This document shows, piece by piece, positions 1 through 64,000 of a stretch of 64,000 bases of DNA. The DNA lies in NCBI GenBank assembly GCA_963662945.1, contig OY759974.1, forward strand, positions 1,824,001-1,888,000, in the 5' to 3' direction. Under the pieces are notes generated by a model. It searched no databases, had not been told where the DNA came from, and worked only from the letters and a program-made list of their open reading frames with translations. The translations under genes were made by a program, and so were the position numbers. The DNA comes from Arcobacteraceae bacterium. Its GTDB lineage: Bacteria; Campylobacterota; Campylobacteria; Campylobacterales; Arcobacteraceae. Position 1 is the stretch's first letter; every line of letters starts with the position of its first letter.

Positions 1-1559
1 ATTGAAAGTGTTGGTTTGGATGCAATTAGTTCTATTTTAAATTTTGCAACAGATTCTTTATGTCCTATAATAATTAATACATCTGCCTCTTTGATTATAT
101 ATTGATCAGGCTTTGGATTGAACTTGAATTTTTTATTATTTGAAGTTTCAACTATTCCAATAAGGGTGAGATTAAACTTTGTAAAATCAATATTTTCTAG
201 TTTATGTCCAATGAAGTTAGATTTCTGAATAATCTCAACTTCATCCATAATAGCACCTTCACTATTTAATAAAATATCATCAATAGCTTCAAAGGCAATG
301 GGTTGACCAATATATTCAGCTGCAACTAATGCACTGATTTCATTTGCAGATATAACTTCATTTGCACCAGCTAAAAAAAGTTTTTTCTTTACTTTTTCAC
401 TATTTGCACGAGCTATTATGTTTATATTTGGATTTTGTGAACGAGCAGTAAGTATAATGGAGAGATTTACAGCATCATTATCAGTAATTGCAATAATACT
501 ACTTGCTCCTTTATTAATACCTATATTTGATAAAAAAGTGGAGTCTGTTGCATCCCCTTTTATAGATAAAATATTTTGTGTATTTGCATGAGAAAAAACT
601 TCATCTTTATAATCGATAATAATAAATTTTTGTTTTATTTTCAATAACTCTTCTGCAAGAACTTTTCCCATTCGTCCATAACCACAGATAATAACAAATT
701 CTTTTAGGGCATTTGCTTCACCAATAACTTTTTCCTCTTTTAAAGCAAGCAGTCTTGCACTGAGTGCTGTGGTAACAATCGATGTAAAGAATGCAATAAC
801 ACCAACACCACCTACAACTAAAAAGATAGTGGCAATTCTTCCTTCTGTAGTAACTGGACTAATATCTCCAAATCCAACTGTTGAAATAGTAATAACAGCC
901 CAATAAACAGCATCAAAAAAGGTGTGAATGTTTTCATTAACACCGGCACCTTCATATATAAAAATAATAGTTGAACCAAAAGCAATAGCCATAAAAAACA
1001 TAATTGCAAGTGTAAAAAACTCAAACCGTTTCTCGATGAAAACATCACTAAATTGTTTAATAGAATTTGCATACCTAAGAAGCTTAAAAAGTCTAAATAG
1101 CATTAGAATTCTTAAAATTCTTAAAGGTCTGTAATAAGGTAAAATAGCAAGTAAGTCAATAATTGACATAGGAGAAAAGATAAATTTAATTTTATCTTTG
1201 ATAATGGTTTTTAGAGAATCATTGATATTGTATGTTTGATTGATTAATCGACTTTTTTCATAATCTTCTACAATTTGTTTATGAGCATGGGAGATTACCC
1301 ACAATCTTCCCAACCACTCAATAATAAAAATAATGATTGCAATCATTTCATAGGTACTCAGCCAAGGAAGAGCAACATGATTTACTTCATAAATCATTAT
1401 ACCAACAGTACTAAGTACTAAAAAAATCATCAAAAAATCAAAATATTTTTTCTTTTTTGAACCAGTGTCTTCTAAAAATTCATACGCAAAATGTTTTATT
1501 GCATAATATCTATGAGAACCTTCTAGAAAATAGGCGAATTTTAATAGTATGCTACCCAT
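1..1559 (-). CDS. Voltage-gated-type potassium channel with TrkA_N/TrkA_C (RCK) domains, 3' end outside window
   Basis: Manually translated (absent from ORF track): ATG at 1559 after GAGG RBS, MGSILLKFAYFLEG...; S4-like RPLRILRILMLFRLFKLLRY, pore motif TISTVGFGD, RCK ICGYGRMG. Confidence 0.85.
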   Translation of the reverse strand, partial: MGSILLKFAYFLEGSHRYYAIKHFAYEFLEDTGSKKKKYFDFLMIFLVLSTVGIMIYEVNHVALPWLSTYEMIAIIIFIIEWLGRLWVISHAHKQIVEDYEKSRLINQTYNINDSLKTIIKDKIKFIFSPMSIIDLLAILPYYRPLRILRILMLFRLFKLLRYANSIKQFSDVFIEKRFEFFTLAIMFFMAIAFGSTIIFIYEGAGVNENIHTFFDAVYWAVITISTVGFGDISPVTTEGRIATIFLVVGGVGVIAFFTSIVTTALSARLLALKEEKVIGEANALKEFVIICGYGRMGKVLAEELLKIKQKFIIIDYKDEVFSHANTQNILSIKGDATDSTFLSNIGINKGASSIIAITDNDAVNLSIILTARSQNPNINIIARANSEKVKKKLFLAGANEVISANEISALVAAEYIGQPIAFEAIDDILLNSEGAIMDEVEIIQKSNFIGHKLENIDFTKFNLTLIGIVETSNNKKFKFNPKPDQYIIKEADVLIIIGHKESVAKFKIELIASKPTLS

Positions 1560-1586
1560 ATAAACCTCGCCTATTAAATACTAAAA

Positions 1587-1730
1587 CTATTCAGTTGCTT
1601 CATGAATAGTACTTTTGGTTGCTTCCCATCCATCATTGGTGTCTTTTTTAATACCTTCCCACGTTGCACATCCAGTAGAAACCAAAGTAAATACGAATAG
1701 TAATAGAATCCCTAAAATTTTACTTTTCAT
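1587..1730 (-). CDS. Small entericidin-like lipoprotein (47 aa)
   Basis: AGGAG RBS; MKSKILGILLLFVFTLVSTGCATWEGIKKDTNDGWEATKSTIHEATE; signal peptide with lipobox STGC followed by ATWEGIKKD. Confidence 0.75.
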   Translation of the reverse strand: MKSKILGILLLFVFTLVSTGCATWEGIKKDTNDGWEATKSTIHEATE

Positions 1731-1740
1731 ACATTCTCCT

Positions 1741-3306
1741 TTATATTTGATGAGGATTTTCTTTATTTAACATATCTTTCATAGATAAATAACTATTTAA
1801 AGCTCCCACATAAGCTCTTGCACTTGCTATCATTGTATCTAAATTTAATCCATGTCCTATCATAGGTGGATTATCATCATTAAAGGTAACTTTACAAGTA
1901 ACTTTTGCTAATGCATCTTTCCCTTCGCTTACTGCTTTTACATTATAATCTACTAAAGTACCATTATATCCAGTTATTCTGTCAATTGTTTTAAAAATAG
2001 CATCCATAGCACCATCTCCAATTGCAGCTTCTGTTATTTCTTGATCTTTGTATTTGATACTTACAACTGCACTAGGAACACCTCTACTACAATCAGAGAT
2101 TTGAACAGCCGTAATTTCGTATATTTTGTTATGATTTAATTTTTCATCAGTAACAATCATTCGAACATCATCATCCATAATCTCTTTTTTCTTGTCACAT
2201 AATAATTTAAATCTTTCAAATGCTGTATTTAATTCATCATCAGGTAAGTCAGCAAAACCTAACTGTACTAATTTGTCTTTAAATGCAGCACGACCAGAGT
2301 GTTTTCCTAAAACTATAGAATTGTTTTTTTCAATACCTATATCTTCAGGCTTCATAATCTCATAAGTTTCTTGATGTTTTAAAACACCATCTTGATGGAT
2401 TCCACTTTCATGTGCAAAAGCATTTTTACCAACAATAGCTTTGTTTGGTTGCGGTTCAATACCTGTAATGTTTGCAACCATTTTTGAAGCTTGGTATATC
2501 TCTTTTGTATTGATATTTGTAGTAATACCAGGGAATAAATCTTGTCGTGTTTTTAATGTCATAACAATCTCTTCCATAGCAGCATTTCCAGCTCTCTCAC
2601 CTAAACCATTGATAGTACACTCAACTTGTCTTGCACCAGCTTCAATACCTGCTAAAGTATTTGCAACTCCTAATCCTAAATCATTGTGATTATGTAATGA
2701 TACAATAGCATTAGAACCAATTGAATCAATAAATCCAACCATTTGTTCTACCATAAATCTAATTTCTTGTGGTAATCTATATCCAACAGTATCTGGTAAA
2801 TTTATAGTAGTAGCTCCAGCCTCAATTACAGCTTGTGTAATTTCTTTCATAAAAGATAATTCACTTCTTCCTGCATCTTCCAATGAGAACTCAACATCTT
2901 CTACGAAAGTTCTTGCATATTGTACTGCATGAATTGCTCTTTTGATTACTTCATCTGGACTCATTTTTAATTTATATTGCATATGAATTGGACTCGTTGC
3001 AATAAAAGTGTGAATTCGTTTTGCATTTGCAGCTGCTATTGCTTCACCTGCTGCTTTAATGTCATTGTCAACAGCTCGTGCTAATGAACAGATTTTACTG
3101 TTTTTAATAGTTCTTGCTATTTGTGATATAGCATCAAAATCACCAGGACTTGCAGCTGCAAAACCAGCTTCTATTACATCGACCCGTAATTTTTCTAATT
3201 GTTGCGCTATTTGAATTTTTTCTGCTGTATTCATAGACGCACCAGGACTTTGTTCTCCATCTCTTAATGTTGTATCAAATATTATTATATTTTTGTTATT
3301 TGTCAT
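1741..3306 (-). CDS. leuA: 2-isopropylmalate synthase
   Basis: [35 protein letters not shown] motifs plus C-terminal regulatory domain. Confidence 0.97.
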
Positions 3307-3373
3307 TTTATAAACCTTGTTATATATTAAATTATTTTAAATTTTTCAATTTAGACTGTGGCTTGATTTTGAA

Positions 3374-3448
3374 TTATTTTGAGGTATGGAGAAGGAGTAG
3401 ATTGGTACTTTTAAATATGATATTTTTAGATATGTATGTAGCTTTCAT
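3374..3448 (-). CDS. Putative leucine leader peptide (24 aa)
   Basis: AGGAGA RBS; MKATYISKNIIFKSTNLLLLHTSK*; four consecutive Leu codons CTA CTC CTT CTC; ends 67 nt upstream of leuA. Confidence 0.7.
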   Translation of the reverse strand: MKATYISKNIIFKSTNLLLLHTSK

Positions 3449-3570
3449 AATCTATCTCCTTTTTAGTGTAATTTATTTTTGTATATTGTACCAAATTTTA
3501 GTTACACTAAAACTTAAGTAAAAATAAGGTATCATATAATAGTATAAAATTCAATAAATAAAGAGAAAAG

Positions 3571-4869
3571 ATGACATTTAGACAGTTAGGGTTATGCAAA
3601 GAAATATCACAAGCCACTGAAGATTTAGGATATTCAAATCCAACCAAAATACAAGAAGAAGCAATAGAATATCTTTTACGGAAAAGAGACCTATTAGCTA
3701 TTGCTCAAACAGGTACTGGTAAAACAGCTGCATTTGTCTTACCGATGCTACAAACTATCAAAGAGTATCAAGATAAAAATGACAATAATAGAATATTATC
3801 AAAACTGATTATCGCCCCAACAAGAGAGTTAGCACTCCAATTAGAAAAAAGTATTAATAATTATGCAAAATATTTGGATATAAAAACAAGTTGTATTTTT
3901 GGTGGAGCAAATATAAAACCACAAATAAAAAAACTTGATGAAAAAGTTGATATAGTGATTGCTACAACTGGTCGATTAATGGATTTAATAGAAAAAGATA
4001 AAATCAATCTTACAAAAGTTGATACTTTAGTACTTGATGAAGCAGATACAATGCTAGATATGGGATTTGTATCGGATATTGAAAAAATTATACTCTCTTT
4101 AACAAATTTAGAACAAACAATTTTATGCTCAGCAACTTTAGGACCAAATGTAAAAAAATTATCAAATACATTATTGAAAAATCCTAAAATAATAGAAGTA
4201 AAATCAACTGATAGAGTGAATGAGCGAGTAGAACAAGTAGCATATCCTGTAACAGCTGATAAAAAGTTAGAGATGCTTTCATTTTTAATTGGAAGTCAAA
4301 ATATGCAACAAGTGCTTGTATTTTGTAAAACAAAAGCAAGTGCTGAAGAGATAGTAAATAACTTAAAACTAGATGGTTTAAAGGCAGCTTCTGTACATGG
4401 AGATAAAACTCATGGAGCAAGAGCAAAAGCAATTACACAATTTAAAGAAACTGAGATAAAAGTTTTAGTAGCAACCGATGTTGCTGCACGAGGTCTTGAT
4501 ATTGTAGATTTATATTATGTAATAAATTTTGATTTACCTTTTATGCCTATAGATTATGTCCATAGAATAGGGCGAACAGCACGTGCAGGAAAACACGGTA
4601 TTGCGATTTCTTTACTAGATGAATTTGATATGGCAGCAATTAGAGAAGTGGAAAAATATGTTGGGCAAAAGATTCCAAAATTAGAACTTGAAGGGTTTGA
4701 TGTTGGTAAAAGAATTAAAATGATTGCCACAAAAAAAATTGTTGAAACAAAGGAAGATATCAAAAGAAAAAAAATAGGTGGTGCTTTTGGAAATAAAAAA
4801 CATAAAAAAGCAAATAAAAGCCAACCAAAGCAACGTGGAAAGAGAATTATCGGACAAAAAAAACAATAA
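3571..4869 (+). CDS. DEAD-box RNA helicase (RhlE-like)
   Basis: Q motif, AQTGTGKT, PTRELA, DEAD, SAT, HRIGRTAR; Lys-rich C-terminal tail. Confidence 0.95.
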   Translation: MTFRQLGLCKEISQATEDLGYSNPTKIQEEAIEYLLRKRDLLAIAQTGTGKTAAFVLPMLQTIKEYQDKNDNNRILSKLIIAPTRELALQLEKSINNYAKYLDIKTSCIFGGANIKPQIKKLDEKVDIVIATTGRLMDLIEKDKINLTKVDTLVLDEADTMLDMGFVSDIEKIILSLTNLEQTILCSATLGPNVKKLSNTLLKNPKIIEVKSTDRVNERVEQVAYPVTADKKLEMLSFLIGSQNMQQVLVFCKTKASAEEIVNNLKLDGLKAASVHGDKTHGARAKAITQFKETEIKVLVATDVAARGLDIVDLYYVINFDLPFMPIDYVHRIGRTARAGKHGIAISLLDEFDMAAIREVEKYVGQKIPKLELEGFDVGKRIKMIATKKIVETKEDIKRKKIGGAFGNKKHKKANKSQPKQRGKRIIGQKKQ

Positions 4870-4905
4870 TTTTTATATAAATTTATTTTAGGAGGATAGT
4901 GAGGA

Positions 4906-5319
4906 ATGCCTAAACTGCAAAAGTTGTTTTTTATTATTGGTTTTATAATTATTTTATCTGGGTGTACTCAACAATATAGTATATTCAATATGGAAAATGA
5001 CAAAGAAACTCTTACTCAAAAACAAAAAAATTGTAATCAACATATAAAAATTATGCAGTATGCATTGTCTTATGTTACAAACGAATTTGAGAAGGGATAT
5101 TTTCATAAAAATGATTTAATAGGTGCTAAAGCACAACTATTTTTAATTGAAAATAATTCACCAAATATATTTGCTAAGAATATCAATGAGGCACAAAAAT
5201 CATACGATATGGAATATAATTTAGCAAAAAAAAACAATTGTAACATAGACGAATTTACAGTATCTCCGATTCAAAAAGTTAAAGATAAACTAAAAACTTT
5301 ATCAGAAGGTCAAAAATGA
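4906..5319 (+). CDS. Hypothetical lipoprotein
   Basis: Hydrophobic N-terminus with lipobox LSGC; overlaps next gene (ATGA). Confidence 0.7.
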   Translation: MPKLQKLFFIIGFIIILSGCTQQYSIFNMENDKETLTQKQKNCNQHIKIMQYALSYVTNEFEKGYFHKNDLIGAKAQLFLIENNSPNIFAKNINEAQKSYDMEYNLAKKNNCNIDEFTVSPIQKVKDKLKTLSEGQK

Positions 5320-5573
5320 TAGTTAATAAACCGGGAATAGTTTTATTCTTTTTATTGACAATACCTCTTTTTGCTAAAGATATTCAAGTAGATAACTTAT
5401 TAGAAAAAGTTCAACATGCCAAGACAGCAGAGGAAAAACAATCTCTTATTGAACAATTAAAACAAAAATTAGCACAAGACAATAAAAAAGCGAGAGAAGA
5501 AGCAAATGCTATTATTGAAGCAAAGAAAAAACTTCCTTCTCGAAATTATAATGATAGTTCTTTAAAAAAATGA
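5316..5573 (+). CDS. Small secreted helical protein, paralog of 7278-7508 and 7695-7925
   Basis: Signal peptide ending PLFA; QVDNLLEKVQHAK..KQSLIEQLKQKL..EANAIIEAK resembles the two paralogs. Confidence 0.7.
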   Translation: MIVNKPGIVLFFLLTIPLFAKDIQVDNLLEKVQHAKTAEEKQSLIEQLKQKLAQDNKKAREEANAIIEAKKKLPSRNYNDSSLKK

Positions 5574-6202
5574 AAATACTACTTTTAGAAGATGATGCTA
5601 TTTTAGCACAAACAATGGTTCAAATTTTGGAACAAGAAAATTATGATGTAACATTGGTAGAAGATGGAGAAGAGGTACTTGAAGCCACATATGAAAATAA
5701 ATTTGATCTTTATTTGTTTGATATCAATGTTCCAATACTCGATGGGAAGGAGACTCTAAAAGCTTTAAGAGATGCTGATGATAATACACCAACTTTTTTT
5801 ATAACAGCATTAAGAGATACTGCTTCAATTTTAGAAGGATTTGATTGTGGTTGTAATGATTATATTAAAAAACCATTTGATTTAGATGAACTTTTGGCTC
5901 GTATCAAAGCAATCTTAAAAAGACAAAATCCAATAATTAAATACAATGATATCACCTTTGATTTATTTGAAAATAGAGTAATCAAAGCAGGCAAAGAGGT
6001 TTCATTAGGGATTGTGGAAAAAGAGATTTTTTCACTACTTGTAAAAAATATCAATATTACAGTCAATAAATCAACATTTTTTGAATATATGAATAAACCA
6101 AGTGATACTGCACTACGAGTATTAATTAGTAAATTAAAAAAGGTTTTAGAACTTAATATAACTAACACAAAAGGTATAGGATATAAGCTTGAAACATTAT
6201 GA
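5570..6202 (+). CDS. OmpR-family response regulator
   Basis: LLEDD, DLYLFDINVP, YIKKPF, C-terminal winged helix ending KGIGYKL. Confidence 0.93.
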   Translation: MKILLLEDDAILAQTMVQILEQENYDVTLVEDGEEVLEATYENKFDLYLFDINVPILDGKETLKALRDADDNTPTFFITALRDTASILEGFDCGCNDYIKKPFDLDELLARIKAILKRQNPIIKYNDITFDLFENRVIKAGKEVSLGIVEKEIFSLLVKNINITVNKSTFFEYMNKPSDTALRVLISKLKKVLELNITNTKGIGYKLETL

Positions 6203-7223
6203 AAAAAAATCTTTTTTTACAGCATTATTTCTCTTTTTTATCCCACTTTTTCTCCTTTCTAGCATTGTTTTATATATGTATCATGAAGAGAGTGTTAAAG
6301 ATATAGAACAAAGAATTCTTTATCAAATGAAAGAGTATACATACGATTTTCAAGGAGATGATTTTTCTCTTGATATTGTAGAAGATGATAAGAAAAAAGA
6401 GATTTTTAAAATATATCATAGTGAAGATGGACTTTGTGCTTATTTTCAAATACCTTCAAAAGGACCTTATCTTTTAAAAGTAATTTTTGATAATGCAAAA
6501 TATGAAAAGCTTTATAATCAATTTATAAAAAAACTTTTTAAATTAGCTATTATTATTTTCTTTTTATTATTTTTTCTCTCTATTGGATTTGCGTTTTATT
6601 CCTTAAGACCAATGAGACAAGCACTTCATCTTTTAGAAGATTTTCTCAAAGATTTAATTCATGATTTAAATACTCCAGCAACTTCAATTTTACTAAATTC
6701 AAAGCTGTTAAGAAGGCGTGGAGATTTTGAGGAGATAGAGAGAATAGAACTTAGTGCTAAAGGGATTGCCTCTTTATATAAAAATTTAGAATTTATGAAT
6801 CCTAATGATATAGTAAATGATGAGGTCGTTGTATTGGATGAGTTAATAAATGAAAAAATAAATATTCTACAAAAAATTTATCCAAATATAAAATTTACAA
6901 AGAGTATAACTAGTACTATTGTAAAAAGTAATAGAAGTGGAGTGGATCGTATTATAGATAATTTGTTGACAAATGCTTGTAAGTATAATAAAAAAAATGG
7001 ACAAGTGCATATAGAGATACAAAATCAAAAACTGATAATAGAAGATACAGGTGTAGGGATAAAAAATACTACAAAAGTTTTTAAACGATATTACAAAGAA
7101 AGCACCAATGGTTTGGGTATTGGTATGAATATTGTTAAACAATTAAGTGATATTTTAAATATATCTATTGATATAAAAAGTGTTGTTGGTAAAGGAACTT
7201 GTGTAGAACTTACTTTTAAATAA
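6189..7223 (+). CDS. Sensor histidine kinase (two TM helices)
   Basis: H-box DLIHDLNTP, N-box NLLTNACKY, DTGVGI, GLGIGM, GKGT. Confidence 0.93.
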   Translation: MKHYEKKSFFTALFLFFIPLFLLSSIVLYMYHEESVKDIEQRILYQMKEYTYDFQGDDFSLDIVEDDKKKEIFKIYHSEDGLCAYFQIPSKGPYLLKVIFDNAKYEKLYNQFIKKLFKLAIIIFFLLFFLSIGFAFYSLRPMRQALHLLEDFLKDLIHDLNTPATSILLNSKLLRRRGDFEEIERIELSAKGIASLYKNLEFMNPNDIVNDEVVVLDELINEKINILQKIYPNIKFTKSITSTIVKSNRSGVDRIIDNLLTNACKYNKKNGQVHIEIQNQKLIIEDTGVGIKNTTKVFKRYYKESTNGLGIGMNIVKQLSDILNISIDIKSVVGKGTCVELTFK

Positions 7224-7225
7224 AA

Positions 7226-7263
7226 TGTAAAATATTTTATAATATACCATAAAATATTTTACA
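7226..7263. terminator. AT-rich perfect inverted repeat between convergent genes
   Basis: TGTAAAATATTTTAT-N8-ATAAAATATTTTACA; near-copy at 7613-7648. Confidence 0.5.
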
Positions 7264-7277
7264 ATAATTATGAGCTA

Positions 7278-7508
7278 TTAATCTGATTTTGTTAATTTTT
7301 CTCTAATAATTGCTTGCGCTGTAATACGATCTTCTTTCTCTACTTTAGCACATTCTCTTTCAAGTTCATCTATTAATTTATCTTGAACTTTATGATTCTT
7401 AGTATTGTTAATTTTATCTACTAACATACTAATTTGTTTTACTTCTGTTGAAAACAAGCTAGTTGCTCCAATAATTGCAAAAATTGCGATGTATTTAGTT
7501 ATCTTCAT
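7278..7508 (-). CDS. Small secreted protein (tandem paralog 1)
   Basis: Signal peptide KYIAIFAIIGATSLFS; clearly similar to 7695-7925. Confidence 0.8.
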   Translation of the reverse strand: MKITKYIAIFAIIGATSLFSTEVKQISMLVDKINNTKNHKVQDKLIDELERECAKVEKEDRITAQAIIREKLTKSD

Positions 7509-7535
7509 TGTTTTTTCCTTTTTTTTGATGTAAGA

Positions 7536-7570
7536 AAGTATAACAAGGAAGTGTAAGTTAAGTGTTAGTT
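7536..7570 (-). promoter_or_regulatory. sigma70 promoter with 11-bp direct repeat (putative OmpR-family binding site)
   Basis: Minus strand AACTAACACTT AACTTACACTT CCT TGT TATACT T; 34/35 identical to 7955-7989. Confidence 0.7.
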
Positions 7571-7612
7571 GAAAAAATATCCGTGTAGAATTTACTTTTG
7601 CATGTTATAGTT

Positions 7613-7648
7613 GTAAAATATTTTATCTATTATGATAAAATATTTTAC
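7613..7648. terminator. AT-rich inverted repeat downstream of paralog 2
   Basis: GTAAAATATTTTATC-N6-GATAAAATATTTTAC. Confidence 0.5.
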
Positions 7649-7694
7649 TAAAATTATTAAATTAAATTTGTAAATGTATAGAGTTATATAGTTT

Positions 7695-7925
7695 TTAGTG
7701 AGATGATTTTAATTTTTCATCAACGATAGCTTGTGCTTTAGTAAGATCTTTTTTATCTAGCATTTCAAGTTCTTTTTCTAGTGTATCCATCAAGTTCTTT
7801 TTAGCTTTTACGTCACTTGTATTGTTGATCTGATCTACCAAAATACTAATTTGTTTGACTTCTGCTGCAAATAAACTTGTTGCACCAATAATGGCTAAAA
7901 TTGCTATATATTTACTTAAGTTCAT
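7695..7925 (-). CDS. Small secreted protein (tandem paralog 2)
   Basis: AGGAGG RBS; signal peptide KYIAILAIIGATSLFA; EVKQISILVDQINNT shared with paralog 1. Confidence 0.8.
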   Translation of the reverse strand: MNLSKYIAILAIIGATSLFAAEVKQISILVDQINNTSDVKAKKNLMDTLEKELEMLDKKDLTKAQAIVDEKLKSSH

Positions 7926-7954
7926 TGTTTCCTCCTTTCTTGTAAGATGTATGG

Positions 7955-7989
7955 AAGTATAACAAGGAAGTGTAAGTTAAGTGTAAGTT
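7955..7989 (-). promoter_or_regulatory. sigma70 promoter with perfect 11-bp direct repeat
   Basis: Minus strand AACTTACACTT AACTTACACTT CCT TGT TATACT T (extended -10 TGnTATACT). Confidence 0.7.
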
Positions 7990-8027
7990 TAAAACAGAAC
8001 AATTAATATTGATTCAGTTTTACTTAA

Positions 8028-8795
<768 letters not shown>

Positions 8796-8807
8796 GAAGG
8801 AAATAAA

Positions 8808-9017
8808 ATGAGATTAGAAGAGATATTAGCACAAGCGTTAGAAAGAGTAAATAATGATAGATATGTACTAGCAGTTGCTGTTGGTCAAAGAGCTGATGAA
8901 TTAAGTAAAGGTGCAAAACCTTTAATTGATAGTAATCAAACTAAAAACATGAAATACACTGATATTGCAATTAAAGAGATTGCTTCAGGTGTATTAGTAA
9001 TAGATGGTTTAGAATAA
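8808..9017 (+). CDS. rpoZ: RNA polymerase omega subunit
   Basis: DRYVLAVAVGQRADEL, IAIKEIA; pyrH-rpoZ-spoT synteny. Confidence 0.92.
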   Translation: MRLEEILAQALERVNNDRYVLAVAVGQRADELSKGAKPLIDSNQTKNMKYTDIAIKEIASGVLVIDGLE

Positions 9018-9043
9018 GACTTATTTTTATAATTTGAATTGCA

Positions 9044-11203
9044 TTGAATAAGTTTTTAAATAGTATAAAACATACAAAAACAATTGAGGGTGCATTAAAG
9101 TTACTTAAAACACATTTTAAGTTAACTTCTGATGTTGAAAAAGCCCTCGACTTTTCAATTAATGCACACCAAAATCAGTTTAGAAAAAGTGGTGAAGAGT
9201 ATGTAGTGCATCCTATATTAGTAGCTGTTATTACAGCATACTATAGTAATGATGAACATATGGTAATGGCTGCATTATTACATGATGTAGTAGAAGATAC
9301 ACCAACTACGCTTCCCATTATAGAAAAAGAATTTGGTAAAGATGTCGCTCATATTGTTGATGGGTTGACAAAAATCACAGAGATTAGAGAGCATGAACTT
9401 GCACCTGCTACAGATAATGCAAAACTTATAACTTCTGCACTTACATTTAGAAAAATGCTTGTAGCTGCTATAGATGATGTAAGGGTAATGGTTGTAAAGT
9501 TATGCGATAGACTTCATAATATGCTTACACTTGAAGCATTAACAGCAGAAAAACAAAAAAGAATATCTGAAGAAACATTAGTTGTATATGCACCAATTGC
9601 ACATAGACTTGGTATCTCTACAATTAAAAATGTTTTAGAAGATTTAGCTTTCTTTTACTTGTATCCAGAAGAATATGAAAAAATTGATACACATATGAAA
9701 GAGTATCAACAAAAGGTACAATTAACAATTAATAACTTTTTATCAAAAACAAAAAATGTATTAGATAAAAATGGATTTACAGATAATATAAAAATATTTA
9801 GTAGAATTAAACATTATTATTCAATTTTTTTAAAAATACAAAGAAAAGGGGTAAGTATAGATGAAGTACTTGACCTTTATGCAATAAGAATTTTAGTACA
9901 AGAACCAATTGATTGTTATAATATTTTAGGAATTATTCATATCAATTTTAAACCATTAGTTTCTCGATTTAAAGATTACGTTTCAGTTCCAAAAGAAAAT
10001 GGATATCAAACGATTCATACAACAGTATTTTCAGATTCAAAAATATTTGAGGTACAAATTCGCACCTTTGATATGCATGATATTGCAGAGTATGGAGTTG
10101 CTGCACACTGGAAATATAAAAGTGGAACAGTAGCTAGTTCAAATGTTAAAGGACCAAATCTTGATTGGTTACATTCTCTTGCTGCTAATGATGCAAGTGT
10201 AGAAGAATTTTATAATGATGCCAAACAAGATTTATATAGTGAAGATATAATAGTGTATTCACCAAAAGGTGATATTTTTATGCTTCCTCGTGGTTCAACT
10301 GCCTTTGATTTTGCATATGCTATTCATACCGATGTTGGTAATTATGCAATGGAATCTATGATAAATAAAGTTAAAAAACCATTATTAACACAACTAAGAA
10401 GTGGAGATATTGTTTCAATTATTACAAATAATCATATAATTCCTCGATGTACTTGGCAAGATATGGTACAAACTACAAAAGCCAAAAAATCAATTAAAAC
10501 ACTATGCCATAATAGATTAAAACACATAGATGATTTAAGTAGTAGAAATATTATAAATACAATTTTTTCAAGGTATAAAGAGTTTATTTTAGATGAATTA
10601 ACTGATTTAAAATTAACAAATCTCAATAAAATAGTTTACAATCTTGATCATTTAAAACATACAAAGCGAACAATACAAAAATATGTACGTGCAACTGAAG
10701 GGATTTTTGCAAGATTTAAAGTGCAAGGGTTGAGTTTAAAAAAAATCCAATTTGACAATGTTTTGATATATTCAAATTTTAGCATAAATACTGTATCATT
10801 TGACCACTGTTGTCATCCAAAATTTGGTGATGATATTGTAGCTTTGAAAGATCATAAAGATGTGACTATACATCATAAACTATGTGAAAAAGCATACAAG
10901 AAAATGAAAAAAAATAATCAAATGTTGTATTGTGATTGGGTAAAAGATAAATACTATAAATATAAAATGGTTGTTAGCTTTGCAAATATGCGAGGTGAAT
11001 TAGCAAAATTTTTAACATATTTATCTGTAGAACATGAAGCTACGATTTTACTTGTAGATTATGGGAGAGATAAATATGCATCGAATCAGTATTGTACAAT
11101 AGATTTTGAAATAAAAAATGATAATAAAGATCAAGTTAGAGCTTTATGTGAACAAAAAGTAAAAATTATAGAATTTTATTTAACTTTAGATGCTTATAAA
11201 TAG
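9044..11203 (+). CDS. spoT: Bifunctional (p)ppGpp synthetase/hydrolase
   Basis: HD motif [37 protein letters not shown] domain. Confidence 0.96.
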
Positions 11204-11211
11204 GGATAGAA

Positions 11212-12420
11212 ATGGAATTAAAAATTAAAGAAGCACTTGGAGAGATTTCAAGAGGTTCAGAAGAAATTATTGATAATGAAAGATTAGAACAACTTTTAAA
11301 AAACTATTTTGAAAATGGTGAAAACTATTATGTAAAGGCAGGTTTTGATCCAACTGCTCCTGATTTACATTTAGGACATACTGTATTATTACAAAAGTTA
11401 GCAACATTTCAAAAATATGGGGCTATAGTTCAATTTTTAATTGGGGATTTTACAGCAAGTATTGGGGATCCAACAGGAAAAAGTGTAACAAGAAAAATAT
11501 TAAGTAAAGATGATGTTTTAAAAAATGCACAAAGTTATAAAGAACAAGTGTTTAAAATCCTTGACGAGTCTAAAACTCAAGTTGTGTTTAACAGTACTTG
11601 GCTTAATGATTTAGGAGCAGCTGGTATAATACACTTAGCCTCAAATTTAACAGTTGCTAGAATGTTAGAAAGAGATGATTTTAGTAAAAGATATGCTTCA
11701 AACTCGCCTATAGCAGTAAGTGAATTTACCTATCCTTTATTACAAGGTTATGATAGTGTTCATTTGAAATCTGATGTTGAGGTAGGTGGTACCGATCAAA
11801 AATTTAATCTTTTGATGGGAAGACAGCTTCAAAAAGCATATAATATTAAAAAACAACAAGTTGTATTGATGATGCCTATTTTAGAGGGGCTTGATGGTGT
11901 ACAAAAGATGTCAAAATCACTTGGTAATTACATTGGAGTAACTGATGAACCAAATGATATGTTTGGAAAAGTATTAAGTATTTCAGATGAATTGATGTGG
12001 AGATATTATGAATTATTATCTTCAAAAAGCTTAAAAGAGATTGCTCAATTAAAAAGTGATGTAGAGAGTAAAATAGTACATCCAAAAAAAGCGAAAGATC
12101 TTTTAGCGATAGAAATAGTAGATAGATTTCATGGAAATGGCGCTGGTCAATTAGCAGCAGATGAATTTACAAAAATATTTGCTAAAAAAGATATACCGAC
12201 AGATATGAAAGAATATGTTTTAGATAGTGGCATTGGTATTTTGCAAGCATTAGTAGAGTGTGAATTAGTTCCATCAACTTCACAAGCAAGAAGAGATATT
12301 AAAGCAGGTGCTGTAAAACTTGATCAACAAAAAGTTGATGATGATACAATGATTTTAGAAAATAAAGAATACATATTGCAAAAGGGTAAGAAGAATTTTG
12401 CAAAAATTACGATAAAATAG
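11212..12420 (+). CDS. tyrS: Tyrosine--tRNA ligase
   Basis: [27 protein letters not shown]4-like C-terminus. Confidence 0.97.
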
Positions 12421-12457
12421 ATATTAGTTTAGTAGAAAATTAGAATAAGGGTAACGA

Positions 12458-13531
12458 ATGAGAATAGGAAAGTATGAGATTGAAAAACCAATTATACAAG
12501 GCGGAATGGGTGTCGGTATAAGTTGGGACCAATTAGCTGGAAATGTATCACTTGAAGGTGGATTAGGTGTTATAAGTGCAGTTGGTACAGGATATTATCA
12601 AGATAAAAAATTTTCAAAAAAGAACGTTCAAGATAAACCTTATTCAGAAGAAAACTTTTATTCAAAAGATGCATTAGTAGAAATTTTTAAAAATGCTAGA
12701 AAAATTTGTGGAGATAAACCTCTTGCTGCAAATATATTGTATGCACAAAGTGATTATGGTAGAGTTGTTCATGATGCTTGTGAAGCGGGAGCAAATATTA
12801 TTATTACAGGAGCTGGAATTCCTACAAATATGCCAGAGTTTACAAAAGATTATCCAGATGTTGCACTTGTTCCAATTGTAAGTTCTGCACGTGCTTTAAA
12901 ATTGATTTGTAAAAAATGGAAAAGATATGGTAGATTACCAGATGCTGTTATTGTTGAAGGTCCATTAAGTGGTGGACATCAAGGTTTTAAATATGATGAT
13001 TGTTTTAAAGAAGAATTTCAATTAGAAAATATTGTTCCTCCTGTAATTGAAGAAGCAAAAAATTGGGGAAATATGCCAATTATTGCAGCTGGTGGAGTGT
13101 GGAATAAACAAGATATAGATAAGTTTTTAGATATGGGATGTGCTGGTGTTCAAATGGGTACTAGATTTATAGGAACTTATGAATGTGATGCAAGTGATGC
13201 TTTAAAAAATGTTATTATAAATGCTGAAGAAAAAGATATAAAACTTTTAAAATCACCAGTTGGATTACCAGCAAGAGGAGTTATTACTAATCTTCAAAAA
13301 GCAATTGAAACTGGAACTGCACCGAAAGTTGCATGTATAAGCAATTGTGTTGCTCCTTGTCATCGAGGTGAAGAAGCAAAAGCTGTTGGATACTGTATTG
13401 CTGATAGATTGAGTGATGCTTATCTTGGAAAAGTTGATACAGGATTATTTTTTACAGGTTCAAATGGATATAGAATAAAAGAGTTAATAAGTGTTAAAGA
13501 ATTGATGGATAAATTAACTAACGGCGAGTGA
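12458..13531 (+). CDS. fabX: Nitronate monooxygenase-family flavoprotein, FabX-like (unsaturated fatty acid synthesis)
   Basis: PIIQGGMG, EGPLSGGH, CISNCVAPC..C Fe-S motif; tyrS-fabX-amiA order as in Helicobacter. Confidence 0.8.
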   Translation: MRIGKYEIEKPIIQGGMGVGISWDQLAGNVSLEGGLGVISAVGTGYYQDKKFSKKNVQDKPYSEENFYSKDALVEIFKNARKICGDKPLAANILYAQSDYGRVVHDACEAGANIIITGAGIPTNMPEFTKDYPDVALVPIVSSARALKLICKKWKRYGRLPDAVIVEGPLSGGHQGFKYDDCFKEEFQLENIVPPVIEEAKNWGNMPIIAAGGVWNKQDIDKFLDMGCAGVQMGTRFIGTYECDASDALKNVIINAEEKDIKLLKSPVGLPARGVITNLQKAIETGTAPKVACISNCVAPCHRGEEAKAVGYCIADRLSDAYLGKVDTGLFFTGSNGYRIKELISVKELMDKLTNGE

Positions 13532-13532
13532 T

Positions 13533-14879
13533 TTGAAACAATTAATTAAATTTTTTTTAATTGTTATACTAATATCTCAATATTCTTTTGCTTTGACAAA
13601 GGAGTATTACAAAGATAAATATGATACAACTAAAAGGTTGTATTTAGGTGCTATTATGTCAAATGATAGAGCTAAAGAGATTGAATATTTAAAGAAACTC
13701 ATACGTTATGCAGATAAACTGAATATTGATACTTTAAAGTATCAAAAAGAGCTCAATCGAATCGATACAACTACAATAATACAAAATAAAGTACAAACAA
13801 AATCTTACTTAAAACCACAAGTATTAAAATCCAAATATACTATTAAATCTGTTGTACAAGACACAGAGAGTATAACAATAAATTTTTATGATGATATAGA
13901 CAAATCTTTTATTGATTTTGACGAGAGAAAAGACAACAAATATTTTTATGATGAATTTAATATAAAAGGTAATTTTAAAGATGCAAAACCAACAAAGCTT
14001 TTTATAAAAGGGGTTAGCAAAATAACAATATACCAGCATAGTGATGATATTTTAAGAATATCATTGCGAAATCAAACAAATTTAAAAACCATTTATATAA
14101 TAGGAAAAAAAAGTATTATTATAAAAGTTTTAGATTTAAATAAAAAACCTATTAAAAATAGTGTACAAATGCTTCCTCAAGATATGTTTTTCCCATCTGC
14201 AAAAACAATTGTTATTGATGCTGGTCATGGAGGTAAAGATTCTGGTGCTGTAGGCCCTGGAAAGAACTATGAAAAACATGTGGTTTTTGCAATAAGCAAA
14301 TATTTAAAAAAAGAATTAGAAAAAATGGGCTTTAAAGTATATCTTACAAGAGCAAGGGATAAATTTGTAGAACTAAGTGATAGAACACATTTTGCTAATA
14401 CTAAAAATGCAGATATTTTTATTTCACTTCATGCTAATGCTGTTCCAAGATCAAAAGCAAAAGAAGCTCATGGTATAGAAACATATTTTTTAAGTCCTGC
14501 AAGAAGCGCTAGAGCGAAAAGGGTTGCAGCTTTAGAAAATAAGGGTGATATGGATAAAATGAGTTTAGGAAGTAAAGATTCTCTTTTAACTATCTTAAAT
14601 CAGTCAAAAATAACAGCTTCAAATAAAATTGCAATTGATGTGCAAAGAAATATGCTTTATACTTTAAGAGGTATATATGGAAAAAGTAATATAAAAGATG
14701 GCGGAGTTCGAGAAGGACCATTTTGGGTACTTGTAGGAGCTCAAATGCCATCTATATTAATTGAAGTAGGTTATATTTCACATCCAAAAGAGGGAAGACG
14801 AATTAAAACAACAAGTTACCAAAAAAATATTGCAATTGGTATTGCCCAAGGTGTGAAAAGTTATTTTATAAAAAATTAA
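13533..14879 (+). CDS. amiA: N-acetylmuramoyl-L-alanine amidase
   Basis: IDAGHGGKDSGA, FISLHANA, PSILIEVGY. Confidence 0.92.
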   Translation: MKQLIKFFLIVILISQYSFALTKEYYKDKYDTTKRLYLGAIMSNDRAKEIEYLKKLIRYADKLNIDTLKYQKELNRIDTTTIIQNKVQTKSYLKPQVLKSKYTIKSVVQDTESITINFYDDIDKSFIDFDERKDNKYFYDEFNIKGNFKDAKPTKLFIKGVSKITIYQHSDDILRISLRNQTNLKTIYIIGKKSIIIKVLDLNKKPIKNSVQMLPQDMFFPSAKTIVIDAGHGGKDSGAVGPGKNYEKHVVFAISKYLKKELEKMGFKVYLTRARDKFVELSDRTHFANTKNADIFISLHANAVPRSKAKEAHGIETYFLSPARSARAKRVAALENKGDMDKMSLGSKDSLLTILNQSKITASNKIAIDVQRNMLYTLRGIYGKSNIKDGGVREGPFWVLVGAQMPSILIEVGYISHPKEGRRIKTTSYQKNIAIGIAQGVKSYFIKN

Positions 14880-16456
14880 TCTATTGAAACAGTCACTTCA
14901 TCCATTTGTTCAGGAAGTAAATTATTGTTTGCATATTTTAAATAGAGTTTTTTATCAATAAAGAATTTTACTAAATCTTTGTCTAATTCTCCATCTTTTA
15001 CCATAAAAGACATTATTTTAAGTGATTGGTTTAATGTATTGGCATTTTTGTAAGGTCTATCTGAAGCAGTAAGTGCTTCAAATATATCTGCAATAGCTAG
15101 TATTCTTGCTTCAAAGGTAATCTCATCCCCTTTAAGTCCTAAAGGATAACCTTGTCCATTGATTTTTTCATGATGTCCACTTGCAATCTCTGGTACACGC
15201 TGTAATCTTTTAGGAAATGGTAGAGAATTTAGAATTTCATAACTTAATCTCGCATGATTATTGATGATATGTCGTTCATCATTCGTTAAAGTTCCTTTTG
15301 CTATACATAAATTATCAATTTCATTTTGAGTTAAAATATTTTGTTTTATATTGTTTATGGTAATTTGATACTGAGCTATTTTATGAACTCTTTGAATATC
15401 CTCATCACTCATAAATTCTGACCCTTTATTTGCCATTTGTATAAATAATAAATCTTCTTGAATCTGTTTTATTGTGTCATTAAATTCTTTTTCTATAGAT
15501 TCATTATTTTTATTTTGAATGAGTTTATTTAAATATTCTATTTCTATTTCTTTTTTTAATAGCTCAAATTTTACTTCAACAGTATGTATTCTATCATATA
15601 TGGTTTCTAATTTTGTTGATTTATCAACAACATGGTCTGGAGTAGTTATTTTTCCAACATCATGCATCCACGCAGCAACATCAATCTCTTTTAATTGGTA
15701 TTCATCAAAAAACTTCTCTCTATAAAGACCTTCATTATCTTCATTGACTGCTTGTGCAATATCCAAAGCAATCTCTGAAACTCTATTAATATGCCCTTGG
15801 GTATATTTTGACTTTTCCCCAATAGCTGTTGCAATAGCTTGAATAAAAGAATCTAAAAGATTTTCTAAATCTCGTACTAATCTTTGTTGCGTTATAGACA
15901 TTGCAGCTTGTGATGACATAGAAAGAATTAAATCTTCATCATCTTTTGTAAAAGCTACACTTTTTTCATCTTTGTTTTGTTTGTTAATAAGTTGTACAAC
16001 GCCAATAATATCTCCATCATAATTTTTCATAGGAACAACTAGCATTGATTTTGTTCTATAGCCAGTTGCAGCATCAAAAGCTTTAGGGCCTTCAAAGTTG
16101 AATTCTTCTGATTTATAAACATCTTCTATATTAATTAGTTTATCATTAAGTGCACAACTTACTGATATATTAATATCATTTTGAGAACCATCTTCTTTAT
16201 ATAAAGGAAGATTTGGCCAAGGTATAGTTCCCTCTGCACTAGAGAGACTTATATTTAACGAATCTGTTTGAACTGCTGTAAATTTTAAAGATTTGTTATC
16301 ATCACATAAAAGATAAAATGTTCCCGCATCTGCATTTGTTATTTTTTTAGCAGCAGTAAGAATTTTTTGCATTATTAAATGCAAGTTCTTTTCAGTAGAT
16401 AGGAGATATCCTATTTCATTTAACAAGTGTATATAATTATTTTCTTGGCTATCCAT
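14876..16456 (-). CDS. GAF + HD-GYP cyclic-dinucleotide phosphodiesterase
   Basis: GAF with NKQ..F..DDE motif; WMHDVGK; HHEKINGQGYP; ADIFEALT. Confidence 0.9.
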   Translation of the reverse strand: MDSQENNYIHLLNEIGYLLSTEKNLHLIMQKILTAAKKITNADAGTFYLLCDDNKSLKFTAVQTDSLNISLSSAEGTIPWPNLPLYKEDGSQNDINISVSCALNDKLINIEDVYKSEEFNFEGPKAFDAATGYRTKSMLVVPMKNYDGDIIGVVQLINKQNKDEKSVAFTKDDEDLILSMSSQAAMSITQQRLVRDLENLLDSFIQAIATAIGEKSKYTQGHINRVSEIALDIAQAVNEDNEGLYREKFFDEYQLKEIDVAAWMHDVGKITTPDHVVDKSTKLETIYDRIHTVEVKFELLKKEIEIEYLNKLIQNKNNESIEKEFNDTIKQIQEDLLFIQMANKGSEFMSDEDIQRVHKIAQYQITINNIKQNILTQNEIDNLCIAKGTLTNDERHIINNHARLSYEILNSLPFPKRLQRVPEIASGHHEKINGQGYPLGLKGDEITFEARILAIADIFEALTASDRPYKNANTLNQSLKIMSFMVKDGELDKDLVKFFIDKKLYLKYANNNLLPEQMDEVTVSID

Positions 16457-16485
16457 GAGTTATTATACCTAAAAAAATCATAAGA

Positions 16486-18732
16486 TTACCCTTTTGTAGT
16501 ATGAACAAAAACACCATTAAAGTTTTTTGGTGGTTCTTCTATATAATGTTCACACCTTTCAATGTAAATTCTGTAAATATTTTTATTGGTTTTATCTTCC
16601 CAATTATTAAGTGTGGTAAATATTTCCAAAGCTTCCTTAAAATTACTTTTTTTATATAATTCTACAGCATGGTGATAAAGTTCTAATTCTTCATTGAGTC
16701 TCTCTTTGGAAACCTTATATAATTTGTGCATAGATTCATCTCTATTATAATCTATGATTTGCCAAATTTCAATAGGTTCTTTTTTCCCTTTTACAGTTAC
16801 TAAATCTAAAAATCTAAAAATATATTCATCTTGAGGCAATCTTTCTTTTGTAAAATTAGAAATATTACATTTTGAGTTATAAAATTTACAAAGTGACTCA
16901 AGTCTTGCTCCAAGATTAATAGGATCACCAATTACTGTATAGTCACTTCTTTGACTACTTCCCATTTCTCCAGCGATAACTTCACCAGTATTAAGACCAA
17001 TTCCAATATCTACAATTGGTATATTAAGTTCTTTTGACATTTGAACTACAGCTTTAAATCTCTCATCAGCTTCGAGTTTTTTATTGAGTGTATCTAAATA
17101 GTGTAGTTGTTCTAACGTAGCATTCACGGCTCGTTGTGGATGATCTGGTACATCTCCTGGTGCATTCCAATATGCCATAATAGCATCACCTATAAATTTA
17201 TCAATTGTACCATGTTGATTAATGATGATATCTGTCATAGGATCCATATATTCATTCATAAATTCAATAAGAATTTTTGCATTAGGCATTGCTTCTGAGA
17301 TATTTGTAAAACCTCTTACATCACTAAAAAATACCGTTACTTCTCTTGTATTTGCTGCAAAAGAGGTATCTTCAGGATTAGCAAGAAGTGATTCCATAAC
17401 CTCTTTAGATACTTTTGAAGCAAATTTATTTTTAATAGCTTTTGTTTGTTTTTGTTCAAGAAAATAGTTCAATGTTATAGCACTAATACTTGTTAATATA
17501 ATTGTTAAAATAGGAAATAAAATATTTAGAATCAAACCATAAGTAAATAAAGATACAAATATAAGATAAATATCTAACATAGTTACAATAGCAATAATCG
17601 TTAATGCAATAGACAAAGGTAAATAAGCTATTAACATAATGATAATAAAACCTAGTAAAAATATATGTAAAATATTGAGACCATCAACCCAAGAAGGTTT
17701 AGAGATAAAATCTTTTGTTAAAATATTATCTATAATATTTGCATGTACTTCAACCCCAGGGTAAACAGATTCAAAAGGTGTAGCTCGCAAGTCTAACAGT
17801 CCAGCAGCACTTGTACCAATAATAGCTATTTTCCCTTCAATATCTTTTTTATTAAAATTATTATTGAGTATATCTACAGCAGAGATATATTGAAAACTTT
17901 TAGCACCACCTCTAAAATTTACAATTGATCTTCCATATCTATCCGTTGGAATAATAAAATCTCCAAGTTGAATATTAATAACACCATTTTCATCATAGTT
18001 GATAAAAACTTTTTTAATATCCGAAATAACTCGAATAATTTCTAGTGCTAATGATGGATATATTTGTTCATTGTATTTTATAATTAAAGGGACACTTCGT
18101 ACTACACCAGACTCATCAGGAACATTATTGAAAAATCCACTAGAATAAGAACTTTGTTGAATGATTGGCAAGTTTAAAATGGTTCCAAAAGCATTGATTA
18201 CTAAATCTTTATTATATTCAGTTAGATTTTTTTCTATGAAAATTGCAGGTATATCAGGTGTTCTTTGTTCTGCAAAATCATCACGCGAAAGTTGAAATTG
18301 ATATCCCAAAATAGTAGGTGTTTGTGAAATAATTGAAGCAAAATATTTGTCGTTATCTGGTATCTCTTTAGTTGTGGAAATATGATATTTTTCTATTATT
18401 TTTGTAGGATTAGTTCTATCTTCTTCTGCAAAAACAATATCAAATCCAACCAGTCCAACGCCTGCGTTTGTGAGATTGATTAATAAATCAGAAACTGTAT
18501 CTCTACTCCAAGGCCATTGTCCAACTTCTTTTAATGATTTATTATCTAAATCGATAATAACGATATTTTTACTATCTTCAACTTCTCCTCTTAAAATAAA
18601 CATATAATCTCTTAATCTATTATCAAAAGAGTTTAATGTTTTGGGAATATAAGTATAAAAATAAAACAAAACTACAAAAGTAGAAAGAGCTAGTAAAAAG
18701 TAAAAAAGAAACTTTTTAAAATGCTTATTCAT
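16486..18732 (-). CDS. CHASE2-domain class III adenylate cyclase
   Basis: CHASE2 (GQWPWSR, PGVEVHAN), 3 TMs, FSDVRGFT, DKFIGDAIM, DYTVIGDPINLGARLE. Confidence 0.9.
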   Translation of the reverse strand: MNKHFKKFLFYFLLALSTFVVLFYFYTYIPKTLNSFDNRLRDYMFILRGEVEDSKNIVIIDLDNKSLKEVGQWPWSRDTVSDLLINLTNAGVGLVGFDIVFAEEDRTNPTKIIEKYHISTTKEIPDNDKYFASIISQTPTILGYQFQLSRDDFAEQRTPDIPAIFIEKNLTEYNKDLVINAFGTILNLPIIQQSSYSSGFFNNVPDESGVVRSVPLIIKYNEQIYPSLALEIIRVISDIKKVFINYDENGVINIQLGDFIIPTDRYGRSIVNFRGGAKSFQYISAVDILNNNFNKKDIEGKIAIIGTSAAGLLDLRATPFESVYPGVEVHANIIDNILTKDFISKPSWVDGLNILHIFLLGFIIIMLIAYLPLSIALTIIAIVTMLDIYLIFVSLFTYGLILNILFPILTIILTSISAITLNYFLEQKQTKAIKNKFASKVSKEVMESLLANPEDTSFAANTREVTVFFSDVRGFTNISEAMPNAKILIEFMNEYMDPMTDIIINQHGTIDKFIGDAIMAYWNAPGDVPDHPQRAVNATLEQLHYLDTLNKKLEADERFKAVVQMSKELNIPIVDIGIGLNTGEVIAGEMGSSQRSDYTVIGDPINLGARLESLCKFYNSKCNISNFTKERLPQDEYIFRFLDLVTVKGKKEPIEIWQIIDYNRDESMHKLYKVSKERLNEELELYHHAVELYKKSNFKEALEIFTTLNNWEDKTNKNIYRIYIERCEHYIEEPPKNFNGVFVHTTKG

Positions 18733-18735
18733 AAA

Positions 18736-19542
18736 TTAATACCTAATACAATCGTTTGTTTTTAAAATCGTACCATCATTAAGTAAAAGTTTTAAGGTAT
18801 CTATTTCATCTGTTATTTCTTGTAGATAAAAAGGTTTTAGATGAGATAAGTGTAAAGTTATATCTTTTCTTGTAAGTTTTGTAAGTTCTTTTTGTAATAA
18901 ACTCGGTGTAAGATGTTTACTGTCAAATGCTAATTTTTCCATTCTTGAGGGAAAAGAAACATCGATAATAACAGTTGAAATCTTATGATTTGTATTAATA
19001 TTTTCCCAAATAGTATCACAACAGTATGTATCTGAAGTAAATAATAAAGCATGATCATTTTTTTGTATAATATAGCCATTACTAGATTTTGTATGATTGT
19101 TTTCTATAGCAGTTATTGTTATATTATCTATTATAAATGGTGTATTAAGTTCTATTGGAATTAATTCTATAGCATTACAATTTGAGTTAATTAGTGGTAT
19201 TTGGGTAAAGTCAGGCCAGATTTCCCAGTTTAATAGATGATTATGTATATGTTCTAAATTTTCTTTTCTTCCATATATTTTGAGTGGTTTTTTTCTAAGT
19301 TCGAAAGTATTATCAATAAGAAATGCAATATCAATAATATGATCAAGATGAGAATGTGTTATGAGAATATGATCAATTTCAACAACAATATCATGTTGTT
19401 CATTGGTTAAATTTCCAGCATCTATAACGATATTTTTTGAAACTTGTAAAGAGGTTAAGTCTGTATTATGTGATTTTCCACCATTGGCACCTAATACTTT
19501 TATAAAGTTATTTTCGTTATTGGAAAATGATAGGTTGGCCAT
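18736..19542 (-). CDS. Metallo-beta-lactamase-fold (class II-like) cyclic nucleotide phosphodiesterase
   Basis: IDAG, THSHLDH, NWEIWPDF, SKHLTP, HLKP. Confidence 0.8.
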   Translation of the reverse strand: MANLSFSNNENNFIKVLGANGGKSHNTDLTSLQVSKNIVIDAGNLTNEQHDIVVEIDHILITHSHLDHIIDIAFLIDNTFELRKKPLKIYGRKENLEHIHNHLLNWEIWPDFTQIPLINSNCNAIELIPIELNTPFIIDNITITAIENNHTKSSNGYIIQKNDHALLFTSDTYCCDTIWENINTNHKISTVIIDVSFPSRMEKLAFDSKHLTPSLLQKELTKLTRKDITLHLSHLKPFYLQEITDEIDTLKLLLNDGTILKTNDCIRY

Positions 19543-19545
19543 TCT

Positions 19546-19974
19546 TTACCCCTTTTGTAAATATTTTATAACATCCTGTATTAATTTACTTTGTTTTTTC
19601 TTGATATTTGGTAATTTTGTAATATCAAAAAACTGTGCATCACTGTTTTCCCATGAAAGATATTTTTTTTGTAATTTGTCATCTGTAAAATATTTTTCAA
19701 TATCTTTTATATTATTGTAATTTACTAGATAAATAGCAATATCTTTTTGCTTATTTTTTTGTTCGAAATATTTTTCTAAATATTTTTTTTCAACAGTTAT
19801 CGATGATTCTTCTTTGAACTCTCTAATAGCTGTTTGAAAATCTGCTTCACCTTTATCTTGAACACCTTTTAAAAATCCCCAACGATTTTTACTTGACACA
19901 GATTTACATAATAGTATTTTAATACTATTTTTGTTCACTTTATAAAGTGAAATACCATAAGCTTTTATTTTCAT
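19546..19974 (-). CDS. NUDIX hydrolase
   Basis: Nudix box KGVQDKGEADFQTAIREFKEES. Confidence 0.85.
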   Translation of the reverse strand: MKIKAYGISLYKVNKNSIKILLCKSVSSKNRWGFLKGVQDKGEADFQTAIREFKEESSITVEKKYLEKYFEQKNKQKDIAIYLVNYNNIKDIEKYFTDDKLQKKYLSWENSDAQFFDITKLPNIKKKQSKLIQDVIKYLQKG

Positions 19975-21039
19975 TTAAATAACTTTTTTATTGTAAATAT
20001 AATAGGTTACAATAAATAATATAACCAATGGCATTATTATAGCAAGTTCTCCTAAAACTATGCCTCCAAATGCTAATTTTTGAAGTAAAAATAATACTCC
20101 CCAAGTTATTAATGTCGTAAAAATAGTAATAGAAGTAAAACCTGCTGTATTAAAAAATCTACTACTAGGATTTGTGAATAAAAAGATAATAATTATTAAT
20201 GGTATAACAAAAAAAGGCATAAATATTTGTGAATATAAAATTGTTTTTATTTTGTTTGTGTTGAAGTCTTGATCTTCTAATAATAATATTGTTCGAACAG
20301 CATCAATAATTGAAAATTGGGTTTCCCCTTTATATACATTATTAATAATTTTAGGTTCAAATCCTTCTAGTGTATATAAAAATTTTTCATTTGTTATAGT
20401 AAGTTTAGAATCATTCCAATCTATTACTTCTGGTTTTTTTGTAATTTTGGTATCAATAACATACCATCTATTGTTTTGAAAGTAAGCTTTTTTTGCTACG
20501 ATAATTTCTACAATATCATGATTTTTAGTTTTAAAAATATGAATATCTTCAGCTTTTTTTTCTAAAGGATAAAGCTTTTTAAAATAGATAAAGTAATCAT
20601 CGTATTTTAAAAATATGTTTGATTTTTCATTTACAAAATAACTGTTATCTAAAATTTTATTTTTATTTTCAACTGAATAAGCAAGAGGTGTTGCTTGTAA
20701 AACTATTAATATAAGTGTAATAAAAATTGAGATGAAAATAATAGGTCGTAAAACATCAGCTTTTGATATACTCAAAGAATAAAAACTTACTAGTTCATTA
20801 TTTTTAACTAATACAGTAATAGTAACAATCCATCCAAAAACCAATGAAAGGGGTAGGGTAATCGTAAATGTGAAAAAAGCATTGTATATTACATATAATA
20901 ATTGTAAGTTTGCAGATTTTGGAAGATCAGCTAAGTTTTGTAATAGATCGATTCCTACAAAGAAAAATTCTAAAGAGATCAAAATAATAAAAAAGTATTT
21001 TAAATATTTTAATAAAAGATATTTTGTAATTATTTTCAT
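19975..21039 (-). CDS. LptF/LptG family LPS export permease
   Basis: 3+3 TM layout, ITLPLSLVFG..NNELV motif, periplasmic beta domain. Confidence 0.85.
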   Translation of the reverse strand: MKIITKYLLLKYLKYFFIILISLEFFFVGIDLLQNLADLPKSANLQLLYVIYNAFFTFTITLPLSLVFGWIVTITVLVKNNELVSFYSLSISKADVLRPIIFISIFITLILIVLQATPLAYSVENKNKILDNSYFVNEKSNIFLKYDDYFIYFKKLYPLEKKAEDIHIFKTKNHDIVEIIVAKKAYFQNNRWYVIDTKITKKPEVIDWNDSKLTITNEKFLYTLEGFEPKIINNVYKGETQFSIIDAVRTILLLEDQDFNTNKIKTILYSQIFMPFFVIPLIIIIFLFTNPSSRFFNTAGFTSITIFTTLITWGVLFLLQKLAFGGIVLGELAIIMPLVILFIVTYYIYNKKVI

Positions 21040-21596
21040 ATATCAGCTTTAATTGTGTATTTTGATTTTACCTCTTCAAGTGATAAGCTCTGTAAAGACT
21101 CTATCGCTTTAATAGTATGAGGTATTATATCTTCTAATACTTTTAGTTCCTCTTTTGAAAAGTCAGATAAAACATAATTTGCTACATCTGATTTATGTTC
21201 AGGTTTTCCTATACCAATTCGTACTCTTATATAATCTTTTCCAATATGAGCATCAATAGAACGAAGTCCATTATGACCACCGTGACCACCACCCATTTTA
21301 AATTTTACTGTTCCAAATGGTAAGTCTAAATCATCGTGTACTATTATAATATTGCTATTTTCAATATTATAATACTCTACGATATTTATAATTGATGAAC
21401 CACTATCATTCATATAAGTTTGTGGTTTGGCATAAATATTTGTAAGATGTTTTTTCACTTCAGCTTTGAAGTTTTGATTTGTGATATTTGTAGTTTGTAG
21501 ATTTTTGGTTATCTCATCGATAACCAAAAAACCTATATTGTGTCGGTTAAGTTTATATTTATCACCTGGATTACCAAGTCCAGCGATTAAGTACAT
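21036..21596 (-). CDS. pth: Peptidyl-tRNA hydrolase
   Basis: GLGNPG, RHNIGF, KPQTYMN, HDDLDL, GGHNGLRS. Confidence 0.97.
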   Translation of the reverse strand: MYLIAGLGNPGDKYKLNRHNIGFLVIDEITKNLQTTNITNQNFKAEVKKHLTNIYAKPQTYMNDSGSSIINIVEYYNIENSNIIIVHDDLDLPFGTVKFKMGGGHGGHNGLRSIDAHIGKDYIRVRIGIGKPEHKSDVANYVLSDFSKEELKVLEDIIPHTIKAIESLQSLSLEEVKSKYTIKADI

Positions 21597-21614
21597 AACA
21601 ATCTAAACTTTAGA

Positions 21615-22151
21615 TTATTTAGCTTTGATTACACCAACAACTGGTACTCTTGGGTCTAAGAAACATTCAACACCTGTTGGTAATTCAATATCTCTTACAA
21701 GGTAGTTGTCACCTGTATCTAAATCTGTTACGTCAAATTTGAATTCTTGTGGTAAGTTTTCAATTGTACATTTAACTGCAACTCTATTTCTGTGGTATGC
21801 TAAAAGACCTTTGTTTTTAAGACCTTTTGGTGTTCCTACAGCTTTTACTGGAACCATGTATGTAGCTCTTACACCTGGTTGTGCAACCATTAAATCAACA
21901 TGTAATAATGCTGAAGTAATAGGGTGTTTTTGATACTCTTGAACAACAACTTTGTAAGTTGTTCCTGCAACATCTACATCAAATGCAACTGTTTCTTTGT
22001 TCTTTAAATATCTAACGTAATCATTTACTTTAAATGCAGCATTTACGTTTTCCATACCTTTTCCGTAAATGTTGGCAATTAGATAACCATCTCGTCTTAA
22101 CTGTTTTGTTGGTTGTTTTGCGATACTATCTCTAAGTATACCTTGTAACAT
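21615..22151 (-). CDS. rplY: 50S ribosomal protein L25/Ctc
   Basis: LRRDG..ANIYGK, QKHPI..LLHVD; upstream of pth. Confidence 0.95.
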
Positions 22152-22220
22152 TTTGTTTCCTTGTTTTAAATTGAACGCGAATTTTACCCAAAATTAATTT
22201 AAGTTTAGATTAAATTAATC

Positions 22221-23549
22221 TTATTTCCTTAATCTTGATACAAAATCATTTTGTAGTATTTTATTTGGGTCTTCTTTATCTGCAAAACTCCAAAAATCAT
22301 CCCATTTTGGATAAGCTTTTTTAAAATCCTCTTGGGAAATTCTAAACTGTTTTCCCCAATGTGGTCTTCCATTGTATTTTAACAATATCTCATCAACAGT
22401 TGTAAAATATTTCAAATATTCTGGCTTCCTTCCATAAGGAAAATGTATTTTTGTTCCTATCCAACAACTATCTGTATCTCCTGTAGGACTTAGCCAATAA
22501 CTGTCTTTTTGTACAAATCGTACCTCTATTGGAGTATCGACATAAATATTTTTTTCTTTGATGGTTTCTATAACTTCACGAAAAACTTTAAAAGTATCTT
22601 TGATATCAAAAGCATACTCTACAACATCTTGTTTGAGTAAATGTGGTAAGAAAAATGCCCAATATGATTTCCATACAGAGATATTTTTTTGAGGTAATAG
22701 TATTTTTGCCATAAGTTTATTTATTTTTGGGATAAGTGTTCTTTTAAATGAGGCAAAAAAGAGTAAAAATTCATGCAAAAAGTTATTGATAAGTAATCCA
22801 TAGATGAAGTATGTATTAAATTTTTTTAATTTATTTGCTTCTTCTTTTGTAGTTCTATTCCCAAGCCATATCATAAAATCATCTGTATGTGGAATCCAAA
22901 TAAATTTAAAATGCTCATTATTTTTGAGCAGCTCATCAAAATTTTTTTCTATTTCTTCTAAACTCATCTTTTGTTCTGTTACTTCAAGATTAAAAGATGG
23001 CTCGCATTGTAAAGTGATTTTTGTTATGATTCCCAATACGCCTAAACCTACAGCATAGATATCAAACTCTTCATCACTATTATGAACTATTTTTTTCTCT
23101 CCAGTTGGAGTGATAAGTTCAAAAGTTTTCACAAAAGAGCTGAATATTTTGTAGTTTATTCCACTTCCATGGTATCCAGTACTACAGCTTCCTGCAACAC
23201 AATCAAAGATATTAGTTCCTAAGTTTGAAAGAGTAAGGTTATACGGTTTTAGTTGTTTGATTAAATCTGGCATCATCATACCAGCTTCAAATGTTGCTGT
23301 ATGATTTTCTCTATCTACCTCTAAAAGTTTTGAAAACTTTTCAAGACTTAATAAGATCCCATTTATATTTGGACAGTAGATGTCATTGTAACTATCTCCT
23401 CCACCTACAACTTTCAGTTTTGTTTGGTGTTCGTTACAATATTTTACTATGTGGATTACTTCAGCTTCATTGTTTGGATATAAAATTTCTTTGGCATCAC
23501 TTGAATATGTTTTTGCCCAGTTTTGTCGTATATTTCTATTTATTCTCAT
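22221..23549 (-). CDS. FAD-linked aldonolactone oxidoreductase (ALO/GULO family)
   Basis: NW start, FAD_binding_4 region, PIEVRF, GRPHWGK, DP..ILQN. Confidence 0.8.
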   Translation of the reverse strand: MRINRNIRQNWAKTYSSDAKEILYPNNEAEVIHIVKYCNEHQTKLKVVGGGDSYNDIYCPNINGILLSLEKFSKLLEVDRENHTATFEAGMMMPDLIKQLKPYNLTLSNLGTNIFDCVAGSCSTGYHGSGINYKIFSSFVKTFELITPTGEKKIVHNSDEEFDIYAVGLGVLGIITKITLQCEPSFNLEVTEQKMSLEEIEKNFDELLKNNEHFKFIWIPHTDDFMIWLGNRTTKEEANKLKKFNTYFIYGLLINNFLHEFLLFFASFKRTLIPKINKLMAKILLPQKNISVWKSYWAFFLPHLLKQDVVEYAFDIKDTFKVFREVIETIKEKNIYVDTPIEVRFVQKDSYWLSPTGDTDSCWIGTKIHFPYGRKPEYLKYFTTVDEILLKYNGRPHWGKQFRISQEDFKKAYPKWDDFWSFADKEDPNKILQNDFVSRLRK

Positions 23550-23635
23550 GGGTGTAAGTTTACAATTTTTTTAATAACATTGAAGTAAACTACTTTATTG
23601 TATAATCACACAAAATTTACTAAAGAAAGATTATC

Positions 23636-24544
23636 GTGTCAACACTCTTAGCTGTAATATCAATTTACCTTTTTATTTTTATAGGTTTTATTGCCAAAAA
23701 AGTATTTCAAGATGATATTCATGAAAAAACTTTGATTCTTATCTCTTTATATTTTTTACAACCTATGTTAACTTTTTGGGGACTTACAAGAACGCCGATA
23801 GATTTTAATTTAGTTCTCACACCGTTTTTATATTTTATAATTGTGACAATTGTTTTAGTGATATTGATATTTCTTGGAAAATATTTTTTTGATGAACAAA
23901 AGGATAGATCAATTTTTATAGCTACTTCCCTTATAGGAAATACTGGAAATTTAGGAATCCCACTTGGAATTGCACTTTTAGGGGAAAGTAGTGTTCCTTA
24001 TACAAGTATTATCAATATTGCAAATATCTTTTTTATATATACTGTAGGGATTTACTTTTTTGCTAAAAGTTCTTTTAGTTTTAAAGAATCACTTTTACAA
24101 ATGGTAAAAATACCTATTCTTTGGTTTGCTTTATTTGCATTATATTTTAACTATAGAGGTTTTTCTATACATCCTCAACTTGAGCTTATTTTACAAATGG
24201 CTGCTTATGCAACTATTGTTTTACAGCTTATTATTTTTGGAGTGTATTTGGCAAAAACAAAAATTGCTTCACATAATTATAAATTGAGTTTGAGTACAAG
24301 TTTTGTGAAGCTTATATTTTTACCACTTGTTGGTATGATAGTTGTTTTTATATCTCCATTGCCAAACGATATAGCTGCTATTTTGATAATCTCATTACTT
24401 GTGCCACTTGCAGTGAATAATGTAAATATAGCTGCACTGTATGATTGTAAACCTTATGATGTAACTGCCATAGTATTTTTAAGTACGGTGTTGTTTTTAG
24501 TTTTGATTTATTTTGATTTGAGGGTTATTGATTTTATTTTTTAG
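23636..24544 (+). CDS. AEC family transporter
   Basis: About 10 TMs; GNTGNLGIPL motif. Confidence 0.85.
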   Translation: MSTLLAVISIYLFIFIGFIAKKVFQDDIHEKTLILISLYFLQPMLTFWGLTRTPIDFNLVLTPFLYFIIVTIVLVILIFLGKYFFDEQKDRSIFIATSLIGNTGNLGIPLGIALLGESSVPYTSIINIANIFFIYTVGIYFFAKSSFSFKESLLQMVKIPILWFALFALYFNYRGFSIHPQLELILQMAAYATIVLQLIIFGVYLAKTKIASHNYKLSLSTSFVKLIFLPLVGMIVVFISPLPNDIAAILIISLLVPLAVNNVNIAALYDCKPYDVTAIVFLSTVLFLVLIYFDLRVIDFIF

Positions 24545-24561
24545 AAAAAAATTTAATTAAA

Positions 24562-24588
24562 GAGAAGAAGCTACTTAATAGCCTTCTC
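24562..24588. terminator. Hairpin between convergent AEC transporter and PII genes
   Basis: GAGAAG AA GCTA CTTAA TAGC CTTCTC. Confidence 0.45.
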
Positions 24589-24614
24589 ATCAGCAACATA
24601 GATACATCTAGTAT

Positions 24615-24971
<357 letters not shown>

Positions 24972-24980
24972 TTAATTTAA

Positions 24981-26168
24981 TTAAAAAGCTCGTTTAAATT
25001 CTGGGTAAGCTTCAACCCCACATTCATTAACATCAAGACCTTCAAGTTCTTCATCATGTGTTACTTTTAAAGGTATGATTTTATTTATAATGAATAATAC
25101 TATATAACTACTTATAAAAGCAAAAACTGCAATTGTAATTACACCTTTGAGCTGTCCAAAAAATGTAATACCTTCACTAGGATTACTAGCAAATATACCA
25201 ACAGCTAAAGTCCCCCAAATACCATTTACAAGATGCACAGAAAGTGCTCCAACTGGATCATCAAGTCTTAATTTATCAAAAAATGGAACAGCTGCTACAA
25301 CTAAAGCACCACCAATTCCACCTATTAAAATTGGTTGATAGATATTGTATAAATCAGGCCCAGCAGTAATTGCTACTAAACCACCTAAAGCACCATTTAA
25401 AACCATTGTAATATCTAGTTTTTTATAGATAAAGTACATGATAAGTCCTGAGATAATTGCACCTGAAAGACCTGCTGTGTTTGTATTTAAAATAGTAAGA
25501 GCAACAGCATTTGCACTCTCTTTTGATGCAATACTTCCTACGCTTCCGCCATTAAATCCAAACCAACCAATCCATAATAAAAATGCTCCAAGTGTTACAA
25601 GTGGGATATTTGATGCTGGAATTACTCTAACTCCACCATCTTTTGGATATCTTCCATGTCTTGCACCCATTATCATTATAGCTGCTAATAATGCCCAACC
25701 ACCAGTAGAATGAATAACTGTACTTCCAGCTAAGTCATACATAGTTAAGTCAAATAGAGTTCCCTCAAGCATATCAGAACCCCAAGACCAATTTACAACT
25801 AACGGATAAATTACCGAAGACATAACAATAGCAAAAATACCTAGAGGAATCACTTTTGCTCTTTCACTTACTCCTCCACTGATAATATTAATAACCTTAC
25901 CAACAAAAGCCATTTGAAATAAAAATGCTGCCCAAGCACTCATACTATCACTGCCAAAATTACCAAAAGCTATAGAATAGCCAACAAGTAAAAAAGCCAT
26001 AGATGCTACAGCATAAATCATTGTATTCATCATTAAAACTGATGTAACATTTTTAGTTCTTACAATTCCTGCTTCAAGCATAGCAAAGCCAGGAACCATA
26101 AAAATTATTAATACAAAAGCAAATAATGCAAAAAATGTATCAATAACATAAGATATTTCAGGTGTCAT
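24981..26168 (-). CDS. amtB: Ammonium transporter
   Basis: DLAGSTVIHSTGG, WIGWFGFNGGS, DDPVGALSVH. Confidence 0.95.
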   Translation of the reverse strand: MTPEISYVIDTFFALFAFVLIIFMVPGFAMLEAGIVRTKNVTSVLMMNTMIYAVASMAFLLVGYSIAFGNFGSDSMSAWAAFLFQMAFVGKVINIISGGVSERAKVIPLGIFAIVMSSVIYPLVVNWSWGSDMLEGTLFDLTMYDLAGSTVIHSTGGWALLAAIMIMGARHGRYPKDGGVRVIPASNIPLVTLGAFLLWIGWFGFNGGSVGSIASKESANAVALTILNTNTAGLSGAIISGLIMYFIYKKLDITMVLNGALGGLVAITAGPDLYNIYQPILIGGIGGALVVAAVPFFDKLRLDDPVGALSVHLVNGIWGTLAVGIFASNPSEGITFFGQLKGVITIAVFAFISSYIVLFIINKIIPLKVTHDEELEGLDVNECGVEAYPEFKRAF

Positions 26169-26177
26169 TTAAAATCC

Positions 26178-26249
26178 TTAGAAAAAATTATACAATTATA
26201 GCAAGAATAATTTTTTCTAAAAGAGCATAATTGTATAATTAATGTACAA
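26178..26249 (-). promoter_or_regulatory. amtB sigma70 promoter with NtrC/Fis-like palindrome
   Basis: Extended -10 TGCTATAAT (plus strand 26195-26203); TTGTAT-N7-GTACAA at 26231-26249; further inverted repeats. Confidence 0.55.
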
Positions 26250-26948
26250 CTATAATATCATAGGAAGTTCTAGTTTGATTGAGTTATGGTCAAAAAATAT
26301 ATTTGCATTAGATTTAATTGCTTTATTTTCAAGGTTTTTTTCAATACTTTTATCAAAAGAAAGATTTTCATTTGAAATAAACTCTAAAGCAACAATTTTA
26401 CATTTTTTTTGATTGATTATTTCATATTCTCCAGTTTTAATGTAAACTTGAAGTGAAATATGTTTTTTATCTTTAAAAATTGAAAAACATTCATTTAAGC
26501 ACAATAAAAAGTCATTAATATTAATTTTGACTTCAGGAATAGAGATATCGTATAACTCATTAATTTCTAATTTTGAATGAAGTAGAGTACTGTTTTTTGA
26601 TAAATCTATAAGACTGAAGATATTTACAAGTTTTAGTTTTTCATCTTTAATTGTATGAGTGCTATTTGATACTACTTTATAGAGTCTAAGAGCAATCTCA
26701 TCATCATTTGCATAACCTACAAGTATTGCATAGTATGATTGTTTATTGTATTTTAAAGATACATATTTATGATTAAAACCAAAATTTAAACTAGCATTTG
26801 AAACTGCAAGTTGAAAAAGTTCTTTAATACTAACAAAGTTTAGTAAAAATTCTGCCTCTTTGTTATAGCTTTTTACTTTCCCACTTGAATCAAATAAAAG
26901 ATATGGATTAAGATCATTTTCTATTAGTTGTTCATAAAAATCTTTCAT
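26250..26948 (-). CDS. Degenerate NtrB-like protein (PAS + eroded HATPase, no HisKA)
   Basis: PAS-like N-terminus; YDISIPEV resembles NtrB YDPSLPEL; no H-box or G-boxes. Confidence 0.55.
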   Translation of the reverse strand: MKDFYEQLIENDLNPYLLFDSSGKVKSYNKEAEFLLNFVSIKELFQLAVSNASLNFGFNHKYVSLKYNKQSYYAILVGYANDDEIALRLYKVVSNSTHTIKDEKLKLVNIFSLIDLSKNSTLLHSKLEINELYDISIPEVKININDFLLCLNECFSIFKDKKHISLQVYIKTGEYEIINQKKCKIVALEFISNENLSFDKSIEKNLENKAIKSNANIFFDHNSIKLELPMIL

Positions 26949-26956
26949 TTTAGCTC

Positions 26957-27715
26957 CTAGTTTTCTAACTCAGCAGAGTATTGGTCTATTTTTTTTCGCA
27001 AAGTAATTCTATTGATTTGTAGTTTATTAGCCATTTGTAATTGAGATTTATACTCTTTTTTTGCTGCTTTTAATAAAGGAATTTCAAAATATTCCAATAA
27101 ATCTTTGTAGTTGTATTCTTTTTTTAATTTGTTCAATATAAATTGTTCTAAACTATAACTCATATCTTCATCTTTTAAAGATTTTAATATTGAATTTTTA
27201 AATATAGATTTTTTCAAAGAAACACCATTTGTTGATAAATCTATATCTATATCTTTTGATTCAATATCTATTTCATAAATCTCTTTTGCCTCTTTAAGAT
27301 ATATTTTAATTAATTCTTCTAAATCCTCTTTTCTCTCTGCTAGTGGTGGAATATCTAATTTTACTGCAAATGAAGCTTCAATATCTTGAGGTAAATATGT
27401 TGAAGTTGCTACAACTTTAATATGAATAAGTCTTTCTAAAAATTCTTTTTTATTAACAACTTGTTCTATATTTGTAATAATTATTTCTACATATTCTTCA
27501 ATATTTGCTGTTTTATTTATAAGAGTTTCTTCTAATGTTCTTGCATCAAAAATTGATGCATCTGGTAAAATATTTTGTGCTAATATTTTTTTTCCAACAC
27601 CTTTAGGTCCTATAATCAAAATATTAACAGGTAAACTTGAAGAGATTTGTGCTATATTTAAAAGTTTTTTTGATGATTCAGATTTTGCTATAAATTTATT
27701 CATATTACTAATCAC
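26957..27715 (-). CDS. Degenerate NtrC-like Fis-family regulator (eroded AAA+, HTH; no receiver, no GAFTGA)
   Basis: ILIIGPKGVGK, IPPLAERKEDL, LQINRITLRKKI. Confidence 0.7.
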   Translation of the reverse strand: MISNMNKFIAKSESSKKLLNIAQISSSLPVNILIIGPKGVGKKILAQNILPDASIFDARTLEETLINKTANIEEYVEIIITNIEQVVNKKEFLERLIHIKVVATSTYLPQDIEASFAVKLDIPPLAERKEDLEELIKIYLKEAKEIYEIDIESKDIDIDLSTNGVSLKKSIFKNSILKSLKDEDMSYSLEQFILNKLKKEYNYKDLLEYFEIPLLKAAKKEYKSQLQMANKLQINRITLRKKIDQYSAELEN

Positions 27716-28757
27716 ACTTATTTAATTTATCTTGTACATATTTTTTAACATCACTGTACAAAGAACTTTCTTTAAAGTCATCAAATGCTGCTCCACTAGC
27801 ATTAGGATGTCCTCCACCATTAGCAAGTTTTTGAGCAAGAACTGATACATCTATTTTATTGTCTGCTCGAAATCCAGCCCGCCCCCGTCTTCCAATATCC
27901 ATAAAAAAGTCATAATCAGGATTTGCTTTTAAAAATGCGTTAGCAGAAATTGATATATTCCCTAAGCTATAGGTTAAAAGGCCCTTGAAGTTTTTATAAT
28001 AAACAGTAAGTTCTTCTTTTTTACTGTCTAAAGAATCTACAAGATATGAAGAACTTAAATTATCAAGTGTATTATTTATACCACTATTATTTAAAAATTC
28101 TTTTTTAAAGTGGTATATTTTTTCATCAAGTAAAATATATCCATCTTCCATAGTGATGTAATCTAAAGCTTTTGTTAATAAAAAGTGTTTGTAGTCTCTA
28201 TGTTGTGTTGGGAACAAAAGATTGTTTATCTCAAATGATTTAGTAATCATACTCATACAAACTTTCCCAAACTCAAAAAGTTCATCTTTGTCTTTCCAAA
28301 TATCTGCAGCGTTTATTGCTTGAACTAATTTAGAAAAATGAGGTTCACATTTCTCTTCAAATTTTTCATAATTTGTACAGAAATAATCATAGGTAATAAG
28401 TGTTGCAGATCTTGAAGTGTCTAAAAAATACCACTCATATTTCTCACTACTTTTTTTCCCAGTGATATGATGATCTAGAAGTTGTAAAGTGATTTTATAA
28501 CCATCATTGATAAGATTAGAGATTTTTTTATCTAAGTTTTTTGATTCATCTGTTGTGAGGTTTAAATCGGTAATCAAAAAAAGAATCTCTTCATCTTTTG
28601 AAATTTGCTGTATATTTTCTAATACTTCATTTATAAATAGTTTTACTTCCAGACCATAATTAGCATTTAAAAAAGTACCTTCTGGAAAAATTTTTCTTGA
28701 TATAAGTTGGCAACCATAGCCATCCATATCTGTATGTGAGATGTGAAAAAACTTCAT
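27708..28757 (-). CDS. DHH/DHHA1 family phosphoesterase
   Basis: HTDMDG, ITDL, LLDHH, GGGHPNASG. Confidence 0.88.
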   Translation of the reverse strand: MKFFHISHTDMDGYGCQLISRKIFPEGTFLNANYGLEVKLFINEVLENIQQISKDEEILFLITDLNLTTDESKNLDKKISNLINDGYKITLQLLDHHITGKKSSEKYEWYFLDTSRSATLITYDYFCTNYEKFEEKCEPHFSKLVQAINAADIWKDKDELFEFGKVCMSMITKSFEINNLLFPTQHRDYKHFLLTKALDYITMEDGYILLDEKIYHFKKEFLNNSGINNTLDNLSSSYLVDSLDSKKEELTVYYKNFKGLLTYSLGNISISANAFLKANPDYDFFMDIGRRGRAGFRADNKIDVSVLAQKLANGGGHPNASGAAFDDFKESSLYSDVKKYVQDKLNKCD

Positions 28758-28828
28758 TTTTAAAAAACCTTGTAATATTTTGTATAGTTATTATACACTA
28801 AAAGTAATTATAACTCTCTTTTTTTTGA

Positions 28829-29227
28829 TTATAAAATATCTTTTAATGTTAAATTATCTAAAAATCCATTGATTTTATTTTGTAAATTTGCAAGTAGTGG
28901 AAAAACTGTACAACCTCCATTTACACTTGCACTACAAGTACTATTATCGCTAGTACATTCAAATACTGAAGGAAGTTTTTCTTCGGCAATAGTAGTTATT
29001 TCTAAAATAGTAAGTTCTTCACAAGATTTTTTTAAAGTAAATCCTCCATTATTCCCTTTATATGAATTAAGTATTCCATTTTTTGCTAGATTTTGCAAAA
29101 TTTTAGCTAGAAAAGATTTTGATATATTAAGTTCTGTTGCTAATATATCCACATTTTTAGGTTGATCACTTTTTGCAATACTTACTAATGATAATAAAGC
29201 ATATTCACTTTTTTTTGTTAATAACAT
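28829..29227 (-). CDS. Rrf2 family transcriptional regulator with three Cys
   Basis: SEYAL, ISKSFLAKIL, KGNNGGF, C-x6-C-x7-C. Confidence 0.9.
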   Translation of the reverse strand: MLLTKKSEYALLSLVSIAKSDQPKNVDILATELNISKSFLAKILQNLAKNGILNSYKGNNGGFTLKKSCEELTILEITTIAEEKLPSVFECTSDNSTCSASVNGGCTVFPLLANLQNKINGFLDNLTLKDIL

Positions 29228-29327
29228 ATTATTCCTACTATTTTAAAGATTAGAGGATTGTACTAAAATTCTTGTAATGTTTTAATTAAGACAATTTTTG
29301 TTTTATTTGGATTAAAGTTAATTTAAG

Positions 29328-29362
29328 AAAAAAGGGGAGATAGCAAAAGCTACCTCCCCTTT
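29328..29362 (-). terminator. Intrinsic terminator of rpsO
   Basis: Minus strand GGGGAGGTAGC TTTT GCTATCTCCCC TTTTTT. Confidence 0.8.
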
Positions 29363-29384
29363 ATAAAAATAGTTTTAGTTAAAA

Positions 29385-29657
29385 CTATTTTGCTCTGATT
29401 CCTAAATCAGCAACTAGTTGTGTAAATTTAGCGAAATCTGTTCTTCTTAAGTATTTAAGAAGTCTTTTTCTTTTTCCAACCATTTTTAATAGACCTAATC
29501 TTGAATGATGATCTTTGTGATTTTCTTTTAAATGATCTGTTAATCTAGCTATTTGTGCACTTAATACTGCTATTTGTACTTCTGCTGAACCTGTGTCTTT
29601 TCCATCTCTTTGGTATTTAGAGATAATCTCTTGTTTTACGTCCTGATCTAAAGCCAT
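29385..29657 (-). CDS. rpsO: 30S ribosomal protein S15
   Basis: [25 protein letters not shown]; start moved to ATG 29657 after AGGAGG. Confidence 0.97.
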
Positions 29658-29770
29658 AATGGACCTCCTGATTGGTATATTTAATCTCAAATGTAATCAA
29701 CACTACAAATGGAAAGCGAATAATACTAAAATAAACTTATATTTTAACTTAAATAGATAAAAATTACAAA

Positions 29771-29977
29771 TTATCCACCACCACATAATCCCTTATAGTT
29801 TGTATTTTTGATTTTTTCAAGATAAACAAGAGTATGCTCAAGAACTTTTTTTTCTTCAACTAATGGTTGCATTAAAGCATTTTTATCTGTTAAATTTATT
29901 TTTTGATTATCCACTAGTGCTAAAACTTCATTTTTTATTTCATCAATTCTATTATTTAGAATAGTTATCATTTTCAT
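29771..29977 (-). CDS. Small hypothetical protein ending in CGGG
   Basis: AAGGA RBS; helical 68 aa ORF. Confidence 0.6.
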   Translation of the reverse strand: MKMITILNNRIDEIKNEVLALVDNQKINLTDKNALMQPLVEEKKVLEHTLVYLEKIKNTNYKGLCGGG

Positions 29978-30024
29978 ATTTTAATCCTTATTTGGTATAA
30001 TAACTACAATAAATTAAAATTTGG

Positions 30025-30804
30025 ATGAAAATGGAATTTGATCAAAATATATTTTTCGATGAGTTTAATAATAAAATTATAAGCTTAGAGAATGCTCTTG
30101 TTGATCTTAAAAACGGAGATTATAGTACAGAAGTTATTAATGAAATATTTCGAGATATTCATACTATAAAAAGTACCTCTGATTTATTAGGTATGTTTTC
30201 TTTAGTTGGAGTTACCCATAAAGCAGAAGATGTACTAGATGCAATAAGAAATAAAAAAATAACTATGAATGATACTATATGTTCATTATTTATTGAATTT
30301 AAAGATTATATTTCCCTATCTATTAAAAATGTTTCAATGGGTATTTTTGATGATGAATTGGTGGAAAGTTTAACAATCTATTTTGAAAAAGAATTTGATT
30401 TTTATCTTCATCAAGCTTCTGATGAAAATACAAAAGAGATAGAGAAAAAAACGATTCTAATAGTGGAAGATTCTACAATTATGAGATATATGATAAAAAA
30501 ACTGGCACTTGATAATGGATATAATATTTTTATTGCAGATAATGGTGCTGATGGATATAAAAAAATAGAAAATCATGATATAGATTTAATTATTTGTGAT
30601 TTAACTACGCCAAATATTGGTACAAAAGAGATGATTACAAAAATAAAACAAAACATACGATATGATCAAATACCAATTATTATGCTTGTTAATTATATAA
30701 GTAATGATCTAATCGAATATGGTAAACATATTGGTGCAAGAGCTTGGCTTAGTAAACCAATAGATAATAATAAACTTTTAATGATGCTAAATAAAATACT
30801 TTAG
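30025..30804 (+). CDS. Hpt (CheA P1-like) + receiver domain protein
   Basis: IFRDIHTIKS..HKAED; ILIVEDS, DLIICD, WLSKP. Confidence 0.85.
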   Translation: MKMEFDQNIFFDEFNNKIISLENALVDLKNGDYSTEVINEIFRDIHTIKSTSDLLGMFSLVGVTHKAEDVLDAIRNKKITMNDTICSLFIEFKDYISLSIKNVSMGIFDDELVESLTIYFEKEFDFYLHQASDENTKEIEKKTILIVEDSTIMRYMIKKLALDNGYNIFIADNGADGYKKIENHDIDLIICDLTTPNIGTKEMITKIKQNIRYDQIPIIMLVNYISNDLIEYGKHIGARAWLSKPIDNNKLLMMLNKIL

Positions 30805-30890
30805 TAAATATTCTACAAATCTCATCAAAGAAGTTCTATGGTATAATTCCAAAAATTTATTAAACTGAGTAACTAAAAATAGGATTTAAA

Positions 30891-31340
30891 ATGAAAGTAT
30901 TATTAATAAAAGATGTAAAGTCTTTAGGAAAAGCAGGAGAAGTTAAAGAGGTAAAAGATGGTTACGGAAAAAACTTTTTAATAGGAAAAGGTTTTGCTAA
31001 ACACGCTACACCAGAAGTTTTAGAAGAGTGGGCACAAGAACAAGCAAACTTAGAAGCAGTATTAGAAGCTGAAATTGCAGAAGCTAAAGAGATTAAAGAA
31101 AAAATTGATAGTTTTCAATTTACAATCAAACATAAAGTTGGAGCGAATGGACATTTAATAGGAAGTGTTACGAGTAAAGAAGTTCAACAAGTAATGTATG
31201 AACAAGCAAATATTGCTATTGATAAAAAACAAATAACAATTACAGATAAAATAAAATCTATAGGTATATTTGAAGCTGATTGTAAACTAGGAAATGGAAT
31301 TCATGCAATTGCTAAAATAGATGTAATTGCTGAGATTTAA
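30891..31340 (+). CDS. rplI: 50S ribosomal protein L9
   Basis: MKVLLIKDVKSLGKAGEVKEVKDGYGKNFL. Confidence 0.97.
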   Translation: MKVLLIKDVKSLGKAGEVKEVKDGYGKNFLIGKGFAKHATPEVLEEWAQEQANLEAVLEAEIAEAKEIKEKIDSFQFTIKHKVGANGHLIGSVTSKEVQQVMYEQANIAIDKKQITITDKIKSIGIFEADCKLGNGIHAIAKIDVIAEI

Positions 31341-31352
31341 GGAGTCTGATTT

Positions 31353-31901
31353 ATGTTTGAAGCAACTACAATACTTGCATACAAAAGTGAAGATGGAACA
31401 GCAGTAATTGGTGGAGATGGTCAAGTTACATTTGGTGATACTGTTTTAAAAAATAATGCTACAAAAATAAGAACACTTTATAATGGGAAAGTATTAGCAG
31501 GATTTGCAGGAAGTACTGCAGATGCTTTTAATCTTTTTGATATGTTTGAAGCACATTTAGAAAATACAAAAGGTGATTTATTAAAATCAGTTGTGAATTT
31601 TTCTAAAGAGTGGCGAAAAGATAAAACACTAAGACGACTTGAAGCTATGATGTTGGTTTTAAATGAAAATCATATTTTTATATTAAGTGGTACTGGGGAT
31701 GTTGTTGAACCAGAAGATGGCTGTTTAGCATCTATTGGAAGTGGTGGAAACTATGCAATAGCAGCAGCAAGAGCTCTAAAAAAACATTCAAATTTAGAAC
31801 CATTAGAACTTGTACGAGAGTCTTTAATGACAGCTGGAGAACTTTGTATTTATACAAATCAGAATATAAAAACATTAACATTGGATAAGGAAGAAAAATA
31901 A
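31353..31901 (+). CDS. hslV: ATP-dependent protease subunit HslV
   Basis: [24 protein letters not shown]. Confidence 0.97.
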
Positions 31902-33229
31902 TGGATATGACTCCAAAACAAATAGTATCTTATCTTGATGATTATATCATCGGTCAAAAAGATGCAAAAAAAACAATTGCAATTGCTTTACGAAATAGAT
32001 ATAGAAGAATGCAGTTAGACGACGCAATGCAAGAAGAGATTATGCCAAAAAATATCCTTATGATAGGAAGTACTGGTGTAGGTAAAACTGAGATAGCTAG
32101 ACGTATGGCAAAGATGATGAATTTGCCTTTTATTAAAGTTGAAGCAAGTAAATATACTGAAGTTGGTTATGTTGGAAGAGAAGTTGAATCTATGATAAAA
32201 GATTTAGCACATGAGTCTTATAATCTAGTGACACGAGAATATGAAGAGCAAATCAAAGGTTCTATAGATGAAGAAGTAATTAGACAAATTGTAGAAATAC
32301 TTGTTCCTCCATTACCAGAATCTGCAAGTGAAAATGCAAAAGAATCATTTATAAAAACTTATAATATGATGGAAACTAAAGTAAAAGATGGTTCAATGGA
32401 TGATAAAAAAATTACTATAGAACTTCCTAAGACAACACATGTAGAGATTGTTGATAGTAATTTACCTATGGATATGAGTGCTATTAGCGAAAGCATCAAT
32501 AATATGATGGGTAAAATGGGTAAAGAGAAGATTAAAAAAGAAGTTACTATCAAAGAAGCAAAAAAACAATTAAGAGTATTAGCTAGTGACTCTTTATTAG
32601 ATAAAGAAGCTTTAAAACAAGAAGCGGTAAACAGATGCGAAAATGGTGGTATTATTTTTCTCGATGAGATAGATAAAATTGCAACTGGAAATACAAGTAA
32701 AAACTCAGACCCAAGTAAAGAAGGGGTACAACGAGATTTACTTCCAATAGTTGAGGGAAGTAGTGTACATACAAGATATGGTCAAGTGAAAACAGATCAT
32801 ATCTTATTTATAGCAGCTGGTGCATTTCATGTAAGTAAACCAAGTGATCTTCTTCCTGAATTACAAGGAAGATTTCCTTTAAGAGTAGAGTTAAATCCTC
32901 TTGATGAAGAAGCATTATATAAGATTCTGACAAATACTAAAAACTCACTTTTAAGACAATATGAGGCGTTATTAAAAGTTGAAGGTGTAAATCTAGAGTT
33001 TGAAGATGAGGCAATCAGATCTTTTGCAAAATTAAGTGTTAGTGCCAATGAAAAAGCTGAAGATATAGGTGCTAGAAGATTACATACGGTTATTGAAAAA
33101 GTTTTAGAAGATATAAGTTTTGAAGCAGATGAGCATAATGGTGAGACAATAATAGTCACAAAAGAATTGGTTCATGAGAAATTAGAAGATATTGCTCAAA
33201 ACGAAGATACAGCAAGATATATTTTATAA
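31901..33229 (+). CDS. hslU: ATP-dependent protease ATPase subunit HslU
   Basis: GSTGVGKTE, GYVG, DEIDK, GVQRDLLP. Confidence 0.97.
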   Translation: MDMTPKQIVSYLDDYIIGQKDAKKTIAIALRNRYRRMQLDDAMQEEIMPKNILMIGSTGVGKTEIARRMAKMMNLPFIKVEASKYTEVGYVGREVESMIKDLAHESYNLVTREYEEQIKGSIDEEVIRQIVEILVPPLPESASENAKESFIKTYNMMETKVKDGSMDDKKITIELPKTTHVEIVDSNLPMDMSAISESINNMMGKMGKEKIKKEVTIKEAKKQLRVLASDSLLDKEALKQEAVNRCENGGIIFLDEIDKIATGNTSKNSDPSKEGVQRDLLPIVEGSSVHTRYGQVKTDHILFIAAGAFHVSKPSDLLPELQGRFPLRVELNPLDEEALYKILTNTKNSLLRQYEALLKVEGVNLEFEDEAIRSFAKLSVSANEKAEDIGARRLHTVIEKVLEDISFEADEHNGETIIVTKELVHEKLEDIAQNEDTARYIL

Positions 33230-33282
33230 TTACATAAGATAGGTTTGGTTAAAATAGTTAATAATTCATTTTGGAGAAAGTT

Positions 33283-33576
33283 ATGAAAATTTCAAGTTTT
33301 GAAGATGTAGAAGCAGCAGGTTACGATATTTGTTTTGTGCACAGTGGTTGTGATGGTGATGCGGATGTTGTAATATTGGATATAAACAGTATATTTGACT
33401 ATGAAGAGAAAAAACACGAAATTTGTAAAGATAAGTTCACTTCAATAGCAATTATTGATGATCCTAGCGATTATGATGCTTTTAAAAATTTTGGTATAAC
33501 AGCTTGGATTAAAAGAGAAGATGTTTCAAAGCTACCAGAGCTTTTAAAAGAAGTTGAAACAAGAATGGCTGCTTAG
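33283..33576 (+). CDS. Hypothetical protein, possibly degenerate receiver-like fold
   Basis: GGAG RBS before ATG 33283; DVVILDI and GITAWIKRE resemble CheY-like beta3/beta5. Confidence 0.6.
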   Translation: MKISSFEDVEAAGYDICFVHSGCDGDADVVILDINSIFDYEEKKHEICKDKFTSIAIIDDPSDYDAFKNFGITAWIKREDVSKLPELLKEVETRMAA

Positions 33577-33590
33577 TCTTTTTGTTATAA

Positions 33591-34376
33591 ATGTCGATTA
33601 TAGATACACATTGTCATCTTGATAATATACAATATCAAGGTGATATTGATGATGTTATACAAACTGCATTACAAAATGGTGTTGAAGCCTTTTTAATACC
33701 CGGTGCAGATCCAAAAGATTTACCAGTTGCTGTGGCTTTAAGTGAAAAATATGATGAGGTGTTTTTTGCTGTTGGAGTCCATCCTTATGATTTAGAGAAT
33801 TTTGATATAAATATTTTAGAAAAATATGTTACACATCCTAAGTGTATAGCTGTAGGAGAATGTGGTTTAGACTATTTTAGACTTCCTGATAATGAACAAG
33901 AAAAACTTCAAAATATACAACTCCAAAAAAATATTTTCATCGAACAAATAGAATTTGCAAAAAAAGTAAAAAAACCTTTAATAGTCCATATTAGAGATGC
34001 TTCTGATGATAGTAGAAGAATTCTTATAGAAAATAATGCTTCAGAAGTTGGTGGTGTTTTACATTGTTATAATGCAAGTGAACACTTACTAATTTTGAGT
34101 GAACATAATTTTTATTTTGGTATTGGTGGGGTAGTTACTTTTAAAAATGCAAAAAAACTTGTGGAAATTTTACCAAAAATACCGTTGGATAAACTTCTTA
34201 TAGAAACAGATGCACCTTATTTGACTCCACATCCTTTCAGAGGAACAAGAAATGAACCAATTTATACAAATGATATAGCGGTTAAAATTTCAGAAATCTT
34301 AAAAAAAACAAAAAATGAGATAGAAAATCTTACCACAAATAATGCAAAAGCCCTATTTAAAGAGTTTAATAGATAA
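33591..34376 (+). CDS. tatD: TatD family hydrolase
   Basis: DTHCHL, GECGLDY, VHIRDA, HCY, ETDAPYL. Confidence 0.93.
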   Translation: MSIIDTHCHLDNIQYQGDIDDVIQTALQNGVEAFLIPGADPKDLPVAVALSEKYDEVFFAVGVHPYDLENFDINILEKYVTHPKCIAVGECGLDYFRLPDNEQEKLQNIQLQKNIFIEQIEFAKKVKKPLIVHIRDASDDSRRILIENNASEVGGVLHCYNASEHLLILSEHNFYFGIGGVVTFKNAKKLVEILPKIPLDKLLIETDAPYLTPHPFRGTRNEPIYTNDIAVKISEILKKTKNEIENLTTNNAKALFKEFNR

Positions 34377-34425
34377 ATTTAGCTAAAATATATACAATTA
34401 TTAAATTTAAATAAAAGGTATTTGT

Positions 34426-35811
34426 TTGAAATTGTTTTTAAAAATAATATTATTGTCTGTTATAGCATCATTTTTGAATGCTACATTAGTAAGTACGGCA
34501 TTTGTAAATAGTGATTTAAGAGTTTTAGAAGAATTAGATATAAGTAGTGAATATATTACAGATTATCAACTACAGCAAGAGTTTCAAAACAGTTTAAAAT
34601 ATACACAGAAACGATATACACAAAAATTAAATAATGCATATTTATTCGTTCCTAAAATCAAAAAAGTTTTAAGAGAAAATAATATTCCATCAGCATTCTT
34701 ATATTTAGTAATGGCGGAATCAAATTTTGTTTTAGATGCATCAAGTCATAAAAGCGCAAAAGGTATGTGGCAGTTTATGGAAGAAACAGCAAACCATTAT
34801 GGACTTAAAACTGATGAATTTATTGATGAAAGAATGGATATAGTAAAGTCAACACAAGCTGCAGTAAAATATCTTCAACGACTGCATGATATGTTTGATA
34901 AATGGTATTTAGCAGCAGTGGCATACAATTGTGGTGAAGGTAGAGTTATAGAAGGATTAACTCGAGCTACAATTGATATGTATTGTGATGATGTTGGATA
35001 TAAAGTTTGTCGAAAAGACCCTAAAATCAATGAATATAGAAAAGTGATTAGACTTTATCAAACAAGAAGAGTTAAATTTCATGAATTAAATAGAATTTAT
35101 AAAGAAGTAAAAAAATGGAAATATAAACCAGACATTGATAAACTTTTAGTGGTTCAAAAAAGTGTTAATCGTCAATATTTGCCAGAAGAGAGTCGTGGAT
35201 ATATAAGAAAAATCATTACACTTGCTATGATGAATAATAGTGATTTTTTAATTAAAGATGAAAATACACATCTTTTAAATAGAGGAATTAGTGACCCAAT
35301 TGCAAATATTGAGGTAAAAGGAGGAGTACTTTTACGAAATGTTGCAGAGGTTATAGGGATAGATAAAGATAAATTAAAAGAATTAAATCAACATATAAAG
35401 AGAAATATTTTACCTTTAGATAATGACACATATACACTGTATATTCCATATTCAAAACTTTCAAGATACAATGCAAATAAACAAAATTTAAAATCTACAC
35501 AATATGAAATTTATAAAGTTAAAAAAGGGGATACCTTAGCTTCTATAGGGAGACAATATTCTTTAAATTACAAAACAATAAAAAAACATAATCATTTAAA
35601 ATCAAATTTTTTAAGTCTTAATCAAGAATTGATAATCCCTATTGATCCAGATTTATATAAAAAACCTATTAATTATATTGTACGAGTTGGAGATACTTTA
35701 AATAAAATTGCTACAAAACATAATGTAGACTTTAAACAACTTATGAAAGACAATAACTTGAAAACAAGTATGATAAGAATAGGAGATAGAATTGTTATTA
35801 AGTTTAGATAA
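34426..35811 (+). CDS. mltD: Lytic transglycosylase with LysM domains (MltD-like)
   Basis: AES, AKGMWQFM, AYNCGEG, two LysM repeats. Confidence 0.88.
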   Translation: MKLFLKIILLSVIASFLNATLVSTAFVNSDLRVLEELDISSEYITDYQLQQEFQNSLKYTQKRYTQKLNNAYLFVPKIKKVLRENNIPSAFLYLVMAESNFVLDASSHKSAKGMWQFMEETANHYGLKTDEFIDERMDIVKSTQAAVKYLQRLHDMFDKWYLAAVAYNCGEGRVIEGLTRATIDMYCDDVGYKVCRKDPKINEYRKVIRLYQTRRVKFHELNRIYKEVKKWKYKPDIDKLLVVQKSVNRQYLPEESRGYIRKIITLAMMNNSDFLIKDENTHLLNRGISDPIANIEVKGGVLLRNVAEVIGIDKDKLKELNQHIKRNILPLDNDTYTLYIPYSKLSRYNANKQNLKSTQYEIYKVKKGDTLASIGRQYSLNYKTIKKHNHLKSNFLSLNQELIIPIDPDLYKKPINYIVRVGDTLNKIATKHNVDFKQLMKDNNLKTSMIRIGDRIVIKFR

Positions 35812-36607
35812 ATTAGTAGCACTTTTTTTAATTTTATTTTTTACAGGATGTGGTAGTCGATATGGCTATGTAGATAAAAGTTACTACTCTTCATCTTATT
35901 CAAATCAACAATATCAAAAAACAGCATCAACAAGTTCAAAAATTAATGATAGTCAAGCGATGCATAGAGCTACCATGCGTCCTTATGAGGTATTTGGAAA
36001 AACGTATCATCCTACTGTTGCACATGTTAATGATCAATTTGAAGGTATAGCATCTTGGTATGGTCCAGATTTTCATGCAAAAAAAACTAGTAATGGTGAA
36101 ATCTACAATATGTATGCACAAACAGCGGCACATAAAACATTACCTATGAATACAATGGTTCGAGTGGACAACTTAGATAATGGGAAAAGTACAATTGTTA
36201 GAATTAATGATAGAGGACCTTTTGTTACTGGTAGAATAATAGATCTCTCAAATAAAGCAGCTCATGATGTTAATATGGTAAAAAAAGGGACTGCAAAAGT
36301 ACGATTAACAGTTCTTGGTTTTAATGGAAAAATAGCTAAAACTTATGAAGAAAAACAAGAAACAGCAACTGTTGGGAACTACTATGTTCAGGTTGGTGTA
36401 TTTGCAAGAGTTGAAGGTGCAAATATAACAAAACGAAAATTTGAAATGATTTTAGATGAAAATAAATATCGAGTTGTTCTAAAAGATGGAATGTTAAATG
36501 GTACAAAGATAAAAAGAGTATGGATTAGTGGATTTAGAAGTGAAGATGAAGCACGAGATTTTAAAGAAACAAATAATCTAAAAACAGCTATGATTATAGC
36601 TCAATAA
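35792..36607 (+). CDS. rlpA: RlpA family septal lytic transglycosylase lipoprotein
   Basis: Lipobox FTGC; ASWYG, AAHKTLP, RINDRGPF, SPOR domain. Confidence 0.92.
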   Translation: MLLSLDKLVALFLILFFTGCGSRYGYVDKSYYSSSYSNQQYQKTASTSSKINDSQAMHRATMRPYEVFGKTYHPTVAHVNDQFEGIASWYGPDFHAKKTSNGEIYNMYAQTAAHKTLPMNTMVRVDNLDNGKSTIVRINDRGPFVTGRIIDLSNKAAHDVNMVKKGTAKVRLTVLGFNGKIAKTYEEKQETATVGNYYVQVGVFARVEGANITKRKFEMILDENKYRVVLKDGMLNGTKIKRVWISGFRSEDEARDFKETNNLKTAMIIAQ

Positions 36608-36616
36608 GGACACTAA

Positions 36617-37189
36617 ATGGAAAAATTAGAACGAGTTACTAAAGAAACAAAAATTAGTTGTAGTTTAGATATTAACGGAACTGGAAAATCATCAATAAAA
36701 ACTAATATTGGCTTTTTTGATCATATGTTAGAAGCATTAAGTAAGCATAGCGGTATTGATATTGAGCTTACTTGTGATGGTGATTTGCATGTTGATGATC
36801 ATCATAGTGTAGAAGATTGTGGAATAGTAATAGGGCAACTTCTTAAAAAAGCAATATTTCCAATTGCAAATGTAGAGAGATATGGTAATGCAACTGTAGT
36901 GATGGATGAAGCAAGTGTAACTTGTGCATTAGATTTAAGTAATCGACCTTTTTTAGTATATGAGATGGATATATTTGGAAAAGTTGGTTCATTTGATGTT
37001 GAGTTGGCTGAAGAGTTTTTTCATGCTTTAGTTATGAATAGTGGAATTACAGCACACATTATTCAAGATAGAGGAAGAAATAAACACCATATTATTGAAG
37101 CAGCATTTAAATCTTTTGCAGTTGCTCTTCGTCGTGCATTAGTAAAAAATGAGAAGTTAGGAATTCCTAGTACTAAAGGTGTATTATAA
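36617..37189 (+). CDS. hisB: Imidazoleglycerol-phosphate dehydratase
   Basis: FFDHML, DDHHSVED, NKHHIIEA. Confidence 0.96.
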   Translation: MEKLERVTKETKISCSLDINGTGKSSIKTNIGFFDHMLEALSKHSGIDIELTCDGDLHVDDHHSVEDCGIVIGQLLKKAIFPIANVERYGNATVVMDEASVTCALDLSNRPFLVYEMDIFGKVGSFDVELAEEFFHALVMNSGITAHIIQDRGRNKHHIIEAAFKSFAVALRRALVKNEKLGIPSTKGVL

Positions 37190-37190
37190 T

Positions 37191-37685
37191 ATGATAGAAT
37201 TAATTATCATTGACGTTGATGGTACATTAACAGATGGTTCCATTGTTTACACAAATAGTGGTGATGAGTTAAAAAGTTTTGATGTTAAAGATGGTTTAGC
37301 TATAGCTTCTTGGACTAAAAAGATGGGAAAAAAAGCTGCTATTATAACAGGAAGAAAATCACAACTTGTAGAACGAAGAGCAAAAGAATTGGGTATTACA
37401 CATCTGTATCAAGGATATGATAATAAAGATGAGATATTAGAAAAAATACTACAAGAAGAAAATCTTACTTGGGCACAAACAGCTGCTATTGGCGATGATT
37501 TAAATGATTATAAAATGTTAAAAAAAGTGGGGCTTTCTTTTTGTGTTGCTGATGCTGTTGATGATATTAAATCTATGGTAAACATTGTATGTAAAAAAAA
37601 TGGTGGTTCTGGGGCTGTAAGAGAGATGATTGAGTATATAATACAAGAAGACCAGCTAAAAGGTTTAAAAGAACTATGGGTATAA
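37191..37685 (+). CDS. kdsC: KDO 8-phosphate phosphatase
   Basis: DVDGTLTDG, FDVKDG, GDDLND, GGSGAVRE; start moved to ATG 37191. Confidence 0.92.
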   Translation: MIELIIIDVDGTLTDGSIVYTNSGDELKSFDVKDGLAIASWTKKMGKKAAIITGRKSQLVERRAKELGITHLYQGYDNKDEILEKILQEENLTWAQTAAIGDDLNDYKMLKKVGLSFCVADAVDDIKSMVNIVCKKNGGSGAVREMIEYIIQEDQLKGLKELWV

Positions 37686-38197
37686 ATAAGTTCATATATT
37701 TTTTACTTATATGTTCCATATTAGTTTTATTTTATGAAAAAGATGAAAAAGTTGTCGTTACAAACAATCAAGAAAAACCAGAAATTAGTTTTTATAGTTC
37801 TACTGCTTATGATATAACCACAGAAGGAGTAAATCAGGTTGTGCGTTCTAATGAGGCTTATATGTATAAAACCAGAGAAGAGTTAGTCTCAGGAACTCTA
37901 ATAAGTAAGGGTGAAACAGCAAATAGTGCAAATATAGTAAGTGGAGATCATTTTCTTAAAATAGGAAATCAATTATATATTGATGGTAATGTAAATCTGC
38001 AATTAGAAAATGATATTGATATTACAACAGAACAATTAGAGTATAACATTCAAACAAAGATAGCAAAAAATAGTTTACCTTTTGAAGCTATACAATATAA
38101 TCATACTTTTGATGGTAATAATTTATATTTAGATTTAATGAAAAAGTATATTAAAGCAGATAATACAAAAATGAAAATAGAGGTTATAAATGAATAA
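37676..38197 (+). CDS. lptC: LPS export protein LptC-like
   Basis: N-terminal TM, beta-jellyroll-like sequence, kdsC-lptC-lptA synteny. Confidence 0.7.
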   Translation: MGINKFIYFLLICSILVLFYEKDEKVVVTNNQEKPEISFYSSTAYDITTEGVNQVVRSNEAYMYKTREELVSGTLISKGETANSANIVSGDHFLKIGNQLYIDGNVNLQLENDIDITTEQLEYNIQTKIAKNSLPFEAIQYNHTFDGNNLYLDLMKKYIKADNTKMKIEVINE

Positions 38198-38690
38198 ATT
38201 AATAAGTATATTGTTTTTAATAATTAGTTTTAATTACGTAAGTGCAGAAGAAACATATCTTAATATTGATGCATCATTTTTTGAAGCAGATGAAACAAAG
38301 CAAATTATGATATTTAAAGGGAATGTAAAAATGACTAAAAACAAAGATATTTTACTTTGTAAAAAATTAGTTATTAATACAGTACCATCAAAAGATAATT
38401 CGAAAAAACAAATACCAAAAGATTATAAAGCAACAGGAGATGTTCATTTTACAATACATACAGCTCAAAATATCTTAAAAGGTAAGGGTGATACTGTGTT
38501 ATATTACCCAGATGAATTAAAATATATCATTATAGGAAATGGGTATTTAGAAGATACAAAAGAGGGTAAAAAAGTTACCGCAAATAAAATTTATATAGAT
38601 GAAAAAACAGGACATACAAAAATAGATGGTGATGCAAATAAACCAGTAAAATTTAGACTTAAAATTGAAGAAAAGAAGGAACAAAAGTGA
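38190..38690 (+). CDS. lptA: LPS transport periplasmic protein LptA
   Basis: Signal peptide, FKGNV, ATGDV; synteny. Confidence 0.8.
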   Translation: MNKLISILFLIISFNYVSAEETYLNIDASFFEADETKQIMIFKGNVKMTKNKDILLCKKLVINTVPSKDNSKKQIPKDYKATGDVHFTIHTAQNILKGKGDTVLYYPDELKYIIIGNGYLEDTKEGKKVTANKIYIDEKTGHTKIDGDANKPVKFRLKIEEKKEQK

Positions 38691-39304
38691 AAGATTTAAA
38701 AATAGTTGATGCAGCTTTTGCAACTTCTGCACAAAGATTAGATGATTCTCCACCACCAGATAAAGCAGAAATTGCTTTTTTAGGAAGAAGTAATGTTGGA
38801 AAAAGTTCTCTTTTAAATTCTTTGACAAAAAGAAAAACACTTGCAAAATCTTCTTCTACACCTGGAAAAACACAACTAATTAATTATTTTGATATTACAT
38901 TTAAAGATTATAATGAAGAGAATGAGTTAAAAAACTATTATGCACGATTTGTAGATTTACCAGGATTTGGATACGCAAAAGTTTCAAAATCATTAAAAAA
39001 AAATTGGCATAAAAATTTAACAGACTTTTTAGAACAAAGAGCTTCATTACAAATTTTTGTACATCTTATTGATTCAAGACACTCAACACTAGATATTGAT
39101 AAAAGTGTTGATGAGTTTTTAAATCACATTAAAAGAGGTGATCAGATTATTATTAATGCTTTTACAAAAATTGATAAATTAAAACAAACAGAATTACAAA
39201 AATTACAAAGAGAATATCCAGATGGAATTTTTATAAGTAATTTAAAGAATAAGGGTATGCAAGCTTTAGAAAAAAGAATTGCTGATTATTTATTTGGAGA
39301 ATAG
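38687..39304 (+). CDS. engB: Ribosome biogenesis GTPase YihA/EngB
   Basis: GRSNVGKSS, TPGKTQ, DLPGFGYA, TKIDK. Confidence 0.95.
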   Translation: MKDLKIVDAAFATSAQRLDDSPPPDKAEIAFLGRSNVGKSSLLNSLTKRKTLAKSSSTPGKTQLINYFDITFKDYNEENELKNYYARFVDLPGFGYAKVSKSLKKNWHKNLTDFLEQRASLQIFVHLIDSRHSTLDIDKSVDEFLNHIKRGDQIIINAFTKIDKLKQTELQKLQREYPDGIFISNLKNKGMQALEKRIADYLFGE

Positions 39305-39307
39305 GGT

Positions 39308-39772
39308 ATGGAAAAATTGAATTTTTTTAAACCAAATGTATTAGATATAGAAAAAATGCAAAAACTAGTTGCACGTGATGTGGAAAATGGTAACATTCTA
39401 GATAGAAATTATAATGAGATGGCCACAACAATTCGTTCATATACAGCAGTGAAAGATGGCGATGATATTGTAGGTTTCATTGCTCTTCATATACATACTG
39501 TAGAGTTAGCTGAAATTAGAAGTTTAGTTGTTCAAGAAAGTTATAGAAATCATGGAATTGCAAAAGAGCTTATTCAAAAGGCAATAGATGAAGCAAAATT
39601 TCTAAATTTAAAAAAGTTATTAGTGCTTACCTATAAGAAACAATTATTTGAATTTTTTAATTTTGTGGAAATTCCAAAAGAGAGTATTCCAGAAACAAAA
39701 ATATGGGCAGATTGTATTAAATGTAAACATTTTCCTGTTTGTGATGAAGTTTCTTTAGTGTTGGATATTTAA
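39308..39772 (+). CDS. GNAT N-acetyltransferase (short ArgA-like)
   Basis: AEIRSL, YRNHGIA, KIWADCIKC..FP.CDE. Confidence 0.8.
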   Translation: MEKLNFFKPNVLDIEKMQKLVARDVENGNILDRNYNEMATTIRSYTAVKDGDDIVGFIALHIHTVELAEIRSLVVQESYRNHGIAKELIQKAIDEAKFLNLKKLLVLTYKKQLFEFFNFVEIPKESIPETKIWADCIKCKHFPVCDEVSLVLDI

Positions 39773-39822
39773 TCTAATTTTTGTATAATAACCAATATTG
39801 AGACTTTATATAAGTAAGGATA

Positions 39823-41001
39823 TTGAAGATGTTTTTTAATAGTGGACTAAAACAGGAATTGGAATCTTCTAAAAATCAAATAGAGATTTTAAAAAAAGAA
39901 AAAGATGAGTTAGGAATTGAAGTAGATACTTTAAATAAAAAGTTATTAACCAATGAACAAACTAATCAGACATTAGTAAAAGAGTTACAACAGTTAAAAG
40001 ATGAGATCGTCCATTTAAAAGAACATCAAGTCCAAGAAAAATCTATAGATACAAAGGATGAAAAATTAAAAACTCTTTTTAAATATCAAAATGATAATCT
40101 TAAAAAAGGTCTTTTAGATATTCAAGCAAATATTTCAGAGTCTACAGAATTAGCAAGAACAAATTTAAGTGAGTCTTATAAAATAAATTCTACTTATGAA
40201 GAATCTAAAAACAAATTAAATACTATAGTCAATGATATTGCTTCATTAAATAATAATGCTACAGAAATTAATAGTGTTGTAAGTGAGTTGAATACAAAAG
40301 CTTCAAATATTGCTGATGCTGTTGTAACTATTGATCAAATATCTTTCCAAACAAATATTTTATCTTTAAACGCAGCAGTAGAAGCTGCAACAGCAGGAGA
40401 AGCTGGTAAAGGTTTTGCAGTTGTTGCACAAGAGGTACGAAATCTTGCTACAAGAAGTGCTGAAGCCGCTAAAGAGATTACGAATGTAGTAAATTCTATC
40501 CAAGATAGTGTCGAACAAACAAATAAAAAATTTGCAATTATGACAAAAGCAATAGATGATATTTCCAATGAAACAGTAAGTTATTCTACAAATATCAATG
40601 ATGTTATGGTAACTTCAAAAGATACTTTTGCGGGGCTTGGTCATATTACAGATAGAATCTTTATGAGTTTAGCAAAACTGGATCATGTTATTTGGAAAGT
40701 AAACACATATTTATCTGTAGCAAATAAGGAACCAGCATTTGCGTTTGTTGACCATAAAAACTGTAGACTTGGTAAATGGTACAATGAAGGATTAGGGAAA
40801 AGATATTTTGCTAATACACCTAGTTATTCAAAATTAGATAATCCACATTCACGTGTACATAATGGTACACATCATGTCTTTGATGAAATTAAAAAAGAGA
40901 AGTTAGATTATGACAAACTTTTAACTTCATTTAAAGAGATGGAAGATGCTAGTGATGAAGTATTTGCACTTTTAGATAGAATACTTCACGAACGAGGTTA
41001 A
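39823..41001 (+). CDS. Soluble chemoreceptor with C-terminal CZB domain
   Basis: [46 protein letters not shown]; no TM. Confidence 0.9.
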
Positions 41002-43301
41002 ATAGCTATTCTCGTTGATAACAAATCATCAATTACTGTTTGACGGTTTGTTATTTCCAATTTCTTACAAGCACTTTTAAAAGCCTCATCTTCTCCAACA
41101 ACATAACACATACTTTTTGCTCTTGTAATTGCTGTATAAAGTAATTTTGTATTATGCATAATAAAATGACTAAAACTCATGGGAATAAGTGCATTTTCAT
41201 ACTCCATACCTTGTGTTTTATGAATTGTGAGACAATAAGCAAGTGAAATTAAACTATCGAGTGTATCAAAATCATAAAATACTACCATATCATCAGTTGG
41301 ATAAAGTACTAGTAGTTTAGTATTGTCATAATCTATTTTTATCACCATTCCAAGTTGACCATTAAATACTCTTTTTTCTACATATTCAGTTGAGCCGCTT
41401 TTATAGCTAGTCATTGTTTGTGATTTCATATTTTCATTTTTAATATGTATTACTTTATCTGCTAATTTATATTCATAGGTTTTAGTTTGTATCCCTGCAG
41501 ATTTAGTGTTATTGATAAGTTTTTGTAGATTGATATTTAAATTTTCAACACCAAGCGGTCCATTTTTGATAGGTGTTATAACTTGAAAAAGTGTAAGAAA
41601 TTTATCAATTTGTTTTTCTTGAATATATTTATACATGGGTTCTATATAATTTGCAGTAATATTTAAAATAGTGTGTAAAATATTAAGATTATTTTCAGTT
41701 CGCAAAGTATTTATCTCATAATCACTTAAAACAGCTTTTTGCACATAATAGTTAGCAATTGAGACATCAATAAATTTAAAATCTTCATAATCATCTTTAT
41801 ATTGTGGAACTTGACCACATCGTATCTCATTTGCAATAACAGCTATTGCTTGATGTTCATTTTGTCTATATATTTTTGTGAGTTTACAAATAGGTGCTAG
41901 TTCATATTTAATAGCATCTCTTAGTATATCTCCAGCGCCAATTGCAGGAAGTTGTCCATCATCTCCAACGATTATTAAAATTGTATCAGGATCGATTCTA
42001 GATAATATTTTATAAAAAGTGACACTATTAACCATGCTTGATTCATCAATAAGTATTACTTTATAATCAAAATAATCTTTATCACTATTTTCTATTTTTA
42101 CTAAGGAAGATTGAATAGTACTACTTTTATAACCTGTTGTATCAGATATTCTTTGAGCAGCGATTCCACTAAGTGCCATACAATGAATATCATCATAACT
42201 AATTATCTCTTCAAGTAGTTCAAGTATTGCACGACTTGAGGTAGATTTACCAGTTCCTGCATAACCAATGAGTAAAATAGTATTTTCCCCATCATTGATA
42301 AGACTTACTGCTTTTTGTTGCTCACTACTAAGGGTAAAGCCTAAGCTTTCTTGTTTTTTAGTGATATAAGTTTCAAAGTCTTTAATAATTTTTTTATCTC
42401 TGTTATGTGCTTTTCTATTTTTTAAAATGTCTAAAATTTTTGTTTCACATCGAAAATAAATATTTGGAGCAAATCTATCTTTTATAGTTTCATTTATCTC
42501 CTCTTTAGCTAGAAGACTTATAAGTGCATTTTCGTATAAAGTATCTTTTTCTTTAAAGTTTAGTGCCTCATTCATAAGTGAAAAAAGTTGTTCTTTACTT
42601 ATGGAACTATTTCCATTTGCTTCACAAAATTCTCTTAATGTATAGTTCATACATGCAGTAATTCGAAAGTTACTTTCTTTATCAATACCAAGTTTTGTGC
42701 CTATCTCATCTGCTCTTTTAAATCCTATTCCTTTTATGGAAGTAAGCATATAAGGGTTTTCCTTGATTTTTTCTATGAGGTTTTCTACATTCTCAAAATA
42801 TTGATATATTTTATTGATAAAACTACTACTTACTCCAAATTGTGCTAAGAAACTTCCAAGTTCACGAAGATGTTTAAACTTATTCCAAGAAGTCACTATT
42901 TGTGTGAGTTTTTTTTCTTTTATTCCTTTAAATTCTAAAAGTTTAGCAGGAGTATTATCAAGAATTTCACATAATTCATCATCGTCATATTTTTGCGTTA
43001 ATTCTAATGCAAGTTTTTTTGAGACACCTTTTACTATTCTCGTTAAAAAGAAAAATATTTCAGCTTCTTTAAGTTCCAGTGATGTAAAAACAAATTGTAC
43101 TCCATATTTTTTATGGGTGTTCCAACGTCCTGTGATAATGATTTCACTACCAACAAGTTTTTCTAAATCTGTATCAAAATATTGACCACAAATTTTTTGA
43201 TCATTTTCAAGAACTGCTATGTAGTAATTATTCTCTTGATTAAAGAAAAGTATTTTTTTTAAAGTTCCTGATAATTTGAAAGATTCATTAGTATCCATCA
43301 T
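40998..43301 (-). CDS. recD2: RecD2-like SF1B DNA helicase
   Basis: HhH repeats, [37 protein letters not shown]. Confidence 0.9.
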
Positions 43302-43653
43302 TAAATTGTTTCTTCTTATGTTTATCTTTTTTATATCGATTATTATTTTTGAGTTTTTCTAATAAGTTAGATTTTTTAAGTATAAGTGCTTTTTCTGTTT
43401 CAAAGTCTTTTGAGTGTTCCTGTAGAGTATCTAAAATGGTTTGTGCTAGGTTTTTAACAGCAACTGGATATTCACTATAAAGTTCACATACTTTTGCTTT
43501 TTGAAGCTCTCCATACGCTTTTAGAGTAGCTTTTTTATAAAGTTCTAGATCAAAATTATCGTATTTCAAAAGAGAAATAGCTTTTGTATTAAATTTTTCT
43601 AGAACTCTAATATATCTTAGTCGTATTGTTTTTTCATTAACTTCTTTTTGCAT
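43288..43653 (-). CDS. Conserved hypothetical protein
   Basis: 121-aa ORF between argJ and recD2, basic tail YKKDKHK. Confidence 0.7.
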   Translation of the reverse strand: MQKEVNEKTIRLRYIRVLEKFNTKAISLLKYDNFDLELYKKATLKAYGELQKAKVCELYSEYPVAVKNLAQTILDTLQEHSKDFETEKALILKKSNLLEKLKNNNRYKKDKHKKKQFNDGY

Positions 43654-43669
43654 TTATCTACATTTATGA

Positions 43670-44860
43670 CTAGGTACGATAGTCGGCATTGATTTTTACA
43701 TACTCATACCCAAGGTCACAACCCCAAGCAGTAAAAGATCCATTTGCAATACCAATATCACAGGTAATTTTGAAACTACTTTCTTTTAAAACTTGTGCAG
43801 CTTCTTTTTCCAACTCTGCTGTAAATAGTATTTCACCTTGTTTATAAACTGTAACATTACCAAAAGTAATTGTAAGTTTTGTTTCATCACAAGCCATCCC
43901 ACTAGCCCCAATAGTTGAAGCGATTCTTCCCCAGTTTGGGTCTTCTCCAAAAAGTGCAGTTTTTACAAGTAATGAGTTTGATAATGCTTTTGCAATAATT
44001 TCTGCTTCATCATCATCTTTTGCCCCATTTACTTCAAATGCAACAGCTTTTTTTGCTCCTTCACCATCAGCAACCATTAACATAGCCATATCATGCATTA
44101 CAAGTCGTAAAGCTTCACAAAAAGCATCTTTGTCATAAGCATTTGATTTCCCATTTGCTAATAGTAATACAGTATCATTTGTAGAAGTATCTCCATCTAC
44201 ACTAATTGCATTGAAAGTTGTTTTACTATTTTTTACTAATAATTCTTTCATATCATTTTTTGGAATAGCAGCATCAGTACAGATAAAACAAAGCATTGTT
44301 GCTAAGTTCGGATTAATCATTCCAGCACCTTTAGCAATTGCACCTATTTTAAATGTTGATCCATCTTTTAATTTTACTTCATAAAAAGTAGTTTTCGGAT
44401 AGCCATCTGTTGTCATAATAGCTTGACTAAGATTTGTCCCATTTTTTTGTGTTAAATCAAATTGTAATGCCCCATTTAAAATTTTCTCTTGAGGTATTCT
44501 TACACCAATAACACCTGTACTACTCATAATAGGATTTTCAATTGTAGGAAATGTATTTTTTAAAGATGCAAAAAGATTATTGATATCTTCAATACCTTTT
44601 TCTCCAGTCATTGCATTTGCATTTTTAGAGTTAATAAGTACAAAATTTGTTTTAAAACTTTTATCATATCGTAAAAAATGTCGCAAAGGTGCTGCTTTAA
44701 AATTATTTTCTGTAAATACAGCTTCCACTTCACATAAACTATCAGTATAGATAAATCCCATGTCTAATTTATTATTAGCTTTAAGTCCGGCACTAATGCC
44801 ATTACAATAAAATCCATCTATATCACTTATTGTACCCTTAATAGGGAAAATACTAAACAT
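43670..44860 (-). CDS. argJ: Glutamate N-acetyltransferase/amino-acid acetyltransferase
   Basis: STGVIG, KGAGMINPNLATML, DGDTSTND, INADYRT. Confidence 0.96.
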   Translation of the reverse strand: MFSIFPIKGTISDIDGFYCNGISAGLKANNKLDMGFIYTDSLCEVEAVFTENNFKAAPLRHFLRYDKSFKTNFVLINSKNANAMTGEKGIEDINNLFASLKNTFPTIENPIMSSTGVIGVRIPQEKILNGALQFDLTQKNGTNLSQAIMTTDGYPKTTFYEVKLKDGSTFKIGAIAKGAGMINPNLATMLCFICTDAAIPKNDMKELLVKNSKTTFNAISVDGDTSTNDTVLLLANGKSNAYDKDAFCEALRLVMHDMAMLMVADGEGAKKAVAFEVNGAKDDDEAEIIAKALSNSLLVKTALFGEDPNWGRIASTIGASGMACDETKLTITFGNVTVYKQGEILFTAELEKEAAQVLKESSFKITCDIGIANGSFTAWGCDLGYEYVKINADYRT

Positions 44861-45986
44861 CTATTAATTCCTTTGGTTTTTGTTTTCTATTTATTAACAC
44901 TTTAGCTCTTGCTATACCCGCTTGATCACCTATAACTAAAAGTTTACACCCTTTTTGCACTTTTGTAGTTCCTTTAGGTGTTTGTATAAATTTTCCACTT
45001 GCTTCTGTTATCCCAATGATACTTACTTTTATCTTATCTCGTAAATGTGCATCTTGGATTGCTTGGTCTAAAAACCAACTATCATCATTTACATAAATCT
45101 CTTCCATATCAATAGGAGTATCTTTTTTATATAAAAATTCTTCTAAAACATTTTCCATATCTGGTCTTATTGCCATAGCACTTACTCTTTTTGCCATAAG
45201 TTCTGGTGGTGCAACTACTTTATTTGCTCCAAGTTTTTTAAGTCTTTCTATATCTTTCTTTGATTCTGCATTACAAATAATAAGAAAAGGATTCTTTCTC
45301 CCTAACTCTTTTTCATAAAGTCTTACAGAAGCTATAATTGTAATACTATCTGAGATATTTTTTGATAAAGAGATTACCCCTTTTGCACTTGAAAGATGTG
45401 ATTTTAAAAAAGCACGTTCTGTATAAGTTTCTTCTCTTACATAGTAAGGGTAGTTGTTTTTAGCTGCTATCTCTTCTAACTCATCAGTAGGATCAACAAT
45501 AACAAAAGGTATATGATTTTGTTTAAATTGCTCTGCTAGTTGTACTGTGTATTCATTATGATTGAATATTACAAAGTGATTACGAAGCCGTGCTATTTTA
45601 TATAACATATTTCTCTCCTTGTATAGGTCTAGAAATTTACCTTTTACTAATACTTGAATAAGTGTAGTAATCGATAAAGTAAATATTAAAAATCCAAATA
45701 TTATAAGGGTAATTGTGAATAATCTTCCAGCAGGTGATATAGGAGCAACTTCTCCGAATCCTACAGTTGTAAATGTTATACCTGTTTGATAAATCGCATC
45801 AAGAATAGTAAAATCATCAATAACCATATAACCAATGGTTCCAACCATCATGATTACTTGTAATAATATTAAAGGAAGTCTAAAGTGTTTAAATTGAGAG
45901 TATATCTCTTTGTCTAGGTTAAACTCTGGCTTAGAACTTCTGTAGTCCCAGCCAATAGCTTTTTTGATGTTTCTTATGTATTGCAT
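44853..45986 (-). CDS. Potassium channel protein (2 TM + RCK)
   Basis: TTVGFGE pore motif, TrkA_N/TrkA_C domains. Confidence 0.9.
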   Translation of the reverse strand: MQYIRNIKKAIGWDYRSSKPEFNLDKEIYSQFKHFRLPLILLQVIMMVGTIGYMVIDDFTILDAIYQTGITFTTVGFGEVAPISPAGRLFTITLIIFGFLIFTLSITTLIQVLVKGKFLDLYKERNMLYKIARLRNHFVIFNHNEYTVQLAEQFKQNHIPFVIVDPTDELEEIAAKNNYPYYVREETYTERAFLKSHLSSAKGVISLSKNISDSITIIASVRLYEKELGRKNPFLIICNAESKKDIERLKKLGANKVVAPPELMAKRVSAMAIRPDMENVLEEFLYKKDTPIDMEEIYVNDDSWFLDQAIQDAHLRDKIKVSIIGITEASGKFIQTPKGTTKVQKGCKLLVIGDQAGIARAKVLINRKQKPKELIDV

Positions 45987-46007
45987 AAAAACATCTTTAT
46001 TTTTTTC

Positions 46008-46196
46008 TTATGAATTCTTTTTAAGAGTTCTAAGTTCTTTTGCCGAGATTTTAATTTTTCTTGTAGTACCATCTTCTAATGATATTCTAACTGTTCTTAA
46101 ATTTGGTAAAAATTTTCTTCTTGTTCTGTTTTTCGCGTGACTCACGTTATTTCCAGACATTGGACCTTTACCAGAAAGCATACATCTTCTTGCCAT
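46008..46196 (-). CDS. rpmB: 50S ribosomal protein L28
   Basis: [27 protein letters not shown]. Confidence 0.97.
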
Positions 46197-46257
46197 TTTT
46201 ATTTCCTTGAGTGTAAAATTATTTGGAATGGTATCTAATAACTACTTAAAATAGTCT

Positions 46258-46554
46258 TTAACGTTTTGGAAAAAGTGAATCAAAGTCAATATCAAAGTAT
46301 CTATGAGGCTTATTATCAGTTTTCGGTCTCATTTTATCATAATTTTCACTAATATCACTATATTTTTCTTTTGTATTATCTAATAACATTCCTGCTAAAA
46401 TAAGAAGAATTAATAATATAGAAGTAATATAAACTATTACTTCACTTCCTATATAAATGTCAAATTCCTCAAATAGGTATTCTACTATTTTTTTTCGCGT
46501 AAAAAATACTACAAGTACGAGTATAACACAAACAAAGAAAACTATAGTATTCAT
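46258..46554 (-). CDS. Hypothetical membrane protein
   Basis: Two hydrophobic segments; 3 bp after the ABC-F gene. Confidence 0.6.
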   Translation of the reverse strand: MNTIVFFVCVILVLVVFFTRKKIVEYLFEEFDIYIGSEVIVYITSILLILLILAGMLLDNTKEKYSDISENYDKMRPKTDNKPHRYFDIDFDSLFPKR

Positions 46555-46557
46555 TTT

Positions 46558-48156
46558 TTATCCTTTATTTTGAGATTTAAACTCTAAATACTCTTCATAT
46601 GTTCCATCAAAATCAATAATAGAACCATCTTCTTGAATTTCCATAATTCTATTTGCAAATGCATCAAGTAACTCTCTATCGTGAGACACACAAATAACTG
46701 TTCCTTCATAAGATAATAATGCTTCACCAAGAGCAATAATAGCTTCTAAGTCAAGATGGTTTGTAGGTTCATCTAATAGTAAAAAGTTTCTTTTTTCAAG
46801 CATAATTTTACTAAGCATCATTCTATGTTTTTCACCCCCAGAACAATTCATAACTGATTTTTCTTGTTCTTCACCATTAAAAAGCATTCTTCCTAAACAA
46901 TTTCTAATTTCACCAATATCTGCTTGTCTATCAAAGTCTCTTAACCAGTTATAAAGTGTAATATCACCTTTTATAATATCAGTAGTATTTTGTGGAAAAT
47001 AACTTACAAGTGCAGTTGCTCCCCATTTTACCTCTCCACTATCTGGTTTTATTTTTTCCATTAAGATTTCACATAAAGTTGTTTTACCAGCACCATTTGG
47101 ACCAATTAAAGCTATTTTATCTTTTTTCTCCAACATAAAGTTAATGTCTTTTAAGATAACTTCACCATCGTAAGATTTACAAATATCTTTAACTTCTAGA
47201 ACCTCTTTTGAAATAGGTTTTTCTTGTTTAAATACAATTGATGGATCTCTTCTTGAGCTTACTTCAATTGCTGCTATATCTAACTTATCAAGTTGTTTTT
47301 GTCTTGAAGTTGCTTGTTTTGCTTTAGAAGCATTTGCACTAAATCTTGCAACAAAGGCCTCAAGTTCAGCTTTTTCTTTAAGTTTTTTATCTCTTTGAGC
47401 ATCTGCTTGTTTTGCTAATACAGTTGCTGCAATATACCAATCATCATAGTTTCCTGTAAACTCTCTAATTTTTTTGAAGTCAACATCAAGAATGTGTGTA
47501 CATACAGCATTTAAGAAGTGTCTATCGTGTGAGATAACTACCATAGTTCCTTCATGGTGTTGTAGTTGGTTTTCAAGCCAAGAGATAGTTTCCATATCAA
47601 GGTTGTTTGTAGGCTCATCTAGGAATAATACATCTGGTTTTGGAAAAAGTACTTGAGCAAGTAAAACTTTAAATTTATCTCCACCTGTTATTGTACTCAT
47701 TAAATCATTGTGTTGTGATGCAGGAAATCCAAGAGATTCAAGTATTTTTGTAATTTTTACATCATACTCATAAGTAGGGTCTTCTTCACAACAAATCATT
47801 TCTAATTCACCTAGCTTTTCACCAATCGCATCCGTATACTCTTCCATATAAAGAGCTTCTTTTTCTTTAATTGCATCATAAAGTCTTTTGTTTCCATAAA
47901 GAACAGCATCTGCTAGTGTGAAATCTTCATAAGCAAATTGATTCTGGCTAAGTACTCCCACTTTTTTTCCACTTTGTACTTGTACTTCACCATCTGTGAT
48001 ATCTTCAGTTCCACTTAGCATTTTTAAAAATGTTGTTTTACCAGCACCATTGGCACCTATTAGACCATATCTTTTCCCTGCGTCTAATGATAAGTTTATA
48101 TCCTGAAATAAAACTCTGTTACCAAATGATTTTTTTAAATTTACAACTTTTACCAT
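46558..48156 (-). CDS. ABC-F family ATPase (YbiT-like)
   Basis: Two ABC cassettes (GANGAGKT, GPNGAGKT; DEPTN twice), no TM. Confidence 0.92.
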   Translation of the reverse strand: MVKVVNLKKSFGNRVLFQDINLSLDAGKRYGLIGANGAGKTTFLKMLSGTEDITDGEVQVQSGKKVGVLSQNQFAYEDFTLADAVLYGNKRLYDAIKEKEALYMEEYTDAIGEKLGELEMICCEEDPTYEYDVKITKILESLGFPASQHNDLMSTITGGDKFKVLLAQVLFPKPDVLFLDEPTNNLDMETISWLENQLQHHEGTMVVISHDRHFLNAVCTHILDVDFKKIREFTGNYDDWYIAATVLAKQADAQRDKKLKEKAELEAFVARFSANASKAKQATSRQKQLDKLDIAAIEVSSRRDPSIVFKQEKPISKEVLEVKDICKSYDGEVILKDINFMLEKKDKIALIGPNGAGKTTLCEILMEKIKPDSGEVKWGATALVSYFPQNTTDIIKGDITLYNWLRDFDRQADIGEIRNCLGRMLFNGEEQEKSVMNCSGGEKHRMMLSKIMLEKRNFLLLDEPTNHLDLEAIIALGEALLSYEGTVICVSHDRELLDAFANRIMEIQEDGSIIDFDGTYEEYLEFKSQNKG

Positions 48157-48213
48157 AAAATATTTATCCTTTTTTCTTTTCTATTCTGTTATATTTTCCA
48201 ATTATATCGAAAG

Positions 48214-49266
48214 TTACCCTAATAATCTATTGATATCATTATAAAGTCCTAAACTCATAAGCCCCAATAATATAACCCATCCGCCAATTGTAAGGTTTAC
48301 TAATACTTTTTCACTAGGTTTTAGCCCTGTAATCATCTCATAAAGATTAAACACTATATGACCACCATCAAGTGCTGGGATTGGAAGAAGATTTAATACC
48401 CCTAAGTTTACAGATATAAGTGCTGTAATTGTTAAAAGTGCAACAAAACTATAAGCACTAGCATCACTGATAACTGTACCTATGCTAATAACTCCACCAA
48501 TCTCACTACTAGGTACTACCCCTTGAATGAGTTTTTGAACACCTAGAAAAATCATCTTACTAGCTTCTATTGTTTTATCGTAAGCAAAAGAGATTGCTTC
48601 AAGTGGTGAATAGTATATTGTCACTAATTTAGGAGCGGGTGCAATTCCTATCATTTTCTTTTGAATTTTTTCTTTAAACATATTCACTGAATCACTCATT
48701 TTAGGGTAGAGTGTTCTTGAGAGTAGTTTTTCATCTCTCTTGATAAAAAAAGTTAAACTTCCTTGAGAATTTTTAATAATATCACTTAAATCATCCCAAG
48801 TTTGAATTTTAGTATCATTAATTTTTAATATTTCATCATTTTCTTTCAATCCAGCTATACTAGCAGGAGAATTTTCTATAACTTTTCCTATGGTTGGTGC
48901 AATATGATTATTCCCTAAAAGCCCAATCATAATATAAATTACAAAAGCAAGTAAAAAGTTAGCAAATGGACCAGCTAAGAGTATAAGTATTCTTTGCATT
49001 GGTGTTTTTGTGTTGTAACTATCTGGATCATTGTTTGATAAAGCAGGGTTTAAATCTTCTTGCCCTTTCATTTTTACATATCCACCAAGAGGAATAAGTG
49101 AAAAAGACCAATCGGTTCCTTTATAGTGTTTTGTGATTAATCTTTTTCCAAATCCTATTGAAAATACATAAACTTTTACACCTAAAAGTCTAGCAACTGT
49201 AAAGTGACCAAGTTCATGTACAAAAACTAAAATTGATAAAACTATTATAAATGTTATAAATCCCAT
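48214..49266 (-). CDS. rseP: RIP metalloprotease RseP
   Basis: HELGH, AGPFAN, PDZ, NLLPIPALDGGH. Confidence 0.95.
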   Translation of the reverse strand: MGFITFIIVLSILVFVHELGHFTVARLLGVKVYVFSIGFGKRLITKHYKGTDWSFSLIPLGGYVKMKGQEDLNPALSNNDPDSYNTKTPMQRILILLAGPFANFLLAFVIYIMIGLLGNNHIAPTIGKVIENSPASIAGLKENDEILKINDTKIQTWDDLSDIIKNSQGSLTFFIKRDEKLLSRTLYPKMSDSVNMFKEKIQKKMIGIAPAPKLVTIYYSPLEAISFAYDKTIEASKMIFLGVQKLIQGVVPSSEIGGVISIGTVISDASAYSFVALLTITALISVNLGVLNLLPIPALDGGHIVFNLYEMITGLKPSEKVLVNLTIGGWVILLGLMSLGLYNDINRLLG

Positions 49267-49811
49267 TATTTTAAATAATCCCTTATATATTCATATCCAG
49301 AGTAAAGTGTAAGTGCAACAGCAAACCATAATAGTTCAGTGCCAAATGGCCAGTTCATAATTAAAAAACCTATTGCTATCATTTGCACAACAGTTTTTAT
49401 TTTTCCAGCCATTGTTGAAGCGACATCTTTCCCTTCACTTACAGCAACTACACGAAGACCAGTTATAAAAAACTCTCGTGTTAAGATAAGAAATACTGCA
49501 AATGCACTTGCACGATCTAAGACAATAAGTCCTATAAATCCAGCAAGTACTAACATCTTATCTGCAAGGGGGTCTAAAATTCCCCCAAGTTTTGTCATTT
49601 GGTCCCAGCTTCGTGCAATGTAGCCATCAAAAAAATCTGTAACTGAAGCAATAACAAAAATTAATCCTGCAAAATAATCAAACCAGCTAGGATGCCACCC
49701 TTCAAAGATAGGATTGTTTTGATCAATCATAAACCAAAGCATAAGTGGTGCTAGAACTATTCTAAAACCTGCTAATAGGTTTGGTAAATTTAAGTTTTTA
49801 GAGTTATTCAT
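49266..49811 (-). CDS. pgsA: CDP-diacylglycerol--glycerol-3-phosphate phosphatidyltransferase
   Basis: DFFDGYIAR..G..LDPLADK. Confidence 0.95.
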   Translation of the reverse strand: MNNSKNLNLPNLLAGFRIVLAPLMLWFMIDQNNPIFEGWHPSWFDYFAGLIFVIASVTDFFDGYIARSWDQMTKLGGILDPLADKMLVLAGFIGLIVLDRASAFAVFLILTREFFITGLRVVAVSEGKDVASTMAGKIKTVVQMIAIGFLIMNWPFGTELLWFAVALTLYSGYEYIRDYLK

Positions 49812-50578
49812 TATTTTTTAAAAGTTGTCCCACCATCAACAAGTAGTGTACTTCCAGTTATCCAAGAAGCTTCATCACTACATAAAAAGTAACAAGCACT
49901 AGCTAAATCTTCAGGTTGTCCCATTCTTCCAAGTGGAGATAGTTCTGCTGTTTTTGCTGCTACCTCTTCATAGTTTGTAAAAGCTTTTAATGCATCTGTG
50001 TCAATAGGTCCTCCACTTACTGCATTTACTCTAATTCCCATAGGTCCTAATTCTGTTGCAGCATATCTAACCATTGCTTCTACAGCTGCTTTATTTGTAC
50101 CATGTCCTGCATAGTTTTCAATATATACTAAATTTCCAGTAGAACTAAGACTTACTATAGCACCACCACCATTTTTTTCCATTCTTTTTGCAGCTTGTTG
50201 TGAACAGCATACAAAAGCATCAACAGTTGCAGTATAAATATTGTCTAAACCACGTGGCTTTAGTTTCATATATTTTCCATATCCACCAACAACAGCTCTA
50301 CCATAAATCATAGCATTTGAGATAAAATAATCTATAGTTTCAAAATCTTCATCAATTTTAGCAAATAACTCTTTTGCAGTTTCAGGTTCTAAGATATTGT
50401 ATGGGTAGTATCTAGCTTTAATACCATAAGTTGCTTCTAAATCAGCAGCGATTTCCTTCGCTGACTCTTCATTTGAATTGTAAGTAAAAGCTACATTGAT
50501 ACCCTCTTTGGCAAATCTATAAGCACAAGCTTTTCCAATACCTTTTGTTGCCCCTGTAATCACAAGTGTTTTTGACAT
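49811..50578 (-). CDS. SDR oxidoreductase (FabL/7-alpha-HSDH-like)
   Basis: TGATKGIG, YAGHGTNK, NAVSGGPIDTDAL. Confidence 0.85.
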   Translation of the reverse strand: MSKTLVITGATKGIGKACAYRFAKEGINVAFTYNSNEESAKEIAADLEATYGIKARYYPYNILEPETAKELFAKIDEDFETIDYFISNAMIYGRAVVGGYGKYMKLKPRGLDNIYTATVDAFVCCSQQAAKRMEKNGGGAIVSLSSTGNLVYIENYAGHGTNKAAVEAMVRYAATELGPMGIRVNAVSGGPIDTDALKAFTNYEEVAAKTAELSPLGRMGQPEDLASACYFLCSDEASWITGSTLLVDGGTTFKK

Positions 50579-50664
50579 TTAATTTTCCTTCTATAAAATA
50601 TAAATTATATGATTTTCTTGGATTATAGCTAAAAAGTGATTAATATATTATGGTATAATTTGAA

Positions 50665-52026
50665 ATGAATAAAAACCATTTAATAACTAATGATATAAAT
50701 AGTCTCATCAAACAAATAGCAATCCCTTCAAGTATAGGTATGTTTTTTAACACAATGTATAATGTAGTTGATACTTTTTATGTGGGTATGTTATCTACTA
50801 TTGCTATTACAGCACTTTCCTATAGTTTTATTGTGTATTTTATGTTACTTTCTATTAGCTTTGGACTATCATCTGCTATTACAGCTCATGTAGGAAATTC
50901 ACTTGGAAAATATAAAATAAAATTAGCAAAAATCTTTATAGCAAATGGTATAACTTTTGTAACAATAGTTGCATTACTCCTTTGTAGTATAGGATTTATT
51001 TTTGTGGAAGATATTTTTATATTGATGGGTGCTAAAGATGAAGCACTATATTTATCTCTTGATTATACCTATATAATACTCATAGGTGTCTTGCCAATGC
51101 TTATAGGTCTTGGGGCAAATGCAGTGCTTATAGCACGTGGAGATACAAAAAGTTATAGAAATACTTTGGTATTTGGATTTTTTTTAAATCTGATTTTAGA
51201 TCCGTTGTTTATGTATGGATATGGTTTTATCCCAGCTTTTGGATTTAAAGGTGTTGCTTATGCTACTGTTTTTATCCAGTTTATAACTTTTGGATATATT
51301 ATGTTCAAGCTTTATAAAACAACACTTTTTAACTTTCAAAATTTAAAATTATTTTTACCAGATTGCCGTGTGTATAAAAAAATTCTTGTACAAGCATTAC
51401 CTCAAAGTTTTAATATGTTTATCATGTCATTAGGAACAATGGTTGTTATGTATTTTGTTTCACAATACGGATATAAAAGTGTTGCTGCTTTTGGGATAGG
51501 GTATCGAGTAGAGCAGATTATACTTCTTCCTATGTTGGGATTAAATGTAGCGGTTAGTTCCATCGTTGCTAATAATTTTGGGGCAAAAAATTTTGATAGA
51601 ATTAATGAAGTGATAAAAAAGTCACTTATATATGGCTATATTATGAGTGGTATTGGAGTACTTTTTTTAGCACTAGCTGGAAAATATATCATCATGATAT
51701 TTGATAATGATACAGAAGTTGTATCTGTAGCATATATTTATGTGGTAGTTGAAAGTTTTATATTTTTTGCATATATCACAATATTTATCTCTAACTCTAC
51801 ACTTCAAGGGATAAAACAACCTTTTGTAATACCATATATTAGTTTTTACAGACAGATTTTTATGCCTGTACTTATCTTGTATTTTGTTGTAGATATTTTT
51901 AAACTTGATATTGTTTTCGTATGGATTGTGATGGGAGTTATTATCTATAGTGCCGCTTTTTTTATCTATTATTTTACGAAGAAGAAGTTGTTGGAGTTGG
52001 AGATAAATCTTAGAAAAAAAGAGTAA
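50665..52026 (+). CDS. MATE family efflux transporter
   Basis: 12 TM pattern, YNVVDTFYVG, GDTKS, NLILDPLF. Confidence 0.92.
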   Translation: MNKNHLITNDINSLIKQIAIPSSIGMFFNTMYNVVDTFYVGMLSTIAITALSYSFIVYFMLLSISFGLSSAITAHVGNSLGKYKIKLAKIFIANGITFVTIVALLLCSIGFIFVEDIFILMGAKDEALYLSLDYTYIILIGVLPMLIGLGANAVLIARGDTKSYRNTLVFGFFLNLILDPLFMYGYGFIPAFGFKGVAYATVFIQFITFGYIMFKLYKTTLFNFQNLKLFLPDCRVYKKILVQALPQSFNMFIMSLGTMVVMYFVSQYGYKSVAAFGIGYRVEQIILLPMLGLNVAVSSIVANNFGAKNFDRINEVIKKSLIYGYIMSGIGVLFLALAGKYIIMIFDNDTEVVSVAYIYVVVESFIFFAYITIFISNSTLQGIKQPFVIPYISFYRQIFMPVLILYFVVDIFKLDIVFVWIVMGVIIYSAAFFIYYFTKKKLLELEINLRKKE

Positions 52027-52041
52027 ATAGTTTAATTTTAT

Positions 52042-52281
52042 TTATTCTTTGATACTGTTACAAAAGATAATAGTCTTAGCAGTTTTACCATTTGTAAACA
52101 CACGATTTCCACCAATTCGCCAACCATTACTTTGTCTGACTGTCTCATCATCACATTGTATAGGTTTGTTGTCTCGAAAATCTTTGAGTAGTTGGGCTCG
52201 TCTATTCTTTTCATCGAAACCATAAATAACAATACAAATGAAAATAATAAGTGTGATATAGATTAATTTTTTATTTGTCAT
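52042..52281 (-). CDS. Small membrane-anchored hypothetical protein
   Basis: N-terminal TM, C..C pair; TATAAT 8 nt upstream of ATG. Confidence 0.65.
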   Translation of the reverse strand: MTNKKLIYITLIIFICIVIYGFDEKNRRAQLLKDFRDNKPIQCDDETVRQSNGWRIGGNRVFTNGKTAKTIIFCNSIKE

Positions 52282-52580
52282 AATGATATATTATAACTAT
52301 TGTTTGTTTGATTTTTAAATAATTATAAAAACTAACATTATGCAGTCTTATCACGATTTTACCTTAATATACACACATCATGTACTATTATCGTCTAAAT
52401 ATTCATATAAAACATACATAAAAATTCAATAATTAAGATTCATTTTTATTTCAAATTCCAATACTTTTTATAAAAAAATCTCTATAAGTACCTTATTTAA
52501 ATGTTTGTAGTCATTTTGATATACGACATATTTTGCGTATGTTATTTGTTGATTTTTAGGCTATCTTGTATATAATGTAT

Positions 52581-52599
52581 GTTCAATAAAGAGTTAGAC
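52581..52599 (+). mobile_element. attI-like integron recombination site
   Basis: GTTCAAT (degenerate inverse core) - 5 bp AAAGA - GTTAGAC (GTTRRRY core). Confidence 0.55.
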
Positions 52600-52676
52600 A
52601 ATGGATGAACTTATTATGTATAACTTTGTCCAAAACAATATAATGTATAGTTACACTAAGCAAGAGGAAAAACAAA

Positions 52677-54230
52677 TTGAATAAATGCAATATGAACTGT
52701 TATGGCAAATGTCAAAGAAAAGTCTATATAGATGATAGGTGTATATTGCATTGTTCTAAAAACGACTATCAAAAAGATCGTAATTCAGGGTTGCTATCTG
52801 TTTTCTATAATGAGCTTATAGATTATACAATCGAGCAACTATTTCTGAATAGAGAATTACTTGATGATAAATATTCAAAAGATGAAATTATAACTTATCT
52901 AAAAAGTGATAGATTTGAAAATGATGAATATAATGGGGCTTTAAAAAAGAGCATTTTTATCCCAAACTGTATTCACTTTCCAAAAAGAGATGGGCGAGAT
53001 ACATTTGATTATCTGAAAATTTTAAATCTGTTTGGTCAAATTCATTTTAACTATTGTGAATTTTATCTTTCTAGTTTAAATTTAAATAATATAGAGTGTT
53101 TTTTCCAAGATTGTAAATTTAATGATAGATGGACACTTTATGATTATAGAATATTAGAAAATGAAGACAATGTAATTTATCAAACTTGTGAATTTACAAA
53201 ATCAGTTTCAAATTATACACCTGATAGATCAACTGAATTAGCTATTTATAATTACTCTCAATTTGACTACACATGCAAATTCAATAAAAATTTAAAATTT
53301 GACAGATCTATTTTTAAAAATAGGCTTTTTAATACGGAACAAGATAATTTTCTTGATGAGAATTCAATAAAAATATTAGAGTTTAATAAGTGTGTTTTTG
53401 AGAAAGAATTTAAACTTAACCAATATACTATAGATATGTTTATTGTTCAACATAGTGAATTTAACGATACATTTGAATTTCAAAACAATAGTGTAAATGA
53501 TATAAAAATTCAAAACTCAGAATTTGAAAAAGTTTCAGTTTTTACGAATAGCAAATTTATTGATCTATATATAAGTGATAGTGTGTTTAATGAGAACATA
53601 GATTTTAAAAGTTCTATCTTTGGGGAAAAGAATGATTTAACTAAAATTCCTACCACTTTTAAATCTGTAATAATTCATAAATCAATAAATTTTAGAGATG
53701 CAAAATTTTATTATGGATTAGATATACCAGATACAAAAATAAATGACTTATCTAGTTTTTTAAATGCAGACTTGGCTATCGAATATACTCCAAGAGATAC
53801 TTTTAGAAGATTAAAACATGAATTCGATAGTATTGGGAATATTATTGAAGCAAACAAATTTTATCACAAAGAAATGCAAAAAATGGAAGAAGAGTTAAGA
53901 AAAGAACTTCCAAAAAGTTTTTTAGAATGGATAGTATTTCAAATGCATGGTATTTTTTCAAGACATTCTCAAAGTTGGATACGACCAATTATATGGATTT
54001 TGTTAATTAGTCTATTTTGTACTGCAAATATTCAAGACAATTTGATAGATACTATTTTTGCTACTTACTATTCAAATATACTCGATAATATTGCAAATTC
54101 TATAAATCCATTTTCTATTATGACCAGCAAAGACCCAATAACTTTTGGACTCTTAATATTCAAAGTCCTAATAGCCTACTTAATCTATCAATTCATAATT
54201 TCTATACGTCAAAATACTAGGAGAAAATAA
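52677..54230 (+). CDS. Pentapeptide-repeat-like protein with C-terminal membrane segments (cassette cargo)
   Basis: Cys-rich N-terminus CILHC; recurring F-xxx-F repeats; RRLKHEF..N..EANKFY..EM; two C-terminal TMs. Confidence 0.7.
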   Translation: MNKCNMNCYGKCQRKVYIDDRCILHCSKNDYQKDRNSGLLSVFYNELIDYTIEQLFLNRELLDDKYSKDEIITYLKSDRFENDEYNGALKKSIFIPNCIHFPKRDGRDTFDYLKILNLFGQIHFNYCEFYLSSLNLNNIECFFQDCKFNDRWTLYDYRILENEDNVIYQTCEFTKSVSNYTPDRSTELAIYNYSQFDYTCKFNKNLKFDRSIFKNRLFNTEQDNFLDENSIKILEFNKCVFEKEFKLNQYTIDMFIVQHSEFNDTFEFQNNSVNDIKIQNSEFEKVSVFTNSKFIDLYISDSVFNENIDFKSSIFGEKNDLTKIPTTFKSVIIHKSINFRDAKFYYGLDIPDTKINDLSSFLNADLAIEYTPRDTFRRLKHEFDSIGNIIEANKFYHKEMQKMEEELRKELPKSFLEWIVFQMHGIFSRHSQSWIRPIIWILLISLFCTANIQDNLIDTIFATYYSNILDNIANSINPFSIMTSKDPITFGLLIFKVLIAYLIYQFIISIRQNTRRK

Positions 54231-54231
54231 T

Positions 54232-54294
54232 ATGCAAAAACTAAACGAACTATCATTAAAACAAAGAAAAGAGCTATTTAGGCAAATTGTCTAA
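54232..54294 (+). CDS. 20-aa mini-ORF ending in the attC inverse core
   Basis: AGGAG RBS; MQKLNELSLKQRKELFRQIV*; TAA lies within GTCTAAC. Confidence 0.4.
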   Translation: MQKLNELSLKQRKELFRQIV

Positions 54295-54343
54295 CAAGTC
54301 CTAGCAGTGAACGCAAAAGCGTCACTGAATTTAACCGTTATAA
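54289..54343 (+). mobile_element. attC site (55 bp)
   Basis: GTCTAAC AAGTC CTAGCAGT GAACGC AAAA GCGTC ACTGAAT TTAACC GTTATAA: R'', 5-nt spacer, L'', stem with extra bases, L', 6-nt spacer, R'. Confidence 0.78.
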
Positions 54344-54393
54344 TTGTCTCAAAAAAATATTTAATAAATCCAGTTTTTTTAGTCTCCTCTTCT

Positions 54394-54425
54394 CCTCGCT
54401 CCCATCGTCCCAGATAGGAGCGAGG
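54394..54425. repeat. GC-rich hairpin (REP-like element or terminator)
   Basis: CCTCGCTCC-N14-GGAGCGAGG in an AT-rich context, T-run shortly after. Confidence 0.5.
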
Positions 54426-54498
54426 GATACTTTTTTAAGTTTAAACTATATATATCGTTTTGTTAAAATGATATATAAGTTAATTATAGGAGTTCATT

Positions 54499-54756
54499 AT
54501 GCAAACAATAGCAGTACAAGTTCAAGATAATTATGTACAAAAATTTATGAGTTATGTTAATAATCATAGTGAAAATATCTCTATTTCAAAAGATAAAAAT
54601 TTAGAACAAGACCCATATTTTTATGAAAGACAAAAACAACTACAGCAAGATATTGAAGATATAGATAGTAGTAAAGCAGAAATGTTATCATCAGAACAAT
54701 TTGATAATGAAATGGATATTTTTTTCAAAGACTTAAAATTAGATGCAAATATCTAA
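54499..54756 (+). CDS. Orphan type II antitoxin, paralog of 60291-60545
   Basis: AGGAG RBS; MQT start; DKNLEQDPYFYER vs DKNLAEDPYFYQR. Confidence 0.75.
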   Translation: MQTIAVQVQDNYVQKFMSYVNNHSENISISKDKNLEQDPYFYERQKQLQQDIEDIDSSKAEMLSSEQFDNEMDIFFKDLKLDANI

Positions 54757-54793
54757 ACTAAGAAGATATAAAAACCAATTAACAATTATTTGA
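54743..54793 (+). pseudogene. 5' remnant of a RelE/ParE toxin
   Basis: Overlaps antitoxin end; MQISKLRRYKNQLTII* resembles MSIIESLQFKDELRKI of 60542; followed directly by the dnaK terminator. Confidence 0.55.
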
Positions 54794-54797
54794 AAAT

Positions 54798-54830
54798 AAA
54801 AAAGGGAGAGTAAAACTACTCTCCCTTTTT
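54798..54830. terminator. Bidirectional intrinsic terminator after dnaK
   Basis: AAAAAAGGGAGAGTA AAAC TACTCTCCCTTTTT. Confidence 0.85.
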
Positions 54831-54850
54831 GCTAGTTGTGAAGTTAAATA

Positions 54851-56746
54851 TTACTCAACTTCTGCATCAATGATGTCGTCATCATCCTTTTTCTTCTTAG
54901 CATCAGCTTGACCTACACCAGCAGCACCAGCGTCTCCACCTTCTTTTTTGTACATAGCTTCAGCAAGTTTATGACTAACTTCTGTTAAAGCTTTTAATTT
55001 CTCTTCAATTTGCTCTTTTGAAGCATTTTCATCTTTTAGAACTTCTTCTAAAGCAGCAGCAGCATCTACGATTTTTTTCTCTTCATCTTCACTTACTACA
55101 CCTTTATTTTCTTCTAAAGATTTTTTAGTTGAGTGAAGCATGGCTTCTGCTTGGTTTTTAGTTTCAATTAACTCTTTTTTCTTAGCATCTGCTTCTTTGT
55201 TCGCTTCTGCTTCTTGTACCATTTTTTCGATCTCATCATCACTTAATCCAGACGAACCAGAGATTGTGATTTTGTTCTCTTTTCCAGTACCTTTATCTTT
55301 TGCAGATACATTTAAAACACCATTTGCATCGATATCAAATGTTACTTCAATTTGAGGTACACCTCTTGGAGCTGCTGGGATGTCAGATAGTTCAAATGTT
55401 CCAAGAACTTTATTATCTTTTGCGAACTCTCTCTCACCTTGACCAACCATAATTGAAACAGCTGGTTGATTATCTTGAGCTGTTGAGAAAACTTGAGATT
55501 TTTTAACTGGGATTGTTGTCCCTTTCTCAATAAGTTTAGTCATAACTCCACCTAAAGTTTCAATACCTAAAGATAGTGGTGTAACATCAAGTAAAAGTAC
55601 ATCTTTAACATCACCTGTTAAAACTCCACCTTGAATAGCTGCCCCTGCTGCAACAACTTCATCTGGATTTACAGAGTTATTTAACTCTTTTCCAAAGTAC
55701 TCTTTTACTACTTGTTGTGCTTTAGGGATTCTTGTACTTCCTCCAACCATAATAACTTCGTTGATTTCATTTTTCTCTAAACCAGCATCTTTCATAGCTA
55801 CTTTGATGTGTTGTAAAGTTTCTGCAATTAAATCTTCAGTCATAGCATCAAATTTTGCTCTTGTTAATGTTTTAACTAAGTGTTTTGGTCCTGTTGCATC
55901 AGCTGTGATAAATGGTAAGTTTATCTCTGTTTCATTTGTAGCACTTAACTCTTTTTTCGCTTTTTCAGCTTCATCTTTAAGTCTTTGGTGTGCCATTTTA
56001 TCAGTTGTTAAATCTATTCCATGCTCAGCTTTGAACTCATCTGCTAACCATTTGATGATTCTGTTATCAAAGTCATCTCCACCTAAGAATGCATTTCCAT
56101 CTGTTGAAAGAACTTCAAATGTACCATCACCGATTTCAAGAACAGTAACGTCAAATGTTCCCCCACCTAAATCGTAAACTACAACTTTCTCTTCACCTTT
56201 TTTATCTAAACCGTATGCTAGTGAAGCTGCTGTTGGTTCGTTGATAATTCTTAATACATTTAAACCTGCGATTGTTCCTGCTTCTTGTGTTGCTTTTCTT
56301 TGTGCATCGTTGAAGTATGCTGGAACTGTAATAACTGCATCAGTTACAGTTTGTCCAAGATAACTTTCTGCATCTGATTTTAATTTTCCAAGAATTTTTG
56401 CTGAAATTTCTTGAGGAGTATATACTTTTCCTGCAATCTCAACAGCTGCTGCTCCATTTCTATTTACTATTTTGTATCCAACTTTATCCATAGCATCTTT
56501 TGCATGCTCTTCATCCATCATAAGACCCATAATTCTCTTAATAGAGTAGATTGTTTTTTCTGGATTTGTGATAGCTTGTCTTTTTGCTGGATCACCAACT
56601 AAAACTTCACCTTTATCTGTAAAAGCAACTACTGAAGGAGTTGTATTTTTCCCCTCTTTATTTGCTATAATTTTTGCTGCTCCACCTTCGTAAACTGCCA
56701 CACAACTATTTGTTGTTCCTAAGTCAATTCCTATTGTTGCTCCCAT
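54851..56746 (-). CDS. dnaK: Chaperone DnaK
   Basis: [32 protein letters not shown]. Confidence 0.98.
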
Positions 56747-56828
56747 AATGTCATCCTTTTTTATTATTTTATTTTTATTAATTTTAAATTTTATATTTGA
56801 AATAGTTTATGGACGTTACGGTCACATC

Positions 56829-57425
56829 TTATTTACTACAGATACTTACCATTGCTGGTCGTAATAATCTGTCTTTATACATATACCCTTTTTGCATCAC
56901 TTGTACAATCTGACCATTTTCATGGTTTTCACTTTGTACTTGCATCACTGCATTGTGTACTTGAGGATCAAATTCATCTGTTTCAACTACACTTATATCG
57001 TGTTTTTCAAAGGTTGTCATAACATTTTTAATTGTTAGTTCAATTCCTTCTTTTAGTTTTTCAATTAACTCATCAGAACTACCATCTGTAGTTGCACTTT
57101 GTAAAGCCATTTCTAATGTATCAATTGTTGAAAGTAAATCTTTTGCAAACTTTTCACTTGCATAATCAATCGCTTGATATTTTTCTTTTTCTAATCTTTT
57201 TTTAATATTGTCAAAATCAGCATGTGTTCTTAAAAACTTATCTTCAGCTTCTTTAGCTCTATTTTCAGCTTCTTGAACTTTTGCTTCCATTTTTGCTTTA
57301 AATTCTTCATCTAAAGATGCGAATTTTTGTTCATCATCTACTACAACTTCTTCAGCTGGAGTTTCTGTTACAACTTCTTCTTGCGTTTCTACAATCTCTT
57401 CATTATTGTTTGTATCTTTACTCAT
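56829..57425 (-). CDS. grpE: Nucleotide exchange factor GrpE
   Basis: ADFDNIKKR, FDPQVHNA, QKGY..DRLLRPAMV. Confidence 0.96.
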   Translation of the reverse strand: MSKDTNNNEEIVETQEEVVTETPAEEVVVDDEQKFASLDEEFKAKMEAKVQEAENRAKEAEDKFLRTHADFDNIKKRLEKEKYQAIDYASEKFAKDLLSTIDTLEMALQSATTDGSSDELIEKLKEGIELTIKNVMTTFEKHDISVVETDEFDPQVHNAVMQVQSENHENGQIVQVMQKGYMYKDRLLRPAMVSICSK

Positions 57426-58228
57426 TACATAATTCCTTTATAAAAATATTCATAATCTTTTGACAATTCACCTATAACTAACATTTTATATCTTCTATTA
57501 TTTATAACTGTATCATGTGCTATACCCATATAATTGTGTGGTAAAACTTGATTTAATCCAACTTCACCTTTAAAATAGATACCATTTTCAAGTCTATCCA
57601 TCACATTTCCATTTAGAAATCTATTGATATAGAGCTCTTCAAGATCGAAATCAACACAAAGTTTTAAAAACTCTTTGATATTGATAATTTCAAAATCTTT
57701 GTTAAAAAGATATTTATTGAGTTCTGTGTATAAATCAGTTGCACCAACTTGTTTTGATACCTCAAGAACATTTATAGCTTCTAAACCACACATATCATTT
57801 AAAAACTTGTGAAGCGGTCCGTTATATTTAATAGTTATAGAAAAAGAACTAAATTCTAGTAGTAAATAAAGATTTTCAATATTTAAAACTCTATTTAAAA
57901 CTTGAGTTTGTTGCTCTTTTAAAAATACTGTCAATCCTATCTGTTTTGAGAGGATTATAAGTTTATCATAGTTAATCGAATCAAGATTTATGTGTAATCT
58001 ATTAGCCCAGTACTCTTTAAGTGCTTCAGTTGTAGGTGTTCGCCCACTACTTGCATGCTCTTGAGCAAGATAACCTTCATCTCCTAACTTTTTAAAGTAA
58101 CCTCTAATTGTAGCTGGAGAGTAAGCTATATCATACATAGATTTTAATTGTCCAGAACCAATCGGTTCAAGGTGTTCTATGTATGCTCTAATAATAGAAT
58201 CTAATAAAAACTCTTTTTTATCAACCAT
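57425..58228 (-). CDS. hrcA: Heat-inducible repressor HrcA
   Basis: EPIGS, SPATIR, HASSGRTPT; first gene of hrcA-grpE-dnaK. Confidence 0.93.
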   Translation of the reverse strand: MVDKKEFLLDSIIRAYIEHLEPIGSGQLKSMYDIAYSPATIRGYFKKLGDEGYLAQEHASSGRTPTTEALKEYWANRLHINLDSINYDKLIILSKQIGLTVFLKEQQTQVLNRVLNIENLYLLLEFSSFSITIKYNGPLHKFLNDMCGLEAINVLEVSKQVGATDLYTELNKYLFNKDFEIINIKEFLKLCVDFDLEELYINRFLNGNVMDRLENGIYFKGEVGLNQVLPHNYMGIAHDTVINNRRYKMLVIGELSKDYEYFYKGIM

Positions 58229-58253
58229 TTATTTATAACTACTTTTCTTTAAT

Positions 58254-58280
58254 TTGGCACTTCAAATATATGAGTGCTAA
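58254..58280. promoter_or_regulatory. CIRCE element 1
   Basis: TTGGCACTT-N9-GAGTGCTAA versus consensus TTAGCACTC-N9-GAGTGCTAA. Confidence 0.85.
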
Positions 58281-58284
58281 TAAA

Positions 58285-58314
58285 ATTATAGCAAATGAGT
58301 GAGTAAATGTCAAG
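58285..58314 (-). promoter_or_regulatory. hrcA sigma70 promoter overlapped by a HAIR-like (HspR) site
   Basis: Minus strand TTGACA-17 nt-TATAAT with TG extension; AATGAGT-N7-TGTCAAG at 58294-58314. Confidence 0.7.
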
Positions 58315-58338
58315 TATAAAAATAAAAAAAATAAAAAT

Positions 58339-58365
58339 TTAGCAAATAAATACAAAGAGTGCTAA
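58339..58365. promoter_or_regulatory. CIRCE element 2 (degenerate)
   Basis: TTAGCAAAT-N9-GAGTGCTAA. Confidence 0.7.
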
Positions 58366-58427
58366 TTTTATGATTTGTAGTTTTAAAAAAAAAGGGATAT
58401 TTTATAATCTATACTATACAATTACAC

Positions 58428-60248
58428 ATGACTTTTTTATACCCTGAAGTATTTTATATGATGCTAATACCACTTATATTGTTAATAGTATTAGTTCTTA
58501 CATCAAAAAACACAATGGAGAAGTATTTTTCAAAAGATATTTTGGAAAAGTTAAGTGTTGGTGGAAAAACTTTAGATAAAAATACAAGAAATGGATTGCT
58601 TTTTTTTACTTTGATACTTTTTATTGTAGCACTTGGGAGACCTGTAGTAAATCAAAAAGAGCAAGATATAAAACAAAAACTAATCCCTATTGTTGTAGCA
58701 CTTGATGTTTCAACATCTATGATGGCAACAGATATTTATCCAAATCGTATCTCTCTTGCTAAAGAAAAACTCAAACAAATTATAGCTTTGAGCCAAAATA
58801 CAACTATAGGAGTTCTTCTGTTTGCAAAAGATTCTTTTGTTTTAAGTCCTGTAACTGAAGATTTTATTTCACTAAATTATATCGTTAAAAATCTTGAGAC
58901 AAATTTGAATTTTCCAAATGGTTCAAATGTTTTTGCAACTTTAGATGCTACAAATTATATGCTTGAAGATTTTGCTGTGAAAAATCTTATTATTTTAAGT
59001 GATGGGGGAAATAGTAATGATTATAAAGATGAAATATCTTATGCAAAGAGTAAAAATATAGCAGTCTATACCATAGGAATTGCTACAAAAAAAGGTGCTG
59101 TTATACCAAAAAAAGAGGGTGGCTATCTTACAGATAAAGATGGAAATATAGTCACAGTAACTCTTAATGAATCTATAAAAAAATTAGCTTTAGAAACAAA
59201 TGGTGGATATGTGGATTTTAGTTTGGATAATAGTGATGTAAAAGCAATAATTGAGCGAATCAATACACAATCACAAAAAGAGGAATTGTCAGTTCAAAAG
59301 TTTAAAACATATACAGAGCTTTTTTATTATCCATTAGGTTTGGGATTGTTTTTTTTATTGCTTGCTTTAACTTCTGTACCAACAAATCTATTCAAAAAAA
59401 ATATAGCAGTATTTCTTTTAATAGGATTGTATTGTTTCCCTTCAAAAGTTGATGCGGATATTTTTAATTTTCAAACTATAGAGAAAGCGAATCAATTCTA
59501 TAAAGATAAAAAATATAATGAAGCTAGTAATGAATATAGAAAATTACCTACAACTGCTCAAAGTTTTTATAATTTAGGTGATGCACTTTATAAAGAGAAA
59601 AAATACCAAGAAGCACTGGATACATATTCAAAAGTTGTAACAGAAGATACAGAGTTAGAGAGAAAAAAACTTCATAATATGGGAAATAGCTATGTAAAGC
59701 TGAATGATTTACAAAAAGCAAAAGAGTTTTATGAAAAATCTTTAAAAATAAAAGAAGATAAAGAAACAAGAGAAAATCTTGATATTGTGAATAAAGAATT
59801 AGAAAACCAAAAAGAACAAAATAAACAGCAAAACAAAGACAATAAAGATAATAAAAATCAAGATAACAAAAACAAACAAGATGAACAAAAAGAAAATAAT
59901 CAAGAGAATAAGAAAGAGAATCAAGAAAACCAACAAAAGAATCAGCAAAATAAAGATCAACAAAACCAAGATAGTAAAAATCAAAAAGATCAAGACAAGC
60001 AAGAAAAACAAAATAAGCAACAACAAGATAAACAAGAAAAAAATAAAAATGATAAAAAACAAGAATCTCAATCTAATCAAATGGCAAATCAAACACAAGA
60101 GAATCAATCTGATTTAAAAAAAGAAGAGATATCCCAAATGGAAGAAAAAAAATGGATGGAACAGTTAGAAAAAGAAACTACACCAATACTTCTAAGAAAA
60201 GCAAATACACAAAAAGAGAGTAAAATAGATGATGCAAAACCTTGGTAA
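58428..60248 (+). CDS. VWA + TPR membrane protein (BatB/BatC-like fusion)
   Basis: MIDAS DVSTS, LSDG, TPR repeats, Q/N/K/E-rich linker, terminal KPW. Confidence 0.85.
   Translation: MTFLYPEVFYMMLIPLILLIVLVLTSKNTMEKYFSKDILEKLSVGGKTLDKNTRNGLLFFTLILFIVALGRPVVNQKEQDIKQKLIPIVVALDVSTSMMATDIYPNRISLAKEKLKQIIALSQNTTIGVLLFAKDSFVLSPVTEDFISLNYIVKNLETNLNFPNGSNVFATLDATNYMLEDFAVKNLIILSDGGNSNDYKDEISYAKSKNIAVYTIGIATKKGAVIPKKEGGYLTDKDGNIVTVTLNESIKKLALETNGGYVDFSLDNSDVKAIIERINTQSQKEELSVQKFKTYTELFYYPLGLGLFFLLLALTSVPTNLFKKNIAVFLLIGLYCFPSKVDADIFNFQTIEKANQFYKDKKYNEASNEYRKLPTTAQSFYNLGDALYKEKKYQEALDTYSKVVTEDTELERKKLHNMGNSYVKLNDLQKAKEFYEKSLKIKEDKETRENLDIVNKELENQKEQNKQQNKDNKDNKNQDNKNKQDEQKENNQENKKENQENQQKNQQNKDQQNQDSKNQKDQDKQEKQNKQQQDKQEKNKNDKKQESQSNQMANQTQENQSDLKKEEISQMEEKKWMEQLEKETTPILLRKANTQKESKIDDAKPW
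59805..60110 (+). repeat. Low-complexity Q/N/K/D coding stretch
   Basis: A-rich CAA/AAT/AAA/GAT codons within the Bat-like gene. Confidence 0.7.
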
Positions 60249-60255
60249 AGAATTA

Positions 60256-60270
60256 TGTTATAATATAACA
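60256..60270 (+). promoter_or_regulatory. TA promoter -10 embedded in a palindromic operator
   Basis: TGTTATA-A-TATAACA containing extended -10 TGTTATAAT; AAGGAG RBS downstream. Confidence 0.6.
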
Positions 60271-60290
60271 ATATTGGATAAGGAGTTTTT

Positions 60291-60545
60291 ATGCAAACGT
60301 TACAGTTAGATATTGAAGATAATAAGGTTGATATAGTTTTAAATTTAATTAAAAATTTAAAAGAGGGTATTGTAACAAATTATACATTGGTACCATCTAG
60401 TGATAAAAATTTAGCGGAAGACCCATATTTTTATCAAAGAAAAAAAGAGTTACATCAATTGAGAGATGATATACAAAATGGCAAAATAGAAACTTATGAC
60501 TTTAATCAATCAATGGATGAACTAATTAAGGAACTTGAAGCTTGA
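60291..60545 (+). CDS. Type II antitoxin (acidic)
   Basis: Small acidic protein overlapping the RelE/ParE gene (TTGA). Confidence 0.78.
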   Translation: MQTLQLDIEDNKVDIVLNLIKNLKEGIVTNYTLVPSSDKNLAEDPYFYQRKKELHQLRDDIQNGKIETYDFNQSMDELIKELEA

Positions 60546-60838
60546 GTATTATTGAATCTTTACAATTTAAAGATGAATTAAGAAAAATAGCACTTTATAT
60601 TAAACGAGATAAAAAGAGTGCAGCAGTTAAATTTGTGACTAATTTAAAAGAACAAATTAATAATCTTACAACTTCTCCCTACAAATATAGAAAGTCTGTC
60701 TATTTTGATGATGATAATATTAGAGATATGACATATTATGGATATACAATTATTTATGAGATAAAAGATGATAATACAATTATAATTTTTACAATATTCA
60801 ATAAAAACTTACCTAAAATATCTCAAATACAGGAATAA
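60542..60838 (+). CDS. RelE/ParE family toxin
   Basis: F..EL..I..YI..D...AA..F, PYKYRKS, IRDM..GYTIIY, IFN.NLP. Confidence 0.85.
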   Translation: MSIIESLQFKDELRKIALYIKRDKKSAAVKFVTNLKEQINNLTTSPYKYRKSVYFDDDNIRDMTYYGYTIIYEIKDDNTIIIFTIFNKNLPKISQIQE

Positions 60839-60844
60839 TATAAA

Positions 60845-63800
60845 GTGGATGATTTTATACCAAGATACTATATTGATAATACTACCAATGAGAAATATAC
60901 TTTTGATGAATTAATCTCTAAAAATAATATCTCAATAATACTTGGGGAACCAGCTTCTGGTAAAACTTTTCAGTTAGAAGAATATAAAAAGCAAAATAAT
61001 TATAGTAAATTAGTGGAATTACTTTTAATAGAATATGAAGAAGATATTACAAATGATATTGAAATAGTTTTATTTGATTCTATTGATGAGGCATTATCAA
61101 AAAATGATGGTGATAAAATATTAATAAAAAAGCTTTTAAAATACATAAAAACATCACTGCTAATTAATCCAAATGTTAAGTTTATAATAACGTGTCGATA
61201 TGTTGAGTGGAAAGAAATATTTGAAGAAAAATTAAAAGAGATAGATAACGAATTTAAAATATATTATATCCAAGAGTTATCAAATGATGATATAAATAAA
61301 TTGCTTATTCAATACAATATTAATCAAGATGAATTTTGGAACTTTATTGAAGAAAACTATCTTGAAGAGTTGTTAAAAAATATATTAATGATTATACATC
61401 TAATAAAAGATTTTGATAATTACAAAGGGCAACAACTAAAATATTTTGAAATATATGAAAAAATTATTATTAATCATTTAGCAATTAAAACAGATAATGA
61501 GAGAACAAAGGTACTGGATGTACTATCAAATGATGAAGTATTTAAAATACTTTCACTAATAGCTATATATATGACACTCAATAGACAAAGAGAAATAAAT
61601 ATAGAAAATATACTTAAACTTGGAACGGAACTATATAAATTAGATGGTATAGAGATAACAGGAGAAAAATTAAAACTTATATTTGATACATCGTTATTTA
61701 ATGGTAATATTAAAAATACAAGGTTTTTTCATAAGTCGATACAAGAGTATTTAAGTGCATATTTTATAAATATAAAAAAATTGGACTTGAAAACTATAAA
61801 AAATATTTTTGCCCATAAAGAGGGATTTTATGAAGAGTTTGAAGAGGTTATAATCTATCTTACAAATATGGAAGAGAGGTTTTTTTACCATTTTGTCGAG
61901 TTTGATCCCTTTATATTTAGAAGACATCCTTATTTAAATGAAAGTGAACAGAAAGCTTTATTGGTTTCTATGCTGAATATTCTTTCAACAAAAGATAGAT
62001 ATAAAGCATGGAATAGAAGAGAATACATACAAGATAGTTCTTTAACTAAATTTGATTTAATTGAGAAAATTAGCCAGATTGTATTAAATAATATTGATAT
62101 AAATAAAGTTACTAATGAACTTTTAAGATATTTAAAAAGCTTATTGAAGTTTAACTATGATAAAAAGCTGGAAGATATAATCTTTAAAATATTTGAAAAT
62201 TGTTTGGTAGATAAAAATAGTTGTATTAATTATATTAGCGTAAATAAAATTACTAATTTTGAATTTAATAAAAGATTGTTTGTCTTTATTAAAGATAATA
62301 ATTTGTTTTCTAAAGAAACTATCTCTTTGCAATTATTTATTTTTCAAATACTTTATAAAAAATTGGATTTTAAAGAGATATTTATTTTATTGTATAGATT
62401 TGATATGTATTCAGGACTTAGAATAATAAACAAGATAGATATTGAAGATATAGTTTTCCTGTTTAAGACAATTACAGAAAATTATGGAGTTTACAAAAAA
62501 AACTTTTTATCTAAGCAAGTAATCCATTTAATATTTTTAGTTTTACAAAATACAAGAGCATTAAGTGATAAAACTATCTTATATAATATTTTCGATTTTA
62601 TTGCATCAGAAAGAATATATTTAGGACATGACATTCATAGATACAAAGATAAAACTAAGGACTTTAATTTTGACGATATTAAAGATCAGTTTTGGAAATA
62701 TTATTTTAAACAAGATATAAATAGGCTATATAATAGAAGAGTTTTAAGTATTTTATCTTTTTATGAAATTTCACTAGTTGATATAAAAGATGTATCAACA
62801 ATATATCATATTGAGAAATATAAAGACCATTATATTTCTTTTCGTTCAATGATAGCCGATATAGATGATTTTCTTATGCAAAACATAGAATTTAAAAATC
62901 ATATGGAAGAGATATGGAAAAAACATGAAGAACAGGAAAAAGAATGGAGAAGGGAAGATGAAGAGTGGAAAAAGGAAATAGAAGAAAGGGATAAGAAAGC
63001 ATTACTTCAATTTGAAAAAGCAAAAGAGAAATTAAATACTATTGAAGATGTTTATATTATTTATGATTATATTGATTTTGATATAGAGAGTTTTGATGAG
63101 GAAGAAAATAATTATAGTTATATATTACAAAATGAATTAAAAGATAAATATATTGATTTTATGCAAATTATCAAAAATGAATTTATAAAGAATACTTCAT
63201 ATAAAACTATTAAATCAAAAGTATTAGAAAATGAATATAGTTCATTAAGTTATATTATAAACCTATATTTTAAAATTACTTCAGAAGAAGAAAGAAAAGA
63301 ATTAATAAATAATAGTATTGATTATGAAAAGTTTTTTTGGCATAAGTATAAACATGGAAGATTACATGATGGACACTTCATAGAAATTTCAAAACTTTTT
63401 CAAAATGATTTTATTAGATTAGTTTGTGAATTATTTGAATTAGCAATGATTCAAAGTGAAGGAAAATATACCAAAGTATGTGGTGACTTTATTTTTTTAT
63501 TTAAAGATTTAAGTATCTTTGATAAATATCATTTAAAATACTTATTAAATAAAATAAAATATATTGAGATAGATTATTTTAAATATATTGATGATTATGA
63601 AAAAAGATATTTATTAGAATTATTAGCTTTAGATGAAAATAATTATGAATTTATTAAAGAGTTATTGAAATCAGATTTAGGTAAATATGGTAACTATTTT
63701 GAGTCATTAATGCAAATTGATATAAATAAGGCAATCAATAATTATATGGATATTATATATCCTCAAGAAAATAAATATTTAAAATTTACTATACAAAAGA

Positions 63801-64000
63801 ATTTTAATAATTTGAAACCAAACTATAAGTTTAATAACTTTGATATTATTAATATCTCATTTGAACATAGAAAATATTTTATATCGCTTTTAGGATTAAT
63901 TTATCATTTAAATGAAGATAGAGAATTAGACTATATAAAAAATATTGATGACGAGTTTATTAAATTTATATTAGAAAATTATTTTGATTTTTTTAAAGAA
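60845..64000 (+). CDS. Large NACHT/STAND NTPase (bacterial NLR-like), >1050 aa, 3' end outside window
   Basis: Manually translated from GTG 60845 (AGGA RBS); Walker A GEPASGKT, Walker B VLFDSIDEA, IITCR, FFHKSIQEYLSA; frame appears open to the window end. Confidence 0.85.
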   Translation, partial: MDDFIPRYYIDNTTNEKYTFDELISKNNISIILGEPASGKTFQLEEYKKQNNYSKLVELLLIEYEEDITNDIEIVLFDSIDEALSKNDGDKILIKKLLKYIKTSLLINPNVKFIITCRYVEWKEIFEEKLKEIDNEFKIYYIQELSNDDINKLLIQYNINQDEFWNFIEENYLEELLKNILMIIHLIKDFDNYKGQQLKYFEIYEKIIINHLAIKTDNERTKVLDVLSNDEVFKILSLIAIYMTLNRQREINIENILKLGTELYKLDGIEITGEKLKLIFDTSLFNGNIKNTRFFHKSIQEYLSAYFINIKKLDLKTIKNIFAHKEGFYEEFEEVIIYLTNMEERFFYHFVEFDPFIFRRHPYLNESEQKALLVSMLNILSTKDRYKAWNRREYIQDSSLTKFDLIEKISQIVLNNIDINKVTNELLRYLKSLLKFNYDKKLEDIIFKIFENCLVDKNSCINYISVNKITNFEFNKRLFVFIKDNNLFSKETISLQLFIFQILYKKLDFKEIFILLYRFDMYSGLRIINKIDIEDIVFLFKTITENYGVYKKNFLSKQVIHLIFLVLQNTRALSDKTILYNIFDFIASERIYLGHDIHRYKDKTKDFNFDDIKDQFWKYYFKQDINRLYNRRVLSILSFYEISLVDIKDVSTIYHIEKYKDHYISFRSMIADIDDFLMQNIEFKNHMEEIWKKHEEQEKEWRREDEEWKKEIEERDKKALLQFEKAKEKLNTIEDVYIIYDYIDFDIESFDEEENNYSYILQNELKDKYIDFMQIIKNEFIKNTSYKTIKSKVLENEYSSLSYIINLYFKITSEEERKELINNSIDYEKFFWHKYKHGRLHDGHFIEISKLFQNDFIRLVCELFELAMIQSEGKYTKVCGDFIFLFKDLSIFDKYHLKYLLNKIKYIEIDYFKYIDDYEKRYLLELLALDENNYEFIKELLKSDLGKYGNYFESLMQIDINKAINNYMDIIYPQENKYLKFTIQKNFNNLKPNYKFNNFDIINISFEHRKYFISLLGLIYHLNEDRELDYIKNIDDEFIKFILENYFDFFKE

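Follow-up and report, generated by a model that had tools for sequence, protein, structure and literature searches.

A solitary integron cassette behind an attI/promoter module without an adjoining integrase gene in an Arcobacteraceae chromosome

Integrase-less cassettes and the place of the locus among them

Cassette arrays without an integrase are frequent in integron surveys, and their origin is described as unclear in the available text of two studies that treat them (PMC4889954, PMC9024848). According to the same text, a CALIN comprises two or more attC sites without an integrase, single sites being discarded by default, and loss of intI is one proposed origin; attI sites are searched for only in class 1–3 integrons. 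Because tools that work as this text describes skip attI outside those classes, the attI/promoter module kept at the locus reported here, its informative part, would go unreported. The locus had been called CALIN-like when it was read from its letters alone, and it does resemble such arrays, as the available text presents them, in having a cassette with no neighbouring intI and an IntI possibly encoded elsewhere in the genome. Its one attC in the window (the whole 64-kb stretch of DNA that was analysed), however, is below the threshold of two. Other orphan arrays of the same genome have four and two attC matches.

Sedentary chromosomal integrons offer a second comparison. They have in common with the locus an attI core, a cassette-facing candidate promoter, a G^TT crossover, the attC architecture, and cargo that is without known function or defence-like, and complete integrons with an identical or near-identical attI core are present in the same genus (genomes G043 and G008). 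Unlike them, the platform in the window has no adjoining intI, holds one cassette and belongs to a genome with five such modules. Insertions at secondary genomic sites (attG), as presented in the available part of a preprint (10.1101/2022.09.11.507474), are likewise solitary cassettes distant from an integron, but the target in the window is an attI homologue with a candidate promoter, conserved in chromosomal position across three species. Cassettes of the Delta-attI type (PMC12901181) also have attI parts in odd places of an array, which may be compared with window positions 52636-52654 and with contig L046; we take this as a lead only, since in the available part of that paper they belong to class 1-type resistance integrons.

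A full-text search of the literature on orphan or multiple attI sites, with partly off-topic returns, gave no description of such platforms, and searching for integrons in these taxa gave no integron report for them; supplementary genome tables might include the genus. The single cassette is ordinary. Less ordinary is its setting among several intI-deleted platforms with changing first cassettes. The best explanation of the locus, to which we assign a probability of roughly 0.6, is a true cassette at an attI/promoter module whose intI has been deleted, with a distant IntI likely acting on it in trans. The locus illustrates what a dropped single attC can be, in this case a platform of attI and candidate promoter minus the integrase frame.

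The attC site and its cassette

The cassette lies between a gene for a MatE transporter (50665-52026) and one for Hsp70/DnaK on the minus strand (54851-56746), the neighbours already named in the sequence-only reading. Every attC element described in that reading was recovered at its position. The site is 55 nt long (54289..54343, plus strand) and comprises R'' GTCTAAC (54289-54295), the 5-nt spacer AAGTC (54296-54300), L'' CTAGCAGT (54301-54308), a stem and loop made of GAACGC (54309-54314), AAAA (54315-54318) and GCGTC (54319-54323), the heptamer ACTGAAT taken for L' (54324-54330), the 6-nt spacer TTAACC (54331-54336) and R' GTTATAA (54337-54343), with the crossover G at 54337. The two L boxes are located as claimed, but their pairing is limited to CAGT/ACTG.

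The hairpin (54305-54327) has a 9-bp stem, CAGTG-A-ACGC / GCGT-CACTG, with a 4-nt loop and a single bulged A (54310 or 54311), and 9 unpaired nt flank the stem on either side. In the bottom strand the bulged A of the 5' arm becomes an extrahelical T, and that strand can, as judged from its predicted fold, form a hairpin with one extrahelical base of the kind that integron integrases recognise. Minimum free energy as DNA was -9.6 kcal/mol for the top strand (z = -2.74) and -8.9 kcal/mol for the bottom strand (z = -2.25), and the minimum-energy single-stranded fold contains the central hairpin only. Downstream of the hairpin stands AATTTAACCG, where a terminator scan made no call. The inverse core-site consensus is RYYYAAC for R'' and GTTRRRY for R'; R'' GTCTAAC agrees with it at 7/7 positions and R' GTTATAA at 5/7, with the invariant GTT present. 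At 55 nt the site is at or below the shortest attC lengths generally reported. AAC and GTT are invariant across 12 sites of the attC family, and the distances from AAC to stem and from stem to GTT, 9 nt each, are the same in a family member of ~69 nt (G000 2438 cassette 1) and differ in intI cassette 2, one of the training sites described below (11 + 9).

We searched for the site with an attC covariance model (R1) built from 12 sites, seven of them from the same genome outside the window, four from the relative G006 and one from the relative G009, leaving the window site out of the training set. Its structure was minimal and supplied by hand, since RNAalifold gave no pairs on the MAFFT alignment of the 12 attC sites; the architecture common to the family near intI and in G006 reads xxxTAAC, 5 nt, stem, 9 nt, GTTRxxx. 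Run with filters off on the 64-kb window, R1 returned 18 matches up to E = 10, among which 54289-54343 on the plus strand was the sole significant one (34.2 bits, E = 1.5e-5), and the runner-up scored 15.6 bits (E = 0.43). Applied to 83 kb of other loci, it recovered the 12 training sites and two new sites (41 bits each) over noise at or below 19.3 bits; at 34.2 bits versus at least 40.8 for the 14 others, the window attC is the lowest-scoring accepted site. A covariance-model search of the genome had been recommended beforehand, and its outcome was divided: the search of the window matched the attC, while the genome-wide R1 run, in which 150 of 6,070 first-look candidates were scored, did not include it. 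A scan of 51500-55500 against Rfam at E ≤ 10 gave sub-threshold chance matches only, none of them to an attC family.

Simpler signals carried little by themselves. The 10-bp repeat noted in the sequence-only reading exists, GTTAGACAAT (52593-52602) being the exact complement of ATTGTCTAAC (54286-54295), but alone it is at chance level: inverted-repeat pairs of at least 10 nt number 33 in the 2.6-kb region, several perfect 10-11-mers among them, and this pair is outside the 25 longest. A scan for the bare geometry (AAC, 9 nt and a 7-bp stem, then 9 nt and GTT) found 33 sites per strand compared to 44 when the sequence was reversed as a control. A walking heuristic for attC was dropped, having given mostly false sites in this A+T-rich genome. 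The window attC stands above chance because of the covariance match, the homologous short attC sites that follow homologous cargo genes and the breakpoints of relatives at both GTT triplets.

The cassette (52594..54337, plus strand, 1,744 nt) is bounded by two G^TT and contains a leader, a gene for a 517-aa protein, a fic remnant and the attC. Its start, GTTAGAC, complements its own R'' GTCTAAC at 7/7 positions, and the 83-nt leader carries a partial second attI core (52636-52654). The cargo gene is an open reading frame with a TTG start (52677..54230, plus strand), and in its protein the N-terminus is rich in Cys, the C-terminus has membrane helices and there are pentapeptide-type repeats; the match to Pfam Pentapeptide_3 is weak and below the cut-off (E = 0.02). 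Relatives of the protein number 147 at E ≤ 0.001, including some from Sulfurimonas, Arcobacter, Halarcobacter and Sulfurospirillum. For the cargo gene and two small neighbouring ORFs, PADLOC gave no match and NCBIfam one match far below cut-off (E = 0.073). The neighbours of the cargo protein in the atlas are pentapeptide and ion-channel clusters, which we regard as a lead only.

Behind the cargo gene stands a Fic/DOC remnant of 20 codons (MQKLNELSLKQRKELFRQIV*; 54234..54296, plus strand), with its stop codon within R''. The remnant is homologous to the start of an intact 228-aa Fic gene (Pfam Fic, E = 9.4e-17) that follows the cargo homologue in contig L038, where the motif CT(T/A)TTTAGRCAA occurs at both the fic start and the fic end. 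Deletion of fic between these short repeats could have produced the state seen in the window. With fic deleted and a partial second attI core in its leader, the cassette appears worn.

The cargo gene is in a cassette context in six other contigs (L038, L041, L042, L044, L046 and L047), and its pairing with fic recurs in L042, L044, L045, L046 and L047. In L038, an Arcobacteraceae MAG, a region with 86.6% identity over window 52667-54285 lies directly behind an attI-like core in a different neighbourhood, with the intact Fic gene next; R1 gave no attC match behind that attI-like site (best 12 bits). The gene and fic are flanked by attC matches in L042 and L046, the latter with an attI-like core inside its array; in L044 three attC matches (1069-2183) lie upstream of the pair, and in L047 the pair is directly behind an attI-like core. 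In L041 the gene stands alone directly behind an attI-like core and ends in a homologous attC of 55 nt, with an R'' that is complementary to the locus's own start. Flanks and the bulged A are common to the three short attC sites (window, L046 and L041), and comparison of L046 with the window shows two stem pairs changed on both sides. Covariation across the three sites amounted to two compensatory pairs, with 87.9% paired cells versus 18–39% in slid controls and 62 of 500 shuffles equal; because three sequences are too few, this carries no weight and is suggestive only.

The attI/promoter module and the conserved flanks

The initial description as an integron cassette without a local integrase was supported in substance and needed revision at the left boundary, which is an attI/promoter module and not a bare GTT. 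The module of ~265 bp (52333..52596, plus strand) is homologous to the intI-attI intergenic region of the genus and has no adjoining intI. It is repeated in its own genome and in relatives, and its left edge is sharp at ~52333. At the attI crossover G^TTAGAC (52593..52599, plus strand), homology to the other attI copies and to the syntenic relatives stops. The last 29 nt before the GTT are present at six genomic places with at most four mismatches and different DNA after GTTA at each, and one of the six copies is 240 nt from the intI start. Compared with intI-linked attI sites, the 28-nt core TATATAATGTATGTTCAATAAAGAGTTA is matched at 28/28 positions in G043 and 27/28 in G008, and in these two genomes it stands between a divergent intI and an attC array (five and two matches, respectively). 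The attI at the head of the window array is identified by this homology to the intI-linked regions of G043, G008 and its own genome.

In the alignment, the module spans the entire intI-attI intergenic region. Two other orphan modules of the genome retain the ribosome-binding site of intI, and one of these also has the start codon and a few bases, at which point homology ends; a search of the genome with TIGR02249 found no integrase remnant near any of its orphan modules. With the whole intergenic region retained and no remnant nearby, the orphans are best read as platforms from which the intI frame was deleted. The intI-linked attI of the same genome is like the orphans mainly over its last 29 nt.

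The module includes a candidate Pc-like promoter, TTGATT-16 nt-TATAAT (52549..52576, plus strand), which matches 10 of 12 consensus positions and ends 17 nt before the crossover G. Among the attI copies of the genome, TATAAT is present in 6/6 and TTGATT in 5/6. The promoter count of the region is no higher than in shuffles (26 versus 22 ± 4.3), so the match is treated as a candidate with putative promoter activity.

Two relatives, G006 and G009, match the window over 52040-52598, a segment with a small minus-strand ORF and the intI-less module, and again on the dnaK side. Homology to them ends at 52597/52598, and G006 rejoins at 54330. Behind the same GTTAG, G006 has 2.6 kb of other DNA with four cassettes, the start of each complementing its own R'' (4/4), and its last attC ends ...CCGTTATAATTGTCTCAAAAAAA, homologous to window 54330-54389. 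G009 has 2.9 kb of other DNA with at least two cassettes, ending ...ACTATAATTGTCTC, and complementarity between start and own R'' is 6/7 for the first cassette and 7/7 for the terminal one. The conserved right flank (TTATAATTGTCTCAAAAAAA...; 54338..54389, plus strand) is common to the array ends of both relatives and may represent the original attI's right half. Conservation between species is 82–94% for the left module and for the right side (54338-54389 and the dnaK side). In a third relative, G013, the attI core at the same locus has decayed, and the filler of 531 bp there has no attC match.

Two expectations set out from the sequence were borne out by these comparisons: the presence/absence edges in G006 and G009 coincide with both GTT triplets, and related attC sites are found in arrays of the relatives and of the same genome. 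The empty site sought by alignment had no counterpart, as none of the three syntenic relatives has one. Site identities, homologies and variable content between conserved flanks are direct observations. The intI-less left junction is common to these genomes and the first cassettes differ; the simplest reading is that cassettes were integrated at this attI once intI had been lost, and on that basis we propose that IntI acts in trans.

The distant integrase, other platforms and rival explanations

The genome is a single contig of 2,497,315 bp with 28.9% G+C. An IntI encoded elsewhere had been suggested from the start, and an intact one was found at 545688-546632, 1.33 Mb from the cassette (TIGR02249, 403 bits with the cut-off at 265; the match covers positions 1-313 of the 315 in the model and is free of stops). 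It is the sole TIGR02249 match above cut-off in the genome; the rest are weak and fall outside the window. The intI gene that adjoins a complete integron is thus absent at the window locus itself.

Including the one in the window, the genome has five intI-less attI modules, and three of the other four have attC-bounded cassettes. The module at 2.4390 Mb has four attC matches and cargo without a family match, that at 3.45 kb two matches and two proteins, one SIR2-like and one with a TIR domain, that at 1.9818 Mb one match and a GNAT acetyltransferase cassette, and that at 1.4313 Mb no match and a lipoprotein-like gene; the intI-linked attI has two clear attC sites and cargo without a family match. 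Across 28 genomes of the genus, intI above cut-off is present in 12 and the attI-like module in 11, with up to five copies each. Five of the 11 module-bearing genomes are without intI above cut-off, including G006, G011 and G020 (99% completeness). In G006 (99% complete), the four-cassette array and four attI-like modules coexist with no intI at E ≤ 1e-30, which indicates that such arrays can persist without any integrase. A second sample of the same organism has the same cassette as the window.

Under the preferred explanation, the intI gene would have been deleted with attI and promoter retained, and the cassette (52594-54337) would have been integrated at G^TT (52593/52594). The sigma-70-type promoter of the module would read into the first cassette, encoding the 517-aa membrane pentapeptide-repeat protein, whose former Fic partner gene would have been cut down to 20 codons. 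The sole IntI of the genome (545688-546632) is the likely enzyme of integration and excision, in trans; we infer its action on the window locus from the comparisons above. Excision would release a 1,744-nt circle (joint R' G / TTAGACAAT) and leave a chromosome with ...AAAGAG joined to TTATAATTGTCTC..., and for such mobility at the present day the sequence leaves us with about even odds.

We regard a chance look-alike, meaning a small hairpin of the terminator type that has AAC/GTT motifs by accident, as practically negligible. In a 29% G+C genome neither the bare geometry nor the 10-bp inverted repeat rises above chance, as such a look-alike would have it, but the idea is already contradicted by the R1 match at 54289-54343, by homologous attC sites that follow homologous genes and show two compensatory changes in the stem, by the breakpoints of relatives at GTT triplets, and by a hairpin with no T-run after it and no terminator called by the scan. 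An insertion made by IntI at a secondary genomic site of the attG type, rather than at attI, is highly improbable. Such insertions are reported in the part of the preprint cited above (10.1101/2022.09.11.507474) that is available, and the available text of Cury et al. 2016 (PMC4889954) lists them among the origins of intI-less arrays; here, however, the target is homologous to the intI-attI region over ~265 bp and an intI-linked attI has the identical 28-nt core, so this reading, too, is already contradicted. With a full attI/promoter module at the left boundary and not a bare GTT, we take the locus for an intI-deleted integron platform. Cassette content might instead have been swapped when the conserved flanks underwent homologous recombination, for example after DNA uptake, with IntI never having used the orphan attI. 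Flanks at 82–94% conservation could act as recombination arms, but this would leave the origin of donor arrays with the same flanks unexplained, and every array read has its junctions exactly at G^TT; we judge it very improbable.

More has to be weighed where the present state of the locus is concerned. It may be a frozen relic: cassette and former integron would both be real, but recombination would have ceased, leaving just an ordinary chromosomal gene under the old promoter. This is consistent with an attC score that is the lowest of the family, a weak L box, the deletion of fic and the rearranged leader, as it is with the decayed attI core and missing attC match at the same locus in G013, the attI-like modules kept without intI in the nearly complete genomes G006, G011 and G020, and the identical cassette in the second sample. 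We nevertheless consider it unlikely. Three species have a common intI-less left junction with different first cassettes, and those first cassettes complement their own R'' exactly in the window and G006 and at 6/7 in G009, which together imply integration at this attI after intI was lost; moreover, R'', R', the bulge and the stem are intact, and the genome retains an intact IntI.

Beyond the cassette at its intI-deleted module, we tentatively suggest, at somewhat less than even odds, that the genus runs a distributed integron in which several intI-less attI/promoter platforms are live and served in trans by one IntI. If so, one recombinase would keep first-position, expressed cassettes at several loci simultaneously, and precise loss of the intI frame with attI and promoter kept would be a concrete origin for many intI-less arrays. 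The platform occupies one chromosomal place in three species, with a different first cassette in each, and the pattern occurs five times in one 2.5-Mb genome with a single IntI. Should IntI work in trans, cassette capture and expression would no longer be tied to a single array for each integrase. With its one enzyme, its six attI sites and its short arrays, the case makes an easy test system.

Contigs from four public sequencing runs, a kind of data in which rare events do not show, contained neither an excision joint nor an empty-site joint. Their assembly breaks where the attI module is repeated, and a single metagenome contig of low depth, on which we place no interpretation, passes over 52282-54794.

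Composition of the cassette leader

The stretch of the cassette that lies 5' of the cargo gene (517-aa ORF with a TTG start, window 52677–54230) contains a partial second attI core at window 52636–52654, which reads AATATAATGTAT-AGTTAC and lacks GTTCAATAAAG. The GTT of this partial core is separated from the cargo TTG by 27 nt. In L038, a contig carrying a homologue of the cargo gene together with fic (Fic gene), the true attI GTT is equally far from the start codon. Homology to L038 begins at window 52667, immediately 3' of the partial core; the 42 nt on its 5' side, which include GTATAAC, are similar to the start of an own-genome cassette at 2438984. Taken together, the partial core, its spacing, the edge of the L038 homology and the 42-nt likeness suggest that the leader holds a decayed earlier cassette and an internal attI module. 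The leader also contains a candidate ORF of 27 codons (MDELIMYNF..., window 52601–52684), which overlaps the cargo TTG start in a different frame.

Orphan attI sites and attI modules elsewhere

Cassettes are also present at other orphan attI sites of the same genome, at L035 (contig 1029–3425) and L034 (1981013–1981453). Their products include a SIR2-like protein (E = 7.5e-19), a CAP12/Pycsar-type TIR domain protein (E = 5.3e-21) and a GNAT acetyltransferase, and judged from these sequence matches the cargo at the two loci has a defence-like or toxin-like flavour. An attI-module match (76%) was found in G037, a relative from another family of the same order, where it lies within 1.2 kb of a match to the region of the window's 85-aa ORF described below (contig C12:10468–11649); the module is therefore not limited to the genus. 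In the metagenome contig L046, which likewise carries a cargo-gene homologue and fic, an attI-like core with TATAAT is located inside an array (L046:2485–2610), 49 nt past an attC, and is followed on its 3' side by the apparent right half of another attC. Because this core sits inside an array, attI/promoter modules may occur within arrays too.

Differences among relatives

At L038:3425–3450, 3' of an intact fic, the sequence is GCAAATTGTATAAC-C-GTTATAAG, in which R'' abuts R' and the entire attC interior is absent; model R1 (an attC covariance model built from 12 sites of the own genome and its congeners G006 and G009, leaving out the window site) gave no attC there. The intI match in G009 (C30:122508–123485) is divided between two reading frames, its middle third being shifted, and probably represents either a disrupted gene or sequencing errors. 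At the G006 locus, ~2.2 kb of extra DNA separates the MatE gene from the small minus-strand ORF, compared to 85 nt in the window (51956–52041).

From the array to dnaK

Located 50 nt past the attC, a G+C-rich inverted repeat (CCTCGCTCCCATC / GATAGGAGCGAGG, window 54394–54435) is followed by a T-run on the plus strand and resembles a terminator that would close the array; the consensus scan called no terminator at this position. Between the right flank of the array and the dnaK terminator, window 54457–54796 is multi-copy across the genus, with many matches at 72–87%, and a second, partial copy lies inside the window at 60402–60492. No attC match bounds this stretch. It contains the 85-aa ORF (window 54499–54756), for whose product Pfam, NCBIfam and PADLOC gave no family match, and it is covered by a brine metagenome at very high contig depth.
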